Shown here: piece by piece, positions 1-64,000 of the stretch
Layout of the letters: the number at the start of each line of letters is the position of its first letter
Numbering within the stretch: the first letter of the stretch is position 1
Source of the DNA: an uncultured Nitrospiraceae bacterium
GTDB taxonomy: Bacteria > Nitrospirota > Nitrospiria > Nitrospirales > Nitrospiraceae
Direction of reading: 5' to 3'
NCBI GenBank assembly: GCA_963730935.1
Contig: CAVSTP010000001.1
Coordinates: 135,646-199,645 of the forward strand
DNA length: 64,000 nucleotides
Position numbers and translations under genes: made by a program
Notes under the pieces: model-generated
Told to the model about the DNA's origin: nothing
The model's database searches: none
Seen by the model: the letters and a program-made list of their open reading frames with translations, nothing else

Positions 1-833
1 GTCGCCAACTCCAGTAAGGCGCTCGCCTTGGCGTGCCCTGGTTTGATCGCCGAGGCTGTCACCTGAGCATCGATGAGGCGACCTTGTCCCATCTGCGCCT
101 GCATGACGCCCCATAAGGCGTAACGTTGAGCTCCATCATCGAGGCCGGCAATGATGCCCTGGGCCGCTTGGGCCTTGCCATGTCGTACGTGATCCCCGAC
201 GATAGTCATCAAGGGGTACGGATTGTCTCCGGCGATGCTCAGGGCGGTTTTTACAGCTCCTGGTACATCGCCGTGCCTCGCTTGCGCTTCAGCCAACTTC
301 GCGGTGACGATGCCCACGATGGCAAAGGACTCCTGCTTTGTGCGCTCCTTGAGGCGTTCAAGAGTGCGGAAGGCTTCTTCGAGATTGCCTTTGTTCGCAT
401 AGGCAATGGAGACTTGTCCCAATGCGTTGGCCGCAGCAAGTTTGCCAGGCGGTGAAGACTGGTCTTCGACGACGATTTCGGCATATGTCCGTTCCGTTTC
501 AGCGACGTTTCCAGTTGCGGCATAGGCTTGGGCGAGCGCGGTGAAGTAGTTGAGCTTGTTCGGGAGTTTGGGAAAGTGCTTCAGCGTTTCTCGGGCTTCT
601 GGTGGGTCAATGGCGATCTGTGCGACGACAATGGGATCGAGCGCCGACGAGCGCTCAGCGCGATCGTCGATGGATGCGGCGGCGCCTCTGGCTTCGAAAA
701 GAAGTGCTGTCGGCGATTCGGACTTGAGCGTATGGGCCGCGCGCGAAGATCCATCGGGAGCAAGAAGACCGAAGCACACAATAACGAACGAGCACAACGG
801 GGCATGACGGGTTGGCCGTGACAGGCCTGTCAC
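1..833 (-). CDS. Secreted alpha-helical repeat (TPR-like) protein, 3' end outside window
   Basis: Manual translation, absent from the ORF track because it has no stop in the window. GTG at 833 overlaps the upstream TGA (GTGA coupling). Signal-like N-terminus (LCSFVIVCFGLLA), helical repeats (ALAQAYAATG; ALGQVSIAYANKGNLEEAF), open to base 1. Confidence 0.65.
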   Translation of the reverse strand, partial: MTGLSRPTRHAPLCSFVIVCFGLLAPDGSSRAAHTLKSESPTALLFEARGAAASIDDRAERSSALDPIVVAQIAIDPPEARETLKHFPKLPNKLNYFTALAQAYAATGNVAETERTYAEIVVEDQSSPPGKLAAANALGQVSIAYANKGNLEEAFRTLERLKERTKQESFAIVGIVTAKLAEAQARHGDVPGAVKTALSIAGDNPYPLMTIVGDHVRHGKAQAAQGIIAGLDDGAQRYALWGVMQAQMGQGRLIDAQVTASAIKPGHAKASALLELA

Positions 834-1234
834 CGCTTGGCTTCCGGCGGCGGCCAATTCATTTCGGTGTGGCGGCCGCAGTAATAGCACAACAACCGGT
901 AGCGCGCCTTGCGACGCGGGTTCGGCATGGAAATAAACGTGATCGGCGTATCGTCAAACGGGCAGGTCGGCTGGTCATGAAGCAGATGCACCTCGGCCAT
1001 CATCGTAATTGACGCGATATCCCAGGACGGCGAGGTCTGTTCGCTCCCGGCGATGTGTTCCTTGTTGTGGCAACGCTCGCACTCGGCCTCGTACGTTTTG
1101 ATACGCCCATGGTGCGGCGTCATGTCGGTCACGGTCATGGGACCGCCACAGCCGTCCTTGGTGCAGGTGAGGTGCTCGTGTTGCAACGCCTGCACGAATC
1201 GGCGATGCGTCTGCCGTTCCAGCTCCGATTTCAT
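830..1234 (-). CDS. Hypothetical protein with two zinc-ribbon-like repeats
   Basis: ATG 1234 with AGGAGA SD; Cys motifs CTKDGC/CERC and CPFDD/CYYC. Confidence 0.75.
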   Translation of the reverse strand: MKSELERQTHRRFVQALQHEHLTCTKDGCGGPMTVTDMTPHHGRIKTYEAECERCHNKEHIAGSEQTSPSWDIASITMMAEVHLLHDQPTCPFDDTPITFISMPNPRRKARYRLLCYYCGRHTEMNWPPPEAKR

Positions 1235-1295
1235 AGTACTTGTCTCCTGTGTTATCTGGGTTTGCCTTATCCCCACCACTCTCCTCAGGATCGGT

Positions 1296-1730
1296 AGCCA
1301 ATGTTGCTTCTACTGCGCACGTATTAATGACCCTTCCAAGCTCGCTTGTTTTCCCTACCATATGGATGTGGATGGTCGCGTCGCTGCGATGTGCGACGGA
1401 TGCATGAGCCTGTCGTTGTGGCATCATTCTCACCCGCCCAACCCCGGCCGCGCCAAGACGCGCCCTTTTCCCAGGCGGCGATGGCGAAGATCTACATGCT
1501 CCCTCCAAGCTCGCTCGTATCTCTTCGGGGCAGGGCCGGATTGATCTCCTACTGCGCTCCCTTCTCACCCTCCCATCCCTGCGCACACCAAGACGTGCGC
1601 TTTGCCCCTGGACGAGCTCCGCCAAACAGAACTTGTTCGACCCGGAGCCAATGTTATTGATCCTGGCGACGGGATAGAACCCTTCTAGTCGGTGCGCGTT
1701 CGGCGAACAAAGGAGATCAACCAGCCCGTA
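1296..1730. repeat. Composite intergenic repeat built from reshuffled modules
   Basis: TCCAAGCTCGCT at 1335 and 1504; CTACTGCGC at 1310 and 1549; TTCTCACCC(G/T)CCCA..CCAAGACG at 1427 and 1562; AGCCAATGTT at 1296 and 1646; inverted copy of the 1533-1550 module at 1711-1727. Confidence 0.7.
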
Positions 1731-1814
1731 CGCCGCTCGTCTTGCGGAGACCAAGCAACGACAGGGTCATGCGGTTTATCCGTCGCTGGAGCAGGACGCG
1801 ACCAACAGCATCCA

Positions 1815-2549
1815 CTATACCCCCCATGCGCCGCTGATTTGAATGTTGGCGCCGTTCACGTAGCGAGCTTCAGGACTCAACAGATAGCGCACGACGGCCA
1901 CAGTGTCTTCCACCGTTCCGATGTAGCCGGCAGGAATGCGCTTGGTCATGGCGGCCAGCTCGCCAGGCGGCGCACTGCCTGAATCGATGAATCCCGGGGA
2001 GATCGCATTGACCGTAATGCCGTGAGGGGCGAGCAATTTGGCCAGGGTCCGGGTGAGGATCAAGACGCCGGCTTTGGCGATGTAATGAGCCGTCACATCG
2101 GGTTGAGAGATCATCTGATCGGCATTGGCCATGCTGAAGGTGATGATCCGGCCCGACCGCCGCGCTTTCATTCCTGGCGCCGCGGCCTGAGCCAGGTAGA
2201 AAATCGGGTGCAGATTGCCATCGAACATCTCCTTCCACCCCGCCACCGTTTCATCAAATAGGTTCACGCGATGATACGGCCCGGCGCCGTTGACCAAGGC
2301 GTCGATCTGTCCCCATTCCTGTTCGACACGGGCGACCAACTGCTTGGCTGCGACCGGATCCGACACGTCACAGCGGATGGCCGATGCCTGGCCGCCCCGT
2401 TCGACGATGGCAGCGGCCGTGTCCTTGGCGTCGGCTTCACTGGTCCGGTAGCAGAAGGCGATCTTCCAGTGCTTCGCAGCGAGATCGAGCGCAATCCCGC
2501 GTCCGATGCCTTTTGCCCCTCCGGTGATCAGCGCGACGTTCGTGCTCAT
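1815..2549 (-). CDS. SDR family oxidoreductase (FabG/pteridine reductase-like)
   Basis: TGGAKGIG, NGAG, YxxxK (YIAK), NAISPG. Confidence 0.9.
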   Translation of the reverse strand: MSTNVALITGGAKGIGRGIALDLAAKHWKIAFCYRTSEADAKDTAAAIVERGGQASAIRCDVSDPVAAKQLVARVEQEWGQIDALVNGAGPYHRVNLFDETVAGWKEMFDGNLHPIFYLAQAAAPGMKARRSGRIITFSMANADQMISQPDVTAHYIAKAGVLILTRTLAKLLAPHGITVNAISPGFIDSGSAPPGELAAMTKRIPAGYIGTVEDTVAVVRYLLSPEARYVNGANIQISGAWGV

Positions 2550-3322
2550 GACTTCCTCTCTGTGCGTGAACGCAGTCGTTTGGCGAGCAGCTGCAACGCT
2601 CCTGCGGTTCTCGTGGAGAACGATTGTTCCTGTTTTGGTTTCCTGGCGTCAAGCTGGCTTGCGTCGATCAACATGTTCAAATCATCGATCGTGTCGACAT
2701 CGCGCCATTCAGGCAGGAAGCCGACGCTGAGGCCCAGCATCGCGGCTTTCTCCTTGGTGAGGGCCACCACACGATCAGTGGACCATGGGATATCGCGAAA
2801 AAGCGGCGGCGCAGCCTTCTTGAGCCCGATCAAGTAATAGCCGCCGTCGAGAGCGGGACCCAGGACGGCGTCGTATCGGTCCAACAGTTGAACAGCCTGG
2901 TGGTAGGTCTCGAGAGGCAGCGAGGGCACGTCAGTGCCGGCGATGACGACCCTGCCATAGCCGCGGGTAAAAAGCGTGTGAAACACTCCATCCATGCGGG
3001 CGCCCAAATCGTCGCCTTCCTGATCGAGCAACCGGACGGCCTGGCGTTCCTCCATGATCTTGAAAAAAGCCAACGTCGACGACGGCGCGCAGGCCAGATA
3101 GCGGTCGACCGGCAGACGGAATTTCGAAACCGCGGCCTTCGTGCGTTCCAACGTATCGAGGACAAAGCTCCCATGCACGGTCGCCGCTTCGTCGGGCGTC
3201 AGCGGAGGGCACAGACGCGTCTTGACCTGGCCTGGAATCGGCGCCTTGGCAAAGACGACGAGCGCCCCTTCCCGCTGCTGGATCGCCGCGTCGGCTGTAT
3301 CCTTTTTCGGGTGATGATCCAT
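2546..3322 (-). CDS. TIGR04282/DUF2064 glycosyltransferase-like (rSAM-associated transferase 1)
   Basis: FAKAPIPGQVKTRL, QEGDDLGARM, GTDVP, LGPALDGGYYLIG, DVDTIDDL; start uncertain (3322 or 3355). Confidence 0.88.
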   Translation of the reverse strand: MDHHPKKDTADAAIQQREGALVVFAKAPIPGQVKTRLCPPLTPDEAATVHGSFVLDTLERTKAAVSKFRLPVDRYLACAPSSTLAFFKIMEERQAVRLLDQEGDDLGARMDGVFHTLFTRGYGRVVIAGTDVPSLPLETYHQAVQLLDRYDAVLGPALDGGYYLIGLKKAAPPLFRDIPWSTDRVVALTKEKAAMLGLSVGFLPEWRDVDTIDDLNMLIDASQLDARKPKQEQSFSTRTAGALQLLAKRLRSRTERKS

Positions 3323-3371
3323 TTGCGCTTGCGGATCCCAGATCTCAAATCTCAAATTTCAGAACTCGGAT

Positions 3372-4073
3372 TTAACGCACCGCCGCATAAAACTGTGCGA
3401 GCCGGTGCGGACTGACGCCGATCCAATACAGGAAGCGCAAGCACCACATCAAGAGGATCGTGCGCAGGGGGCCCTGTTGCTCCCAGCGGCGGAAGGATGT
3501 GGTGACCTGTTCGCGGATCGCTGCAATCTCACCGGCCCGTTTGAGCCGGGTGGTGAAGTCGATGTCTTCCATGATCGGGATGTCGGAAAAGCCTCCCAGC
3601 CGCGAGAAGACCGCGCGACGGACAAAGATCGCTTGGTCGCCGGTCGAGATGCGGCTGATCCGCGACCGCACGTTCATCAATGTGCTGACCACCTTCCCCC
3701 ACGTCGACGGACGGTCGAAGCGGGTATCAAAGCGGCCGCCGAGGATGGCGGGATCGACCAACGCCTGTTCCATCAGGTGTTTTGCCGCCGCAGGCAGATG
3801 AGTATCCGCATGGAGGAACAGGAGTACGTCTGCGGTGCATGCGGCTGCCCCAACGTTCAGTTGCCTGGCACGGCCCGCTTCAGACGATAAGAGCCGAATG
3901 CACACCGATTTTCCGGTACGTGCGGCCGCGGATTCGACCAGCACCCTCGTGTCGTCTGTGCTGCCGCCATCGACGACAATGATGTCGTGAAAGCCGAGCC
4001 GGGCGGTGACGACGAGCGTCATGTCGATGACGCCGGCTTCGTTCAGCGTGGGAATGATCACCGTGAACGTCAC
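3372..4073 (-). CDS. TIGR04283 GT2 glycosyltransferase (rSAM-associated transferase 2)
   Basis: IIPTLNE, VDGGSTD, GRARQLN, FLHADT, GDQAIFV, IMED, TSFRRW. Confidence 0.9.
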   Translation of the reverse strand: MTFTVIIPTLNEAGVIDMTLVVTARLGFHDIIVVDGGSTDDTRVLVESAAARTGKSVCIRLLSSEAGRARQLNVGAAACTADVLLFLHADTHLPAAAKHLMEQALVDPAILGGRFDTRFDRPSTWGKVVSTLMNVRSRISRISTGDQAIFVRRAVFSRLGGFSDIPIMEDIDFTTRLKRAGEIAAIREQVTTSFRRWEQQGPLRTILLMWCLRFLYWIGVSPHRLAQFYAAVR

Positions 4074-4115
4074 GGGGAGGGGCGAAGCGCGCGGCGCTGC
4101 TGGCTGGTGAATACC

Positions 4116-4529
4116 TTACCCCGGCTTCTTCGGTTCGTTGAACATGAAGTACATGACGATCAACACCGTCGCCCAGAAGACCACCTGCTTATGCCAGAAC
4201 AAGACTTCGCCATAATGGAAAAATCCCAACGCCAGCCCGATGGCGCCTGTCATGACACCATAACGGACCGCAGGCGTCTCGATGGCGGCGTTGGCCCAGA
4301 CGGCAAGGCCGCCGAAATAGATCAGGAAAGGGACGACATTGATCTCGAAGCCGCCGCTGATCGAGAGAAACACGTTGAGAAACCCAATGAACATGAGCGC
4401 CGTGCCGACCATCAGCCCGATGACGCGCATCTGATGGTCGCTGCTCGAGTCCTGCCCCTCCGGCTGTGTGGATTTCGCAGGCGAGCGTTGGGAAGGATCC
4501 TGAGGTGGAGGAAGATCGGTCGGCGCCAT
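4116..4529 (-). CDS. Small 4-TM membrane protein
   Basis: Four hydrophobic segments, co-oriented with neighbours. Confidence 0.75.
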   Translation of the reverse strand: MAPTDLPPPQDPSQRSPAKSTQPEGQDSSSDHQMRVIGLMVGTALMFIGFLNVFLSISGGFEINVVPFLIYFGGLAVWANAAIETPAVRYGVMTGAIGLALGFFHYGEVLFWHKQVVFWATVLIVMYFMFNEPKKPG

Positions 4530-4593
4530 CGGTGCTACCAGGGGGTCAGTTGAGTCTTGTCTGTGGAGAAACCACTACTATGTGAACGATCTC

Positions 4594-5748
4594 TCAAGCC
4601 TTGAAATGCTTGCTGAGGGTCAGGGCCTGCTGTTGATAGGAAGAGCCGAGACCGACGCCATACAGCCGATCGGGTACGTCGAGCATCCTATCATAGACGA
4701 CCTTGAAAAAAGTTTGACCGTCGTGGATGAGGAACGGCACGTCATGAGGACGCACCTCGAGCACGACCTGGGTGCCTTTGAGCTCGCCATCCGCCCCATA
4801 GCCGAAGCCCGGATCGAAGAAGCCGGCGTAATGCGTGCGGAGTTCTCCGCAGGCCGCCTCGTAGGCCATCATTTCGGCGGCGTAGTCGGGTGGCACGCGG
4901 ATCCGTTCTTTGGAGGCGAGGATGTAAAATTCTTCCGGCTCGAGCAACAGGCTGTCCTGGCGATGCCGGTACAAGGGTTCCCAAAAATCGGCCGCGGCGT
5001 AATACCCGACCTTCGAGAGGTCGATCACGTGGCTGTTCTTCTTCGCGCGGTAGCCAATGACCGTATTCCCGGCGCGCTCTTCGCCTTTCAGATCGATGCG
5101 AAGGAAGAGTCCACGATCGGTGCGAAACTCCTTGGAGCGCAGCGGCTTGCGATCCGACAGGTTGTGATACAGGAGGGGCTCCTGGCGATGGAGGCGTTGC
5201 AGCGTCGCGTCCGAGGCTTCCGCCTCGCCCCGCACAAACCTGATCTGATTGAGCGACTGACCGGTTCTCACCTTGATGGCGAACGAGCGTGGCACAACTT
5301 CGAGAAACAACGGTCCTTTGTAGCCGGCCCGGATCTCATCGAACCCTGCGTTCAGATCCGTCACGATGCGGGTGAACACGTCCAATCGCCCCGTCGTGCT
5401 CTTGGGGTTGGCCCTCGCCCGAAGGGTCGACGGAAGACGCAGCGACTCCAGGAGCGGCACCAGATAGACGTGACCTTTCTCGAGAATCGCCCCCCCAGTC
5501 AAATCCATCTCGTACATCACGAGGTCGGACTGATAAAAGTCCATGACATCGAGGCGGCTGGAGATCGCCGAAAGCTCCGGTAAAAAACTGCTGATCAATC
5601 GATACGCTTTCTTTCCGAGCCGCAGGTCGAGGCTCGCCGGTTGGATCTGTCGGTCTTCAATCGCAAGGGGTGCCCTAATGATGCCGCTCGTGATGAGCCG
5701 TGTGATGTGTTGATAGGGGAGAATGCCTTGCCGGGTTGGTGTCGTCAC
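4594..5748 (-). CDS. dcd: Two-domain dCTP deaminase
   Basis: QIQPASLDLRLG, ANPKSTTGRLD, HYAGFFDPGFG, VLEVR; likely GTG start at 5748 overlapping the KamA stop. Confidence 0.88.
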   Translation of the reverse strand: MTTPTRQGILPYQHITRLITSGIIRAPLAIEDRQIQPASLDLRLGKKAYRLISSFLPELSAISSRLDVMDFYQSDLVMYEMDLTGGAILEKGHVYLVPLLESLRLPSTLRARANPKSTTGRLDVFTRIVTDLNAGFDEIRAGYKGPLFLEVVPRSFAIKVRTGQSLNQIRFVRGEAEASDATLQRLHRQEPLLYHNLSDRKPLRSKEFRTDRGLFLRIDLKGEERAGNTVIGYRAKKNSHVIDLSKVGYYAAADFWEPLYRHRQDSLLLEPEEFYILASKERIRVPPDYAAEMMAYEAACGELRTHYAGFFDPGFGYGADGELKGTQVVLEVRPHDVPFLIHDGQTFFKVVYDRMLDVPDRLYGVGLGSSYQQQALTLSKHFKA

Positions 5749-6947
5749 AGGTCGTCCGCATCTCCGCCGCAGCTGTTGCCCCATGAGGCGTAGCTGTCGC
5801 GGTCCGGATAGCTGTCCGCGCACGATGCATCATCGGCGTATGTTCGCGCACCGACCATCGGCAGTTCTCGCCGGTCCCGCCCGGTCTCGAAAGAGCCGTT
5901 CCCGGGTTTCGGCTGGGGATAATGGAAGGTCTTGTCCTCGTAGTTGCGCAAGACGGCTCCGTCTTCATCCATGTGCACCACGTAATCTCCTGGAAGCAGG
6001 GGAATCTTCCCGCCGCCTCCTGGCGCATCAATGACAAAATGCGGCACCGCCATCCCGCTCGTATGACCCTGCAGCGCTTTGACGATGTTCAGTCCCGTCT
6101 CGATGCTCGTGCGAAAGTGGTTGGTGCCCTTGGTCAGGTCCGCTTGATACAGATAGTACGGTTTCACGCGCGCCAGCAGGAGTTGGTGGACGAGCCGTTT
6201 CATGATGTCGGGATCGTCGTTGACGCCTTTGAGAAGCACCGTTTGTGCGCCCAACGGAATGCCGGCATCCGCCAACATGCCGCAGGCCGCCTTCACCTCC
6301 GGAGTCAGCTCGTCCGGATGGTTGAAATGCAGGTTCATATAAATCGGGTGGTATTTCTTGACGATGGCGCACAGCTTCGGAGTGATCCGTTCCGGCAGGG
6401 TACCCGGCACCCGTGAGCCCAGCCGGATCAATTCCAGGTGGGGGATGGTTCTCAACGCCTTCAAAATCCGCTCGAGGAGATGGTCCGGAAGGAGCAGAGG
6501 GTCCCCGCCCGAGAGAATCACATCACGAACCTCGCTATGTTCCCGTAGATAGGCGATGGCGCGGTCCAGTTCGCCCTTCTTGAGAAATCCTGGTTTGCCG
6601 ACCAGACGCTTTCGAGTGCAAAAGCGGCAATAGATCGGACATTGATTGGTGACCATAAGCAGGACGCGATCGGGGTACCTGTGAACCAAGTGAGGAACCG
6701 GGCTCATCAGATCTTCTTCGAGCGGGTCGTCGTCGGCATCGATATCCGCCAACTCGGCGGAATCCGGAATTACCTGCTTCCAGATCGCATCCCCCTTTTC
6801 CTTGATGGTGCCGAGCACCGTCGGAGTGATCCGCATCGGATAGGGACCGACGATGGCTTCAATCTCCTGTTCGTCCAGCCCAAAGCGGTCGGCCAGGTCC
6901 TTGGGCTTCACGATGCTCTCGGCGAGGATGCGTCTCCACTCCTCCAT
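5745..6947 (-). CDS. KamA family radical SAM aminomutase (lysine 2,3-aminomutase-like)
   Basis: HRYPDRVL, CPIYCRFC, LSGGDPLLL, PLP lysine motif DAPGGGGK. Confidence 0.93.
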   Translation of the reverse strand: MEEWRRILAESIVKPKDLADRFGLDEQEIEAIVGPYPMRITPTVLGTIKEKGDAIWKQVIPDSAELADIDADDDPLEEDLMSPVPHLVHRYPDRVLLMVTNQCPIYCRFCTRKRLVGKPGFLKKGELDRAIAYLREHSEVRDVILSGGDPLLLPDHLLERILKALRTIPHLELIRLGSRVPGTLPERITPKLCAIVKKYHPIYMNLHFNHPDELTPEVKAACGMLADAGIPLGAQTVLLKGVNDDPDIMKRLVHQLLLARVKPYYLYQADLTKGTNHFRTSIETGLNIVKALQGHTSGMAVPHFVIDAPGGGGKIPLLPGDYVVHMDEDGAVLRNYEDKTFHYPQPKPGNGSFETGRDRRELPMVGARTYADDASCADSYPDRDSYASWGNSCGGDADDL

Positions 6948-6991
6948 GGATGCTCCTTGATTGCGGTCACGGGTACCGCCCGTCCGACCGA

Positions 6992-7246
6992 TTACCCGTT
7001 CGCCGGACGACCGGCTTCCGCCTTGCTCTCCAAGTGGGCGAGAATGGCGTCCGTCTCGCTCAACACGACGTCGCCATCTTGGAGGACAGGGACGTAATAC
7101 TGCCCCGATACGGCAAACACTTCTTTGCGTTGCGGCCGAAGGTCCGGGACGACGACGTCCTTATACGACAGTCGCAGTTCGGCCAGTTTTCGGCGCACGA
7201 CCTCACATTCCGGGCACCAGTGAACATGATAGAGGGTCATCGACAT
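6992..7246 (-). CDS. Glutaredoxin / GST-N-like protein
   Basis: WCPEC motif, SGQYYVPVL, ETDAILAHL. Confidence 0.85.
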   Translation of the reverse strand: MSMTLYHVHWCPECEVVRRKLAELRLSYKDVVVPDLRPQRKEVFAVSGQYYVPVLQDGDVVLSETDAILAHLESKAEAGRPANG

Positions 7247-7252
7247 ACAGGG

Positions 7253-8743
7253 TCAGGAATGAGGAGTGATAGTGTCGATCGGTTCTTCCGCGACCCCACA
7301 GGGCACCATGACCGCATCTCTCATGCCATGGATGACCTTCTTGTCTGCAGGACAGACGGTGGCCAGAATACCAGCCAGTTCCGCTGTTTCGCCAGTCACA
7401 AAATAATAGGGCGACAGTCTTGCTCGTCCCGCCATCGTCCGGATCTCTCCGGTATGCGCATCGAAATAGTCGACCTGGTATTGCCGGCCTTTATGAAATT
7501 CCTGGAGGACATACGGAGTGCGTGGAAACGCCGCGAGTGCCGCTTCGATGGCGGCGGTCCATTCGTGTTGCGGGAGATCGTGGCCAACCGAGACCCCGCG
7601 GCTGCCCCAAGCCAGTTCGGAAAATCCGGACGGCTTGAGGACAAAATGCCTCTGCTTTTGTGTCGCGGCGGCAAGATCGCTCCAATTCGTCACCGCCCGG
7701 CCGCCGATCGAGAGACCCGGGATCACAGCGGAGGGCGGCACTGGCGCAGGATCCAACACCCAGGTCCGCGGCATGATGGTCGTTAAGTGCACAAACAGTT
7801 CCTCGCCCAACTCGGTCCGCCAATAGGGGGCCAGCACCGGGTGGTGGAGAAGCGCGAAAGCGGATTTCTCCTCCAGCGCCGGCTTATAAGGAGGTGTCAC
7901 CGAGACTAAGCCCTTTTTCGCCGCGTATTGAATCAACTCGCTCTTGGGGATGTTAGGTAGGTCGAAGAGCTCGTAGAACCGATAGATCAGGCCGATCGGG
8001 CGGTCACCCGCTTCAACGAGCCGCAACCCTTCTTCGGTGAATCGAACTTGCCGCGGCTCGATACAATGGGTTTCGAGCCCCCGGGCGGTCAATTCCTTGG
8101 CCATCCAGGTCATCTCCTGGCGGTAGTCCTTCGCCTCTTCAGACACCACGATCGCAACCAGCCCCTCAGGCTGAGCCGACTGAGACCGCAGCATCGCAGC
8201 GAACCCCTCGATCATGCCCTCAGGGCCGCCGACGAGTTGAGGAGGAGGAGGGGTGAACGGGGACGTGGAAGCAGAAGCGCGGGCATAGAGCTGGGACATG
8301 CAGGCGGTTAAGCCGATGCCCCCGGGGACAGAGTCCAGTTCGGTGATGACCATACCGTCCTGTGTTGGGATGATGTCCGGCCGGATGACTCTGGGCAGAT
8401 CGGCACGGAACCGCTTCATCCGGCTGTATGTCACCAAGGCCTCCGGTTTGCCTTGATCGAGCCATGACCCGACCCACGACGGCTGCGTGCCTCGCGCGCT
8501 CTCCAGATAGAGGTGGTTCAGCGCGCGGTAAAACCGTGCAAGTTGTGTCCCTAATTCCTGAAAAAACACCAGTTGGTCAGCCGAAAGCGGTAACGGATTC
8601 AGGCCGATGCGCCACGACGTGTGACCGGTTTCCTGGCGAGATTTCTCAACGGAGGATCCGTCAAGTTGAGGCGTGAAAAGTCCCGCCTCGATCAGTGCAT
8701 CACGGATGCTGGAATAGCGGTACAGCAGGTCGGAGGTAGCCAA
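7253..8743 (-). CDS. Circularly permuted ATP-grasp (glutathionylspermidine synthetase-like) ligase
   Basis: RPD..ITELDSVPGGIG, YRFYE, FVLKPSG..WGSRGVSVG, YVLQEF. Confidence 0.7.
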   Translation of the reverse strand: MATSDLLYRYSSIRDALIEAGLFTPQLDGSSVEKSRQETGHTSWRIGLNPLPLSADQLVFFQELGTQLARFYRALNHLYLESARGTQPSWVGSWLDQGKPEALVTYSRMKRFRADLPRVIRPDIIPTQDGMVITELDSVPGGIGLTACMSQLYARASASTSPFTPPPPQLVGGPEGMIEGFAAMLRSQSAQPEGLVAIVVSEEAKDYRQEMTWMAKELTARGLETHCIEPRQVRFTEEGLRLVEAGDRPIGLIYRFYELFDLPNIPKSELIQYAAKKGLVSVTPPYKPALEEKSAFALLHHPVLAPYWRTELGEELFVHLTTIMPRTWVLDPAPVPPSAVIPGLSIGGRAVTNWSDLAAATQKQRHFVLKPSGFSELAWGSRGVSVGHDLPQHEWTAAIEAALAAFPRTPYVLQEFHKGRQYQVDYFDAHTGEIRTMAGRARLSPYYFVTGETAELAGILATVCPADKKVIHGMRDAVMVPCGVAEEPIDTITPHS

Positions 8744-8802
8744 ATCAGACAGGGGATGCGTTCATACCAGGTACGTCAGATGAAAGAATCGTAACACGCC
8801 CC

Positions 8803-9816
8803 CTAGGAACCTACAAGGGGCGCGACGGCGGACGGAGAGGGGTTTGCTGGTAAGGCCATGCGTACGCAATTCTTGCCAGCAGTCTTCGCCGTATACAGGG
8901 CGGTGTCTGCGGCAACGATGAGATCGGAGGGAATGGACGCGTGGATGGGATAGGTGGCGACACCGATGCTGCAGGTGAGGGCGAAGGGATGCGTGTTGAG
9001 CACCGTCAACTCGGGAAGCATGGTCAACGTCATCACACGGTGGCGGAGCCGTTCGGCGGCGCTGAGAGCGCCGTCCATGGAGGTATCTGGCAGAATCAGT
9101 GCGAACTCTTCCCCGCCATAGCGCGCGGAAAAATCGCTGGCTCGTGCCATACCTCGTCCGGGTGCCTGCTGGCTATCCAGGAGCCAGCCCAATTCGCGGA
9201 GGACCTGGTCTCCCATCGTGTGCCCGTACACGTCGTTGATCTGCTTGAAATTGTCGAGGTCGATGAACAAGAGCGACAGCGGACGCATTGAACGGAGCGC
9301 CAACGCGCAGAGTTGGACCAGGGTTTCTTGGAAATGTGAGTGATTGTAGAGACCGGTCAAGCTGTCGCGGATGGACTGGTCGCGCAACAGCTGGTTGGCC
9401 TGCATGAGATCCCGGTTGGTGTTGGACAGCTTCTTGACCAGTCCTTCGGCTTCCGACTGCTGGCGTTTAATCGCGGTAATGTCCGTAATCGTTTCCACGA
9501 CATGCGTCTGGCCGTTCGACGTTTGGACCTGCGCCCATTGAACCAGGAGGTGCTCGTCGTTGGGCAGGGGAACTTCGCTGGCCGTGGGTTTGCCGCTCTC
9601 GACGGCTTCCGGCATTTTGCAGAAGGCGCAGGGCGTCGCACACCCTGCAATTTTCTCATGACAGGTAAGGTTGGAAATGTCGCCGAATTTGTTTTGAGAC
9701 GTCTGGTTCTGGAAGACGACCTTGTGCGTGGCGGGATCGATGACTGTGATGATCACCGGTTGCGAGTTCAGCAACAGTTGTGGGTCGTATTGTGGTCCTC
9801 TCGGGGGGAGTGCCAT
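8803..9816 (-). CDS. PAS-like + GGDEF diguanylate cyclase
   Basis: DSLTGLYN, DLDNFKQIND, RxxD I-site (RASD), RYGGEEF; Cys-rich CxxxxxxCxxxCxxC in the sensor part. Confidence 0.93.
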   Translation of the reverse strand: MALPPRGPQYDPQLLLNSQPVIITVIDPATHKVVFQNQTSQNKFGDISNLTCHEKIAGCATPCAFCKMPEAVESGKPTASEVPLPNDEHLLVQWAQVQTSNGQTHVVETITDITAIKRQQSEAEGLVKKLSNTNRDLMQANQLLRDQSIRDSLTGLYNHSHFQETLVQLCALALRSMRPLSLLFIDLDNFKQINDVYGHTMGDQVLRELGWLLDSQQAPGRGMARASDFSARYGGEEFALILPDTSMDGALSAAERLRHRVMTLTMLPELTVLNTHPFALTCSIGVATYPIHASIPSDLIVAADTALYTAKTAGKNCVRMALPANPSPSAVAPLVGS

Positions 9817-9936
9817 CGTTGTCGTATACGAATGAGCAGCGAGACTGCGACCAGTATTCCAGTGAGGGCACTTTGGGTCAAGGATTTGAGTGTTTTGGGA
9901 ATGGTGCTAGAATGTGGCATCCCTGCGGAATTCCTC

Positions 9937-11427
9937 ATGACTGCGCTGATCGCGAAGAAGGTCTCGCTTGTGACCTCCGCACCCAAAATCCTCCCCCAGC
10001 TCGTCCCAAGCAGCGCATGCTTCAGCTGTGAGATTTGCTGCCGGTTTCCGGAGCCCGACAGCGTACTGCGGCCATATTTCACCGGTGAGGAGATCGCTCG
10101 GGCGGTCGAGCACGGCCTCCCGCCCACCGCGTTCCCGGACATGCAAGGCAGTCAGGTGGCCCTGCTGCCGGATGCAAAGGGAGAAGGGTTTCACTGCCCC
10201 GCGTTTGAGAGCGAGAGCGGTACCTGCCGCCTCTACGACCATCGACCGCTCGATTGCCAGCTCTATCCTCTGGCTCTTATGTGGAACACCGCTCATAATG
10301 AGGTAGTGCTCGGATGGGACAGGAAATGTCCGTTCATGGAAGTGCAAGTGCCGGAATCCATCCGCCGCCACGCCGATCACGTGATGACCATGCTGGAGCA
10401 GCCCGCCATCGTGGAACAGATCACCCAACATCCGAGACTGGTTGGTCGCTTTCAAGAAGATGTGGTGCAGTTATCTTCACTCCCGGCGCTGACCTGGGCG
10501 ATCATCGCCCGTTGGGGACAACCGCTTCGCCGGCTCCTCTGGGAGGATCTGTCACGCCTGACAGAGGCCATGGAGCAACCCGGTTTCCAAGGCACTCTCG
10601 CCGCGTACTCGGCTCCGTATCACTATCTGTGGAACGCGTTGCTGCCGTACTGGTGGATCGATCTCCACGGCGCTCTCTGTCTGCTCGTTCAATCGCCGAG
10701 CGGGTGGTTCATGCCGTTGCCGCCGCTGGCCAAGGGGTCCCTCGAGCGGCCGTTTCGCGAGGCATTCTCCCTCATGCACCGCTGGAACGGGTCCAGCGCA
10801 GTCAGCCGCGTGGAAAACGTGCCGGCTGAACTGTCCCCAATGCTGGAAGCGATGGGTTTTCGGCTGGTTCCAAAGGATCCAGATTATCTCTATCGAGCTG
10901 ATGCATTAGCCCGGTTGGCCGGTGACCGGTACAAGTCTCAGCGGGCGCTCTGCAACCGAGTCGAGCGTGAAGGAGGGGTGCTCATTGAGCCCTACCATCC
11001 GCGCGACCGCGCGGCCTGCCGACATTTATTGGAGGAGTGGAAACGGCAGAAACGCGCCCAAGGCTCCACTCCCTATGCGGAGTTCCTGCTCGAGGATGCA
11101 GGCTCCGCCCATGAAGTCGCCTGGTCTCATGCGGCTGATCTCAACCTCGTCGGCTCAGTCGTTCGCAAACACGATCGGCTCTGCGGCTACACGTTCGGAT
11201 ACTGGTTGGACACCACAACGTGGTGCGTGCTGTTGGAAGTCGCCGACCGCACCATCCCGGGAATAGCCCAATATCTCTTCCGTGCCACCTGCCGCAAAGC
11301 GCTGTCGGACGGTGCCGAATACATCAATACCCTCGATGATTCTGGGCTCGCCGGGCTGCGCGAATCGAAAGACGCCTATCATCCTATCGCGCGCAGGCAG
11401 AGCTTTATTTGCTCCGAGACCCCATGA
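9937..11427 (+). CDS. YkgJ-type Cys-cluster domain fused to DUF2156 (MprF-C/GNAT-fold aminoacyltransferase-like) domain
   Basis: CFSCEICC..CPAF..CRLYDHRPLDCQLYP, then DYLYRADALARLAGDRYK, EVAD..GIAQY, YINTLDDSGLAGLRESKDAYHP; start uncertain, the ORF-track start overlaps the DGC gene. Confidence 0.8.
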   Translation: MTALIAKKVSLVTSAPKILPQLVPSSACFSCEICCRFPEPDSVLRPYFTGEEIARAVEHGLPPTAFPDMQGSQVALLPDAKGEGFHCPAFESESGTCRLYDHRPLDCQLYPLALMWNTAHNEVVLGWDRKCPFMEVQVPESIRRHADHVMTMLEQPAIVEQITQHPRLVGRFQEDVVQLSSLPALTWAIIARWGQPLRRLLWEDLSRLTEAMEQPGFQGTLAAYSAPYHYLWNALLPYWWIDLHGALCLLVQSPSGWFMPLPPLAKGSLERPFREAFSLMHRWNGSSAVSRVENVPAELSPMLEAMGFRLVPKDPDYLYRADALARLAGDRYKSQRALCNRVEREGGVLIEPYHPRDRAACRHLLEEWKRQKRAQGSTPYAEFLLEDAGSAHEVAWSHAADLNLVGSVVRKHDRLCGYTFGYWLDTTTWCVLLEVADRTIPGIAQYLFRATCRKALSDGAEYINTLDDSGLAGLRESKDAYHPIARRQSFICSETP

Positions 11428-14400
11428 GCAAGCAGGATTTCCAACAGCCGCTCGACTCCTCACGCTACCGTTGGCTGCCCCAACTCATCATCTTGATGAA
11501 CCTCGTCGCCGTGGCGGCAGCCGTGTTTCTCCTCCGCAGCGTAGAGCACCGGCTGGTCCATTCCACGGGCGAAGAGTTGAGGATCGCCGCTGCGGAGGTG
11601 TCGGACAAGCTCGACCGTCTGCTGTTCGAACGGTACGGCGACGCCCAGATGATGGCGCATGCATTCGCTCTGCAGTCGTCCGACCCGACATATCTCTCCA
11701 GCTACCTTGGCTGGATGCGGACGAACCACGGGCCGGTCTATCTGTGGTTGGGGGTGACGAATCGCGATGGCACCATGGTGGCGGCCACGGACGCTTCATT
11801 TCGCGGTCGGGACTTCAGCAGGACCGGGTGGTTTGAGCGTGCGCGTGCAACGAAGACCATCCAGGTTGATGACGTCGCGGTACACGATCCGGACAATGGG
11901 ACCGAGGCCATCGCGTTTACGGCGCCAATTTTGGACCCGGCCGGAACATTTCATGGCGTTGTCACCAGCCGAGTGGCGATCTCGACGCTTGAAGAGGTCA
12001 CCACCAGAACGGTGCGCTCGCTTGAAGCCCGGCAGGAGTTCGCCGGAGCCGTCGCGTTCGAAATGGTGACGTCCGAGGGAATGGTCTTCGTGGATTCGGA
12101 TCTCCTGCACAAGGCACCGCTTGATCGTCCGCAATCAGATCTGCTCGCGTCGAAAGCTCCTCCGTTCGGCGATGCAGGATTCGTCGAGGAGGAGTATCGC
12201 GGGCGTCCGGTCGTGACGGGTTTCGCACGCACGAAAGGTTTTGGCGACTTTCCAGGACTCGGCTGGCATGTGCTGGTCCGTATGGATCGCGACCGCATTC
12301 TCGAGCCGATTACCTCGATTTTGTGGAAGGTGGGAATCACGGGAGCGGTTGTCTGGATTCCCATGGTGTTTCTGCTGTTCTGGTCCACCTCTCACCTGCG
12401 CGCTGAATATCAACAGGTCCAGCAGGAAAGCTCGTGGGCGCGCGCGGCCGAGGCGGCGCTGCTTCAGAGCCAGGAGCGCAACCGGGCGATCGTGGAAACC
12501 GCTCTGGATGCGCTGGTCACCGTCGACGCCGCGGGCATCGTTACTGATTGGAACGGACAAGCATCCACCATTTTCGGATGGTCGCGCGAGGAGGCGCTGG
12601 GCCAGCGTCTGTCGGAATTGATCATTCCTCCAAAAGATCGGGACAGCCATGAAGGAGGATTGCGCCAGTACCTGGCCACCGGGGAAGCGCATTTTTTGAA
12701 TCGACGGGTGGAAGTGCAGGCTCTCCGCCGTTCGGGCGCGGAATTTCCCGTCGAATTGGCCATTTCTCCGGTGCGCGTCGGGGGCACCATCTTTTTCAGC
12801 GCCTTTATCCGCGACATTACTGAGCGGCGTGAAGCAGAGACGAAGCTCAAGGAGAGCGAAATCCGCTACCGCTCTGTCGTGAACGCCCTCGATGAAGGCG
12901 TCGTCGTCATCGATGCGGGGGGCGTTGTGCGCACAGGCAATGCGAGCGCCGAGCGCATCCTTGGGTTACCGGCCGATGAGTTGACCGGGCGGTCGTTACA
13001 CGATGGGCGTTGGCGGACAATTCATGAAGACGGCTCTCCCTTCCGTTCGGAAGACTATCCTGCGGCCGTGACGTTGAGGACCGGCGAACCGCGCGTCAGC
13101 GTCGTGATGGGCGTATACAGGCCCGACGGGAGGCTGCGGTGGATTGACATGAATTCACGACCGTTGCCGGCCGAAGGGGGGAACGGACCGTCGGCCGTTG
13201 TCGTCTCGTTTTCCGACATTACCGAGCGCAAGCGTTCGGAAGAGCGGCTCACCGCCCAGTATGCGGTCACGCGCGTGCTGGCAGAATCCCGCAGTCTTGA
13301 AGAAGCGATGCCGAAGATCATGCAGGCCGTCGGGCAGAATCTGGAATGGGACTGTGGAATTTTCTGGCGCGTGGATCGCAACGCATCGCTGCTTCGTTGT
13401 CTGGACCAATGGCGGACCCCGGGCGTTGGGGTCGAAGCGTTTCTCGAACCCACCTGGGAGCGGACGTTCAAGCCGGAGGAAGGACTGCCGGGCCGTATTT
13501 GGGCGAGCGGGAAAGCCGCCTGGATTACGGACGTCGCACACGATGCGAATTTCCCCCGTCAGGGACTGGCCCATGAGGTGGGATTCCACGGCGCTTTCGG
13601 ATTCCCGGTGCGCGTGGGCGGCGACATCGAGGGCATCATCGAACTCTACAGCCGGCAGGTTCGCGTCCCCGATGAAGAACTGCTGAAAATGATTGAGGAC
13701 GTCGGTCTCAAGCTGGAACAATTCGGCGACCGCACGAGAGCCCAGGAAGCGCTGCAGCAGACGGAGGCGCAACTTCGACAATCACAGAAAATGGAGGCTG
13801 TCGGACGGCTGGCGGGCGGTGTCGCGCACGATTTCAACAATCTCCTGACGGTGATCCGCGGCTACAGCGAGCTTCTGCTCGCGCGACTGGCACCGGACGA
13901 TTCGATCCGCAAAGACCTGATCGAGATCAAAAAAGCGGCGGACCGGGCTTCGGGCTTGACCCGGCAGCTGCTGGCCTTCAGCCGGCGCCAGTTTATCGCG
14001 CCGAAAGTCATCGATCTCAACGCCCTCATCGCCAACATGGACGGCATGCTGCGCCGTCTGCTGGGAGAGGACATCGTCGAATTGTGCACGGAACTAAATC
14101 CGCACACAGGATCGATCAGAGCGGATGCCGGTCAGATCGAGCAGGTCATCATGAATCTGGCCGTCAATGCGCGGGACGCGATGCCGAAGGGCGGGCGTCT
14201 GACGATGGAAACGCGCAACGTGACGATCGGAAAGCCGACGCATCAGACGCCAGCCGGCGTGAAGCCCGGCTCGTATGTGTTGCTCGCCGTCCGGGATACC
14301 GGCCACGGGATGGACGAAGAGACCCAGTCGCATCTCTTTGAGCCCTTCTTCACCACCAAGGAAAAAGGCAAAGGCACCGGGTTGGGTCTGTCGACGGTCT

Positions 14401-14921
14401 ACGGGATCGTCAAGCAAACCGGCGGCAGCATCGTGGTCGAAAGCCGGAAGGACCAGGGCGCCACATTCAAGATCTATTTTCCGCTGGTCGATCAAGGCGC
14501 GACGGGGACAGCCGGAACTCCCGACGCTGAACCGCTGCATGGACGGGAGACGATCCTGCTTGTGGAAGACGAGCCGGCCGTTCGAGGCTTGGTGCATGAA
14601 ACGCTGCGCCTGCACGGGTATACCGTCCTCGAGGCACGCCATGGCATTGAAGCGCTCATGACCGGCGCGAAACATCAGGGGCCGATTCATCTGTTGCTGA
14701 CCGATGTCGTGATGCCGCAGATGAGCGGGCCGGAGGTCGCGGAAAAGATCCAGATCGTCCGGCCAGGGATCAAGGTGCTCTACATGTCCGGCTATCCGGA
14801 CCATCCGGTGTTCGAGCAGGGCGGCATTTCTCGTGACGCGTCGTTTCTCCCCAAGCCGTTCACCCCCAATGTGTTGGCCAAAAAGGTGCGGGACGTGTTG
14901 GACGGCGCGAAGGTAGGGTGA
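11424..14921 (+). CDS. Hybrid sensor histidine kinase (Cache-PAS-PAS-GAF-HisKA-HATPase-REC)
   Basis: Two TM segments, AHDFNNLL, NLAVNARDA, FFTTK..GTGLGL, LLTDVVMP; ATGA overlap with upstream gene. Confidence 0.95.
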   Translation: MSKQDFQQPLDSSRYRWLPQLIILMNLVAVAAAVFLLRSVEHRLVHSTGEELRIAAAEVSDKLDRLLFERYGDAQMMAHAFALQSSDPTYLSSYLGWMRTNHGPVYLWLGVTNRDGTMVAATDASFRGRDFSRTGWFERARATKTIQVDDVAVHDPDNGTEAIAFTAPILDPAGTFHGVVTSRVAISTLEEVTTRTVRSLEARQEFAGAVAFEMVTSEGMVFVDSDLLHKAPLDRPQSDLLASKAPPFGDAGFVEEEYRGRPVVTGFARTKGFGDFPGLGWHVLVRMDRDRILEPITSILWKVGITGAVVWIPMVFLLFWSTSHLRAEYQQVQQESSWARAAEAALLQSQERNRAIVETALDALVTVDAAGIVTDWNGQASTIFGWSREEALGQRLSELIIPPKDRDSHEGGLRQYLATGEAHFLNRRVEVQALRRSGAEFPVELAISPVRVGGTIFFSAFIRDITERREAETKLKESEIRYRSVVNALDEGVVVIDAGGVVRTGNASAERILGLPADELTGRSLHDGRWRTIHEDGSPFRSEDYPAAVTLRTGEPRVSVVMGVYRPDGRLRWIDMNSRPLPAEGGNGPSAVVVSFSDITERKRSEERLTAQYAVTRVLAESRSLEEAMPKIMQAVGQNLEWDCGIFWRVDRNASLLRCLDQWRTPGVGVEAFLEPTWERTFKPEEGLPGRIWASGKAAWITDVAHDANFPRQGLAHEVGFHGAFGFPVRVGGDIEGIIELYSRQVRVPDEELLKMIEDVGLKLEQFGDRTRAQEALQQTEAQLRQSQKMEAVGRLAGGVAHDFNNLLTVIRGYSELLLARLAPDDSIRKDLIEIKKAADRASGLTRQLLAFSRRQFIAPKVIDLNALIANMDGMLRRLLGEDIVELCTELNPHTGSIRADAGQIEQVIMNLAVNARDAMPKGGRLTMETRNVTIGKPTHQTPAGVKPGSYVLLAVRDTGHGMDEETQSHLFEPFFTTKEKGKGTGLGLSTVYGIVKQTGGSIVVESRKDQGATFKIYFPLVDQGATGTAGTPDAEPLHGRETILLVEDEPAVRGLVHETLRLHGYTVLEARHGIEALMTGAKHQGPIHLLLTDVVMPQMSGPEVAEKIQIVRPGIKVLYMSGYPDHPVFEQGGISRDASFLPKPFTPNVLAKKVRDVLDGAKVG

Positions 14922-14999
14922 GGTGCGTCTCTTGATCTTAAACCTCCGTTCCGTTTATCGTGCCGGTGAATTTTACGGAGCTGCCGAAAGCCAAAGCGC

Positions 15000-15818
15000 A
15001 TGACTCAACATGGGCGCGAATTCGACATCGGGCAGTACCGCATTCAGCAGGAACCCTATTACGCGGACGTTCGCGGCGAAGTCGGGCTGTTCACGACGGC
15101 CGCGAAGAGCCGTCTGCCGGTCATGCTCAAGGGACCGACTGGTTGCGGCAAAACGCGGTTCATCCAGCATATGGCGTTCCGGCTCGGTCGGCCGTTGATC
15201 ACGGTGGCATGCCACGAAGATCTTACGGCGGCGGATCTGGTCGGCCGGTATCTCCTCAAGGGACAGGACACGGTGTGGGTCGACGGCCCGCTCACGTTGG
15301 GGGTCAAGCACGGCGCCATCGTCTATCTCGATGAGGTGGTCGAAGCGCGTAAAGATACGACGGTCATCATTCATCCGCTCAGCGACGACCGCCGGCTGCT
15401 GCCGATTGAAAAGAAAGGGCAGGTCGTCGAGGCCGCCGACGATTTCCTTCTCGTCCTCTCGTACAATCCGGGCTATCAGAGCGTGCTCAAGGATTTGAAG
15501 CCGAGCACCAAGCAACGGTTCATGGCGATTGAGTTTGATTATCCTACCCCCGACATTGAAACGGCGATCGTCCAGCGCGAAGCCGGCATTGCCCACGACG
15601 TCGCAGTGCGTCTGGTCAAATTGGGCGGCAAGGTGCGCAATCTCAAGAACCACGGGTTAGAGGAGGGCGTGAGCACCAGGCTCCTCATCTACGCCGGCAC
15701 CTTGATGCGCGAAGGTGTGGCGACAGAGCGGGCCTGCGATGTGGCGATTGCCCGGCCGATTACCGACGATCCCGACATGCAGCGCAGCATCACGGAACTC
15801 GTGAAAGCCATTTTCTAG
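15000..15818 (+). CDS. CbbQ/NirQ/NorQ MoxR-type AAA+ ATPase
   Basis: [49 protein letters not shown]. Confidence 0.93.
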
Positions 15819-15822
15819 CAGA

Positions 15823-15908
15823 CAGGATGCTGAAACATCCCGCCAGCATTATTCTCACATCGTTCCAAGGCTCAACAGACAATGGAGAGTATGCTTTTTG
15901 AGCATCCT
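15823..15908. mobile_element. Short MITE-like element with terminal inverted repeats
   Basis: CAGGATGCTGAAA ... TTTTTGAGCATCCT; interior aligns with the copy at 17641. Confidence 0.65.
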
Positions 15909-15951
15909 CTTAGCTCAGCATCAGTTCCATCCACTCCTATCGTTGCAGCCT

Positions 15952-16263
15952 ATGCCTCCTCTGATTGTCCGTGACGGCAAGGATGGGGTCGTGCTCACCG
16001 TCCATGTTCAGCCGAAGGCAGCTCGTACGGCCTGCGTCGGGATCCATGGAGAGGCGCTCAAGATTCGAATCGCGGCGGCGCCGGTCGGAGGAGCCGCAAA
16101 CCGGGAGTTGATCCGTTTTCTCGCAGATGAACTGTCGCTGCCGACCGCAGCCGTGCATATCGAGTCCGGCGAGGGCAGCCGACACAAACGGGTGCGGCTG
16201 GAGGGAACAACTGCGGTCCACATCATGAGACGTCTCATGTCAGAAGGAGGCATGAACACGTGA
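15952..16263 (+). CDS. DUF167 (YggU) family protein
   Basis: VHVQPKA, LKIRIAAAPVGGAANRELI, GEGSRHK. Confidence 0.88.
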   Translation: MPPLIVRDGKDGVVLTVHVQPKAARTACVGIHGEALKIRIAAAPVGGAANRELIRFLADELSLPTAAVHIESGEGSRHKRVRLEGTTAVHIMRRLMSEGGMNT

Positions 16264-16685
16264 GAACGCCCGTGGCCTGGGCCTTCTGCGCGGCCCTAAT
16301 GCTCAGTGCCTGTTCAGGTCCTCGTCCCGTGCTGTACGAGAACCCCCATCTGAAATCCGTCGGGAAAGAAGTGGCAGACCAGGATATTGAAGCCTGCAAG
16401 GAGGCGGCGGAATCGGCCGGTGCCAAAGAGGGCAGCGGCAAGGCCGGAAGTGTGGCGAAGAATACCGCAGTCGGCGCAGGCGTCGGTGCGGCAAGCGGTG
16501 CGGTAGGAGGCGCAATCTCCGGCTCGCCAGGTCTCGGTTCAGCGATCGGCGCAGCCAGCGGAGCCGTGTGGGGATTGCTCATGGGTTTGTTCAATGCCGG
16601 TTCGTCCCAGCCGAGCCAGGCCTACACCAATTATGTGGATCGGTGCTTACAAGAGAAAGGTTATGAGGTGACCGGTTGGCAATAG
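16260..16685 (+). CDS. Glycine-zipper lipoprotein
   Basis: Lipobox LSAC, GAxxGA repeats, DRCLQEKGYEVTGWQ. Confidence 0.85.
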   Translation: MRTPVAWAFCAALMLSACSGPRPVLYENPHLKSVGKEVADQDIEACKEAAESAGAKEGSGKAGSVAKNTAVGAGVGAASGAVGGAISGSPGLGSAIGAASGAVWGLLMGLFNAGSSQPSQAYTNYVDRCLQEKGYEVTGWQ

Positions 16686-17122
16686 GATCGTGGGTCAATC
16701 GGACAAGAGTCCTCATCGTAGGCCTGGTCTTTTTAATGGCGGCCTGCTCGAGTCCGCAGCCAATACTGCGCTCGAATGCGAAAGTGTTGTTGCAGGGACG
16801 CGAGGCCTCGAAGCTGGATGTCGATGTGTGCCAGCAAAAGGCGGAAGCCGCCGGTTTACAGCCTGGAACTGGCAGTCGTAGCGGCAATATGGCCGCGGGA
16901 GCCGCGCTCGGAGTTGTCGCCGGCGCCGCGGTGGGTGCGTCCAGCGGGTTGATCGGAGGTCCAACCGGTGTAGCGATCGGCGCTGCAGCCGGCGGAGGAT
17001 TGGGCCTGATCATCGGTCTCGTCGGAGGGGCCTATAAACCCCTTGAGCCCGATCCGCCTTACGCCGATACGGTGGTGCGGTGTCTCATTGAAAAGGGGTA
17101 TGACGTCACGGGATGGGAGTAA
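16676..17122 (+). CDS. Glycine-zipper lipoprotein (paralog of upstream gene)
   Basis: Lipobox MAAC, glycine zipper, RCLIEKGYDVTGWE. Confidence 0.85.
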   Translation: MAIGSWVNRTRVLIVGLVFLMAACSSPQPILRSNAKVLLQGREASKLDVDVCQQKAEAAGLQPGTGSRSGNMAAGAALGVVAGAAVGASSGLIGGPTGVAIGAAAGGGLGLIIGLVGGAYKPLEPDPPYADTVVRCLIEKGYDVTGWE

Positions 17123-17136
17123 CACGTCAGAGGCGA

Positions 17137-17550
17137 TCACTCTTCTGTTTGCGATGGCGGTGACTCAGCCTTATGCCTCAATGCCCGTCCCTTCTCGGGC
17201 GTCGGATCGGTGATCACACCATAGCATTCTCGTCCTTCGTGCCCTTCCGGCAAGTATTCCGTGATTGGCATTCCATCTTCCCGCACGAACAAGAGACAGT
17301 GGCAATATTTATAGATCTGCATCTCGTCGCATGCGCAGATCCATCGGCGCAGCTTGGCCTCGGCGACTTTGTCCTGGTAGAAATTGCAAGGACAGAGCGG
17401 CTTTCCCAGCTCGTCCACGTGCATGGCCAGGCCCTTGACCACGGCTTCGGTGACGGCGGGATTGGGATGCATCGTCGTGCCGCTCTTCTCGGCGAAGCCC
17501 CGCACATACTTCCACATCTTGTCCAGACTGGCTTGCTTCGGTTCGGTCAT
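17137..17550 (-). CDS. Ferredoxin:thioredoxin reductase catalytic subunit
   Basis: CPC, CAC and CHC fingerprint. Confidence 0.9.
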   Translation of the reverse strand: MTEPKQASLDKMWKYVRGFAEKSGTTMHPNPAVTEAVVKGLAMHVDELGKPLCPCNFYQDKVAEAKLRRWICACDEMQIYKYCHCLLFVREDGMPITEYLPEGHEGRECYGVITDPTPEKGRALRHKAESPPSQTEE

Positions 17551-17640
17551 GTCGGTGATGGCCTCGTGAATGATGATTGACGGCTGTGAACGGCAGTTTA
17601 CAAGCCCAAGGCCGTTCTTTACAATTCAACACTTCCTCGA

Positions 17641-17850
17641 AGGATTGCTGAAAACGGGCTGCTAGCTTCGTTCTCACTTCGCTCAAGGTCTCGACGTGCG
17701 GCCCGGGAAAGAGCTGCTCTGGCAGCTCGAGGTGGGCGGTGAGCTTGGGTGAACGTCTGTTTCAACAGACGGGGGTGGGTGGCTGAAAACGGCTAAGCCT
17801 CCGACCTCTCGCTCGTTGCGGCCTTGCCATCAGCCGTTTTGAGCATCCTG
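17641..17850. mobile_element. MITE-like element, longer copy with internal insert
   Basis: AGGATTGCTGAAAA ... TTTTGAGCATCCTG; the interior 17705-17743 resembles the reverse complement of the 1429-1472 module. Confidence 0.7.
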
Positions 17851-17866
17851 TAAGAATCCTAGAGCT

Positions 17867-20857
17867 ATGTCATCTGCGGATATTCGAGAGCGATTGACCA
17901 ACCGCTTGGCTGATGAGCTTGGCTCATCTGGGGCTGCCATGTGGGTCGGGCGGTTGGAGACCCTGGCGGTCCAGCCGGGACAGGTCCTGGAATTGTTGGA
18001 CGAACTCGAAGCGGTGTCCGCAAAGGCTGCGCGTGCGGCGATCAGCGCACTACCTGAGCTCGACCGGCGCGCAGGATGCTTACAGGTCGTCTCCTGGTTG
18101 GATCTGGGGGTGGCGCTTGCAGAAGCCTCGGGAGCAACCGCGCTCAAATATTTCAAGGACAGCCCGCTCATTCTGGGAGTGATTGACGACAGCAACCACC
18201 AGCGTTCGGTGTTAGCGGTCGGGCTCGAACTCGCCGAATGTGACACCAACGTCAGTTGGGAATATCTCAAAACGTCCCCTCACATCGTGACGGCCGTTCC
18301 TGCCGACCAGTTGCCGCGTTGGCTGGAGATTGGCGTCGAACTCACGCAGACGGATCTCGTCGTAGGACTCGAGTACATCCGGCAGATTCCCATATTAGCT
18401 CCCGTGCTGCCATGGGAGGGAGTGCGGGACTGGCTGGCCTTCGGGATGAAACTCATCGCCCCGAACGCGTTTGGCAAGCCGGACTATCTCGGCACGATGG
18501 AATACCTGCGGACGAGCCCGGCGATCCTAGGCGATATCGAGGCGCCGCTTCGTTCCCACGTGATCTCAGTGGGCAGCCAGCTCGCATCTCACACCCCTGC
18601 AACCGGCATCGCCTGGCTCGCGGAATCTCCGACACTGCTTCGTGCGCTGCCATCGTCACCGTGGAGGGTCAGGCTGCTTCAGTACGGAGGCCTTCTGGCT
18701 GAACAGGATCCGGAGACCGCCCTGGCGTATCTCCGGCGCGGTTCGGAACTCGTGAGTCTCTTGGGCGAGGAGTCTTCGGCCTTCGGCAGGTTTGAGAACT
18801 GGTTCAAGGCAGGGATGGAGGTGCTGTCCTATAGTCCGGAGGGCGCACGCGCCTATTTCTCGGCTGAGTCGCGGAAGGCGCTTTCATCGGTCGAAGAGGC
18901 ATTGAGCGGCGTGCCCCTGAAACAAGTCGCCCGCCGAGTCAAACTCTTCGTGCAAGGCCTGTGCGGCTCGGAGGTTGCCATTGCAGCGCGGACGGATACC
19001 GCGGGGGATCCGATCGCGCGCGCCGTGGTCAGCGCGGATGGAAAGACCATCGCCTTGCCGGCGTTGCTGCGACATTATCCGACGGCGCAAGAAAACGAGC
19101 GGCTGTATCTCATCATGGCCGCCCATGAGGCCGGACATCTCGAGTTTGGCACCTATCGGCTTCGGATCGAGCAGCTGGTTGATTTGGTTCCAACCGTCTG
19201 CCGTCGTTACGATCGATCCATGGCCGTGACGCTCGAGACGCTCGGCGACCTGTTCCGTTTGTATCCGCAGCCACGTCTCGTGAAGGATCTTTGGGCGGTC
19301 CTCGAGGACGCGCGCGTCGAGTACTTGCTTCAGACGCAATATCCTGGGCTTCGAGGTGACCTCGCGCAGTTCGCTGCTGATACGATCGCCGCTCGGGATC
19401 CCGCGCATGGGTTGACCGCACGAGAGCTTGTGGTGGATTGTCTCTTGCGGCTTTCCACCGGAACATCGTTGTCCTCGGCGGTTCCTCATGCTCTCATCGA
19501 GGAGGTCTCCATACTCTGGAAGTTGTGCCAGCCGGTCTTGGCCGCTGCCGCAACGGCGGAGGATGCCGTACGCACCGCGGACGAGGTGTATAGACGGCTC
19601 GAAGAACTCGTTGCCACAGCGGCGAAGACGCCGGCGGAGCCATCAACTGATGCATCGGACATCGGCATGACGCCAGGCGCTTCCGAGGAGGGAGCCGGTG
19701 CGTATCGTCCGGTGGAGAATTTGATCTATCGGGGAGAGATGAACGCCGACCTCGTGGCAGGACAGACGGAACAGCAGGAGCATGCGCGGATGGCCGGACA
19801 GGCCGCCGGTTCTGCTGAACAGACCGGCGCCGGAACAGGAGCCCGGCGTGAACAACCTTCTCGAGACGGGGATGCCCTAGGCGGAGGCCGCTCACTGCCG
19901 TCTGTCGTTGAGGAACTGCTTGAGCTCGAAGTCGATGCGTCGCCGCTGGAGGCCGATGGTGTAGACGAACGAGTCCGTCGCTATCCCGAGTGGGACTACA
20001 GACTTCAGGACCACCGCGTGAATTGGTGCCGCGTCGTCGAACGTGCCGCAAACCGCGGCTCGGATGATTGTGTCTCCGGCACGTTGACGGCTCATCGGAG
20101 CACGGTGCGCTTGCTGCGCCGGTTCTTCGAGGGATTGCGGCCGCCGGCCTTCCGCCGCCTGGCCGGTCAGCCCGACGGAGAGGAACTGGATATCGATGCC
20201 GTGGTTCGCAGGGCGGCCGAGCAACGGGCCGGGTTCGAAGGCAGCGACCGAATCTATGTCAGACATGAAAAAAAAGAGCGCGACGTGGCGGTGGTGTTCC
20301 TTGTCGACATCAGCGGATCGACCGGACGTCAGCTCGACGGCGGTCGGCGGGTGATCGACGTGGAGAAGGAGAGCCTGGTTCTGCTCTGCGAAGCGCTCGA
20401 TGCCGTGGGCGACCGGTATGCGCTGTACGCCTATTCCGGTCAGGGGCGGGGAGCTGTCGAGATCCAAACGATCAAGGGCTTCGATGAACGGCTGGGCACG
20501 ACGACCGCCCAACGCCTGGGTGGACTGTCCCCGCGCCAACAAAACCGGGACGGGGCCGCGATTCGTCATGCCGTCGCCACGCTGAGGCAACAGGATGCGA
20601 AAACGCGCCTCCTCGTTCTGCTGAGTGACGGCCGGCCGCTGGATGGCGAGTACAAGGATGAGTACGCACTGGAAGACACAAAAGCCGCGTTGCGGGAAGC
20701 CAGACGGGAGGGTATCCATCCCTTTTGTGTCACGATCGACCGGAACGCGGACGAGTATGTGCGTCGGATGTACGGCGATGTCAAATACACCGTGATCGAC
20801 CGGGTTGAATCACTTCCTCTCAGGCTACCGAGGATTTACCAGCGGCTGGTGACCTAG
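17867..20857 (+). CDS. NorD/CbbO-like VWA-domain protein with long N-terminal extension
   Basis: AHEAGH, LEDARVE, YPEWDY, DGEELDIDA, MIDAS DISGS, NRDGAAIRH, LSDGRP. Confidence 0.9.
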   Translation: MSSADIRERLTNRLADELGSSGAAMWVGRLETLAVQPGQVLELLDELEAVSAKAARAAISALPELDRRAGCLQVVSWLDLGVALAEASGATALKYFKDSPLILGVIDDSNHQRSVLAVGLELAECDTNVSWEYLKTSPHIVTAVPADQLPRWLEIGVELTQTDLVVGLEYIRQIPILAPVLPWEGVRDWLAFGMKLIAPNAFGKPDYLGTMEYLRTSPAILGDIEAPLRSHVISVGSQLASHTPATGIAWLAESPTLLRALPSSPWRVRLLQYGGLLAEQDPETALAYLRRGSELVSLLGEESSAFGRFENWFKAGMEVLSYSPEGARAYFSAESRKALSSVEEALSGVPLKQVARRVKLFVQGLCGSEVAIAARTDTAGDPIARAVVSADGKTIALPALLRHYPTAQENERLYLIMAAHEAGHLEFGTYRLRIEQLVDLVPTVCRRYDRSMAVTLETLGDLFRLYPQPRLVKDLWAVLEDARVEYLLQTQYPGLRGDLAQFAADTIAARDPAHGLTARELVVDCLLRLSTGTSLSSAVPHALIEEVSILWKLCQPVLAAAATAEDAVRTADEVYRRLEELVATAAKTPAEPSTDASDIGMTPGASEEGAGAYRPVENLIYRGEMNADLVAGQTEQQEHARMAGQAAGSAEQTGAGTGARREQPSRDGDALGGGRSLPSVVEELLELEVDASPLEADGVDERVRRYPEWDYRLQDHRVNWCRVVERAANRGSDDCVSGTLTAHRSTVRLLRRFFEGLRPPAFRRLAGQPDGEELDIDAVVRRAAEQRAGFEGSDRIYVRHEKKERDVAVVFLVDISGSTGRQLDGGRRVIDVEKESLVLLCEALDAVGDRYALYAYSGQGRGAVEIQTIKGFDERLGTTTAQRLGGLSPRQQNRDGAAIRHAVATLRQQDAKTRLLVLLSDGRPLDGEYKDEYALEDTKAALREARREGIHPFCVTIDRNADEYVRRMYGDVKYTVIDRVESLPLRLPRIYQRLVT

Positions 20858-20914
20858 CGAACAGCAGCTAAGACCGGGTGAGGCGCTGGGCATGAAAGGG
20901 AATGTCTCGCACGC

Positions 20915-21319
20915 ATGACGGATCAACCGACGAGGCGGGCCGTCCCGCCGTGGCTATACAAACTCTTCACGGGGCATCAGTATCCCTATGTGCGCCGGCT
21001 AGCCAAGTTTGCGCAGCCCCTTCACCCTGGTGAAGAGCGCCAGGAGCCGACCAAAGAGATGATCGAGGCCAAATTTTGGGAGGTCTTTCCCCATTGCTCG
21101 GCGAAAATCCTTCAGGAAGTCAAGGCGGGCATGATCGTGGTGTTTCATGATCTGGGCGAGTATCCTGCGGGAGGGTACCAGGAACTCATAGACAATCCCG
21201 AGGACTTTCTGGCAAAAACGTACGGGAAAAAGAAGATCAAGGTGAACTTTTACCACGGCGAGAATTTTGTGTGCACGATCAACTTTAAAGTCGCCGGGTG
21301 GACGGAACACGAGCACTGA
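20915..21319 (+). CDS. Hypothetical protein
   Basis: Clean 134-aa ORF between norD-like and mdh with typical codon usage. Confidence 0.75.
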   Translation: MTDQPTRRAVPPWLYKLFTGHQYPYVRRLAKFAQPLHPGEERQEPTKEMIEAKFWEVFPHCSAKILQEVKAGMIVVFHDLGEYPAGGYQELIDNPEDFLAKTYGKKKIKVNFYHGENFVCTINFKVAGWTEHEH

Positions 21320-21374
21320 CAGGTTCTGAGTGTCCAAGCACTCGTCACTTTGCGCTTGGCTGACCGGAGGGAGC

Positions 21375-22313
21375 ATGGGGCGACCGAAGATCACCGTGGT
21401 GGGAGCCGGAAATGTGGGTGGAACAACGGCGCAACGGCTGGCGGAACACGACGCCTATGACGTGGTGCTCGTGGACATCGTTGAAGGTGTGCCGCAGGGC
21501 AAGGCGCTTGATATCTCTCAGGCCGGTCCCGTGTGCGGCTACAGCACGAAGGTCGTCGGGACCAACAGCTACGTCGAAACCGCGGGATCTTCAATCGCGG
21601 TGATCACATCCGGCATCCCCCGAAAGCCCGGGATGAGCCGCGATGAGCTGCTCACCACGAACGCCAAAATCGTGAAGTCGGTGGTCAGTGAGTTGGTCTC
21701 GCGTTCACCCGGCATCATCCTTATCCTGGTGACCAATCCATTGGACGCAATGGTCCACGTGGCCCGAACCGTCAGTGGACTGCCGAAAACGCGCATCATC
21801 GGCATGGCCGGCGTGCTGGATTCCGCGCGGATGCGCACCTTCATCGCCCAAGCGTTGGGCATCCCAGGCCGGGACGTCGAAGCGATGGTCTTGGGGGGAC
21901 ACGGCGATACGATGGTCCCGCTCCCTCGATACACGACGGTGAAGGGGCGGCAAGTCTCGGAGATGATGCCGAACGATCAACTCGAGGCGATCGTCCAACG
22001 CACCCGCGACGGGGGTGCGGAAATTGTCGGATTGCTGAAAACCGGCAGCGCGTTCTACGCGCCGTCCGCATCCGCGGTAGACATGGTCGAAGCGATTCTC
22101 AAAGATCAAAAACGGGTCATGCCTTGTGCGGTCCTGTGTGAAGGCGAATACGGTTTGCGCGATGTTGTGGTCGGTGTGCCCGTTCAACTTGGCAAGGGCG
22201 GCGCTGAACGGGTCATCGTGTATGATCTGACGCCCGCTGAACAGAAGGCACTAGAAGTCTCAGCGAACGCGGTGCGGGAGCTGTGCGAGACCGTCGACCG
22301 GTTGATGGCGTAG
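21375..22313 (+). CDS. mdh: Malate dehydrogenase (LDH-like)
   Basis: [46 protein letters not shown]. Confidence 0.95.
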
Positions 22314-22462
22314 TGCCCGACGCTCTGCTCATTCAATCCAGTGAGGACATGAGCGGATGGCATGAAGCCCGTGCGACGTGGTGAGCCATGGTGCTCGCTT
22401 GACAATCAAGGGAGCCTACAGTACAGAAAGCGGTTTAGCACTGCACTGAATGAGGAGATGCT

Positions 22463-23050
22463 ATGAAATTTCTTGAAGATCCGATGCAGACCATGGGCGC
22501 GGGATTCGCGTTGGCGCTCGTGCTGATTGTGGTGTACCTCGGCATTGCCGGCGTCGGAGCCGGGGAAGCGGACTGGGCGGGAATCATTATCCGCTGGATC
22601 CACTTTCTGGCCGGCATCACCTGGATCGGGCTGCTCTACTTCTTCAACCTGATCAATGCGGCCTTCCTCAAAAGCCTGGATGGTCCGACAAAAAACGTCG
22701 TCATTCCAAAGTTAATGCCCTCCGCGCTGAACTGGTTCCGTCATGGAGCTACCGTGACGGTCTTGGCGGGCATTCTGCTTTACATCAAGTTGTACATGCA
22801 TGGAGGGACAGGCGCTTACGCCTTGGCGATCGGCGGTCTGCTCGGCATCATCATGATGGTCAACGTCCATGCGATTATTTGGCCCAATCAGAAGAAGATC
22901 ATCGCGGCCGTGACGGCGGCCGCACAAGGAACCCCCGCACCGGCTGAAATGGCGCAATGGGGCCGTACCGCCTTGTTGGCCTCCCGGGTCAATTTCATGC
23001 TGTCGATCCCCATGCTGTTTTTCATGGGCGCGGGTAGCCACCTGAAATAA
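22463..23050 (+). CDS. Urate_ox_N (PuuD-like) membrane protein
   Basis: RWIHFLAGITWIGLLYFFN, WFR, NVHAIIWPNQKK, SRVNFMLSIPM. Confidence 0.82.
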   Translation: MKFLEDPMQTMGAGFALALVLIVVYLGIAGVGAGEADWAGIIIRWIHFLAGITWIGLLYFFNLINAAFLKSLDGPTKNVVIPKLMPSALNWFRHGATVTVLAGILLYIKLYMHGGTGAYALAIGGLLGIIMMVNVHAIIWPNQKKIIAAVTAAAQGTPAPAEMAQWGRTALLASRVNFMLSIPMLFFMGAGSHLK

Positions 23051-23196
23051 CCTGCCTTTGCCGGCTGATAGACCCTTCCTGTCAGCCGGTTGTGTTCTTG
23101 TCTCTTAAACGACGACAGTCCGGCCAATATGCCCAGGATCACGTAGGGCTGTCGTGCTAAACCCTTGAGAATCAGGCCTATTCTCGGCGCTTTGCC

Positions 23197-23226
23197 TTGA
23201 CGGAACGGGAGCAGGCCCCGTATAGT
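23197..23226 (+). promoter_or_regulatory. Sigma70-type promoter for nuoF-like/fdx
   Basis: TTGACG-N18-TATAGT. Confidence 0.6.
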
Positions 23227-23262
23227 AGCCACTCACCTTTCTCTGGTTCTGGAGTGCACCAG

Positions 23263-24561
23263 ATGATGACGCTAGCGGAAGCCCGCCTCGTCGAAAAGAT
23301 CGATGGGGCTCCTTGGGACATCGACGCCTACATCAAGGTCGGTGGCTATGAGGCCTGGAAAAAGTGCGTCAAGGAACTGACACCGGAGCAGGTGGTTCAG
23401 GAACTCAAAACGTCCGGACTGCGTGGTCGTGGGGGGGCAGGCTTTCCCACCGGTGTGAAGTGGGACAAGGTCCTCAATCATCGGGTCAAGGAGCGTTACT
23501 TTGTGTGCAACGCCGGCGAGCATGAGCCCGGTACGTTTAAGGACCGTCATCTATTGAAAACCATTCCGCATCAGCTCATTGAAGGATGTCTGATCGCGTC
23601 ACGGACGGCACAGGCCAAGGCGTCCTTCATTTATGTGAATCACGAGTACGAGGAAGAGCGGGAAAATCTGAAAAAAGCGTTGGCGCAGGCCAAGGAGCGG
23701 GGCTTCGTTGGAAAGAATATTCTCGGCAGCGGGATCGATATCGATCTACAAGTATTTGAAGGCCACGGGAGCTACGTGGCGGGTGAAGAAACCGCCATGC
23801 TGGAGTCGATGCAGGGGCGGCCCGCGATGCCGCGTCAAAAGCCCCCGTTCTATCCCACGGATTACGGGTTGTACGGGAAGCCGACGTTGGTCAACAACGT
23901 CGAAACCTTGTGCAACGTGCCGCGGATTCTTCACAAAGGCGCAGCATGGTTTACGCAGGTGGGCACCGAGAAATGTCCGGGGACGATGATGTTTTCTCTG
24001 AGCGGTGCCGTCAACCGCCCCGGTGTCTATGAGATGCCGATGGGTGTCACGATGCGGGAATTGATCGAACGGGGTGGTGGCGTGCCCGGGGGACGACACA
24101 TCAAGGCCGTGTTTCCCGGCGGGCCCGCATTCTCGATGGTCACAGCCGACCAACTCGATCTGCCCATGGATTTCGATTCGCTGAAAAAGGCGGGAACTGG
24201 ATTAGGCTCAGCCGGCGTGATTGTGGTGGACGATGCCACCTGCATGGTCCGCCAGACGTTGAAATTTTCGAATTTCTTCAAAGGCGAAAGTTGCGGGCAG
24301 TGCCCGCCTTGCCGCATGGGCACGATCAATCTCGCGACTCTGATGACCAAGATTGAAGCAGGCGAGGGCACCCAAAAAGATCTCGACAGCCTTTTGCAGC
24401 TTTGCGGGTTCGTCAAGGGGACGGGATATTGCACATTGGTCACCGGCGCAGCGGTGCTGGTCCAGAGCAGCGTCAAACTGTTCCGCGACGAATTCGAAGA
24501 ACATATCAGGTTGCAGCGATGTCCCTTTCCTTCGAGCCCGGCGGAGGCGGTCACTCATTAG
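23263..24561 (+). CDS. Stand-alone NuoF-family flavo/4Fe-4S protein
   Basis: GLRGRGGAGFPTG, EPGTFKDR, GEETA, NNVET, SCGQCPPCRMG..C. Confidence 0.9.
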   Translation: MMTLAEARLVEKIDGAPWDIDAYIKVGGYEAWKKCVKELTPEQVVQELKTSGLRGRGGAGFPTGVKWDKVLNHRVKERYFVCNAGEHEPGTFKDRHLLKTIPHQLIEGCLIASRTAQAKASFIYVNHEYEEERENLKKALAQAKERGFVGKNILGSGIDIDLQVFEGHGSYVAGEETAMLESMQGRPAMPRQKPPFYPTDYGLYGKPTLVNNVETLCNVPRILHKGAAWFTQVGTEKCPGTMMFSLSGAVNRPGVYEMPMGVTMRELIERGGGVPGGRHIKAVFPGGPAFSMVTADQLDLPMDFDSLKKAGTGLGSAGVIVVDDATCMVRQTLKFSNFFKGESCGQCPPCRMGTINLATLMTKIEAGEGTQKDLDSLLQLCGFVKGTGYCTLVTGAAVLVQSSVKLFRDEFEEHIRLQRCPFPSSPAEAVTH

Positions 24562-24574
24562 AGGAGATGTGCGG

Positions 24575-24922
24575 ATGCCATTGGTGACGTTTCTTCATCC
24601 CAAAGGCAGAAGCGGAACGGTTCCCCGGAATACCACGTTGCTCGACGCGGCAAAGGAACTAGGGTTTCCGCTCAATCATGACTGCGGAGGAAATGCCTCC
24701 TGTACCACCTGTCGTGTCGAGGTCCAGCAGGGTGCGGAGCATCTGTCCGAGATCGACTTCGAGGAACAGGATCTCCTGGATCGAGAAGCGCTGAGTGAGC
24801 CCTGGCACCGACTGGGATGCCAGGCGAAGGTGCTGGGGGATGTAGTGGTGAGAGTGCCTGAAACCAAGTGGGCGGCGCCGACGACCGGCCAGTCTGAGGC
24901 GCAGGGTGTTGATATTCGTTAG
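24575..24922 (+). CDS. 2Fe-2S ferredoxin (adrenodoxin/ISC type)
   Basis: CGGNASCTTC...RLGCQ; GAGGAG SD. Confidence 0.9.
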   Translation: MPLVTFLHPKGRSGTVPRNTTLLDAAKELGFPLNHDCGGNASCTTCRVEVQQGAEHLSEIDFEEQDLLDREALSEPWHRLGCQAKVLGDVVVRVPETKWAAPTTGQSEAQGVDIR

Positions 24923-24936
24923 ATCGGTGTTACACT
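24909..24936 (+). promoter_or_regulatory. Internal sigma70-type promoter for erpA
   Basis: TTGATA-N16-TACACT with TG extension. Confidence 0.45.
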
Positions 24937-24985
24937 AAGCAAACCAGGCGGTTGAGACGACCGGCCTGATACAAGGAGGAGTACG

Positions 24986-25306
24986 ATGGTCACGATTACC
25001 CCGATTGCGGAACAGAAGATCCAGGAATTGATGAAGGAAGAGAAAGATATCGTCGGATTGCGGATTTATGTCCGTGGCGGCGGCTGCCATGGCTATCAGT
25101 ACGGGATGGCGTTCGAATCCAAGATGGCTGAAGACGACACCGTCATCGAAAAGGGTGACGTGAAAGTCATCATGGATTCTCAGAGCGCGCCGCTGCTCCA
25201 GGGGGCGGAAGTCGACTATGTCGACAGCGTCCAGGGGTCGGGGTTCTCGATCAAGAATCCGCAGGCGAAGACGACGTGCGGCTGCGGCAGTTCCTTCAGC
25301 GCGTAA
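24986..25306 (+). CDS. erpA: A-type Fe-S carrier protein ErpA/IscA
   Basis: GGGCHG, TCGCGSSF. Confidence 0.92.
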   Translation: MVTITPIAEQKIQELMKEEKDIVGLRIYVRGGGCHGYQYGMAFESKMAEDDTVIEKGDVKVIMDSQSAPLLQGAEVDYVDSVQGSGFSIKNPQAKTTCGCGSSFSA

Positions 25307-25350
25307 AACAGCGTGGCTCCTGCCGACAGGTCCGGCACGATCGAATCATG

Positions 25351-25400
25351 ATAGAAGCCAGGGTTGCCCGGTACGGGTGATCCTGGCTTCTCTATTTCTC
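25351..25400 (+). terminator. Stem-loop after erpA
   Basis: GAAGCCAGG...CCTGGCTTC followed by a T-rich tail. Confidence 0.5.
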
Positions 25401-25440
25401 TGCCGCAAGCCGCCCCGCACGCAACGACCGGCCTAGAAGG

Positions 25441-25860
25441 ATGGCAATGGCACAGATCACGATGACGAGGCGGTACCGTTTCTGTGCGGCTCACCGGCTG
25501 CATACGGACTTCCTGACCCCTCAGCAAAACTGGGCGGCCTTCGGAAAATGCAACAATCCGAACGGACACGGTCATAATTACGTCGTGCTCGTCACCGTGA
25601 AGAGCGCGTCGGGTCCGGCGGCGTACAGACCTGAGCAGCTCGATCGGGTGGTGGAAGCCGCGATTGTGTCTCGCTTCGATCATCATGATCTCAATGAGGA
25701 CCCGGCCTTCGCCGGGACCACTACGACAGGGGAAAACCTCGTCAAGTTGATTTGGGATTTGCTGGTGGAGAAGCTTCCGACCGGCTCGCTTGAAAAGGTG
25801 GGTGTCATCGAAACCAGAGACAATTACTTCGAGTATGCGGCGCCTGCCGCGGTCCACTAA
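25441..25860 (+). CDS. queD: 6-carboxy/6-pyruvoyl-tetrahydropterin synthase
   Basis: FCAAHRL, CNNPNGHGHNY, FDH, TGEN, ET. Confidence 0.88.
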   Translation: MAMAQITMTRRYRFCAAHRLHTDFLTPQQNWAAFGKCNNPNGHGHNYVVLVTVKSASGPAAYRPEQLDRVVEAAIVSRFDHHDLNEDPAFAGTTTTGENLVKLIWDLLVEKLPTGSLEKVGVIETRDNYFEYAAPAAVH

Positions 25861-25878
25861 CCGGAGCGCAAGAGACCT

Positions 25879-26520
25879 ATGGCACAACGCCGGCGTCGTT
25901 CTTCGATCAGTCGCATGGAGGACCTCCCTCCAGTCTCCCCCCCGCATGACATCGCGGTCATGACCAATCTGGTCAGCCAACTCTTAAAGGCCATAGGGGA
26001 ATCTCCTGGCCGCAACGGACTGCTCAAAACGCCAGAACGCGTGGCGAAGGCCCTGCTGTTCATGACGAAAGGGTATCACGAGGATATCGAGCGGTTGCTC
26101 AACGGCGCCCTGTTTCCCATCGAATACGATGAGATGGTCATCGTGAAGGACATCGATTTTTTCAGCATGTGCGAGCATCACATGCTGCCGTTTTTCGGGA
26201 AATGCCATGTCGGCTATCTTCCGAACAAGAAGGTCGTCGGTCTCAGCAAGATTCCGCGCGTTGTGGACGCATTTGCGCGGCGACTACAAGTTCAGGAACG
26301 GTTGACGACTCAGATTGCCGAAACGCTGAAGCGAAAATTAGATGCGCACGGGGTGGCTGTGGTCATGGAAGCACGCCATCTGTGCATGATGATGCGTGGA
26401 GTGGAAAAACAGAACACGCTCGCAGTCACCAGTTCCATGCTCGGCGCCTTCCGGACGCAGGAACAGACGCGGAACGAATTCTTAAAGCTGATCCGGCGAA
26501 ATGCCGTCGGCGAAGCTTAG
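25879..26520 (+). CDS. folE: GTP cyclohydrolase I
   Basis: [22 protein letters not shown]. Confidence 0.96.
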
Positions 26521-27320
26521 CGCCTGCTCGCAAAGAGTCTATCCGCGAAGCGTTCTACTGCAACCGTGAACCGGTCCGGCTGCTCGAGATTGCTCAGGTG
26601 GCCGGCGTCAGGAATGACGACCAATTCCGCCCCAGCAATGCCTTTTGCCATCCGTTCGGCATCCACTGTCGTTGTCAACACATCGTCTGCGCCAACGATG
26701 ACCAACGTCGGGATCCGGATGGCCGGCAACAGATCCGTTGAATCCGGCCGTTTTGCAATCGCCATCAGCGCTCCGATAATCCCAGGGACGGGAGCTACGG
26801 ACAGCATGGCTTTGACTCGTGCCACGAGACCGGGGTCCCGATCATACCGGGTCGGGGCGAGCAGCTTTGGTAACATTTCAGCGATCACCGCCGCGGGTCC
26901 TGTGGCCGCCGTCCGCTGGGCGAGATGGAAACGCCACTGGACCTGCTCAGGTTTGTCGGCCTCAGCCCGCGTGTCCGCCAAGACCACCCCGAGCATCATT
27001 TCCGGATACATCCGATGCAGCGCGAACTCAAGGTAGCCGCCCATCGAGAGTCCGACGAACAGCGCTTTTTCAATACCGAGACCGGCCAGGACTCCCTTCA
27101 CGTCCCGCGCATACTGCCCCATGCTGTAGCACCAATACGGCGCGTCCGATTCCCCCAGCCCCCGCAGATCGAGCGAAATGGTTCTGAAGCGCTGGCTCAA
27201 CACGGCCTCTTGCGGCACCCACATGGTGCGATTCAGGGGGAAGGCATGCAGGAAGACGATGGGCGGACCGGTCCCCTTGTCCTCATAGGCGATGGTCACT
27301 CCGTTTACCTGGGTCTTCAT
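26517..27320 (-). CDS. Alpha/beta hydrolase (PcaD-like)
   Basis: HAFP, GLSMGG nucleophile elbow, GADD, GHLSNLE. Confidence 0.9.
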
Positions 27321-27429
27321 CGTGTCGTGTCTGCTTCGTAGCATCGGTGGCAGAAAGGGTCAAGGCCGTTTCGTGCGCAATTGCTCTGCATCTACTAGGG
27401 CGTATAGAATTTTGTACCCGAGGATACCC

Positions 27430-28752
27430 ATGAGCCGCCAGAAAGAACCTGCCCCTGATTTGTTCGACGAGCCGATGCGAGACCGTCTGACGGATGCGCC
27501 GCTGGCCGAACGGATGCGCCCCCAATCCTTCGATGATCTGACGGGCCAGGACGAGATTGTCGGCAAGGGGCGGCCGCTCCGAAACTCGATCGAGGCCGAC
27601 CGTCTCTCCTCCGTGATGCTGTGGGGGCCCCCCGGCTGTGGCAAGACCACTCTGGCCCATCTCATTTCCCGCTCCACAAAAGCGCATTTCGTGTCGTTTT
27701 CGGCCGTCACCAGCGGGGTGCCTGAATTACGCGAAATCATCAAGGCGGCTGAGCATCGCCTGTCAACGAAGGGGCAGAAGACCATTCTGTTTGTTGATGA
27801 GATTCATCGCTTTAATAAGGCGCAACAGGATGCGTTTTTGCCGCACGTCGAGAAAGGCACGATCATCTTGATCGGCGCCACCACGGAAAATCCCTCCTTC
27901 GAAGTCGTACCTCCGCTGCTGTCGCGCTCGTTGGTGGCCGTGTTGCGACCACTGGATGACGAAGCGTTGGGGCGGATTCTCGACCGGACGCTCGCCGATG
28001 CCGAGCGTGGTCTCGGCGGGCGCCGACTCGTGCTGTCTGACGAGGCGCGTTGGCGTTTGATCGGATTTGCGAACGGCGACGGCCGGTCGCTGCTTATGGC
28101 ATTGGAATTCGTCGCCGAGCAGGCCGTCCCTCAACAGGACGGCACCCGACGGCTTGACGATGCCGTGGTCGAAGCGGCGTTGCTCAAGAAGACTTTGCGC
28201 TACGACAAATCTGGCGAAGAGCATTACAACCTCATCTCGGCCTATATCAAAAGCCTGCGGGATTCCGACCCTGATGGCGCATTGTATTGGCTAGCGCGGA
28301 TGCTGGAAGCGGGTGAAGACCCGAAGTTCATTGCCAGACGGTTGGTGATTTTTGCGTCGGAGGACGTCGGCAACGCCGATCCGCTCGGAATTGTGGTGGC
28401 GACGGCGGTGGCGCAGGCCGTGGAGTTTGTCGGCCTGCCGGAAGCCCAAATCAACCTGGCGCAGGGAACAACTTTTTTAGCGACGAGACCAAAAGACAAT
28501 GCCTCCTATACGGCGCTTCTGGAAGCGCTTCGCGACGCGAAGGCTGGAGGCAATCTCGGCGTTCCGATGCACCTCCGCAATGCCGTGACCTCACTCATGC
28601 GCGATCTCGGCTACGGAAAGGACTATCGGTATGTGCACGACGATCCGCAGGCGCGGGGTCAAGCCCATCTGCCAGAGGCGTTGAAGGGACGCAAGTACTA
28701 CAAACCAAAGGGAAAAAAACCGCAGGGTCCACCGTTGGACAAAGAGGGCTAA
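27430..28752 (+). CDS. rarA: Replication-associated recombination protein A (RarA/MgsA)
   Basis: PLAERMRP, GPPGCGKTT, DEIHRF, GATTENP, ASEDVG. Confidence 0.95.
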   Translation: MSRQKEPAPDLFDEPMRDRLTDAPLAERMRPQSFDDLTGQDEIVGKGRPLRNSIEADRLSSVMLWGPPGCGKTTLAHLISRSTKAHFVSFSAVTSGVPELREIIKAAEHRLSTKGQKTILFVDEIHRFNKAQQDAFLPHVEKGTIILIGATTENPSFEVVPPLLSRSLVAVLRPLDDEALGRILDRTLADAERGLGGRRLVLSDEARWRLIGFANGDGRSLLMALEFVAEQAVPQQDGTRRLDDAVVEAALLKKTLRYDKSGEEHYNLISAYIKSLRDSDPDGALYWLARMLEAGEDPKFIARRLVIFASEDVGNADPLGIVVATAVAQAVEFVGLPEAQINLAQGTTFLATRPKDNASYTALLEALRDAKAGGNLGVPMHLRNAVTSLMRDLGYGKDYRYVHDDPQARGQAHLPEALKGRKYYKPKGKKPQGPPLDKEG

Positions 28753-28770
28753 TCCGTTATACTTAGGCCC

Positions 28771-29160
28771 ATGAAGCGTCCAGAATCAAAACCCCATCCT
28801 GGACAGGCGGCGACCAATGAGCGCCGTAAGCTGGTCCGGGCCACCCTCGTAGGCTCGGCGCTAGTGTCGCCAAAGGGAGGCGCCAAGGCCATCACAGCGG
28901 TCCTGGACAACGTCAATAAGGTGGGGGCCGGTCTGCACGCCAAGGACAAACTGGCCAATGGCGAGAAGGTCACCGTATCGCTGGCGTTTCTCGACTCTGA
29001 CCGCGTCGAACAACAGGAAAAGCTGGATGGGACGGTCGCCTGGGTGAAACCTTGGGAAAAGGGTTTTCTGATTGGCGTGGTCTGGGACGATGTCGTGACG
29101 AAAGAGAAAAACAAGTGGCTGTATTACTATCTGGAAGAAACGATCAAGTCTGCGCCGTAA
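28771..29160 (+). CDS. PilZ-domain protein
   Basis: ERRKLVR (RxxxR), degenerate NxxxxG, beta-barrel pattern. Confidence 0.7.
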   Translation: MKRPESKPHPGQAATNERRKLVRATLVGSALVSPKGGAKAITAVLDNVNKVGAGLHAKDKLANGEKVTVSLAFLDSDRVEQQEKLDGTVAWVKPWEKGFLIGVVWDDVVTKEKNKWLYYYLEETIKSAP

Positions 29161-29179
29161 GCCTTGAGCGCCCTGCCTA

Positions 29180-31021
29180 CTAGCTGATCGCCGCCAGTTT
29201 TTGCTTCACCTCAGTCAATTCCGATGACAGAGATTCCCACCGAGCGGTGAGCCGTTCGAGCTCCTTCTTCCAGGTATCCTGCTCCTGATGAAGGCCGTTC
29301 CATTTCGAAAACTCCTGGTACAGGGCGGGATCGGCAAGCATCTGATCGCGTTCCTTGATCTTCGTCTCCTGCTCCGCGATTTCGGCTTCAGCCCGGGCCA
29401 CTTGCTTCTCGAGCCGCGCCTGCGTCTTGTTCAAATCACGGCGGTCGCCGGCCGCCGACTTCGGCGCTGATTGCCCCGCCATCGCCTTTGTCGGACTAGC
29501 AGTCTTGCGCTCATCCTTTACACCGAGTTCCTCGCTCGATTCTTTGATCGATTCGAACTGCTGCGCCTTCTTCCATAAATAGTATTCATAGTCCCCGAAG
29601 AAGTTGCGAGCGCTCCCACCCTCGATCTCCACGACTCGGGTCGCGATTCTAGTGAGAAATGTGGGATCGTGAGAGATGAAAATGATCGTACCCGGGAAAT
29701 CAATCATGGCGTCGGTGAGCACATCCACGGAAGCGGGATCCAAATGATTCGTGGGCTCATCCAACAGCAGCGTATTGGCCGGATCCACGAGCATGCGAGC
29801 CAGGGCCACGCGATTTCGCTCCCCGCCGCTCAGCGCCTTGATCGGCTTTTTCTGGTCCTGTCCAGAAAACAGAAACGCCCCGGCCAGGCCGCGAAGAAAA
29901 TTCGTTTCTGCCGTGCTCGATACCTCGCCGAGCGATTCGAGAATCGAGTGCTCGGGGTTGAGTGTCTCGGCCTGATGCTGCGCAAAGTAATGAAGGCTCA
30001 CGCCGTGGCCGACCGCTCTCGTACCGTTGTCAGGCGGCAGAATGCCAGCCAACATCTTGAGCAGGGTACTCTTGCCCGCACCGTTTTCCCCCACGAGCGC
30101 AATCCGCTGGCCCCGTTCCACGGAGAAATCCAGCGATGTGTACACGACCTTTTCCCCGTACCGCTTGCTCACGCCTTGGAGATCCAATACATGACGCCCG
30201 CTGGTGGAGGGCAAGGGGAACTTGAATTTGACGCGCTTGGTATCCCGCTGCAATTCAATCAGCTTGACCTTTTCCAATTGCTTGATGCGCGACTGGACCT
30301 GGCGGGCCTTGTTGGCTTGATACCGGAACCGATCGACGAATTGCTGGACCCGTGCCACCTCCTTCCCCTGACGGGTGGCAGCCGCCTGAAGCTGGGCATC
30401 GCGAGCAGCACGGAGCTCGCGGAATTTCGTGTAATTGCCGCGGAACTCCTGGATCGTCTTGTCGCGAATCTCCCAGACATGGGTGGCAATGCGATCGAGA
30501 AAGGCGGTGTCGTGACTAATGACGAGCAACGTCAATTTGGAGTTCAATAGGAATTCTTCGAACCAGCGCTGCGTCGGTTTATCGAGATGGTTGGTCGGCT
30601 CGTCCAGCATCAGCACGTCGGGATTGGACAAGAGCAGATGGGCCAGCGCGACCCGCATGCGGTAGCCGCCCGACAACTTGTCCACCGGACGTGAAAAATC
30701 GGCCTCGCTGAATCCCAACCCCGAGAGAATCCGTTTGGCTTCGTGCTCCGGATACTCGTCACGATGCGCAGCATCGAGCGCCGTTTTCCCGGTGATGGTC
30801 TCGAGTTCCTGCGGCAAATACCCGATGCGCAGCCGCGGACGTTTTCGGATCGTGCCTTCATCCGGCGACTCCTCGCTTAAAATCATCTTAAAGAGCGTGG
30901 TCTTACCGGTCCCGTTCGGTCCGACCAGGCCGACGCGGGTGTGCGGGCGCAAGTGGGCTGAAGCCGCGTCAAACAGGACCTTGGTGGAAAACTGCTTATG
31001 AACAGACTCGATTTGCAGCAT
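29180..31021 (-). CDS. ABC-F family translation ATPase with C-terminal coiled coil (Uup/YheS-like)
   Basis: Two ABC domains (GPNGTGKT, GENGAGKS, LSGG, DEPTNHLD twice), GNY linker, no TM segments. Confidence 0.95.
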   Translation of the reverse strand: MLQIESVHKQFSTKVLFDAASAHLRPHTRVGLVGPNGTGKTTLFKMILSEESPDEGTIRKRPRLRIGYLPQELETITGKTALDAAHRDEYPEHEAKRILSGLGFSEADFSRPVDKLSGGYRMRVALAHLLLSNPDVLMLDEPTNHLDKPTQRWFEEFLLNSKLTLLVISHDTAFLDRIATHVWEIRDKTIQEFRGNYTKFRELRAARDAQLQAAATRQGKEVARVQQFVDRFRYQANKARQVQSRIKQLEKVKLIELQRDTKRVKFKFPLPSTSGRHVLDLQGVSKRYGEKVVYTSLDFSVERGQRIALVGENGAGKSTLLKMLAGILPPDNGTRAVGHGVSLHYFAQHQAETLNPEHSILESLGEVSSTAETNFLRGLAGAFLFSGQDQKKPIKALSGGERNRVALARMLVDPANTLLLDEPTNHLDPASVDVLTDAMIDFPGTIIFISHDPTFLTRIATRVVEIEGGSARNFFGDYEYYLWKKAQQFESIKESSEELGVKDERKTASPTKAMAGQSAPKSAAGDRRDLNKTQARLEKQVARAEAEIAEQETKIKERDQMLADPALYQEFSKWNGLHQEQDTWKKELERLTARWESLSSELTEVKQKLAAIS

Positions 31022-31072
31022 ATGGTGTACGGTGCGAAAGAGTGACGATGAAGGAGGCGCTAATTCACTGAC

Positions 31073-31123
31073 CTAGTAGGCAGGCGGAATGCGCATCGAT
31101 GGGATAGGGCAGGGATACTTCAA
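31073..31123 (-). promoter_or_regulatory. Putative Pro-rich leader ORF (MKYPCPIPSMRIPPAY) upstream of ABC-F
   Basis: TAAGGAG SD 4 nt before TTG; TAG 51 nt before the ABC-F ATG. Confidence 0.35.
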
Positions 31124-31216
31124 TTTGCTCCTTACGAGCCGAGAAATTCTGTCCGTCGGCGACAGCGTTATCCTATTTGTGCCTCAGGGGTCCGACGGTA
31201 CGCACGAAGTGCGGTT

Positions 31217-31292
31217 TGGTGGAGCTGGCGGGGATTGAACCCGCGACCTCGTGAATGCCATTCACGCGCGCTCCCAGCTGCGCCACAGCCCC
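31217..31292 (-). tRNA. tRNA-Ala(GGC)
   Basis: GGGGCTG...TGGCA anticodon loop...GGTTCAATCC...CAGCTCCACCA, 76 nt. Confidence 0.97.
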
Positions 31293-31360
31293 ACGCTCAC
31301 TAATCTGAACAATATGAAAAACCGTAAGAAAACGGTGAAAATCCGCATCAAAGCGAGGTC

Positions 31361-32804
<1,444 letters not shown>

Positions 32805-32863
32805 ATCGGACTCTCTAGGCACAAGCGGATCTTCGGTGTTAAAATCCCCACCTTCCGCTCGGT

Positions 32864-32939
32864 GAGCCGCTAGCTCAGACGGTAGAGCATCGCCCTTTTA
32901 AGGCGAGGGCCCTGGGTTCGAGTCCCAGGCGGCTCACCA
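32864..32939 (+). tRNA. tRNA-Lys(TTT)
   Basis: GAGCCGC...CTTTTAA loop...GGTTCGAGTCC...GCGGCTCACCA, 76 nt. Confidence 0.97.
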
Positions 32940-33231
32940 CCAAATCAAAGACTTAGCATCCCGCCTTTGTGCGTGTCTTGCCCAATTGTGCTTGTTCTGT
33001 GCTTGTTCTCGTTTCAGGCCAACCGCAAAACGAATTGTGGGATCGACCTTTTTTTGCGATGAGAGCGAAACAGTCGGGGGGTGTGTCGAACGTGAAGTAC
33101 GAGTATTGAGTCGCCTCTCCACACAGTCCAGGGTGGTAGCACTGTGGTAGCATGGTCTCTTAAATCATCGGAAGCCCGCCGCTTTTTCGCGGTCAGTTAG
33201 AAGAACCGAAGGCTAGAGATTTGGCTGATTC

Positions 33232-33429
33232 TCAGGCCCCTGTGCGTCCGTGTCTTGTGCCTGGTGGCCGATCCTGCTGAGAGGAAAGGTAGACACCGCA
33301 CACCGCACAAACTACCTCTGCGGTGAACATGTTGCCTTTACGTTCCAACTCGAAAACGCAGACGTGTTTAAAGAAATGTTCACTCCGTTGTCCCATACGT
33401 AGAGAACCGAAAATAGGATTGTTCGACAT
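33232..33429 (-). CDS. Small hypothetical protein (HxC...CxxC)
   Basis: 65-aa ORF with AGGTGG SD-like sequence. Confidence 0.4.
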   Translation of the reverse strand: MSNNPIFGSLRMGQRSEHFFKHVCVFELERKGNMFTAEVVCAVCGVYLSSQQDRPPGTRHGRTGA

Positions 33430-33867
33430 AGGCGACCACCTTTCTCACAAAGATGTCGGCGGTCGGGCCTTCCAGGAGGTCGTTGGCAGGTGTGGTGTGT
33501 AGGGAAACGATCGCTCAGCCGTTACGCAACGTCGACAGGCTGTTGAGCGATATCAGTAACGCGTTCTCTCGCGTTTCGCCATACATTCAATATTGCTTGA
33601 AGTGAAAGGGGTAGACACGGAGTGAATGAGAAGTACCGCAGCAACAGCGAGCCGGTGCTATATGTGGAGCCGTTGCCAGCGCTGCCTGTGCCATCGCGTC
33701 CTCCTTCCGTCACATTTTGTCAGGGCTCAGGAACCAACTGAACCTGCGCAATCGTCCGTCTAATCACTTCGGCCGTGGCGCCCGGAGCTCGGCGTCCGGC
33801 CGCGCGAATCGCCCGTCGCTCATGGCCAATACGACCGTGGATGCATACAAGGAGGACCACATGTACA

Positions 33868-35517
33868 TCACCGTTCCCTTAAATACTGGTGCACGAACTG
33901 AACGGCCATCGCTCCTTCGCCAACCGCCGAGGCGACGCGCTTGACTGAGCCGGACCGCACGTCTCCGGCAGCGAATACGCCGGGACGGCTTGTCTCCAAG
34001 AGAAACGGCTGGCGCATGGCGGTCCAGTGCGCCGACTGCGAAAGGGCCGGCCCCGTCCGGATGAAATTCTTCGTGTCTTTCTCGATTTCCGGGGGAAGCC
34101 AGTCCGTCCGCGGCATTGCGCCGATGAAGCTGAATAGCGCCTGGACTTTCAGCGTCTTCACCTCCGCGGTTTTGGTATCGACGAGCTCGACTGACCTCAG
34201 GTAGAGGTCGCCGGACATCCGCCGGACCTCCGTCTTGCGGAGCACCTCGATATTGGGCGTTTCCTCGATCCTCCGGACAAGATAGCTGGACATATCCTTA
34301 CCCAGGTCGTTGCCGCGGATCACGAGATACACCCTTCGGCTTTGTGTCGACAGAAAGACGGCGGCTTGGCCGGCGGAGTTGCCGCCTCCCACCACCACGA
34401 CGTCCGAACCCTTGCACATCTGCGCCTCGTTGAAGGTCGCGGCGTAATACACCCCGCATCCCTCGAACTGCTCGCAGCCTTCGGCCGTCAAGCGCCGGTA
34501 GTCCGCCCCCGTTGCAATCAGCAGACACTTGGTCATGACCGTCTCGCCACCATCGAGATGGAGCCGAAGATACGTCTGGTCGAATGTCAGGCTCGTTACG
34601 AGCGTGGCCGCGGGCAGGCGGGCCCCGAACTTGCTCGCCTGCACGACGGCGCGTTCCGCCAGTTCGAGGCCGGTGATGCCGGTGGGAAAGCCCAGATAAT
34701 TCTCGATACGCATGCTCCGGCCGGCTTGGCCTCCGGGACCGGCGCGTTCCAGCACCACCGTGCTCAGTCCCTCCGAACCACCATAGACCGCCGCAGCCAG
34801 TCCCGCCGGTCCCGCCCCCACCACGACCAGGTCATACACCGTCTGCTCCAGCGGTTGGCGAATCCCGAGCGCCTCTGCCAGTTCGCGGTTGGAAGGGTTG
34901 CGCAAGAGCAGCTTGCGCCCCCAGGCCACCACCGGCGTGTCTGTTGCGGCGAGCCCGAACTGGCTGAGGAGTTTATCCACCTGAGGATCCACTTCAAGGT
35001 CCAACCACGTGAAGGGCATCCGGTTCTTCGCGAGAAAATCCCGAATCCGGAAGGTATCCCGCGAGTAACGGGACCCGATGACGCGCAGGCCCGTGTACGT
35101 TCCGGGCTGCGTCACGAGTTGCCGCCTGGCTAAGAAAGCCTGAAGAATCACATCCCCTAGGTCCGGATGGTTGTTCAGGATCTGTCGCAGGGCATCGGGC
35201 GATACCTCGTAGGCTTCACACTCGCCACGAGCCACCCCGCTGAACAGCGAGGGGCTGCCCGTCAGTTGAAAGGCGTCCCCGGTGAACTCCCCCGGCCTGT
35301 GGACCGCGATAGTCTTCGGCGTATCCTCCGATTCATCCACAATGTCGACCGTCCCGGACTTGACGATGAAAAATTTGAAGTCGCGTGCGCCCGCCTCGAA
35401 TAGCTTGTCGCCATCACGATACTTCTTGAGCGCCGTCAGCGGGCACCGTCCCAATGCGGCCATTTGGGACTCGTTGAGTGTGGGAAAAGCGACGCTGCGC
35501 AAGTCATGCTCGGCCAT
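33868..35517 (-). CDS. cNMP-binding domain + thioredoxin reductase-like FAD oxidoreductase
   Basis: N-terminal CAP-type domain (GEFTG), GAGPAG, IENYLGFP, GGGNSA, AAGDVR; GGAGG SD. Confidence 0.92.
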   Translation of the reverse strand: MAEHDLRSVAFPTLNESQMAALGRCPLTALKKYRDGDKLFEAGARDFKFFIVKSGTVDIVDESEDTPKTIAVHRPGEFTGDAFQLTGSPSLFSGVARGECEAYEVSPDALRQILNNHPDLGDVILQAFLARRQLVTQPGTYTGLRVIGSRYSRDTFRIRDFLAKNRMPFTWLDLEVDPQVDKLLSQFGLAATDTPVVAWGRKLLLRNPSNRELAEALGIRQPLEQTVYDLVVVGAGPAGLAAAVYGGSEGLSTVVLERAGPGGQAGRSMRIENYLGFPTGITGLELAERAVVQASKFGARLPAATLVTSLTFDQTYLRLHLDGGETVMTKCLLIATGADYRRLTAEGCEQFEGCGVYYAATFNEAQMCKGSDVVVVGGGNSAGQAAVFLSTQSRRVYLVIRGNDLGKDMSSYLVRRIEETPNIEVLRKTEVRRMSGDLYLRSVELVDTKTAEVKTLKVQALFSFIGAMPRTDWLPPEIEKDTKNFIRTGPALSQSAHWTAMRQPFLLETSRPGVFAAGDVRSGSVKRVASAVGEGAMAVQFVHQYLRER

Positions 35518-35544
35518 GGTGCATCACCTCCGGACGACGCGACA

Positions 35545-35995
35545 CGTTCTTATAACGAATGTATCCGGGGGGGACTTGGTCAAGGCCAAGCGCTCTCGTA
35601 AGAAAACTCAATCGCCTTGTCTTGCCAGGTGACGGATCCTTCAGCCATTCCTCCAGCGTTGGACCAAACGACTCCCGTACCTTTCCTTCGACCATGATTG
35701 AGACAGGTCCTGCGAGAGAACGTCCTAAAATGAAGAGGTCGTTTTGCGACGAGCGAGTTCCACCTGGAAGTGGCACTTTGAATTCCGGTACAGCAATAAG
35801 AGGGACAAGCCCGGTTAACAAAGGATCGGACGTTTGGGTGAGCGCCAGCGATACTTCCGTGGGAAAGCCATCTGCGGCTTCCCAGCAGTGTGCCAACGTC
35901 CGCGCGGAATACCCAGTGCGCCAATGCTTGGATGGATCGGCGAGCAAGCGCTGCCAGTCGGCAGGCCCTTTAGTGAACGAAAGAATGTGAGGCAT
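35545..35995 (-). pseudogene. 3'-truncated PD-(D/E)xK-like protein (DUF6946-like)
   Basis: HWRTGYSARTLAHCWE, PEFKVPL, SQNDL..VEGKVRESFG; family-like sequence appears to stop at IRY, where the high-GC trxB-like segment begins. Confidence 0.55.
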
Positions 35996-36339
35996 AGTGA
36001 TCTATTTTCTGCTTCCCGATAAGGTGTTCGTTGGCCAATATTGCTCAATTGTAAAGAGGAGGAGGATGGTACGATATCCCCATATTGGGGCCTGCTAGCA
36101 TCTGGAAGAAAAGTTAGTTTCGACCGGCAGAAGTGCACGAAGGTCAAAGCCTTATCAGCCCACTGCCTAGGCACCCATGTCGGTCGGTGTGGGAACGTGT
36201 GATTGGATCAAATGCTGAGCTACTTGGAATTGTTCCCATGGCAGTGTAAGCGGTGCCGGACTCGCTCCTATTTCCGATTCGTTTATGAAGTTATGTGGGT
36301 GTAAGGCACACGTGCAGGTCACGCGCTAGGGGACTTCTA

Positions 36340-36537
36340 TTAACCAATGGGTGCGAGGTTTTTAGAGGGAATATCTCGCTGACAGTGAGGGCAAGCTGTA
36401 GCGCCTAGACGAATTCCCGCAAGACAAGAGGGGCATGTCGCGTCGTAACGCTTCGGCAAAATAAGCAAAACAATCAGCCCGAACAACACGAACCAAGTCC
36501 CGATAGCAAACCACGCGACTGCATTTCGATTTTTCAC
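36340..36537 (-). CDS. Small membrane protein with zinc ribbon
   Basis: TM helix followed by CPSC...CPHC. Confidence 0.5.
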   Translation of the reverse strand: MKNRNAVAWFAIGTWFVLFGLIVLLILPKRYDATCPSCLAGIRLGATACPHCQRDIPSKNLAPIG

Positions 36538-36564
36538 ACTGGCAAGGATGGCACCTAATACGTA

Positions 36565-36834
36565 TTACCGGACATGAAGAAGGAGCAGGTCAAGCTCACG
36601 GTGGAAAACGATGTCCTGACGATGTCCGGCGAACGGCAATACGAGAAGGAAACCACCGGGCACAAGCATCATCGGATCGAACGTGCCTACGGGCGCTTCA
36701 TGCGGAGCTTCTCGCTACCCGAGAATACGGATGGGAGCAAGATGTCGGCTGACTACAAGGACGGCATGCTCACCGTGCGTCTCCCCAAAGCCGAGAAGAC
36801 GAAACCGAAAGCCATCGAGGTCAAGGTTGCCTAG
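36565..36834 (+). pseudogene. 5'-truncated Hsp20/alpha-crystallin
   Basis: LPDMKKEQV..ERAYGRFMRSFSLP..YKDGMLTVRLPK..IEVKV; in-frame stop just upstream and N-terminal arm missing. Confidence 0.8.
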
Positions 36835-37070
36835 GGTCCTTGCGTTGATCTGGGGATGCGGAGCGTCAGGGAAGGCGTTCTTACGCTGATGCGATGATGG
36901 AGTCTTCCTGACGCTCCGCGCCCGGCATTGACGCTGATGCACCTCTAGACCTCGGAAAAAGATTTATGTCTGTTCAAAAGGAGACAGGAGGTTCTCTATA
37001 ACGTGCTGATTGTAAACATAACATCTCCTCTTGTTCGTATATTACCGACCCCCGTCGGTACTCCTTTGGA

Positions 37071-37265
37071 TCATCCCCCCTCCCAGTTCTTCACTGGGCG
37101 TACGTACAGCTTCTCATCTTGCCAGGTTTTCTTGACCTCCGACGCTCGAATTGCTTCTTCGTGGGTTAACCCCGGCGTGCAATATTCCTCGCCTCGACAA
37201 ACGGTATAGAGATGTGGGGTACAGCCTGCGGTTAAAAGGAACAAAAGCAGTGAAAAGTACTTCAT
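37071..37265 (-). CDS. Small lipoprotein
   Basis: GGAGG SD, MKYFSLLLFLLTAGC lipobox. Confidence 0.7.
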   Translation of the reverse strand: MKYFSLLLFLLTAGCTPHLYTVCRGEEYCTPGLTHEEAIRASEVKKTWQDEKLYVRPVKNWEGG

Positions 37266-37511
37266 GGTAAGCCTCCTTTCTGTAGCCAACAACCACAGCT
37301 TGAAAGGGTAGGCTCTTTTTTAGCTTCTGGCTATCCTGCTTTGGGATTGTGGGCTTCCACGTAGTTTAAATCGTACATGGAACAGATGGTGAGACTGATT
37401 TTTTGGTGCCGGGGAGTGAACCAGGTGTGTAACCTCGCGTGGCAGGCGTAGACTTACGGCTAGCTCCAATGAGCAACTTGTTTCGTGATGATTCTTGCTG
37501 GAAGTGCAGCG

Positions 37512-38300
37512 ATGGAACGTTGGCGGGGGAAATGGGCGCTCATCACGGGAGCCAGCGCGGGGATCGGCTTGGCGCTGGCTGCACAGTTGGCCGCAGGTGG
37601 CACGAATCTGATCCTGACTGCGCGGCGGCGCGAGCGCCTGGAGACGCTTGCTGGGAGGCTTTCGGAGCAGCACGGTGTGCGCATCGAAGTCTTTCCAGCC
37701 GACTTGACACTACCGGCCGCACCCGAAAACTTGTTCGCGTTCACCGAGAAACAAGGCATCGTCGTGGACTTGTTAGTGAACAATGCTGGCTTTGGTACGT
37801 ATGGACTATTCTCAACGTCCGACCGCACACGGCAGTTAGCGATGGTGCAGGTCAATATTGCGGCGGTCGTTGCCTTGACGCATCTGTATCTGCCGAGGAT
37901 GATCGAGCGCCGACGCGGTGACATCTTAATGGTCTCGTCGACGGCAGCCTTCCAGGGCCTGCCCTACCTCGCGACCTACGCCGCCACGAAGGCATTCGAT
38001 CTGTTGTTTGCAGAGGCGCTGGCCGAGGAGGTGCGGCAGAAAGGCATACGCGTCTGTGCGCTCTGTCCCGGGCCTACCGCCACGGAATTTCAGGCAGTCG
38101 CAGGAGAGTCCCGCCGACTCCACCACTACGCCACCGAGACCGCTGCCAAGGTGGCTCGCGTCGGATTGGTGGCACTGGCACGCGGCAGGAGCTACGTCAT
38201 CTCGGGGGTCGGTAATTATCTGAGCGCACATGCGCAGCGCCTCGCCCCACGTCAATTCGTGACCCGCATAGCTGCGAAAGTTCTCCGTCCTCGCGCTTAA
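37512..38300 (+). CDS. SDR family oxidoreductase (DltE-like)
   Basis: TGASAGIG, NNAG, YAATK. Confidence 0.9.
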   Translation: MERWRGKWALITGASAGIGLALAAQLAAGGTNLILTARRRERLETLAGRLSEQHGVRIEVFPADLTLPAAPENLFAFTEKQGIVVDLLVNNAGFGTYGLFSTSDRTRQLAMVQVNIAAVVALTHLYLPRMIERRRGDILMVSSTAAFQGLPYLATYAATKAFDLLFAEALAEEVRQKGIRVCALCPGPTATEFQAVAGESRRLHHYATETAAKVARVGLVALARGRSYVISGVGNYLSAHAQRLAPRQFVTRIAAKVLRPRA

Positions 38301-38430
38301 CTGACTGACCTGCCCCCTGTGGTTGTACCGCTGGCAATGTGAGTCACGCGCACCGTGGCGCGACTGTTTCGGGTGTGGGTGGGTGTATAATAATTGGCTA
38401 CGGAAAGCCAAAACGGAAATTCCGGACAAC

Positions 38431-39261
38431 ATGCAGCTACGGGTCGGCTATGAACTAATCTATAACTTTCCACAGGCGACCCCGATTGTACTGACGCTGA
38501 ACATCCATTATTCGCGCGCGTCGGACGTCGTGGTGCCGGACTATCTTACGACCGATCCGTCAGTACCGATTGCCGGATATCGCGATGGCTTTGGAAACTG
38601 GTGCAACCGGATCGTGGCGCCCGCCGGCCGAATTCGAATCAGGACCAATGCAATCGTAAGAGATACAGGCCAACCGGACGGTTACTTTCCTAACGCGCAG
38701 CAGCACGCGGTAGAGGATCTCCCTGAAGAGACTCTGGTCTTTCTGCTGGGCAGCCGGTATTGCGAGACGGATTTGCTATCCCAGGCTGCTTGGGACCTTT
38801 TTAGCCAGTCCCCGCCGGGGTGGGCCCGCGTACAGACGATCTGCGATTATGTTCACAACCATATCGCTTTCGATTATCAGAATGCGCGCCCCACCAGGAC
38901 GGCATGGGAAGTGTTCAACGAGCGCGTCGGGGTCTGCCGCGACTACGCCCACCTGGCCGTCACGTTCTGCCGCTGTATGAATATTCCCGCCCGGTATTGC
39001 ACCGGATACCTGAGTGATGTGGGGACGCCGCCGCCCTGGGCCATTGGGGATTTTGCCGCATGGTTCGAAGTCTTTATTGGCGGCGGGTGGCACACTTTCG
39101 ATCCCCGCAACAACGTGCCGCGGATCGGCCGCGTGCTTATCGCGCGGGGGCGCGATGCCTGCGACGTGGCCATCGCCACCACCTTTGGCCCACAACTGCT
39201 GGAAAGTTTCAAGGTCTGGACGGATGAAATCACGGAGGGCATGACCGCTGGCTCTCTTTAG
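38431..39261 (+). CDS. Transglutaminase-like protein
   Basis: SRYCETD, GVCRDYAH, DFAAWFEV, FDPRNN, GRDACD. Confidence 0.9.
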   Translation: MQLRVGYELIYNFPQATPIVLTLNIHYSRASDVVVPDYLTTDPSVPIAGYRDGFGNWCNRIVAPAGRIRIRTNAIVRDTGQPDGYFPNAQQHAVEDLPEETLVFLLGSRYCETDLLSQAAWDLFSQSPPGWARVQTICDYVHNHIAFDYQNARPTRTAWEVFNERVGVCRDYAHLAVTFCRCMNIPARYCTGYLSDVGTPPPWAIGDFAAWFEVFIGGGWHTFDPRNNVPRIGRVLIARGRDACDVAIATTFGPQLLESFKVWTDEITEGMTAGSL

Positions 39262-39283
39262 CGTGGGAGCAAGTTTTCTGATT

Positions 39284-40153
39284 ATGTCGCTTTTTACCGT
39301 GCGCCATATCACGGTCTATCGCTACTCCCACCCAGTGGAACTGGGCGAGCACCGGATGATATTCCGGCCTCGCGAGAGTCACGACCTCAGGCTGCTCAAG
39401 TCAAGCTTGCGGATTGTGCCCCATCCGACCCGGGTTCGCTGGCTCCACGACGCGTTTGACAATTCCGTAGCAGTCGTCACCTTCGACGGGGCGACTTCCG
39501 AGCTTTGTTTTGACAGCGCTGTAACTCTGGAACATTTCGAAACCATGTTGCCGGAATACCCGCTGGAGGAGTACGCAAAGACCTATCCTTTCAGCTACTC
39601 GGATGAGGAACTACCAAACCTCGCCTTGGCGATAGTCAATCAGTATCCAAGCGAGAACGTCAAGCATTGGGTAAGTCAGTTTCTGGACCCATCTGGACGA
39701 ACCGGCACCATGCACCTGCTTCGGGCCATGACGCTCGGCATACGGCAGGAGTTCATCTATGTGCCGCGCAGTGAGAAGGACGTACAGCGCCCCGACGAGA
39801 CGTTGCAAATGCGCAGGGGTAGCTGCCGGGACTTCGCGGTGCTGATGATGGAAGCAACGCGCTCGCTCGGTCTGGCCGCCCGCTTTGTCAGCGGGTATAT
39901 ATTCGTTCCGGGCATGGATGCCGGCGGAACGAAGGGCGGCGGCTCAACGCACGCATGGATGCAGACCTACTTACCCGGCGCCGGCTGGATCGACTTCGAT
40001 CCGACCAATAGCATCATCGGCAATCGCAATCTCATTCGTGTCGCCGTCGCGTGGGACTCGAAGCAAGTCCTGCCGTTATGGGGCACCTTTGTCGGTTCCG
40101 CCTCGTCGTTCCTCGGCATGGAGGTGACAGTGACTGTAACGGAAGACGGATAG
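39284..40153 (+). CDS. Transglutaminase-like protein with Bact_transglu_N domain
   Basis: HITVYRY, DAFDN, GSCRDFA, THAW, FDPTN. Confidence 0.9.
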   Translation: MSLFTVRHITVYRYSHPVELGEHRMIFRPRESHDLRLLKSSLRIVPHPTRVRWLHDAFDNSVAVVTFDGATSELCFDSAVTLEHFETMLPEYPLEEYAKTYPFSYSDEELPNLALAIVNQYPSENVKHWVSQFLDPSGRTGTMHLLRAMTLGIRQEFIYVPRSEKDVQRPDETLQMRRGSCRDFAVLMMEATRSLGLAARFVSGYIFVPGMDAGGTKGGGSTHAWMQTYLPGAGWIDFDPTNSIIGNRNLIRVAVAWDSKQVLPLWGTFVGSASSFLGMEVTVTVTEDG

Positions 40154-40157
40154 GGAT

Positions 40158-40384
40158 ATGATCCGTCCCGACTTTGATGTGCTTCGGCCCAAAGGAGGAG
40201 GACCTTCGTTATCTTCTGCGATCACGCCAGCGATCATATTCCGCCAGAACTGAACGATCTGGGACTGTCGGCCGCTGACCTTGCTCGTCACATCGCGTGG
40301 GACCCAGAGGCGGCTTGCATAGCCGAGGAGCTGTCGAATCGATTCGATTCGCCGGCATACTTTGCTCCACCTCACGTCTGGTTC
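40158..40384 (+). pseudogene. N-formylglutamate amidohydrolase fragment
   Basis: Across two frameshifts: FVIFCDHASDHIPPELNDLGL..LARHIAWDP..ILCSTSRLV, then truncated. Confidence 0.75.
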
Positions 40385-40951
40385 GTCGTAGTCCTCGTCT
40401 CGTCAGCATTCGCAGCAATAAAGATCTGCCCTTTGTACCGAAACAAGAAGAACCCCCATGCTTCGAATCCGAGAGTCTGCCAGACGACAGCTTGACAGAA
40501 AGCGTACATGGATCGGCAGGCATTTCAGTGCTTCCAGACCCGACATCATTTACTTGACTATTGGGCTGATAATCGTCGGGATCGTGCTTTGGCTACGTCC
40601 GCGGTCGCCTCGCCGAAACACGGGGTACACTGATCAGTGAGCTACTTTTCTGGCCTCTCCTAGGACAAGGCAAAGTCCTACCCTCCAGCATCTTTGTCTG
40701 CTACCACGCCGCTACCAGGACAGGACAAACCAGTCCCATCTCCCCCCCCATGTCGGGAGCATCTTGTGTTGTGGTTTCTTGTGGGTTTAGGTTGTCTGAG
40801 GTTGGATTTCTAAAATTCCTCTAGCTTCCATGTGCAATGACTGACTGGTCATTGCCCACCAGACGAGCACTTTAACCAGCTATGGTGTTTCGTAAACACT
40901 CAGATGAGGAAATTGCTAGCATTCAAAATTGATACTTGACTAAGAAAGCTT

Positions 40952-41152
40952 TCAATCCAGGACGAATGTGACCTTCAGGTCCACACAGTACATAATAATC
41001 TTGCTATTCTCAATCACCACTTGCTGTTCCTTGACCCAGGCGCCTTTGATGTTGTGGATGGTCTTGGAAGCCCTGGCGATTCCACTCTGAATGGCATCCT
41101 CAAAGCTCTTTGGCGATTCACAGCTGATCTCGATAATCTTGGCGACGGACAT
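40952..41152 (-). CDS. Dodecin family protein
   Basis: SPKSFEDAIQSGI..KGAWVKE..LKVTFVL; GGAGG SD. Confidence 0.9.
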   Translation of the reverse strand: MSVAKIIEISCESPKSFEDAIQSGIARASKTIHNIKGAWVKEQQVVIENSKIIMYCVDLKVTFVLD

Positions 41153-41219
41153 AGCAATTCCTCCTTGTTATGCGCCCCTAATCTAAACGGAAACATCTGT
41201 CTCCTCCTAAAGAATCGGC

Positions 41220-42044
41220 GTGCGCAGATCGACAGAGACCAGGAACAAGTGTGGAATTGAACGAGTCGGATATGTGACGGCGGAACGCATCGCGGACTAT
41301 CAGCGGGCTCGTCTGGCCGAGCAGGCGAAAGCGGGGACGGTGAATCGGGAGTTGCGGATCTTGCGCCGGGCCTTTAATCTCGCGGTGAATCAGAAAAACT
41401 TGTTGAAGTCGTCCGTACCGAAATTCGTATTGTTCTCGGAAGAGGACGCCGTACGAGAGGGCTTTGTGGAAAAAGGTCAGCTGCTGGCCATCGCGTCACA
41501 TCTCGACGATGCCGACGTGCGCGATTATGTGCTGTGGGGCTTTTGGAGCGGCATGCGGAAAGGGGAAATTGCCAAGTTGAGTTGGGCAGCCTTCGATAAA
41601 GAGACCTGGACTTTGACCTTGCCCGGTCGCATCACGAAGAATAAGAAGCCCCGAAAGCTGGCGCTGGAAGGGCCGTACCGAGAGATCGTGAAGCGACGTT
41701 TGGCCGTCCGTCGGTTGGACTGCCCGCTGATCTTCCATCGCGACGGCCAGCCCATGAAGAGCTTCAGGAAGGCCTGGAAGCGGGCCTGTAGCCAGGCGGG
41801 GGTGCCCGCGTTGCTGTTCCACGATTTGCGCCGAACGAGTATCAGAAATATGATCCGGGCAGGAATAGACAGGAAAATCGCCCGTATGATCTCCGGCCAT
41901 CGGACCGAATCGATTTTCACTTGTTATGATATTACCGACGACGACCTGCGAGACGCGGTGCTCAAGATAGAGCAATACGTGTCAGGTCTGCCAGCGGTTT
42001 CCACTGTGGTGCCGTTGGAATCCGCCAAAGTGGCTCAGCCTTGA
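41220..42044 (+). CDS. Tyrosine integrase, probably 5'-truncated
   Basis: GMRKGE, TKNK, HDLRR, SGH, Y catalytic set; no convincing start and no arm-binding domain. Confidence 0.88.
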   Translation: MRRSTETRNKCGIERVGYVTAERIADYQRARLAEQAKAGTVNRELRILRRAFNLAVNQKNLLKSSVPKFVLFSEEDAVREGFVEKGQLLAIASHLDDADVRDYVLWGFWSGMRKGEIAKLSWAAFDKETWTLTLPGRITKNKKPRKLALEGPYREIVKRRLAVRRLDCPLIFHRDGQPMKSFRKAWKRACSQAGVPALLFHDLRRTSIRNMIRAGIDRKIARMISGHRTESIFTCYDITDDDLRDAVLKIEQYVSGLPAVSTVVPLESAKVAQP

Positions 42045-42613
42045 GCTGTGCGTGTTTTGTGCGTGAACTGGTTTGGAAAGACTTCAAATCGCTTCAAGTT
42101 AGAACAGGGTATTGAGTTGGAAGTCTTGGATCTTCTTGGAATGAGATGGAGCAGATGTTAGGCTGCATTTCCCTTTTAAGGCGAGGGCCCTGGGTTCGAG
42201 TCCCAGGCGGCTCACCACCTTTTTCAATAGCTTCTGCGTTTCTTCTTCCGTGGCCTTTTCTTCGGTCACGGTTTCAGTCACGGTTCCGAAGCGAGCTAGT
42301 CCCTCTACAGCCTTCCAAAGATGGGCGGGGAGTCCCACGAGGTCGCAAGTCTGAAAGCCTTGCTGCTTGCATTCCAGAGATTCACACTATATCCAGCAAC
42401 GCCCTAAGTAAATATGCTGGGAATTGGCCTATCGTGGTGCTACTTGATGGTAAACCACCAGACGCGTCGCGTAATGCCGAGAGCATCAACGGTTTCTCTT
42501 TCTATTCTGGCGTGGCCCGATCAGCGAGGCGATGAACATACTCAATGCTGAACAGTAAACTCGCCAAGTCATATTCCCTCCCATTGCTGCCAGAACAATA
42601 GCAGTCTCTCGAT

Positions 42614-42880
42614 CTATTTCCACCACTGTGCGAAGTCGCCCTCATTAACTGTGTCGGTGCAGAAGTCAATAAGAGCATTAAGGCCTAACTCAAATCCCAA
42701 GTGATTCCCATCTGCGAAGGCCCCATTCAGGACGGTCAGGCAGTCCCGAAAAATCGGCTGCTCTTCCACCAGCGTGGGAACACCCTCTATTCTCGTCATT
42801 GCTAAGTCCCATCCTCCTTCCCACTCATCGACGGTCCATCTGGTTCGCCGTTTCACGATGGTGCGCCTTTTGCTCATCAT
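42614..42880 (-). CDS. Hypothetical protein
   Basis: 88-aa ORF with AGGAGG SD. Confidence 0.65.
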   Translation of the reverse strand: MMSKRRTIVKRRTRWTVDEWEGGWDLAMTRIEGVPTLVEEQPIFRDCLTVLNGAFADGNHLGFELGLNALIDFCTDTVNEGDFAQWWK

Positions 42881-43353
42881 TTGCCTCCTGGACGAAGTGC
42901 AGGCTGGATGTGAGCTTAGTCTAGACGTTGAATATGCTTCGTCATACTGTTTTTGCTCTTTTTGTTTTTTCCACTATCCGCCTTTACATGACTGGCGTAC
43001 CGCCTGATAGCAGACACCCCTTTCCGAGGGTGGCTGCCGACGGTCTCAAGAAATATTCATGCGGCTTAAGCGTTAGCATTAAGAAGGTGTCTAAATCAGC
43101 GGCTTGCACGTTCAGGCTATGCTGATTTCTTCCGCCGGCTGTTTGGATTGTTTCCTTGGTATTTGTGATGCCTGTGGTCAACTGTTTTCCGCACGGAGAC
43201 GATTACCCGAACAATTTTGCCGCAAAAGCCTCATCTGCAAGCCCAGCTGAACAAAAGCCAGGCGGCTTAGACATTCCCCCCGCATCTCCTCCTGAAGTTA
43301 CCACCCTGTAACACAATCGCAATTCTGCAGTAACACCACACACCTATTCTCCC

Positions 43354-43548
43354 ATGCCATCTATTGGTAAGGAGGGTGCCATGCTTCTAAATTTCCTGTC
43401 AGACGAGGATAACGAACGCTCGCTGTTCAACGCCGCTGGTAATGGTGATGTGCGAGCGCAAGAGGAATTGGAACATCGATATCGCATCTTCATATGGTGC
43501 AAGAATGACCATAAAGCCCCCTCGCCATCAGGTAGGAAGGCGGCGTGA
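43354..43548 (+). CDS. Small hypothetical protein
   Basis: AGGAGG SD before ATG 43381. Confidence 0.45.
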   Translation: MPSIGKEGAMLLNFLSDEDNERSLFNAAGNGDVRAQEELEHRYRIFIWCKNDHKAPSPSGRKAA

Positions 43549-43792
43549 AAGCAACTGAATACGTTCAGGGCCCCCATCCACATGAATGAAATCCATCGAC
43601 AGTTCTGCCGGGAGTGTTGGATGGCATTGAGCGATGTATGGTACTTTTTTTGTAGAAGGGTAATACGCACACGAGCAATGCATTTGCTTCTGAAAGTGTC
43701 ATCCTCTCGGGCGAAGACCTCGTCAGGTCATCAAACGCACCAGCGACGACTCTCTTAGCCTAGTCCTTGAGTACGATAACCCCGCAAGAACC

Positions 43793-44482
43793 TCATCGCG
43801 ATTGTCCGAAGCGTCTGGCTACACGGGCAAGTAGGGCGGAGAATCGCAAGAGAAGTGTCACCGAGGCCGAAGACAAGCGGGCTGCAAAGGAACCCAGAGC
43901 CTCATTTCTTGGAGAAAAGATCATCAGCAGTGTGCAGCCTTCGTCCGTGCTCGTTTCGGCATGCACGGAACCGGCGGACGATCGATGGTAGTCACCGGGC
44001 AAGAGTGCCTGACCTTGACAGACGAAGCCGCCTTCCAAGACGAATAGTTCTTCGATTTCCGCATGCCGATGGGAGACATAGCGAAAGCCTGGCGCGAACT
44101 TCGCGAGCGCCGTGGTTCTCTGGGTGATAGGCTCCACATGCAACACCTTAAGTTGTAGGCCGGGCATGGGTTCAACCCACGTACCCTCCGACGATCGTAT
44201 TAAGGTAAAGTCAGCTTGAGTCAGAGGGGGCTCTTGATCTGTACGCTGAATCCTTTCCAGAATTTTGGCTTTGAGCGATGCCGGAGGGGTTACCGGAGGC
44301 ACCGCTTCTCCGAGCCAGGCGGCGATCGGTTGAAACGACGCCAGGTTGTCCCGTGCATGCTGAGCGGCCGCACCTTCGTCTTCGATCAGGCGCTTGAATT
44401 GGAGGTGTTCGTCCCCGTCGAGCGAGCCGAGGGCGTACAGTGCCGCCCGTTCCAATTGAGAGTCAGAGCGTTCGTCCGTCAT
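43793..44482 (-). CDS. Anti-sigma factor, ChrR-like (ASD + cupin)
   Basis: AALYALGSL..PPASLKAKIL; cupin HRH..EELFVLEG..GDY..H; ATGA-coupled to the sigma gene. Confidence 0.88.
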   Translation of the reverse strand: MTDERSDSQLERAALYALGSLDGDEHLQFKRLIEDEGAAAQHARDNLASFQPIAAWLGEAVPPVTPPASLKAKILERIQRTDQEPPLTQADFTLIRSSEGTWVEPMPGLQLKVLHVEPITQRTTALAKFAPGFRYVSHRHAEIEELFVLEGGFVCQGQALLPGDYHRSSAGSVHAETSTDEGCTLLMIFSPRNEALGSFAARLSSASVTLLLRFSALLARVARRFGQSR

Positions 44483-45063
44483 GATCCGTCCTCTGCGTAG
44501 GGAGCGAGCACATCACGCAATTTCATCATGCCTAGGCGAATTCGGGTCTTGATCGTCCCCAACGGAAGACCTAACTTCACGGAGATCTCGCTCTGACTAT
44601 ACCCATCGAAGTATGCCAGTATGAGAGACTGGCGTTGTTCGAACGGAAGAGAGGCCAATGCTTCTCGGACGATCTCGGCCCGCTGTCTCGCGGACGATTG
44701 CTCTTCAGGAGTGGCTCTGTCGGATGCCACACGCGCGATGTCTTCCATACCGGTCATGCTCGTCCGTTTCAGCTTACCCGAACGCAACTGGTCGATGGCT
44801 CGCGTCCGGGCTATCGCCACGAGCCATCCCATCGGGGTGCCGCGATTCACATCGTACCTCTGAGCCTGTTTCCAGACTTGAGCATACACGTCCATCGTCA
44901 CTTCTTCCGCGACTTGGGGGTCATTGATCATTCGGAGAATGAGACCATAGATTTGCGGGCTGGATTGGTCATAGAGCCGACTGAAGGCCTCCTGGTCCCC
45001 CCGCGCGGTCTTGGCGATCAAGTCCGGCCATTCCCGGTTTTGGTTCATCGACATGGCCAGCAT
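44479..45063 (-). CDS. ECF sigma factor (RpoE/SigK-like)
   Basis: GDQEAFSRLYD, WL..ARTRAID, LAYFDGYSQSEI..PLGTIKTR; GAGGAG SD before ATG 45063. Confidence 0.93.
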   Translation of the reverse strand: MLAMSMNQNREWPDLIAKTARGDQEAFSRLYDQSSPQIYGLILRMINDPQVAEEVTMDVYAQVWKQAQRYDVNRGTPMGWLVAIARTRAIDQLRSGKLKRTSMTGMEDIARVASDRATPEEQSSARQRAEIVREALASLPFEQRQSLILAYFDGYSQSEISVKLGLPLGTIKTRIRLGMMKLRDVLAPYAEDGS

Positions 45064-45083
45064 CGGACTTCTCCTCGACCTCA

Positions 45084-45111
45084 TACGAATGACGAGGCAA
45101 AGTTGGATTCA
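45084..45111 (-). promoter_or_regulatory. ECF autoregulatory promoter
   Basis: TGAATCC-N17-CGTA just upstream of the sigma SD, resembling RpoE/ChrR-type promoters. Confidence 0.55.
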
Positions 45112-45371
45112 TGCTCGGACAATTCTCAAGCTACGGCACTATAGCAGCGGCTTTCCAGACGGACAAGGCAAGCCTGTCCCACCACTAGCGAGACAGTACA
45201 TGGTTGACCGAACAGTTCCAGGCGCCAGAGGGGAAACACTCAATCCGTCAGGATTTCGAGCGATTCGTCAGCGATTCAAGTACAAGGACGAGAGATCGTG
45301 GACAGGATCAGGACGCGTATCCGAGGAGGGATTGTCCAGGAGGACATTGAAGGCTTAGGATGGATCAAAGA

Positions 45372-45390
45372 CGAGGGCCCTGGGTTCGAG
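45372..45390 (+). repeat. Third, partial copy of the tRNA-Lys att core
   Basis: CGAGGGCCCTGGGTTCGAG, 19 bp identical to the tRNA. Confidence 0.75.
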
Positions 45391-45426
45391 CGCCGAGTGA
45401 TCTTCTAGACCTTAGCCAGCACGACA

Positions 45427-46665
45427 TTGACCATAGCGCGGCGGACGATAAAGCCTGTACTCCTTTCGCTGTACCTTCTTTTGATGACGACTTTCCTATT
45501 GTTTTCTCTTTTTGAATTCTTTCCCTCTCTTTTGAAACTGATCAATCTCCAGAGCATCCGCTATTACGCACAGCTGGCTGAATATTTGGCAGATCCCACA
45601 CTCGTGTTTGTTCCAAGGCAGGCCAACAAAGTCGTTAGCGCCGTAGAATTCAGAGGGGATGTCTATTCCCCTGGCTTTGGTGTCGAGGTGTCGCCCGTTG
45701 ACTATCACGCGTCGTATACCGATAAGGGTTTCCGTACCAATAGCTCAAGGCCCCCCTTCGAGGTCCTTGTCATAGGGGACTCCTATGTCGAATTCGGAGA
45801 ATCGGACGATTCCACTTTGAGCGAGCTGCTCAAGCAAAAATCTGCTTTATCAACATTGAACTTGGGAAGGGCATGGTACGGGCCGCCTCAATATCTTGAA
45901 GTCTTCAAGCGGTATGGCCAAGGGACCAAGGCACAGTATGCGATTCTAGCCTTCTTTAGCGGCAATGACGCCGAAGATACGAGGCAGTACATCAGATGGC
46001 AAAGGGGTGGAGAAGGGGGCGACTATTACTCCTTCGTAGTTGGGCGAAGAAATTTCTTTATTAGATATCTTCATGCTTTTCGTGACGCATATGCGGCGAT
46101 TCGGGATTGGGGGAAGCGGCATTCCGAGGGAACATCCGAGCCGCCAAGCGTGGCTACGGCGAATGTGGAGATCTCTAAGGAGATACACCCTGATGTGGGA
46201 ATGATCAGGCTCAATGGTCGCCTTGTCCCAATGTATTTTAACTATTGGAACCAACATGCCACTTCAACGGAATTACTTGAACGCGAGGAGTGGAAAAGAA
46301 TTCGAGCGATCATTGCCGAATTCAAAGCCCTGGCGATACAAAGCCTGATGGTTCCCATCGTTGTGTTCATTCCCACTAAGCTTGAAGTGTACGGGTCACT
46401 ATTCGATCAGCATAGCGGTAGCCGATTTCTTTCAAAACTAAATGAGCAACTACAGTTTGAAATGAACACTGCCGAGTCGCTTGAAGCGGTCTGCCAAGAA
46501 CAGAGGCTACAAATTCTAAATCTGTTACCCTCCTTCAAAGCCTTAGCACGACAAGGGGAAGAACTGTACCATCCCTTTGACACGCATTGGAATCTTACGG
46601 GTCGAAGAATTGCTGCAGAACTCCTTGCGAAGTCAATCGGAGCCGCTCATCACCCCTCTCGATAA
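45427..46665 (+). CDS. SGNH hydrolase / AlgX-AlgJ-like O-acetyltransferase
   Basis: N-terminal TM, GDSY, GND, DTHW; lower GC than core. Confidence 0.82.
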   Translation: MTIARRTIKPVLLSLYLLLMTTFLLFSLFEFFPSLLKLINLQSIRYYAQLAEYLADPTLVFVPRQANKVVSAVEFRGDVYSPGFGVEVSPVDYHASYTDKGFRTNSSRPPFEVLVIGDSYVEFGESDDSTLSELLKQKSALSTLNLGRAWYGPPQYLEVFKRYGQGTKAQYAILAFFSGNDAEDTRQYIRWQRGGEGGDYYSFVVGRRNFFIRYLHAFRDAYAAIRDWGKRHSEGTSEPPSVATANVEISKEIHPDVGMIRLNGRLVPMYFNYWNQHATSTELLEREEWKRIRAIIAEFKALAIQSLMVPIVVFIPTKLEVYGSLFDQHSGSRFLSKLNEQLQFEMNTAESLEAVCQEQRLQILNLLPSFKALARQGEELYHPFDTHWNLTGRRIAAELLAKSIGAAHHPSR

Positions 46666-46764
46666 CTTCGAAATCTCCCTCTAGGCTCTGAGGAGCGCGG
46701 CGGAGGTCGAAGCTAGGGATTCCCCCAGTACCTCCGGGGCTCGCCTCGACGCAGGCTACGCAGC

Positions 46765-47619
46765 ATGGGGCGAAAACTCGAAACGGCGCATATCTCATTC
46801 GGGCTGGTCACCATCCCGGTGGGAATTTACTCCGCCATCGACGAACAAGACATTCACTTCAACCAGCTACACGCACCCTGCGGCAGCCGCATCAAACAAC
46901 AGCGGTACTGTCCCGTCTGTCAACGCGATGTGAAGTATGAAGAACTCGTGAAGGGTTATGAGATTGCGAAGGATGAATATGTCCGCATCGACCCCGAGGA
47001 ATTAGACCAGCTGCAGGCAACGGAGAGCGAGGCCATGCAGATTCTGGAATTTGTCCCGTTAAGCGCCGTCGATCCGATCTATTTCGAAAGCACCTACTAT
47101 TTGGGTCCGGAGAAGCAGGGAGAAAAAGCCTACCAGTTGTTGGCGCAAGCCATGGAGGAGATGGAGCGGGTGGCTTTGGCCAAGTATGTCTGGCGTGGCA
47201 AGGAAAGTTTACACATCATCCGCTCGAACGGCGGACGCTTGCTCCTGCACCGGATGTACTATCAGGACGAGATCAGGCCGTTTGAAGAATTGCCCAAGAG
47301 CGATCAACAAGCTGCCGCTGCAGAGTTGAAGCTGGCTACGCAACTCATCGAGTCGATCTCCAGCGACACATTTGATGCGGGCGCTTATCGGGACGAGTAT
47401 CGTCAACGAGTGCTCGAGCTGATTGAAGAGAAATCGAAAGGAAAAACCATCAGCTTGACCCCGAAAGCCGCCGTGCGTCCGACGGATGTTGTGGATCTGA
47501 TGCAGCGGCTCAAGGAGAGTCTGGCGCAAAATGCACAGAGGAAAAGCGCCCGCTCTCGAGCGCTGCCCGCTCAACCGGCTCGCGAGTCCGCAAAGAGAGC
47601 GTCTTCCGGGAGACGATGA
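46765..47619 (+). CDS. ku: Non-homologous end-joining protein Ku
   Basis: ISFGLVTIPV, FNQLH, VKGYE, YFESTYYL, YRDEY, VVDLM. Confidence 0.95.
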   Translation: MGRKLETAHISFGLVTIPVGIYSAIDEQDIHFNQLHAPCGSRIKQQRYCPVCQRDVKYEELVKGYEIAKDEYVRIDPEELDQLQATESEAMQILEFVPLSAVDPIYFESTYYLGPEKQGEKAYQLLAQAMEEMERVALAKYVWRGKESLHIIRSNGGRLLLHRMYYQDEIRPFEELPKSDQQAAAAELKLATQLIESISSDTFDAGAYRDEYRQRVLELIEEKSKGKTISLTPKAAVRPTDVVDLMQRLKESLAQNAQRKSARSRALPAQPARESAKRASSGRR

Positions 47620-48431
47620 CCGGCGAATATTCCTCAGCCGACCTCCGCCGCATTCTTCGCCTCGATGGATCCAAGCTGCGAGCCTGTCTTCGCGCCGCTC
47701 TGCTGCCTATTCCCCAAGAAGAGTCCTCCTGCACCTACTCGTTCCAGAACCTGGTGATCCTGCGCACCGCAAAAGGACTGACTGAGGCAGGCGTTTCGGT
47801 TGCCAAGATACGAAAGGTCCTCGAATGTCTGGAGCGGCAACTGGGGGAGGAGACCGCCATCTCAAGCCTGAAAATCTATGCGTCAGGGAAACGGGTGGTC
47901 GTATGGGATGGCGCCTCGCGCTGGCAACCCGATTCGGGGCAATTTCTCCTGAACTTTGAAATGGGACAGATGCTTCCTCCACGGCCACTGACGGCTCGCA
48001 CGGCGGTGCGACAGAGCGACCGTGAGACGGCGCAACGATGGTATCAACGGGCGGTGGCCTTGCAGGACAATTCCCCGGAGGAAGCCCGTCACGCGTATCA
48101 AGAAGCGATCCGCTTACATCCTGCCTTGACCGATGCCCACGTCAATCTAGGACTTCTACATCACAACCTTGGCAACCTGGCCGACGCGGAAGTTTGTTAC
48201 CGGCGTGCCCTGGAGTACGAGCCGAAACTCTCGCTCGCGCATTTCAACCTTGGCGTTGTTCTTGAGGATCAGCAGAAGAAGAGTGCGGCCATCTCGTCAT
48301 ATCAGGAAGCCCTCAAACATGCTCCCGATTTTCTTGAGGCGCATTGTAATTTGGCTCAATTGTACGAAAAGCTCGGTCGCAAGCGAGACGCCTTTCGGCA
48401 CTATGCTGCGGCTAATCGGCTGAGCGGCTGA
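47616..48431 (+). CDS. MerR-like HTH + TPR protein
   Basis: YSFQNLVILRTAKGL, SGQFLLNF, 3-4 TPRs; ATGA overlap with ku. Confidence 0.85.
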   Translation: MTGEYSSADLRRILRLDGSKLRACLRAALLPIPQEESSCTYSFQNLVILRTAKGLTEAGVSVAKIRKVLECLERQLGEETAISSLKIYASGKRVVVWDGASRWQPDSGQFLLNFEMGQMLPPRPLTARTAVRQSDRETAQRWYQRAVALQDNSPEEARHAYQEAIRLHPALTDAHVNLGLLHHNLGNLADAEVCYRRALEYEPKLSLAHFNLGVVLEDQQKKSAAISSYQEALKHAPDFLEAHCNLAQLYEKLGRKRDAFRHYAAANRLSG

Positions 48432-48663
48432 ATTCGGCGTGACGACTAGACCTCATGGGATGAGGCGGCCGCTTCGAAGTGACAAGTCACCCTAAAGCGG
48501 TAGAGATCTCCTGCCGTTACTTTGCCTAGCCGAGCTCCAAACTCTTTCCCTCTGCAATTCTTTCTACTGATGAAATCCCTAGGTTCGATCTCACCCACCA
48601 TCGTTCTTCGCCAGCCTAATCCTCTGGCACATGACTGGAAGAATTTTCTTTGTGAATTGGGGC

Positions 48664-48692
48664 TTGACGGGGTTCCCCTGACGAACTACACT
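48664..48692 (+). promoter_or_regulatory. Sigma70-type promoter for MarR gene
   Basis: TTGACG-N17-TACACT. Confidence 0.6.
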
Positions 48693-48719
48693 CGATTAAG
48701 AGCATTTAAAGGGGCTGCC

Positions 48720-49415
48720 ATGGCCGAACTATGGGTTTTGAACCAACCGTCGGAGCCGGTGCCGAAAGAGCGCCTTCCGATGCCTGTGCAAGTGGCCGCA
48801 GGATTAGAGAAAATCAGTCTGGCCATGAAAAGCCGGACCTGGCGTCGTGAAGGACAGGCCGGTCTCGGTCCTCTGCAACGGCAAGTGCTGACCCTCCTTC
48901 GTGGCAGGCCCGACCAGAGCGCGCAAGTCTCTGCAATCGCGAAAGAGTTGGTCGTCCGTCTTCCCACCGCTTCCGAGGCTGTGGCGACGCTTGAACGGAA
49001 ACGGTTGGTGAAGCGGTACCGTTCGCATCGTGACGGCCGGATCGTCACCGTAGAACTGACGACGAAGGGTGCACGGGCTTGTGCGCCGGCTGTCGGGATT
49101 CCGAACCAACTGGCCGCTGCGGCGAGCGCCTTGACCTCGACGGAGCAGGTGGCCTTTTTAAAAGGGCTGATGAAGGTGATCCGGACCCTGCAGCAGCAGG
49201 GGGAAATCTCGGTGGCACGTATGTGCGTGTCCTGCCGGTTTTTCCGCCCTCATCAGCATGAGGATGCGTCCCAGCCGCATCATTGCGACTATATCAACGC
49301 CCCGATCGGGGACCAGGCGCTACGGTTGGATTGCCCCGAATATGAAATGGCTTCCGTCTCCCAAGCCAAGGAATCGTGGGAGCGCTTCAACAACGGGCGA
49401 CAGGGCATCGGGTAA
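48720..49415 (+). CDS. MarR regulator with C-terminal Cys/His metal-binding motif
   Basis: wHTH (PTASEAVATLERK, DGR), CVSCRFF..HHC..DCPE. Confidence 0.88.
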   Translation: MAELWVLNQPSEPVPKERLPMPVQVAAGLEKISLAMKSRTWRREGQAGLGPLQRQVLTLLRGRPDQSAQVSAIAKELVVRLPTASEAVATLERKRLVKRYRSHRDGRIVTVELTTKGARACAPAVGIPNQLAAAASALTSTEQVAFLKGLMKVIRTLQQQGEISVARMCVSCRFFRPHQHEDASQPHHCDYINAPIGDQALRLDCPEYEMASVSQAKESWERFNNGRQGIG

Positions 49416-49424
49416 TCGGGGGCG

Positions 49425-49685
49425 TTGAAGACGATACGAACGATGGCGCACTCATTGAAAAAGGACTCAGGCATGAAAAGTTTTCCATGGACACCATCTG
49501 CTCCTGCCGAGGAATGGCTCGGCGCTGAATCACACATGCCGAACCTCAAGCAGGAGCTTCGCAAGCAAAATCATCAGGGATGGGACACCTCTGAACTCGT
49601 CGTGGCTGGCGCGCTGTTCACCACCGGGCTGACGTTGGGAAGTCTTGCCGCCTTATGGTTGACGCGCTTGCGTCGGACCGGCTAA
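49425..49685 (+). CDS. Small protein with C-terminal TM helix
   Basis: ORF following MarR, start uncertain. Confidence 0.4.
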   Translation: MKTIRTMAHSLKKDSGMKSFPWTPSAPAEEWLGAESHMPNLKQELRKQNHQGWDTSELVVAGALFTTGLTLGSLAALWLTRLRRTG

Positions 49686-49698
49686 CGCTACTTCAGCC

Positions 49699-50250
49699 TC
49701 ACTTCTTCCCGTACAACGCCGCATCTTCTTCGATTTGCATGAACAAGTCGTCGAGCGCTTCTTGCACGGCTGTGCTGATCGGATTTTGGTCTGATGCGGT
49801 CACCCACCGGACGCGTGAACCGACCGCTTCTTTCTGGACGACGTAGGACTTCACCGGTTGTTTTCCGGTCGGTCCCAGTTCCGACTCGAGGTGGACGGTA
49901 TAACGGTAGGCTTCCCGCGAGCGCACCCACAACCAACCCTTGATTGTCAGCGTGAGGGAGCCCTGATCTTCGCCGGCTGCGCGGAAGGTGCCGCGCTGCC
50001 GAGCATACTCCACAATCGCCCGGCGCAGATCGGCAGTGGGCCACTCCAACAGGCCGATACCCGGCATTCTGTCCGGTCCCTGCAGCGCGAGAAGCGGGAC
50101 CGCGACACGAAGCGTCTGATCAATGGCGGCCGACGTCGCGGCTGAAGCGACCGGCGTGACGTGGATCTTGTGGGTGCAGGCTTCGAGATTCAGAAGGCAC
50201 CAGGCGCAGAGAAGGCTCGGCGCAAGGCGTCTGCTCTGCCGACCGTTCAC
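49699..50250 (-). CDS. Lipoprotein
   Basis: Lipobox LEAC; overlaps the upstream stop. Confidence 0.75.
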   Translation of the reverse strand: MNGRQSRRLAPSLLCAWCLLNLEACTHKIHVTPVASAATSAAIDQTLRVAVPLLALQGPDRMPGIGLLEWPTADLRRAIVEYARQRGTFRAAGEDQGSLTLTIKGWLWVRSREAYRYTVHLESELGPTGKQPVKSYVVQKEAVGSRVRWVTASDQNPISTAVQEALDDLFMQIEEDAALYGKK

Positions 50251-50735
50251 GGAGTAGTTGCCGAAGCGGATGGTGGTTGGAGAATATTGAGATCCTCAAG
50301 TGCACGGGCGGCCTGCTCGCGATACGCCCGGTCGGTTGGATCGTCATACGTGTTGAGGATGCGTTGATAGGTGGCTCGGGCTTGCGGGTACTGTTTTTTA
50401 ATCGCGAAGTATTGCCCTAGGGCGAGCCAATTGGTTGCGGCAGCTTCATGGGCTGTCTTCATCAAGGCGAATTCCCGTTCCACCGGCGCTGTGCCTTGCA
50501 ATGAAGCGCGTTTCCGGACCGTCCGTCCCATTTCGCCGGCCATCGCTTCGATCTGTTCGTTCTCGCGAATGGCGGATTCAACCCGATTGGCTTTCAGATG
50601 GGTATAGAAGGCTTCGGTATGCTCTTTGATCAGATCCGCGCGTTGCTGGTACGTGTCGTGCGCGCAGGCACTGAAAAACAGACTGGACCCAAGCGTCACC
50701 CCATAGCACCACAGCATCGCGTTGTGACGTCGCAT
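50247..50735 (-). CDS. Lipoprotein with TPR-like helix pair
   Basis: Lipobox FSAC; WLALGQY..ARATYQRIL. Confidence 0.78.
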   Translation of the reverse strand: MRRHNAMLWCYGVTLGSSLFFSACAHDTYQQRADLIKEHTEAFYTHLKANRVESAIRENEQIEAMAGEMGRTVRKRASLQGTAPVEREFALMKTAHEAAATNWLALGQYFAIKKQYPQARATYQRILNTYDDPTDRAYREQAARALEDLNILQPPSASATTP

Positions 50736-50875
50736 GACTCAAACCCCTTTCGACCGGGACGATCGCGGCCCTCATCCTACAGGATCGATCTTGAAAATTC
50801 GACAACCCTGCCAAAGGCATTAGTGACACGTCGATCTCGAGTGTGGTATGTCTTGCACCTCATTTGCCTGCCTTC

Positions 50876-50953
50876 GTCCCCATCGTCTAGCCTGGCCTAG
50901 GACGCCGGCCTTTCAAGCCGGCAACACGGGTTCGAATCCCGTTGGGGACACCA
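50876..50953 (+). tRNA. tRNA-Glu(TTC)
   Basis: GTCCCCA...CTTTCAA loop...GGTTCGAATCC...TGGGGACACCA. Confidence 0.97.
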
Positions 50954-51012
50954 CACTCGGTGACACAAGCGGGGCGGGGAGGAGTTGCAGGTAGGAACCT
51001 TGGCCTGTGACG

Positions 51013-52581
51013 TTATAACCCTTCTTTCCCTCCATCGTCTTCGAATACCTCAAACTGCAGGGGTTGGTCTAAGAGCTTCCGAAGGATCTGTCTGGCCTCG
51101 GTGCGTTGACGGTCCAGAAGGCACTTAGCGTCCGAAATTCGGCTCCTCAGTTCCCGCTTCAGTCGCGTCTCATCCAATGTCACCACATTGGCCGGCATGG
51201 TGAGGCGGTCTAACTCAGCCGCCAACTCTGTCTTGCGCGTTTCTTCGGCCTTCAGCTTGGCGAAGAGCGGTTCCATGTGCTGTCCCTTAGCGATCGCCTC
51301 GACGAGGTTCTTCTCATGGGTCTCGATCAGCGAGAGCTCCCGCTCGATGGTTTGCCGGCGTGCCAGACGGTCGGTATCCCCGGCCCGGAGCTGAAGCAAC
51401 GTCTTTTCGAGTGAAAGCTCGAGGATCCGTTCGTCCAGCGCTTCCCCGATAGCGCTAAGGACCGCCTTGTCGATAAGGCCCTGCTTAATCCGCACGGCGT
51501 TTCTACAAATCGCAGCGCCGCGTTTACGATGATAGGCGCAGCCATAGGTGCGACCCTTGCGGCGAGCGTAGTCCTTGCCGAGTGCTTCGATCGGTCCCCC
51601 GCAGTGCGCACAACGAGCCAATCCACTCAAGAGGTAAGGCGAGTCGACGTCCCGGAAGACCCCCTTTTGCTTGTATTGTTCGCTGAGATACTTCGTGTCC
51701 CGGAATCGCTGTTGGACCGAATGCCACAGCTCCTCTGGCACAATTCTGAGCTCCGCCACATCCACCGTGACCAGCTCTCCGGCAGCGCGCCGGCGCCGTC
51801 TCTTGGTGCCCCCTCGCTCGATCTTTTGCAATTCGCCCCACACGACGGTGCCTCGATACAATGGACGGAGGAGGATTTCTCGAATAGCGGTAGGACACCA
51901 ACCTAGAGAGGTCCGTGGAGCTGGTATCTGTTCCTCATTCAACTGCTTGGCAATCCGGCTGAGGCCCATTCGGTCGTCGAACATGTTGAAGATCCGTCGA
52001 ACAACGGCCGCTTGGTCATCGTTCACAGCCCGGAGAACGTGTAACCGGCGCCCTTCCGTTGAAAGTACTTCGCGATTGTCGTATCCGAAGACTTTTCCGC
52101 CCGTCACATGGCCGGCTTTCGCCTTTCGCAACATCGCGTCAAAGGTCCGCTGTTTCGCGCGCTCGCGTTCCATTTCGGCTGCAAAGCCCGTCAGCGAGAG
52201 CATAACCTTATCCAGCGCGCTGTCTAGCGTCCGCTCGCGATCCTCGAGATAGAAGAATACGCGTACGCTGGCATCCGTTATCTGCTTCAACGCGTACGCC
52301 GTTTCAATTTGCTCACGGCCTAACCGCGATTCTTCGGACATGACGAGGATCTGAAAGAGTGGCCGAGGCTTCAGGGCATTCATGAGACGGATGAAGCCCG
52401 GGCGCTTCACGAATTCGGCGCCTGAGATGCCATCATCGACAAAGACATGTTCATCCGAGACGCGCCAACCCTTCTTGATGGCGTATGCCTTCGCATGTTC
52501 GATCTGCCTAGTCACTGATTTCTCTTCATCTGAGATACCGTTTTGCTCAGTCGATTTCCTCGCATAAATGGCAGCTATCAT
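51013..52581 (-). CDS. Large serine recombinase (resolvase + recombinase + Zn ribbon)
   Basis: YARKS catalytic Ser, DDGISG, RPG, SRLGR, FGY, YLLSGLARCAHCG..C..C, coiled coil; probable frameshift near 51027. Confidence 0.95.
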   Translation of the reverse strand: MIAAIYARKSTEQNGISDEEKSVTRQIEHAKAYAIKKGWRVSDEHVFVDDGISGAEFVKRPGFIRLMNALKPRPLFQILVMSEESRLGREQIETAYALKQITDASVRVFFYLEDRERTLDSALDKVMLSLTGFAAEMERERAKQRTFDAMLRKAKAGHVTGGKVFGYDNREVLSTEGRRLHVLRAVNDDQAAVVRRIFNMFDDRMGLSRIAKQLNEEQIPAPRTSLGWCPTAIREILLRPLYRGTVVWGELQKIERGGTKRRRRRAAGELVTVDVAELRIVPEELWHSVQQRFRDTKYLSEQYKQKGVFRDVDSPYLLSGLARCAHCGGPIEALGKDYARRKGRTYGCAYHRKRGAAICRNAVRIKQGLIDKAVLSAIGEALDERILELSLEKTLLQLRAGDTDRLARRQTIERELSLIETHEKNLVEAIAKGQHMEPLFAKLKAEETRKTELAAELDRLTMPANVVTLDETRLKRELRSRISDAKCLLDRQRTEARQILRKLLDQPLQFEVFEDDGGKEGL

Positions 52582-52595
52582 GCTCCCTCCGATCT

Positions 52596-52793
52596 TTATT
52601 GCACGAGATCCGCTATCGAGACGCCAAGTGCCTTAGCGAGCCTCTGCAGCGTACTCAACTGCGGATCATGCCGCCCAATCTCCAGTCGTCCAATATAGGC
52701 CAAGCTCACTCCTGCCCGTTTCGCGAGATTAGCTTGGGTAAGCCGTTTCTCTTTTCGAAGATTCTTCAGCCGTTTACCGAGGCTATTCCTCAT
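52596..52793 (-). CDS. XRE-family HTH regulator
   Basis: LKNLRKEKRLTQANLAKRAGVSLAYIGRLEIG..P..TLQRLAKALGV. Confidence 0.92.
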   Translation of the reverse strand: MRNSLGKRLKNLRKEKRLTQANLAKRAGVSLAYIGRLEIGRHDPQLSTLQRLAKALGVSIADLVQ

Positions 52794-52798
52794 GCGAA

Positions 52799-52829
52799 AC
52801 TTATGACCTAAAGGTAATATAGTTGTCAA
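52799..52829 (-). promoter_or_regulatory. Promoter with overlapping palindromic operator for xre-recombinase
   Basis: TTGACA-N18-CATAAG; TATGACCT-AA-AGGTAATA imperfect palindrome. Confidence 0.55.
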
Positions 52830-53065
52830 GAGGGGATAGTGCTTCGCGGTAGTTCGCCGATCCCATGTTGCCGAAGATCCTTCACAAGAGCGTCCGCTAA
52901 CACGCTCGCGACTTGATCTACGAGCGTGACCGGCCATGATGAAGAGGCCACGAAGGGGCAATTTACCGTAGCGAGTTCCGCCCGGCGGTTCGTTCTTTTC
53001 GAAGAAGACGGATTGTTACTCATTCGTGCCTGTTCAGCGTGGGGCTGATTCATCTTCTGCTGCAT
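52826..53065 (-). CDS. Small hypothetical protein
   Basis: 79-aa ORF in the co-oriented string; helix DQVASVLADALVKDL. Confidence 0.5.
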   Translation of the reverse strand: MQQKMNQPHAEQARMSNNPSSSKRTNRRAELATVNCPFVASSSWPVTLVDQVASVLADALVKDLRQHGIGELPRSTIPS

Positions 53066-53073
53066 TCATCACT

Positions 53074-53634
53074 TCAGTCCTCTGACTTATCCGTATTCAC
53101 AACGGCTGCTTCCTGCTCTTGCTGTTCCTCAGCAGGCACAGACTGCAGGCCTGTCTTCAGTGCTCTACGCTTGTAAATCGATCCGACTCGATCGTCGATC
53201 ATCCTTGAGAGGGTGCTGATGTTCTGAGTGGACTCGCCTCGCTCGAGGCGCTCCTTGTCGAAGGCCGTTCCTCCCGCGATCGTTGCCGCATTCAAATACC
53301 CCGCTTTTTGAGACGGCGACAATGCGTTGGCAATGGCATCATCCGACAGCTCTGCTCTCATGCGATCAAGGGCGAGGTGTTGCACCTGAACCGCCTTGCC
53401 CTGGAGGTTGGCCATTTCATCGGCCCGGACGCTCTTAAATCGCTCCAGGGCCTGCTGTTCGGGCTTCGTCCGCTCAAGGAACCGCCACACCGTAGAGGGT
53501 GCCACGCCTTGATGCTGAGCGATCTCTTGGGTCGAGAGCCCCTTGGCATGGAGTTCTATAGCCTTCCTTCGGTCCAGCTTCCGGGCCTTGCGCTGAATGC
53601 GTTGGGTGAAACTGGGCTTTCGCGACCGTGCCAT
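53074..53634 (-). CDS. HTH protein, terminase small subunit-like
   Basis: N-terminal HTH (GLSTQEIAQHQGVAPSTVWR), helical middle, GTAFDKERLERGESTQNI. Confidence 0.6.
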   Translation of the reverse strand: MARSRKPSFTQRIQRKARKLDRRKAIELHAKGLSTQEIAQHQGVAPSTVWRFLERTKPEQQALERFKSVRADEMANLQGKAVQVQHLALDRMRAELSDDAIANALSPSQKAGYLNAATIAGGTAFDKERLERGESTQNISTLSRMIDDRVGSIYKRRALKTGLQSVPAEEQQEQEAAVVNTDKSED

Positions 53635-53651
53635 CGGCCAGCGTTCCTTTC

Positions 53652-53784
53652 GTCGTTTAGGTCGTTTTGGTCGTATCCTTTACCTATTCACTGATCCACA
53701 GTTCTTCTCTTCTTTGTGGCACTACGACATTAACGACATAAACGACATATTAAGAATCCCTATGCTTTGGTCGTTTTGGTCGTA
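53652..53784. repeat. 9-bp iteron array, putative replication origin
   Basis: GTCGT cores at 53652/53661/53670, inverted ACGAC at 53724/53733/53742, GTCGT at 53770/53779. Confidence 0.75.
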
Positions 53785-56131
53785 CCAGGAAACCATCGCT
53801 CAATGGGCCTTCCGCCGCCGCTGTCGTGAGTTTCGGACCGGGCGAGTCCTTGCTGTTTCAGGAGAGACAACCCCCTATCGATCTCGTACCCCTTCCGATT
53901 CCGGCCAAACCAGTCCCGAATGTCTGTTCGCGTCATTCCGCCGGCATGCTGGTGGAGCGCATTCATGAGTTCATCGGCGATCGGATCGCCCAGTCTTTCG
54001 CCGAAGATATAGCGAGCAGAGGCCTCACAGTAGTTCCAGAGCGCTAGCGCGGCGCGCAGGTGTTCGGCGCGGATCGATGCGGACTGGTCCAGAAGGGCGT
54101 ACAGACATGAAAGCCGGACCACTTGTGCCTCACTTCGCGAGATAATCGCCCCGAGCAGGCCAGGCTTCCCTTCCGACAGTGTGGGGTATGCCTCGTGCCA
54201 TAACCTTCGCGCCTCGTCGTCGCGTCGGAGTACATTGGTCCCTCGAGCAAATTGGACCGCACGTCCGAGCTGCCGTGTGACAGGGGTGAAATCGACGGTA
54301 TCCAGCCGGCCGCCTTCTGGAAGGCATTTAGACCGCTCGACACAAGCCCACAGGAAACGGTTACAGAACCCGTTGGCGGCCTCCGTCGTATTCAAGAGGC
54401 GCGAGAGTTCATCCTTGGTGATGTGTCCCAGGATTGAGATGTGTGCACCGGTGGCTTTTACCGAGCTATTCTTTGTCATGGTCCGAAGGTCACCAGCATC
54501 CCAGGCTTGGCGAATCACTGAAGACAGCGTATTGCCATCACGCTCACTCACGCGAAGCACCGTTGCAAATTCTGATTCCAGAACGAATAGCCGTTTATCC
54601 TCTACGCCCGGGTCGTCGATGACCGTCTGATACTCGCCCATGTGTTTCCCGTTCTTTTTAATTGGCTCCATTTTCTCGTGCGCATCCCTCACCTGGAAAA
54701 TCAGCCCTTCGCCTGAGGAAAGTCCAGAGACCACACGGGTTGTGACCCATCCGCCATCAATCGAACGAAAAAACTCCTTCACATGATCCCAGGATGTCCC
54801 CTTTCTCCCTTTCGATGTGGCACCGACCAGCACCGCGAAGAGATTCATGGCGTGTCGTGTGTGCCCAATTTGAAAGTGTGGTGCACGGTTCAGAGCATTG
54901 CCAAAGGCAAGCAATCCTTGAATTAAGATCGCGACGGGGTCAGCTTCGGTGTGCGGTTCAAGCAAGTGAACGAAGTCGCCCATCACGCCATGCAGCGCAA
55001 GGGGATCGAGTGTTGGACGCTGGGCATAGGAAGGGCATGGCGCCGCCCTTTCTTCAACTTCAAGGCTCGATGGGGCTTGTACGAGCTGGCCATCCACCTC
55101 TTTCCCATTAAAAAAGGCAAAGGCCCGATAGAGCGTCCGCTCGTAATAGTCCTTCCGGAGCTTCAGATCGTCTTTGTGCTTTCGTCGGCAGGCGATCAGA
55201 AGGTTCACGATCTCTTGCGCCGTCCAGTTAGCCGCGAAGGCCCTGGTCGCCAGACTCATATCGTAGGAGGAGGCGGATTGATCCTGGAGATCCGTTCGCG
55301 CATGCTCCCATGAGACTTTGAATTTGAGATCGATTTCACAAAGACGGAGGAACTTTTCGGCTGGAGGTTCGGCGTCGGCATTGATGACAAACACGAACGG
55401 AACGGTCGGAGAGCAGGGTGCGAGTCCAGCAATGCCGTTTGCGACGAGATAGGGTTCTAAATCTGAGGGGTCGTAACGTCGGCCATCGTCGCAGTGCAGG
55501 AGCCGTGTCGGGCAGGGCGGTTGTTCCCCTTTCCGATTCCAGGTACCCGGTAATCTCATGATTCGTGCCAAGTCGCCGACTTGATCCGCATCCCAGCCCT
55601 GCTCCTTTGCCCTTGCACGGAGCGTGTCACACCATCCCTTCGTCAGGACTTCGGCTTTCAATCGGTCTTCATCGCTGTCGAACACCCAAGGTTCTCGAAA
55701 GAGCCACCATGCATGAAAGCCGTGGCCACTGTGGATTAATAGGGTCGGCGGGGTCCGAGTTCTCGGAGCAATTCCAACGCAGTATCCTGAGTCGGCGGTA
55801 AGTTTTTCTTTTTATGCCCGTCACCAAAGTCGAGATCGACCCAAACTCCCGGAATTGCTGTCACAGCTTCACTAAGGCCTCGCTGTGCTGGACCTAAATT
55901 CTCACCCCCGGAGACCGCAACCGATGTATACGTTTTCCACTTCTGCCCAGGTGAGCAAGTGGCCGATGAGATCGTCTGTGATGCCGTTTGCCCAAAACGA
56001 CTTCTCAGAGGGGAGCCCATAGAATGAAGCCCACTGTCCCAGGAGCCCATCCGGCCAGAGTGTGCGCAGAAAAAATTCGAGCGCTGGGCGGCCAATGAGG
56101 GGGCTTGATGCATCACTGCAGCCGTGATCAT
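53760..56131 (-). CDS. RepB-like primase fused to DUF3987 helicase-like domain (about 3 frameshifts)
   Basis: VWVDLD, IHSGHGFHAWW, DLARIMRLPGTWN, GATSKGRKGT, SSGEGL, NGFCNRF; indels near 56100, 55910 and 55750. Confidence 0.82.
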
Positions 56132-56382
56132 GCCGCTGTTTCCTCATTCTCGCATTCAATCCCAGGCCTGATCTCTCCGCAATAGGTAGTCAGCGTTGCC
56201 AGTCCGAGACATTCTGCGTCATTGATGGCTCTCTCGATTAGGACGTCACCCCAATCGAACCATTCGCGTACTAAGGCATAAAAGTATTGATCTAGGGTGA
56301 CGGACATTCCTGCAGGGAGATCCCGCGTCTCTACTGCCAGGCGCTCAATGAGAGCGTGAGCTCTCACTCGAAGACGAGGCAT
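56128..56382 (-). CDS. Hypothetical protein
   Basis: 84 aa, ATGA-coupled to the primase. Confidence 0.5.
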   Translation of the reverse strand: MPRLRVRAHALIERLAVETRDLPAGMSVTLDQYFYALVREWFDWGDVLIERAINDAECLGLATLTTYCGEIRPGIECENEETAA

Positions 56383-56471
56383 AATTTGTTTTTCGACTCT
56401 CGCTTAGATATGTTTTTCATCACACGGTTCTCCTTTTAAGACCCAATTCGGTTGCGGCCAGCTGGGCTTTG

Positions 56472-56714
56472 TTATTGTTGACATCCGCCTCCATCACGCA
56501 CTGAACCAACCAGTGACCGAGATCGAATGGCAGAACGAAACAGCGTTGAGGCCTGTGCACCTACTGCTTCTGCTAAACGAGCCCTTTCCTCCGCTGTTGG
56601 ATCTATGAGGCCACGCTCGATCATCGAATAGCGGCCCTGACTCATACCGCTTCCACGACTGAGTTCCCACTGGCTCAACCCTTTTGACATGCGGAAAAGT
56701 TTGATTTTGAGCAT
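56472..56714 (-). CDS. XRE/Cro-like HTH protein
   Basis: RMSKGLSQWELSRGSGMSQGRYSMIERG; GGAG SD. Confidence 0.85.
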   Translation of the reverse strand: MLKIKLFRMSKGLSQWELSRGSGMSQGRYSMIERGLIDPTAEERARLAEAVGAQASTLFRSAIRSRSLVGSVRDGGGCQQ

Positions 56715-56839
56715 TGCAGCTCTCCCTGGTTGTGATGCTTCATCAAGCACCCCCCGACTATCGCATAGCTAGAAAGGTGCACATCTGGCACCTTAGCATT
56801 CATCAGAATTGCTACCTAGGTAGTGCAGTTCAGTGGAGG

Positions 56840-57620
56840 CTAGCGAATCAACGTTTTGGAGTAGAGCCGGCGACGAATAGTGCTAAATGACAATCCGTGG
56901 TAGTGGGCCAAGAATTGAAGAGACACTGCAACAGATCCGGTGCTGTGATGCCCATTTGGCGAGTAGATCATCAGAAGGGAGAGATGTCTCTCGTTCGCAG
57001 TCAAGCGACGGACAGCGAGTGATCCGGTTGAGTCCGACCAGAATTCGGCGAGACCGCTGCCAAGCCACTTGAGTCGAGGTCTCAGCGAATCGCCTGAATA
57101 GTTTGTGAGTTCTTGTAATATCCACCTTGATTCATGACGAAGGATGATCGGGCTGGGGTGTTTAAACAGAGTTGCGATAATAGACAGGGTATCATTGGCA
57201 AATCGGCCGACTTCCTCATTGCTATAAGTTCGCTCCCTGATAGGCCTTGGTCCTATGTTTGTTTCAACGTATGCCAGTAAACACTCTTCAAGGATATCTA
57301 AATGAAATCGCTCAGCCTTTTGGCGGGTCGCCGGTTGAGTAAAATAAATCAGTATTCCCCGAAGTACTCCACGGAAAAGTTTAGAGGGATATTACAGCTC
57401 CTTGGTAGCGCTGTGTATGCTGACGCCTGTACGCGTCGAGTTTCTCAGCCACACGCTCATCAATTGATGAGCCTGTCTGTTGTCTTTTCATCCTCCTCCT
57501 GTCGGCTGCTGGCCAGGAACTGTGGGCAGCGCCAGTATATTTGGAGTTGAATTTCTACATGAGCTTGGAAGGCTGTGTGTCGCGGCGGTCTCGTTAAACG
57601 TAGAAATGTAACCCAGGTCG
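56840..57620 (-). pseudogene. Frameshifted hypothetical protein
   Basis: Long open stretches joined by indels, ending ...FLAHYHGLSFSTIRRRLYSKTLIR. Confidence 0.35.
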
Positions 57621-57669
57621 GCCACCTAACACGTTTTACGAGATTACGATCGCTTGTCGGTTGCAGTTC

Positions 57670-59170
57670 CTTTTTCTTTACGCGCCCAGACCGTTTCCGC
57701 CTTGAGCGTTCGCTGTCAGCTGTCGCTCTTAAAGCCGCGATACGCGCGAGCAGTGCCGCTGCGCTCTCGTAGTCACGTCCCTCCCGACGAGCCAGCTCGG
57801 CCTCGAGCGGTACAAGCTCACCACGGAACACCTGTGCAAGTATCGCTTGCCTCACCTTGTCACCGAACTCCGTGCCGTGGGCAAGGCGACTTCAATGCCG
57901 TCGGCCAAGGTGTTGAGGGCCTCTACTCGTCTTATGATCTCTTTCTGCTACCTAGAGAGGGGGGAGTGCGATAACCATCTCTCGCACATTGTCCAGGTTC
58001 AGCCCGGGCTTTCCAGCGCCGTAAGCGGCTTCGAGTAGTTGTGCGCGTCCATGAGAAGGACCAATGGTCCACAGGTGTAGCCAATGGGCAAGCTCTGTCA
58101 ATGCCGGTCGGACCAAGGCCACATGCTGGCTGACATAGCCTTCTTTGATTGGACAGTTCACCACGGCCGCCTTCGTCACGTTAGCACCCGTAATAGTGAT
58201 GAGAATGTCGTTTTCCTTCACTCTCGTACGGGTACCTTCTGCACCTGCTGGTGGCTTCACGCGTGCAACGGCGTTAAGTAAAAGTCTATCCGTGTTGATG
58301 TCTTGCGCCCGGATGAAGACTGCCCCTTTGTCCGAGTAGTACTTTGCCCACCCGCGTGAGCCGCTCGTAATCAGGCTGCTGATCTGATCACAGCTCACAA
58401 CACACCATGTTGCCGGATAGTCCAAATCGATGCGGGCCGGTTTTTTCGCTTCTCGCAATCCTTCCTTGGCTCTAGCCTTAAGCGCCCGCTCGAAAAGCAG
58501 AAACGCAGATTCTGACTCAAGAGCGGACTTGCGCCAATCCTCAGTCAACCGACCTGAGCAAGCGGTCGCAATGACCGCCTGTCGCAACCGCTGTAGGATG
58601 AATTGCACCTTCGTCAGATGATTGCGGGCTATGCTTCACGCGAGTGAGCAGGGCGTTGGCCTTGTCAACGATGCGATGCTGCTCTTCAAGAGGCGCAACC
58701 GGGACGTTAAACGAGCTAACGTCAGCAAGCGAAATATTGTTCATCCCTCCGCCACGAGCTTTTTGATCGACGGCATGACGCCCGATCTCAGAATCGAGTA
58801 CGAGCCGAAGGTAGCGAACATCGAGCACTTGATCAGTCCCACGGATAATTGCGAGAGCTTGGTTCGTATTCGCTGGCAGGTCCTCAGGACTAACCACGCA
58901 GCTCTCCCCAAGAGTGCCTGCGATGGAAAGCAATACCTCGCCTGCACGGAGAATTGAGCGAGCTTGAGCTTTATGTGCTTCTGCGGAGATGAAGTCTCGC
59001 AGAGTTAAGTGGTCAATCTTACCATTTCGAAGGTTCTCGACCTTCACAAAACGGATGCCTTCTTTCTGAAACTTGAAGCCGTAGGAGGTTGGAGTTGCAC
59101 CTTTCGTAATCCGGTCTGCGAGAGAACCGAGCCTCTCTGCTACCCAGCCTTCAGGCAAGACGTCACTCAT
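57670..59170 (-). CDS. hsdS: Type I RM specificity subunit (frameshifted; 3' end approximate)
   Basis: LPEGW, two TRDs, PVAPLEEQHRIV, RQAVI..SGRLT, RQAILAQVFRGELVP. Confidence 0.88.
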
Positions 59171-60612
59171 TTCGTTGCCATTTTGTGCTCAGATCCACCG
59201 TTCTCCAGCATCCGCAGAACATCATTCAACTCGTTCACCGCCTCTTCCAACTCCTCGATGGCGTCCGTCGCCAGCTCCTCGGGCTCCGGCAGCTCGTCGG
59301 CGTCTTCGAGCGACTCCTCCTTGAGCCACTTGAAGCCGTCGAGCTTGAACTCGCGCTCCTTGACCTCGGCGATGTGGAAGCTGCGCCAGCGGTCCTCCTT
59401 CGAGTCGGACGGCTTTGCGCTTCGCCTTGCCGTTCGGGTCCGCGCCGAAGCACTTCTCGAACTCCGCGAAGTGCGCCGGCGTGAGCGGCCGGTCCTTCTT
59501 CGTGATGCCGGGCACGTTGGTGCGCGCGTCGTAGATCCAGACGGTCTCGGTCGGCGTAGCCCTTGGTGAAGAAGACGACGTTCGCCTTCACGCCCTGGCT
59601 GTACGGCGTGAACGTGCCGCGCGGCAGCCGCAGCACGGTGTGCAGGTCGCAGTCCTCGGTCAGCGATCTTGAACACCTCGCCCGCCTGGTCGGCGAACAG
59701 GCAGTTGTCCGGCAGCACCACGGCGGCGCGGCCGCCGGGCTTCAGGATCGTCAGGACGTGCTGCAGGAAGTTGAGCTGCTTGTTCGAGGTCGCGACGGTG
59801 AAGTCGTCGCGCTCCGGGGCCTGGTTCGCCCCCTTGGTGCCGAACGGCGGGTTCGTCAGCACCACGTCGAAGCGGTCGCTCGACGGCGGCTCGTAGATCG
59901 AGTCGCCGAGCCTGATGTGCGGCTCGATCCCGTGCAGGTACAGGTTCATCAGCGCCAGCCGGCGCGGCCGCGGCGACCAGGTCCTGGCCGAAGTAGGTAC
60001 CTGCGTCTTGACCCGCTTGGCCATGTCGCGATCGAGCGCGCCCTTGGTCTCGCGCGATCAGCCACTCGTAGGCGGCGACGAGGAAGCCGCCGGTGCCGCA
60101 CGGCCGGGTCGCAGATGGTGAAGTCGGCGTGCCTCGCGGGTCGGGCTTCATGCAGCGGACGATGGACTGGATGAGGACGCGCGGCGTGAAGTACTGCCCC
60201 GCGCCCTTCTTCCCTTCGCTCGCCGCCTTCTCCAGCAGCCCCTCGTAGGCTGCGGCCTTCACGTCCACGCCGAGGGCGTCCACTCCGTCTCGTCGATGAG
60301 AGTCGACGAGCTTCTTGAGGTTGACCGGGTTGTTGAAGCGCGACTGCGCGCCCGCGTAGATGTCGCCGAGGATGCCCGGCGTCTTGCCGAGCTTGCGAAG
60401 CACCTCGACGTAGTGGTCGGTCAGGTCGGTGCCGCTCTTGTCGCGCGAGCGTCGGCCAGTCGCATATCCCTTCGGGCAGATCGATGCCTCGTCTCGTCGG
60501 CCATCTTGAGGAACAGCAGGTAGGTGATCTGCTCGATGTAGTCGCCGTAGTCGATGCCGTCGTGGCGAAGGGTGTGGCAGAAGCCCCAGAGTTTCTGAAC
60601 GACGTCGGTCAT
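59167..60612 (-). CDS. hsdM: Type I RM N6-adenine methyltransferase (multiple indels)
   Basis: MTDVVQKLWGFCHTLRHDG, GQYFTPR, CGTGGFL, NPPF, LPEPEEL. Confidence 0.9.
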
Positions 60613-63289
60613 GCGGCGATGGCCTCGTTGAGTTCGTGAAGCAGCGTCCTCGAGCCGGCCGCCGAACACTCGGCGCAGCGACGCCCAGCCGCCGTCGTCG
60701 CGAGAATACGGGATCAGGTCGAAGTCCTCGCGGTCGATCGAGAGGTTCTCGAGCAGGTGCTGCGGATCCGGTCGAGCCATGTCTGCTGCTCGGCGGTGAA
60801 CGTCTGCCCGGCAGTGACCTTCGCGAACGCCGCTCGACGCGTTCGGCGGCCGTCAAGAGCGGCTGCTCCTCTCGGCCGCGTGCTTCACCATCGAGATGAT
60901 GTCCACGAGCGCCTTCTGATAGCGCACCTCGTGCGCCTTCTGAAGGTTGTCGACCGTGAAATCGCTCCGACTCTGCGACGAGCTTCTGCGCGCAGCTCGT
61001 CAGGGCCGTAGCGACTCCACTCCTCGGGCCGATCGAGAAGGATGCGGATCGCCTCGATCTGCGCTGGGTTCTCGCGACGAACCGCGCGAACGCTGCGAGG
61101 TAGTCCTCGGGCTTGTACTCGTTGCCGGCCGCGTCGCGAAACTGACCATTCGGACGACACCGTCATCCTCGGCTCGGTGGCGCCGTAGAAACGTCCGCTG
61201 CGGCCGCGGATAGTTGACGAGCAGGTCCTGAAACTCGTCGTCCCGCAGGAGTCTTCATCGCCTCGACGAAGTCGCTGCGCAGCGTCGACGGGAAGCCGCG
61301 CGCGTACTTTGCGAGATCGCCGTCGGGCACGAAGGCTGCGAACAGTCTCGCGCGCCTCGCCCGACATCTCCTTGTCGATGCGCTGGAGCCGCTTGACGAG
61401 GCAGCCGATGTTGTAGTCGCGGTCGCGGTTGCTCCAGATGTCGTCGATGATCTCGCTGATCGTCCGCGTGGGCGGTGTCGGGCGGCTCCGCCGTGATGCC
61501 GGTCGCGTTCTTGAAGTACTCGAGCAGCGTGCCGTCGAAGCAGTCGAACACGGTGAAGTGGGACTTGTCGGGAAACTTCTCGCCCTTGCGCGTGCCGCGC
61601 CCGAGCATCTGCTCGAAGAGGATGCGGGACTTCACCGGCCGCAGGAACACGATGAACTCCAGGTCGGGGATATCGACGCCGGTCGTGAGCAGGTCGACGG
61701 TGACGGCGATGCCGGGTCGGGCCGGTTGCGGAACTCGCGGATGCGCTGGAGCGGCCGGTCGACCCGGCCGGTGATCTTCTGCACGAAGGCGTCGCCGCGC
61801 CCGAACACGTCGCGGCAGATGTCGACGAGCTGGTCGGCGTGCGACGTGTGGGGCAGGTCGTTCACGGCGAAGATGAGCGTCTTCGGGAAGCGGCCGTACC
61901 GCTGCTCGTGCTCGAGCGCGTACTTCTTCAGCTCCTCGATGATCTTGCGGTTCGAGTCGGGCGCGGTGACCTTGCGCTCGATCTCGCCGTGTCGAACTGC
62001 CGCTCGTCTTCGAGCTGGTCCAGCTGCTCGAGCGCCGGTCTCGGGATCGACGACCTCGACGTTCTCCCCTTCGTTCAGGAAGACGCCGTTCATCCGCACG
62101 TCGGAGCTTGACCGTCACCGCGTCGTAGTCCACGAGGTAGCCCTCGCGCACGGCCCGCTCGTACGTCGTAGCGGAAGACCTGATGCGTGAAGTAGGCCTT
62201 GGTGTGGCGGCGGGCGTCGCGGTGAGGCCGATCTTGATCGCGTCGAAGTGGTCGAGCGTGTTCCGCCAGACCGACTCCTCCGCGGCGGTGTAGCCGCGAT
62301 GGCACTCGTCGGCGACGATGACGTCGAAGGCATGAATGGGGATGTCGAGCCGGTCGGCGTCGTCGTCGATCTGCTTCGTCGCCGAGTCCCGAAGATCGCC
62401 TGCTGCGACCGAAGAGGTTGATCGCCATGCGCTGGATCGTGCAGACGTAGACGAAGGCGTGCCCGGGCTGCGGGTCGGTAGGTACTTCGGCGGCAGCACC
62501 TTCGGGTCGAACTTCTCGTCCTCGCCGAAGTCCTCGCGTCTGGAAGCGCTGGCTGTAGACCTCGTAGATCTTGTCGAACTTCAGGCCGGGCTCGGCCTCG
62601 AACGACGCAGAAGGCGCGCACCGCCTGCGCCGCGAGGGCGCGGCGATCGACGAGGAAGAGGACGCGCTTGCGCGACGCCGGACTTCATCAGCCGGTAGAC
62701 CTGGTTCACGAGGGTGAAGGTCTTGCCGGTGCCGGTCGCCATCGCGACGAGCATGTTGCGCTTCCGCTCGGCGATCGCCTTCTCGACGGCGGCGTTCGCC
62801 TCCCTCTGGTAGGTCGCGGAGCGCGGGTGGTCGTTCGGGAGTCGCCAAGCAGCTTGTCGCACGCGGCCTCGAAGTCGCGAGCGAGCAGCTCCCGAAGGGC
62901 GCGGCGTGTGGAAGGCGGCGAATCGCGCCGCGAGCGGTTCAGCGGGTGCCGGACGTCGTGGAACCAAATGACCTCGCCGTTGGTCGAGTAGAGGAACGGT
63001 GCGCGGAAGCCGCCGAAGTTGAACGGGCCGGCGCTCGAGACCCCGTCGCGTACCGCTCGGCCTGGGTCAGGACGTTCTGCGGACCGAGCGTGAGCTTCTT
63101 CGCCTCGACGACCCCGCGACGTGGTCGTCGAGCCAGAGCGCGTAGTCGGCCGGCCCGTTGTCGGTCTCCTCTTCCTCGGTCCTGTGCGCCCCGATCGCGT
63201 TAGCGCTTGGCGAGCGTCCATCCGTGCGCATCGAGCTTCGGGTCGATACGGCGCTTGCGGGTCTTCCACTCGCTCTCGTCTTCGCTCAT
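60609..63289 (-). CDS. hsdR: Type I RM restriction subunit, EcoEI/EcoAI-like (many indels)
   Basis: MSEDESEWKTRKRRID, YSTNGE, MATGTGKT, DECHRG, GLTATP, LTTGVDIP, QMLGRGTR. Confidence 0.9.
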
Positions 63290-63536
63290 CGTGTTTTCGC
63301 AGGGTGTAAGTACAAGGCTTGTTCCGGCCGAAAATTGATACTCTGCCCGACCGTTAGGGGCCGAATGGCGGCGTAAGAGGCATATTTGCCTACATTTTGG
63401 CGGCGCGAGTCTAGCGGATGTGAGCGGAAAAAGCGAGGTCCGGAGAAATGCTCAGGGCTCAGGGCCTGGCGCCTATCGCTACCATTTCAAAGGAAATAGC
63501 TATAATATTGGGCCTACAAAGGTTGAGATGGGCTGA

Positions 63537-64000
63537 ATGATCCTATCTTTCGCATACAAAGGTCCTACAAAAGAACCATGGGAGTTTGAGGAAACTTCAC
63601 TAAGTAAAGTGAATCTCCTTGTCGGGGCTTCAGGATCGGGTAAGACGAGGTTCTCAACACGATATTTAATATCTCTATCTCCATTGTTAAGGGGGAGCCA
63701 TTCAGGCTTGGCGAGTGGGAAATGACTGTAAGAACGCAAGAGTACGAGTATAGATGGGAATCAACAGGCGAAAGGGATGAAAAAGGGACATCTTTCATGA
63801 GTCGTGAGACCATAAGCCGGAAGCCTTTGAATTCAGATGGTCAGATGGAAAATTTGGTTACTCGCACACGAGAGGATTTTCTTTTCTTAGGCAATAAACT
63901 TCCAAAGCCCCAGCTGGATAAACTTAGCGTTACGTTGTTGAAGGAGGAAGAAAGTATTCGACCCCTTTTTGAGACTTTCAGTAATGTCCAACGACGCAAT
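63537..64000 (+). CDS. ABC/AAA_21-type ATPase N-terminus (frameshift near 63650, runs off window)
   Basis: VNLLVGASGSGKT Walker A; the other frame stays open to the end; AT-rich. Confidence 0.7.

Follow-up and report, generated by a model that had tools for sequence, protein, structure and literature searches.

What becomes of a site-specific recombinase whose gene ends inside the very site that it recombines? The question is raised by the right end of contig C1 in a 4.05-Mb genome of six contigs, where the window (the whole stretch of DNA that was analysed, 64 kb in length) holds a large serine recombinase gene on the reverse strand (51013..52581, a called ORF of 522 aa), identified by Resolvase, Recombinase and Zn-ribbon domains above the Pfam cut-off, by its homologues and by the fold match of one of them, P0080. 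The gene points at a host tRNA-Glu(TTC) on the forward strand (50876..50953; ARAGORN, Rfam RF00005), which is the integration target and whose 3' end is restored by the inserted element. The sequence bears out the original prediction that the called ORF stops at 51013, where it terminates in GGKEGL* after GGAGGGAAAGAAGGG, and that the adjacent frame, reading KKGYNVTGQGSYLQLLPAPLVSPSVVSPTGFEPVLPA*, continues antisense to tRNA-Glu as far as a TGA on the reverse strand (50913..50915). The TCA opposite this TGA lies in the anticodon loop and overlaps the anticodon TTC at 50912-50914; by geometry only, an mRNA that reaches the read-through stop covers at least 41 nt of the tRNA. The downstream frame (50913..51026, reverse strand) encodes the last beta-strand of DNA-binding domain 2 (KKGYNVTGQGSY), a linker, the core and nine host-derived residues; only about TGFEPVLPA of the read-through tail comes from the host, VSP being contributed by the copy of the tRNA 3' end that the element carries.

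The recombinase gene at its tRNA target

The att core corresponds to the last 17 nt of tRNA-Glu (50937..50953, forward strand), of which 17-bp copies occur on contig C4. In relatives, elements are flanked by att pairs, with 11-22 bp common to matched pairs, and because this common identity shrinks to 11-12 bp we place the crossover within the last 11-12 nt of the tRNA (50942-50953). Longer 3' fragments of tRNA-Glu, extending to about the anticodon loop, are present at loci L015, L096, L101, L102, L106 and L196, suggesting a second type of element with a different crossover at the same tRNA.

The integrated element (50954..64000) runs off the contig, the end of the window being the end of C1, and this, together with synteny, assigns its far att to the unassembled part of the genome. 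Directly upstream of the integrase lies a gene for an XRE-family HTH protein (52596..52793, reverse strand), likely to be its regulator, with a similar ORF in 13 other retrieved loci. Farther upstream lies a small conserved ORF without a family (52826..53065, reverse strand), a candidate directionality factor; similar ORFs occur in 8 other retrieved loci, and an ESM Atlas search with it gave no match. Two overlapping ORFs (53760..56131, reverse strand) encode a probable primase-helicase for replication (DUF3987, E 2e-16; a weak RepB primase C-terminal match, E 5e-4). The cargo is a heavily frameshifted type I restriction-modification system (57460..63300, reverse strand), recognized from NCBIfam matches of its fragments and with frame changes in hsdM; its genes stand out between 59000 and 63300 by a GC content of 63-67%, as against about 55% around them, and by dense frameshifts. 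A scan for promoters and terminators gave no signal above chance. On the other side of the tRNA, the window carries at 46765-48431 what we take, from the translations alone, to be a Ku-like gene followed by a MerR/TPR-like gene.

The interruption of the recombinase frame appears to be peculiar to this copy. In a DNA alignment, all five of the closest relatives are one base shorter within 51027..51034 (reverse strand) and read through. The closest intact homologues (77-83% identical) do not end near 51013, as they would have if the original prediction of a longer protein were wrong; most of them measure 555-559 aa, as against 522, and terminate in ...GGKKGYxVTGxGSYLQLLP...VVSPTGFEPVLLP. Over the 17 codons that follow the break, 5-6 synonymous and 2-3 non-synonymous differences separate the window from the five relatives, which indicates that this frame was under selection until recently. 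The slippery run to which the original prediction had drawn attention does not hold up as a conserved signal: none of the five closest relatives carries the break, no stimulatory RNA structure was detected 3' of the run at 51020-51035 (z +1.45), and programmed ribosomal frameshifting is therefore rejected. Sequencing-run pieces over the locus, from four runs, cover the host flank and the tRNA, with none across 51020-51035; in the screen of read runs, the largest share of sequence words found in any single run was 26%. Compared with two to four relatives, 0/19 host genes are frameshifted, and hsdM, hsdS, hsdR and the primase genes of the element are fragmented, as is the integrase of the neighbouring element. 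Since the breaks pile up towards both contig ends, they suggest consensus errors at low coverage, although real decay would give the same picture. An assembly error is thus the probable cause of the break at 51030, and a recent inactivating mutation the lesser possibility. Were the break real, the protein would, according to the P0080 model, lack the last strand of DNA-binding domain 2 (E514-524).

An ending antisense to a tRNA is shared beyond what chance would produce. Among 119 homologues, 86 end in a peptide antisense to tRNA-Glu, 27 run into the same core before diverging, and 6 do neither. Named homologues are labelled Nitrospira or Nitrospirota, and the host is probably a member of this group. 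Relatives in GTDB comprise 192 stretches, of which the best 80 were taken and one, from an unpublished genome, set aside; in 48/79 of these best stretches, distributed over Nitrospirota, Acidobacteriota, Rokubacteria and Methylomirabilota, the ORF ends inside a tRNA called by ARAGORN (Glu, Ala, Ser, Arg or Lys). A tmRNA also serves as target in relatives. The peptide obtained in this way is nonetheless not a constant one. The tail proposed for homologues on the basis of the window is indeed shared past 51013 by the closest of them; across the 119, however, tRNA-Glu is entered in frame A by 36 (SPTGFEPV...), in frame B by 38 (GVPNGI) and in frame C by 12 (WCPQRD.NPC...), and the stop falls wherever the host tRNA or other RNA happens to supply one. 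Because homologues enter tRNA-Glu in all three frames, the tRNA-derived tail is, by its sequence, probably unselected and not a functional part of the protein, and no support emerges for an importance of its stop in the anticodon loop.

A conserved tail at the far attachment site

The counterpart of the tRNA side is the far att, which, read in the direction of the integrase, continues into a short stretch without an upstream gene. Core copies were located in 50 genomes for Glu (49 of them related to homologue matches or of the same genus), in 25 for Ala/tmRNA and in 25 behind other loci, a subset being fetched. Tails were defined, by a rule formulated after tails had been seen, as peptides of 15-35 aa ending in xA or AV in the integrase's frame; random positions satisfy this rule in 1.6% of cases per frame, and its strict Ala-Ala version in 0.7%. 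Examples are tails of the ...FSIDLLVEAA type, WGIPFKGFVNAA and FTIQGKVLAA. A pair consisted of an integrase and the next core copy on the same contig (n=33; for L173, the nearer of two copies), leaving aside L128, which is unpublished, L140, in which the near core was not located, and L197 and L200, which had no integrase match. Some pattern matches in the Ala/tmRNA set (L079, L081, L086, L088 and L090) were discarded as chance matches inside genes or without a tail.

In 30/33 same-contig pairs, a tail at the far att is in frame with the integrase to which it is paired, and in 23/33 it has a strict Ala-Ala end; two of the exceptions have no tail and one has a tail in another frame, and 10 pairs are without strict Ala-Ala. 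The frames themselves vary (A in 16 pairs, B in 13 and C in 4), and permuting them yields a mean of 12.6 matches, with 30 reached in 0/100,000 permutations. The Nitrospirota-type Glu pairs taken by themselves give 13/14 matches against 5.0 by permutation. All three pairs found after the rule had been fixed match as well (L219 A/A, L224 B/B and L227 B/B), including in L219 a close relative of the window's enzyme, whose frame-A tail ends in RVYVA. Of five cross-contig pairs kept outside the count, G128, G250 and G282 matched and G263 and G007 did not. On a tree of the 30 matched integrases and that of the window, the frame changed six times and the tail followed every change, kin not being independent; likewise, the FxIDL class of tails is present in frames A, B and C.

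The tail itself bears the marks of a protein sequence. It is found in 41 of 47 distinct Nitrospirota-type Glu junctions and ends in Ala-Ala in 35 of them, as compared with 45/2214 of the long ORFs of this genome and with 0/72 of the tRNA-side junctions with a long open frame. Among the tails at Glu junctions, each of the four Ala codons (third-position entropy 1.8-1.9 bits) and each of the three stops is in use, a sign that selection acts on the protein and not on a DNA motif. The tails commonly read hydrophobic-x-Ala-Ala-stop, with alternating hydrophobic residues at -8, -6 and -4; Val occupies -4 in 30 of 41 tails and Leu -3 in 9. One class lacks Ala-Ala and is represented by the neighbouring element of this genome (ALPAFF), whose frame-B tail is 22/38 identical to that of L224 (ALLASI). 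In acidobacterial tandem arrays (L141, L150, L153 and L157), integrases that lie next to one another are joined in frame to the tail of their neighbour, and these tails include a helical-looking class, WNQLDRWLRQVERLRRAA.

With an in-frame tail at the far att and a tRNA side without Ala-Ala, excision would rebuild a conserved tail that integration removes. Our analysis thus provides strong support, with a probability that we put at about 0.95, for the reading that attP lies inside the integrase gene and that a selected tail is swapped upon integration. It upholds the two central elements of the original prediction, an attP within the recombinase gene and a C-terminus that differs between integrated and excised states, and adds that in relatives it is the excised-state tail that is conserved and locked to the frame. 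The swap is established in relatives and can be extended to the window copy by inference, its own far att falling in an assembly gap.

Where this far att resides can nevertheless be narrowed down. A profile search across the contigs of this genome did not find it, and three exact copies of the core on C4 were considered and rejected: C4:998736 has a frame-B tail and is 0.8 Mb away, C4:1778166 is a decayed remnant and C4:1802083 is the junction of the next element. The DNA past tRNA-Glu in G061, a genome with a single core copy, matches C4:1745660 downward. The right end of C4 carries a second integrase, frameshifted and 56% identical, and the contig breaks off in the first three bases of the core; six further core-like junctions lie at C4:1776344-1802067, where the opposite strand has 0 and a control stretch 1. 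On account of this synteny, the core start at the end of C4 and the stack of junctions, the window element appears to head a tandem array, and its far att lies most likely in the gap between C1 and C4. No excised circle was seen, and viral contigs contained no relative.

Further traces of such elements lie outside the window in this genome (G000). The stretch C4:1756947-1802083 is a stack of six or more att junctions that retain remnants of tails and are not separated by any integrase, an accretion array downstream of tRNA-Glu, and similar stacks exist in G001 and G040. Orphan far-att arms away from tRNA-Glu are found at C4:998736, with an intact frame-B tail ending in LLVEAA, and at C4:6794, C2:631369, C2:891750 and C2:336928. 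A third large serine recombinase (C4:12807-14453, 24% identical) points at a tRNA-Met, c[14485-14560], and may share the layout of a gene over its att site. An island remnant of 5.5 kb with the same core type and a decayed tail sits at the tmRNA (C2:680581-686152). The small contigs C5 and C6 repeat sequence from the ends of C2 and C1 (86-99.9% identity), which suggests that strains are mixed in the assembly.

Function of the excised-state tail

Solved serine integrases (SPbeta, Bxb1) align with the model of P0080, a natural fusion that includes the tail, over 381-484 residues (Z 15.7-17.2, rmsd 14-27), and the alignment stops at about residue 530-540, upstream of the core. The tail would accordingly be an add-on, and the model implies that both forms of the protein keep the whole canonical integrase fold, as solved integrases align only upstream of the core. 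What the add-on does is a different matter, and the reading that we would place first, at roughly even odds and from sequence considerations, is that the attP tail acts as a ClpXP-type degradation tag. Tail classes of differing type and length converge on Ala-Ala, clpX is present in the host and the host tmRNA tag ends in ALAA. In a screen in Escherichia coli, 91% of the top 100 degrons ended in Ala-Ala; the portion of that report bearing on sequence also states that Ala-Ala alone is insufficient and that most beta-branched residues are depleted at -4 (PMC10862746). Measured against the consensus [LFYW][LAR]LAA, an E. coli one that may not be that of the host, the tails deviate by having Val at -4 in 30/41 and Leu at -3 in just 9/41, a deviation whose weight depends on what the host ClpX prefers. 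Against a degron, the hydrophobic alternation at -8, -6 and -4 exceeds what one would need, the strand predicted by AlphaFold leaves just two terminal residues free in P0080, the class of the neighbouring element has no Ala-Ala and 10/33 pairs lack it in strict form.

To judge from the relatives, the large serine integrase of this integrative element recombines inside the final codons of its own gene, where these meet the 3' end of tRNA-Glu. Excision would fuse the gene to the short conserved tail stored at the far att, and in the integrated copy the gene runs into the tRNA in antisense and stops after a few unconserved residues. Under the degradation-tag reading, a free circle would make a tagged, short-lived integrase, limiting re-integration after excision, and in a new host the tag would restrict the lifetime of the enzyme so that integration comes as a pulse only. 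Presumably, the circle, with its probable primase-helicase gene, could replicate or be transferred while re-integration is limited, and the integrated copy would supply a stable enzyme for excision once the upstream regulator permits it.

The alternation that sits awkwardly with a degron is what would be expected if the tail were a beta-strand docking on DNA-binding domain 2 and tuning activity or direction, with Ala-Ala as a secondary trait; we consider this possible but clearly less probable, and hold in the same tentative manner its corollary that the tailed enzyme integrates and the tail-less one is biased to excision or less active. AlphaFold, run with an alignment of 123 rows, places a strand at 562-570 of P0080 (pLDDT about 75) past a disordered linker; in that alignment, however, the aligner put 39 short tail rows in the wrong place, columns 564-572 are covered by just 3-9 rows, and a 30-row run gave pLDDT <50 in the same region. 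The existence of a tail class without Ala-Ala fits a docking strand, as do the report that integration of Mx8 changes the specificity of its integrase with no inactivation (PMC6070905, in the part concerned with integration) and the importance for directionality of F532, near the C-terminus of the SPbeta integrase, in the section of PMC11722253 dealing with that residue. Solved integrases, on the other hand, offer no aligned equivalent, and tails of widely differing class and length still converge on Ala-Ala. Degron and docking strand can coexist. Combining them, it is conceivable, if rather doubtful, that this widespread enzyme family directs itself without a directionality factor, its C-terminus being rewritten at each recombination: the circle would encode an enzyme whose tail sits on DNA-binding domain 2 and, once released from it, is recognized by ClpXP, and the integrated element a stable, excision-competent one.

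A self-disabling design, in which folding or activity depends on the tail, integration leaves a dead enzyme and a tandem or incoming tailed enzyme performs excision, seems to us quite unlikely. McMurdie et al. suggested the like in their remarks on DsiB (PMC3146451), the archaeal suicidal integrases described in the relevant part of PMC8371274 provide a parallel, and in-frame fusions do arise naturally at tandem junctions (L134, L141, L150, L153 and L157); yet the core lies downstream of every catalytic and DNA-binding domain, unlike in splitting of the SSV1 type, single non-tandem elements with an intact integrase and both att sites are common, and many tandem junctions are out of frame. That the tRNA-encoded tail is itself functional, by way of programmed frameshifting at 51020-51035, is hardly tenable and already largely refuted, for the SPTGFEPVLLP common to the closest relatives is dictated by the sequence of the tRNA, three frames occur among homologues, whose targets comprise at least five types of tRNA as well as tmRNA, relatives have no frameshift and there is no downstream structure.

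Significance and relation to known systems

The question addressed here is how excision is controlled in serine integrases without an obvious directionality factor, and the family lends itself to a comparison of two constructs, the tailed and the tail-less enzyme. There is also a practical side, inasmuch as genome mining yields integrases of this family with the tail of the integrated state (86/119), so that it may be the wrong form that is annotated, cloned and assayed. Furthermore, the tail serves as a marker for att junctions, and it was in this way that the stack of at least six junctions downstream of tRNA-Glu was exposed.

Of the precedents invoked in the original prediction, the repressor of BPs provides a fair parallel in the removal of a tag, and SSV1 turns out to be more distant than Mx8 and DsiB. 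In phages BPs, Brujita and Charlie, as described in the pertinent section of PMC3694055, recombination within a gene removes a C-terminal proteolysis tag; in those phages the repressor gene contains attP and the integrase bears its tag before and after integration, whereas in the present family it is the integrase that exchanges its tail, with proteolysis as a proposal. The XRE gene of the window, at 1.6 kb from the core, does not contain attP. The suicidal integrases of SSV1, pTN3 and pT26-2 are tyrosine recombinases split into N- and C-terminal parts by an att site in the integrase gene, the catalytic part being set apart, according to the part of PMC8371274 devoted to them, in contrast to the present family, in which catalytic and DNA-binding domains stay together upstream of the core. 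With the canonical large serine integrases (SPbeta, Bxb1 and phiC31), it shares domain order and fold to about residue 530, and the attP-form tail extends past the aligned range of those enzymes.

The Mx8 integrase is a tyrosine recombinase. It is placed among them in the text of the 2014 Islander report, which also states, in its passage on targets, that tRNA genes were not known as targets of serine recombinases (PMC4383910). In Mx8, attP lies inside the integrase gene and integration creates a new 3' end, activity being altered and not abolished, as the section of PMC6070905 on this point relates. The same kind of switch, an attP in the gene that changes the C-terminus, is seen here in 30/33 and 3/3 pairs; unlike in Mx8, the enzyme is a serine integrase, and its exchange is limited to about 15-25 residues that lie outside the canonical fold. 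In the literature covered, largely open-access main texts, no paper was found that describes for a serine integrase an attP tail locked to the frame or resembling a tag: the term 'tRNA' is absent from the main text of Durrant et al. 2022 (PMC10083194), and the portions of PMC12884075 that bear on the subject contain nothing on tails.

The closest likeness, by description, is DsiB of Dehalococcoides, a serine recombinase of about 540 aa whose gene lies over attL, in tandem islands and alongside integrase-less cassettes. In the account of McMurdie et al. 2011 (PMC3146451), the 3' end of dsiB lies over attL in every case and the stop falls beyond the island, and DsiB is perhaps fully functional on the circle only. 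The modules differ, DsiA, RecF-like, ParB and Mom genes at ssrA being described there, as against HTH, primase-helicase and type I restriction-modification genes at tRNA-Glu in the window, and so does the range of targets, which is ssrA in Dehalococcoides and tRNA-Glu, Ala, Ser, Arg and Lys plus tmRNA among the relatives studied here. The C-terminus of DsiB is described as divergent, and no conserved attP tail, frame-locking or tag is named in that description. The layout is hence already in print for DsiB and Mx8, while evidence from frame tracking that the tail of the excised state is conserved seems not to have been published; such tracking turns what McMurdie et al. remarked on DsiB in 2011 into evidence that selection acts on the protein made in the excised state.
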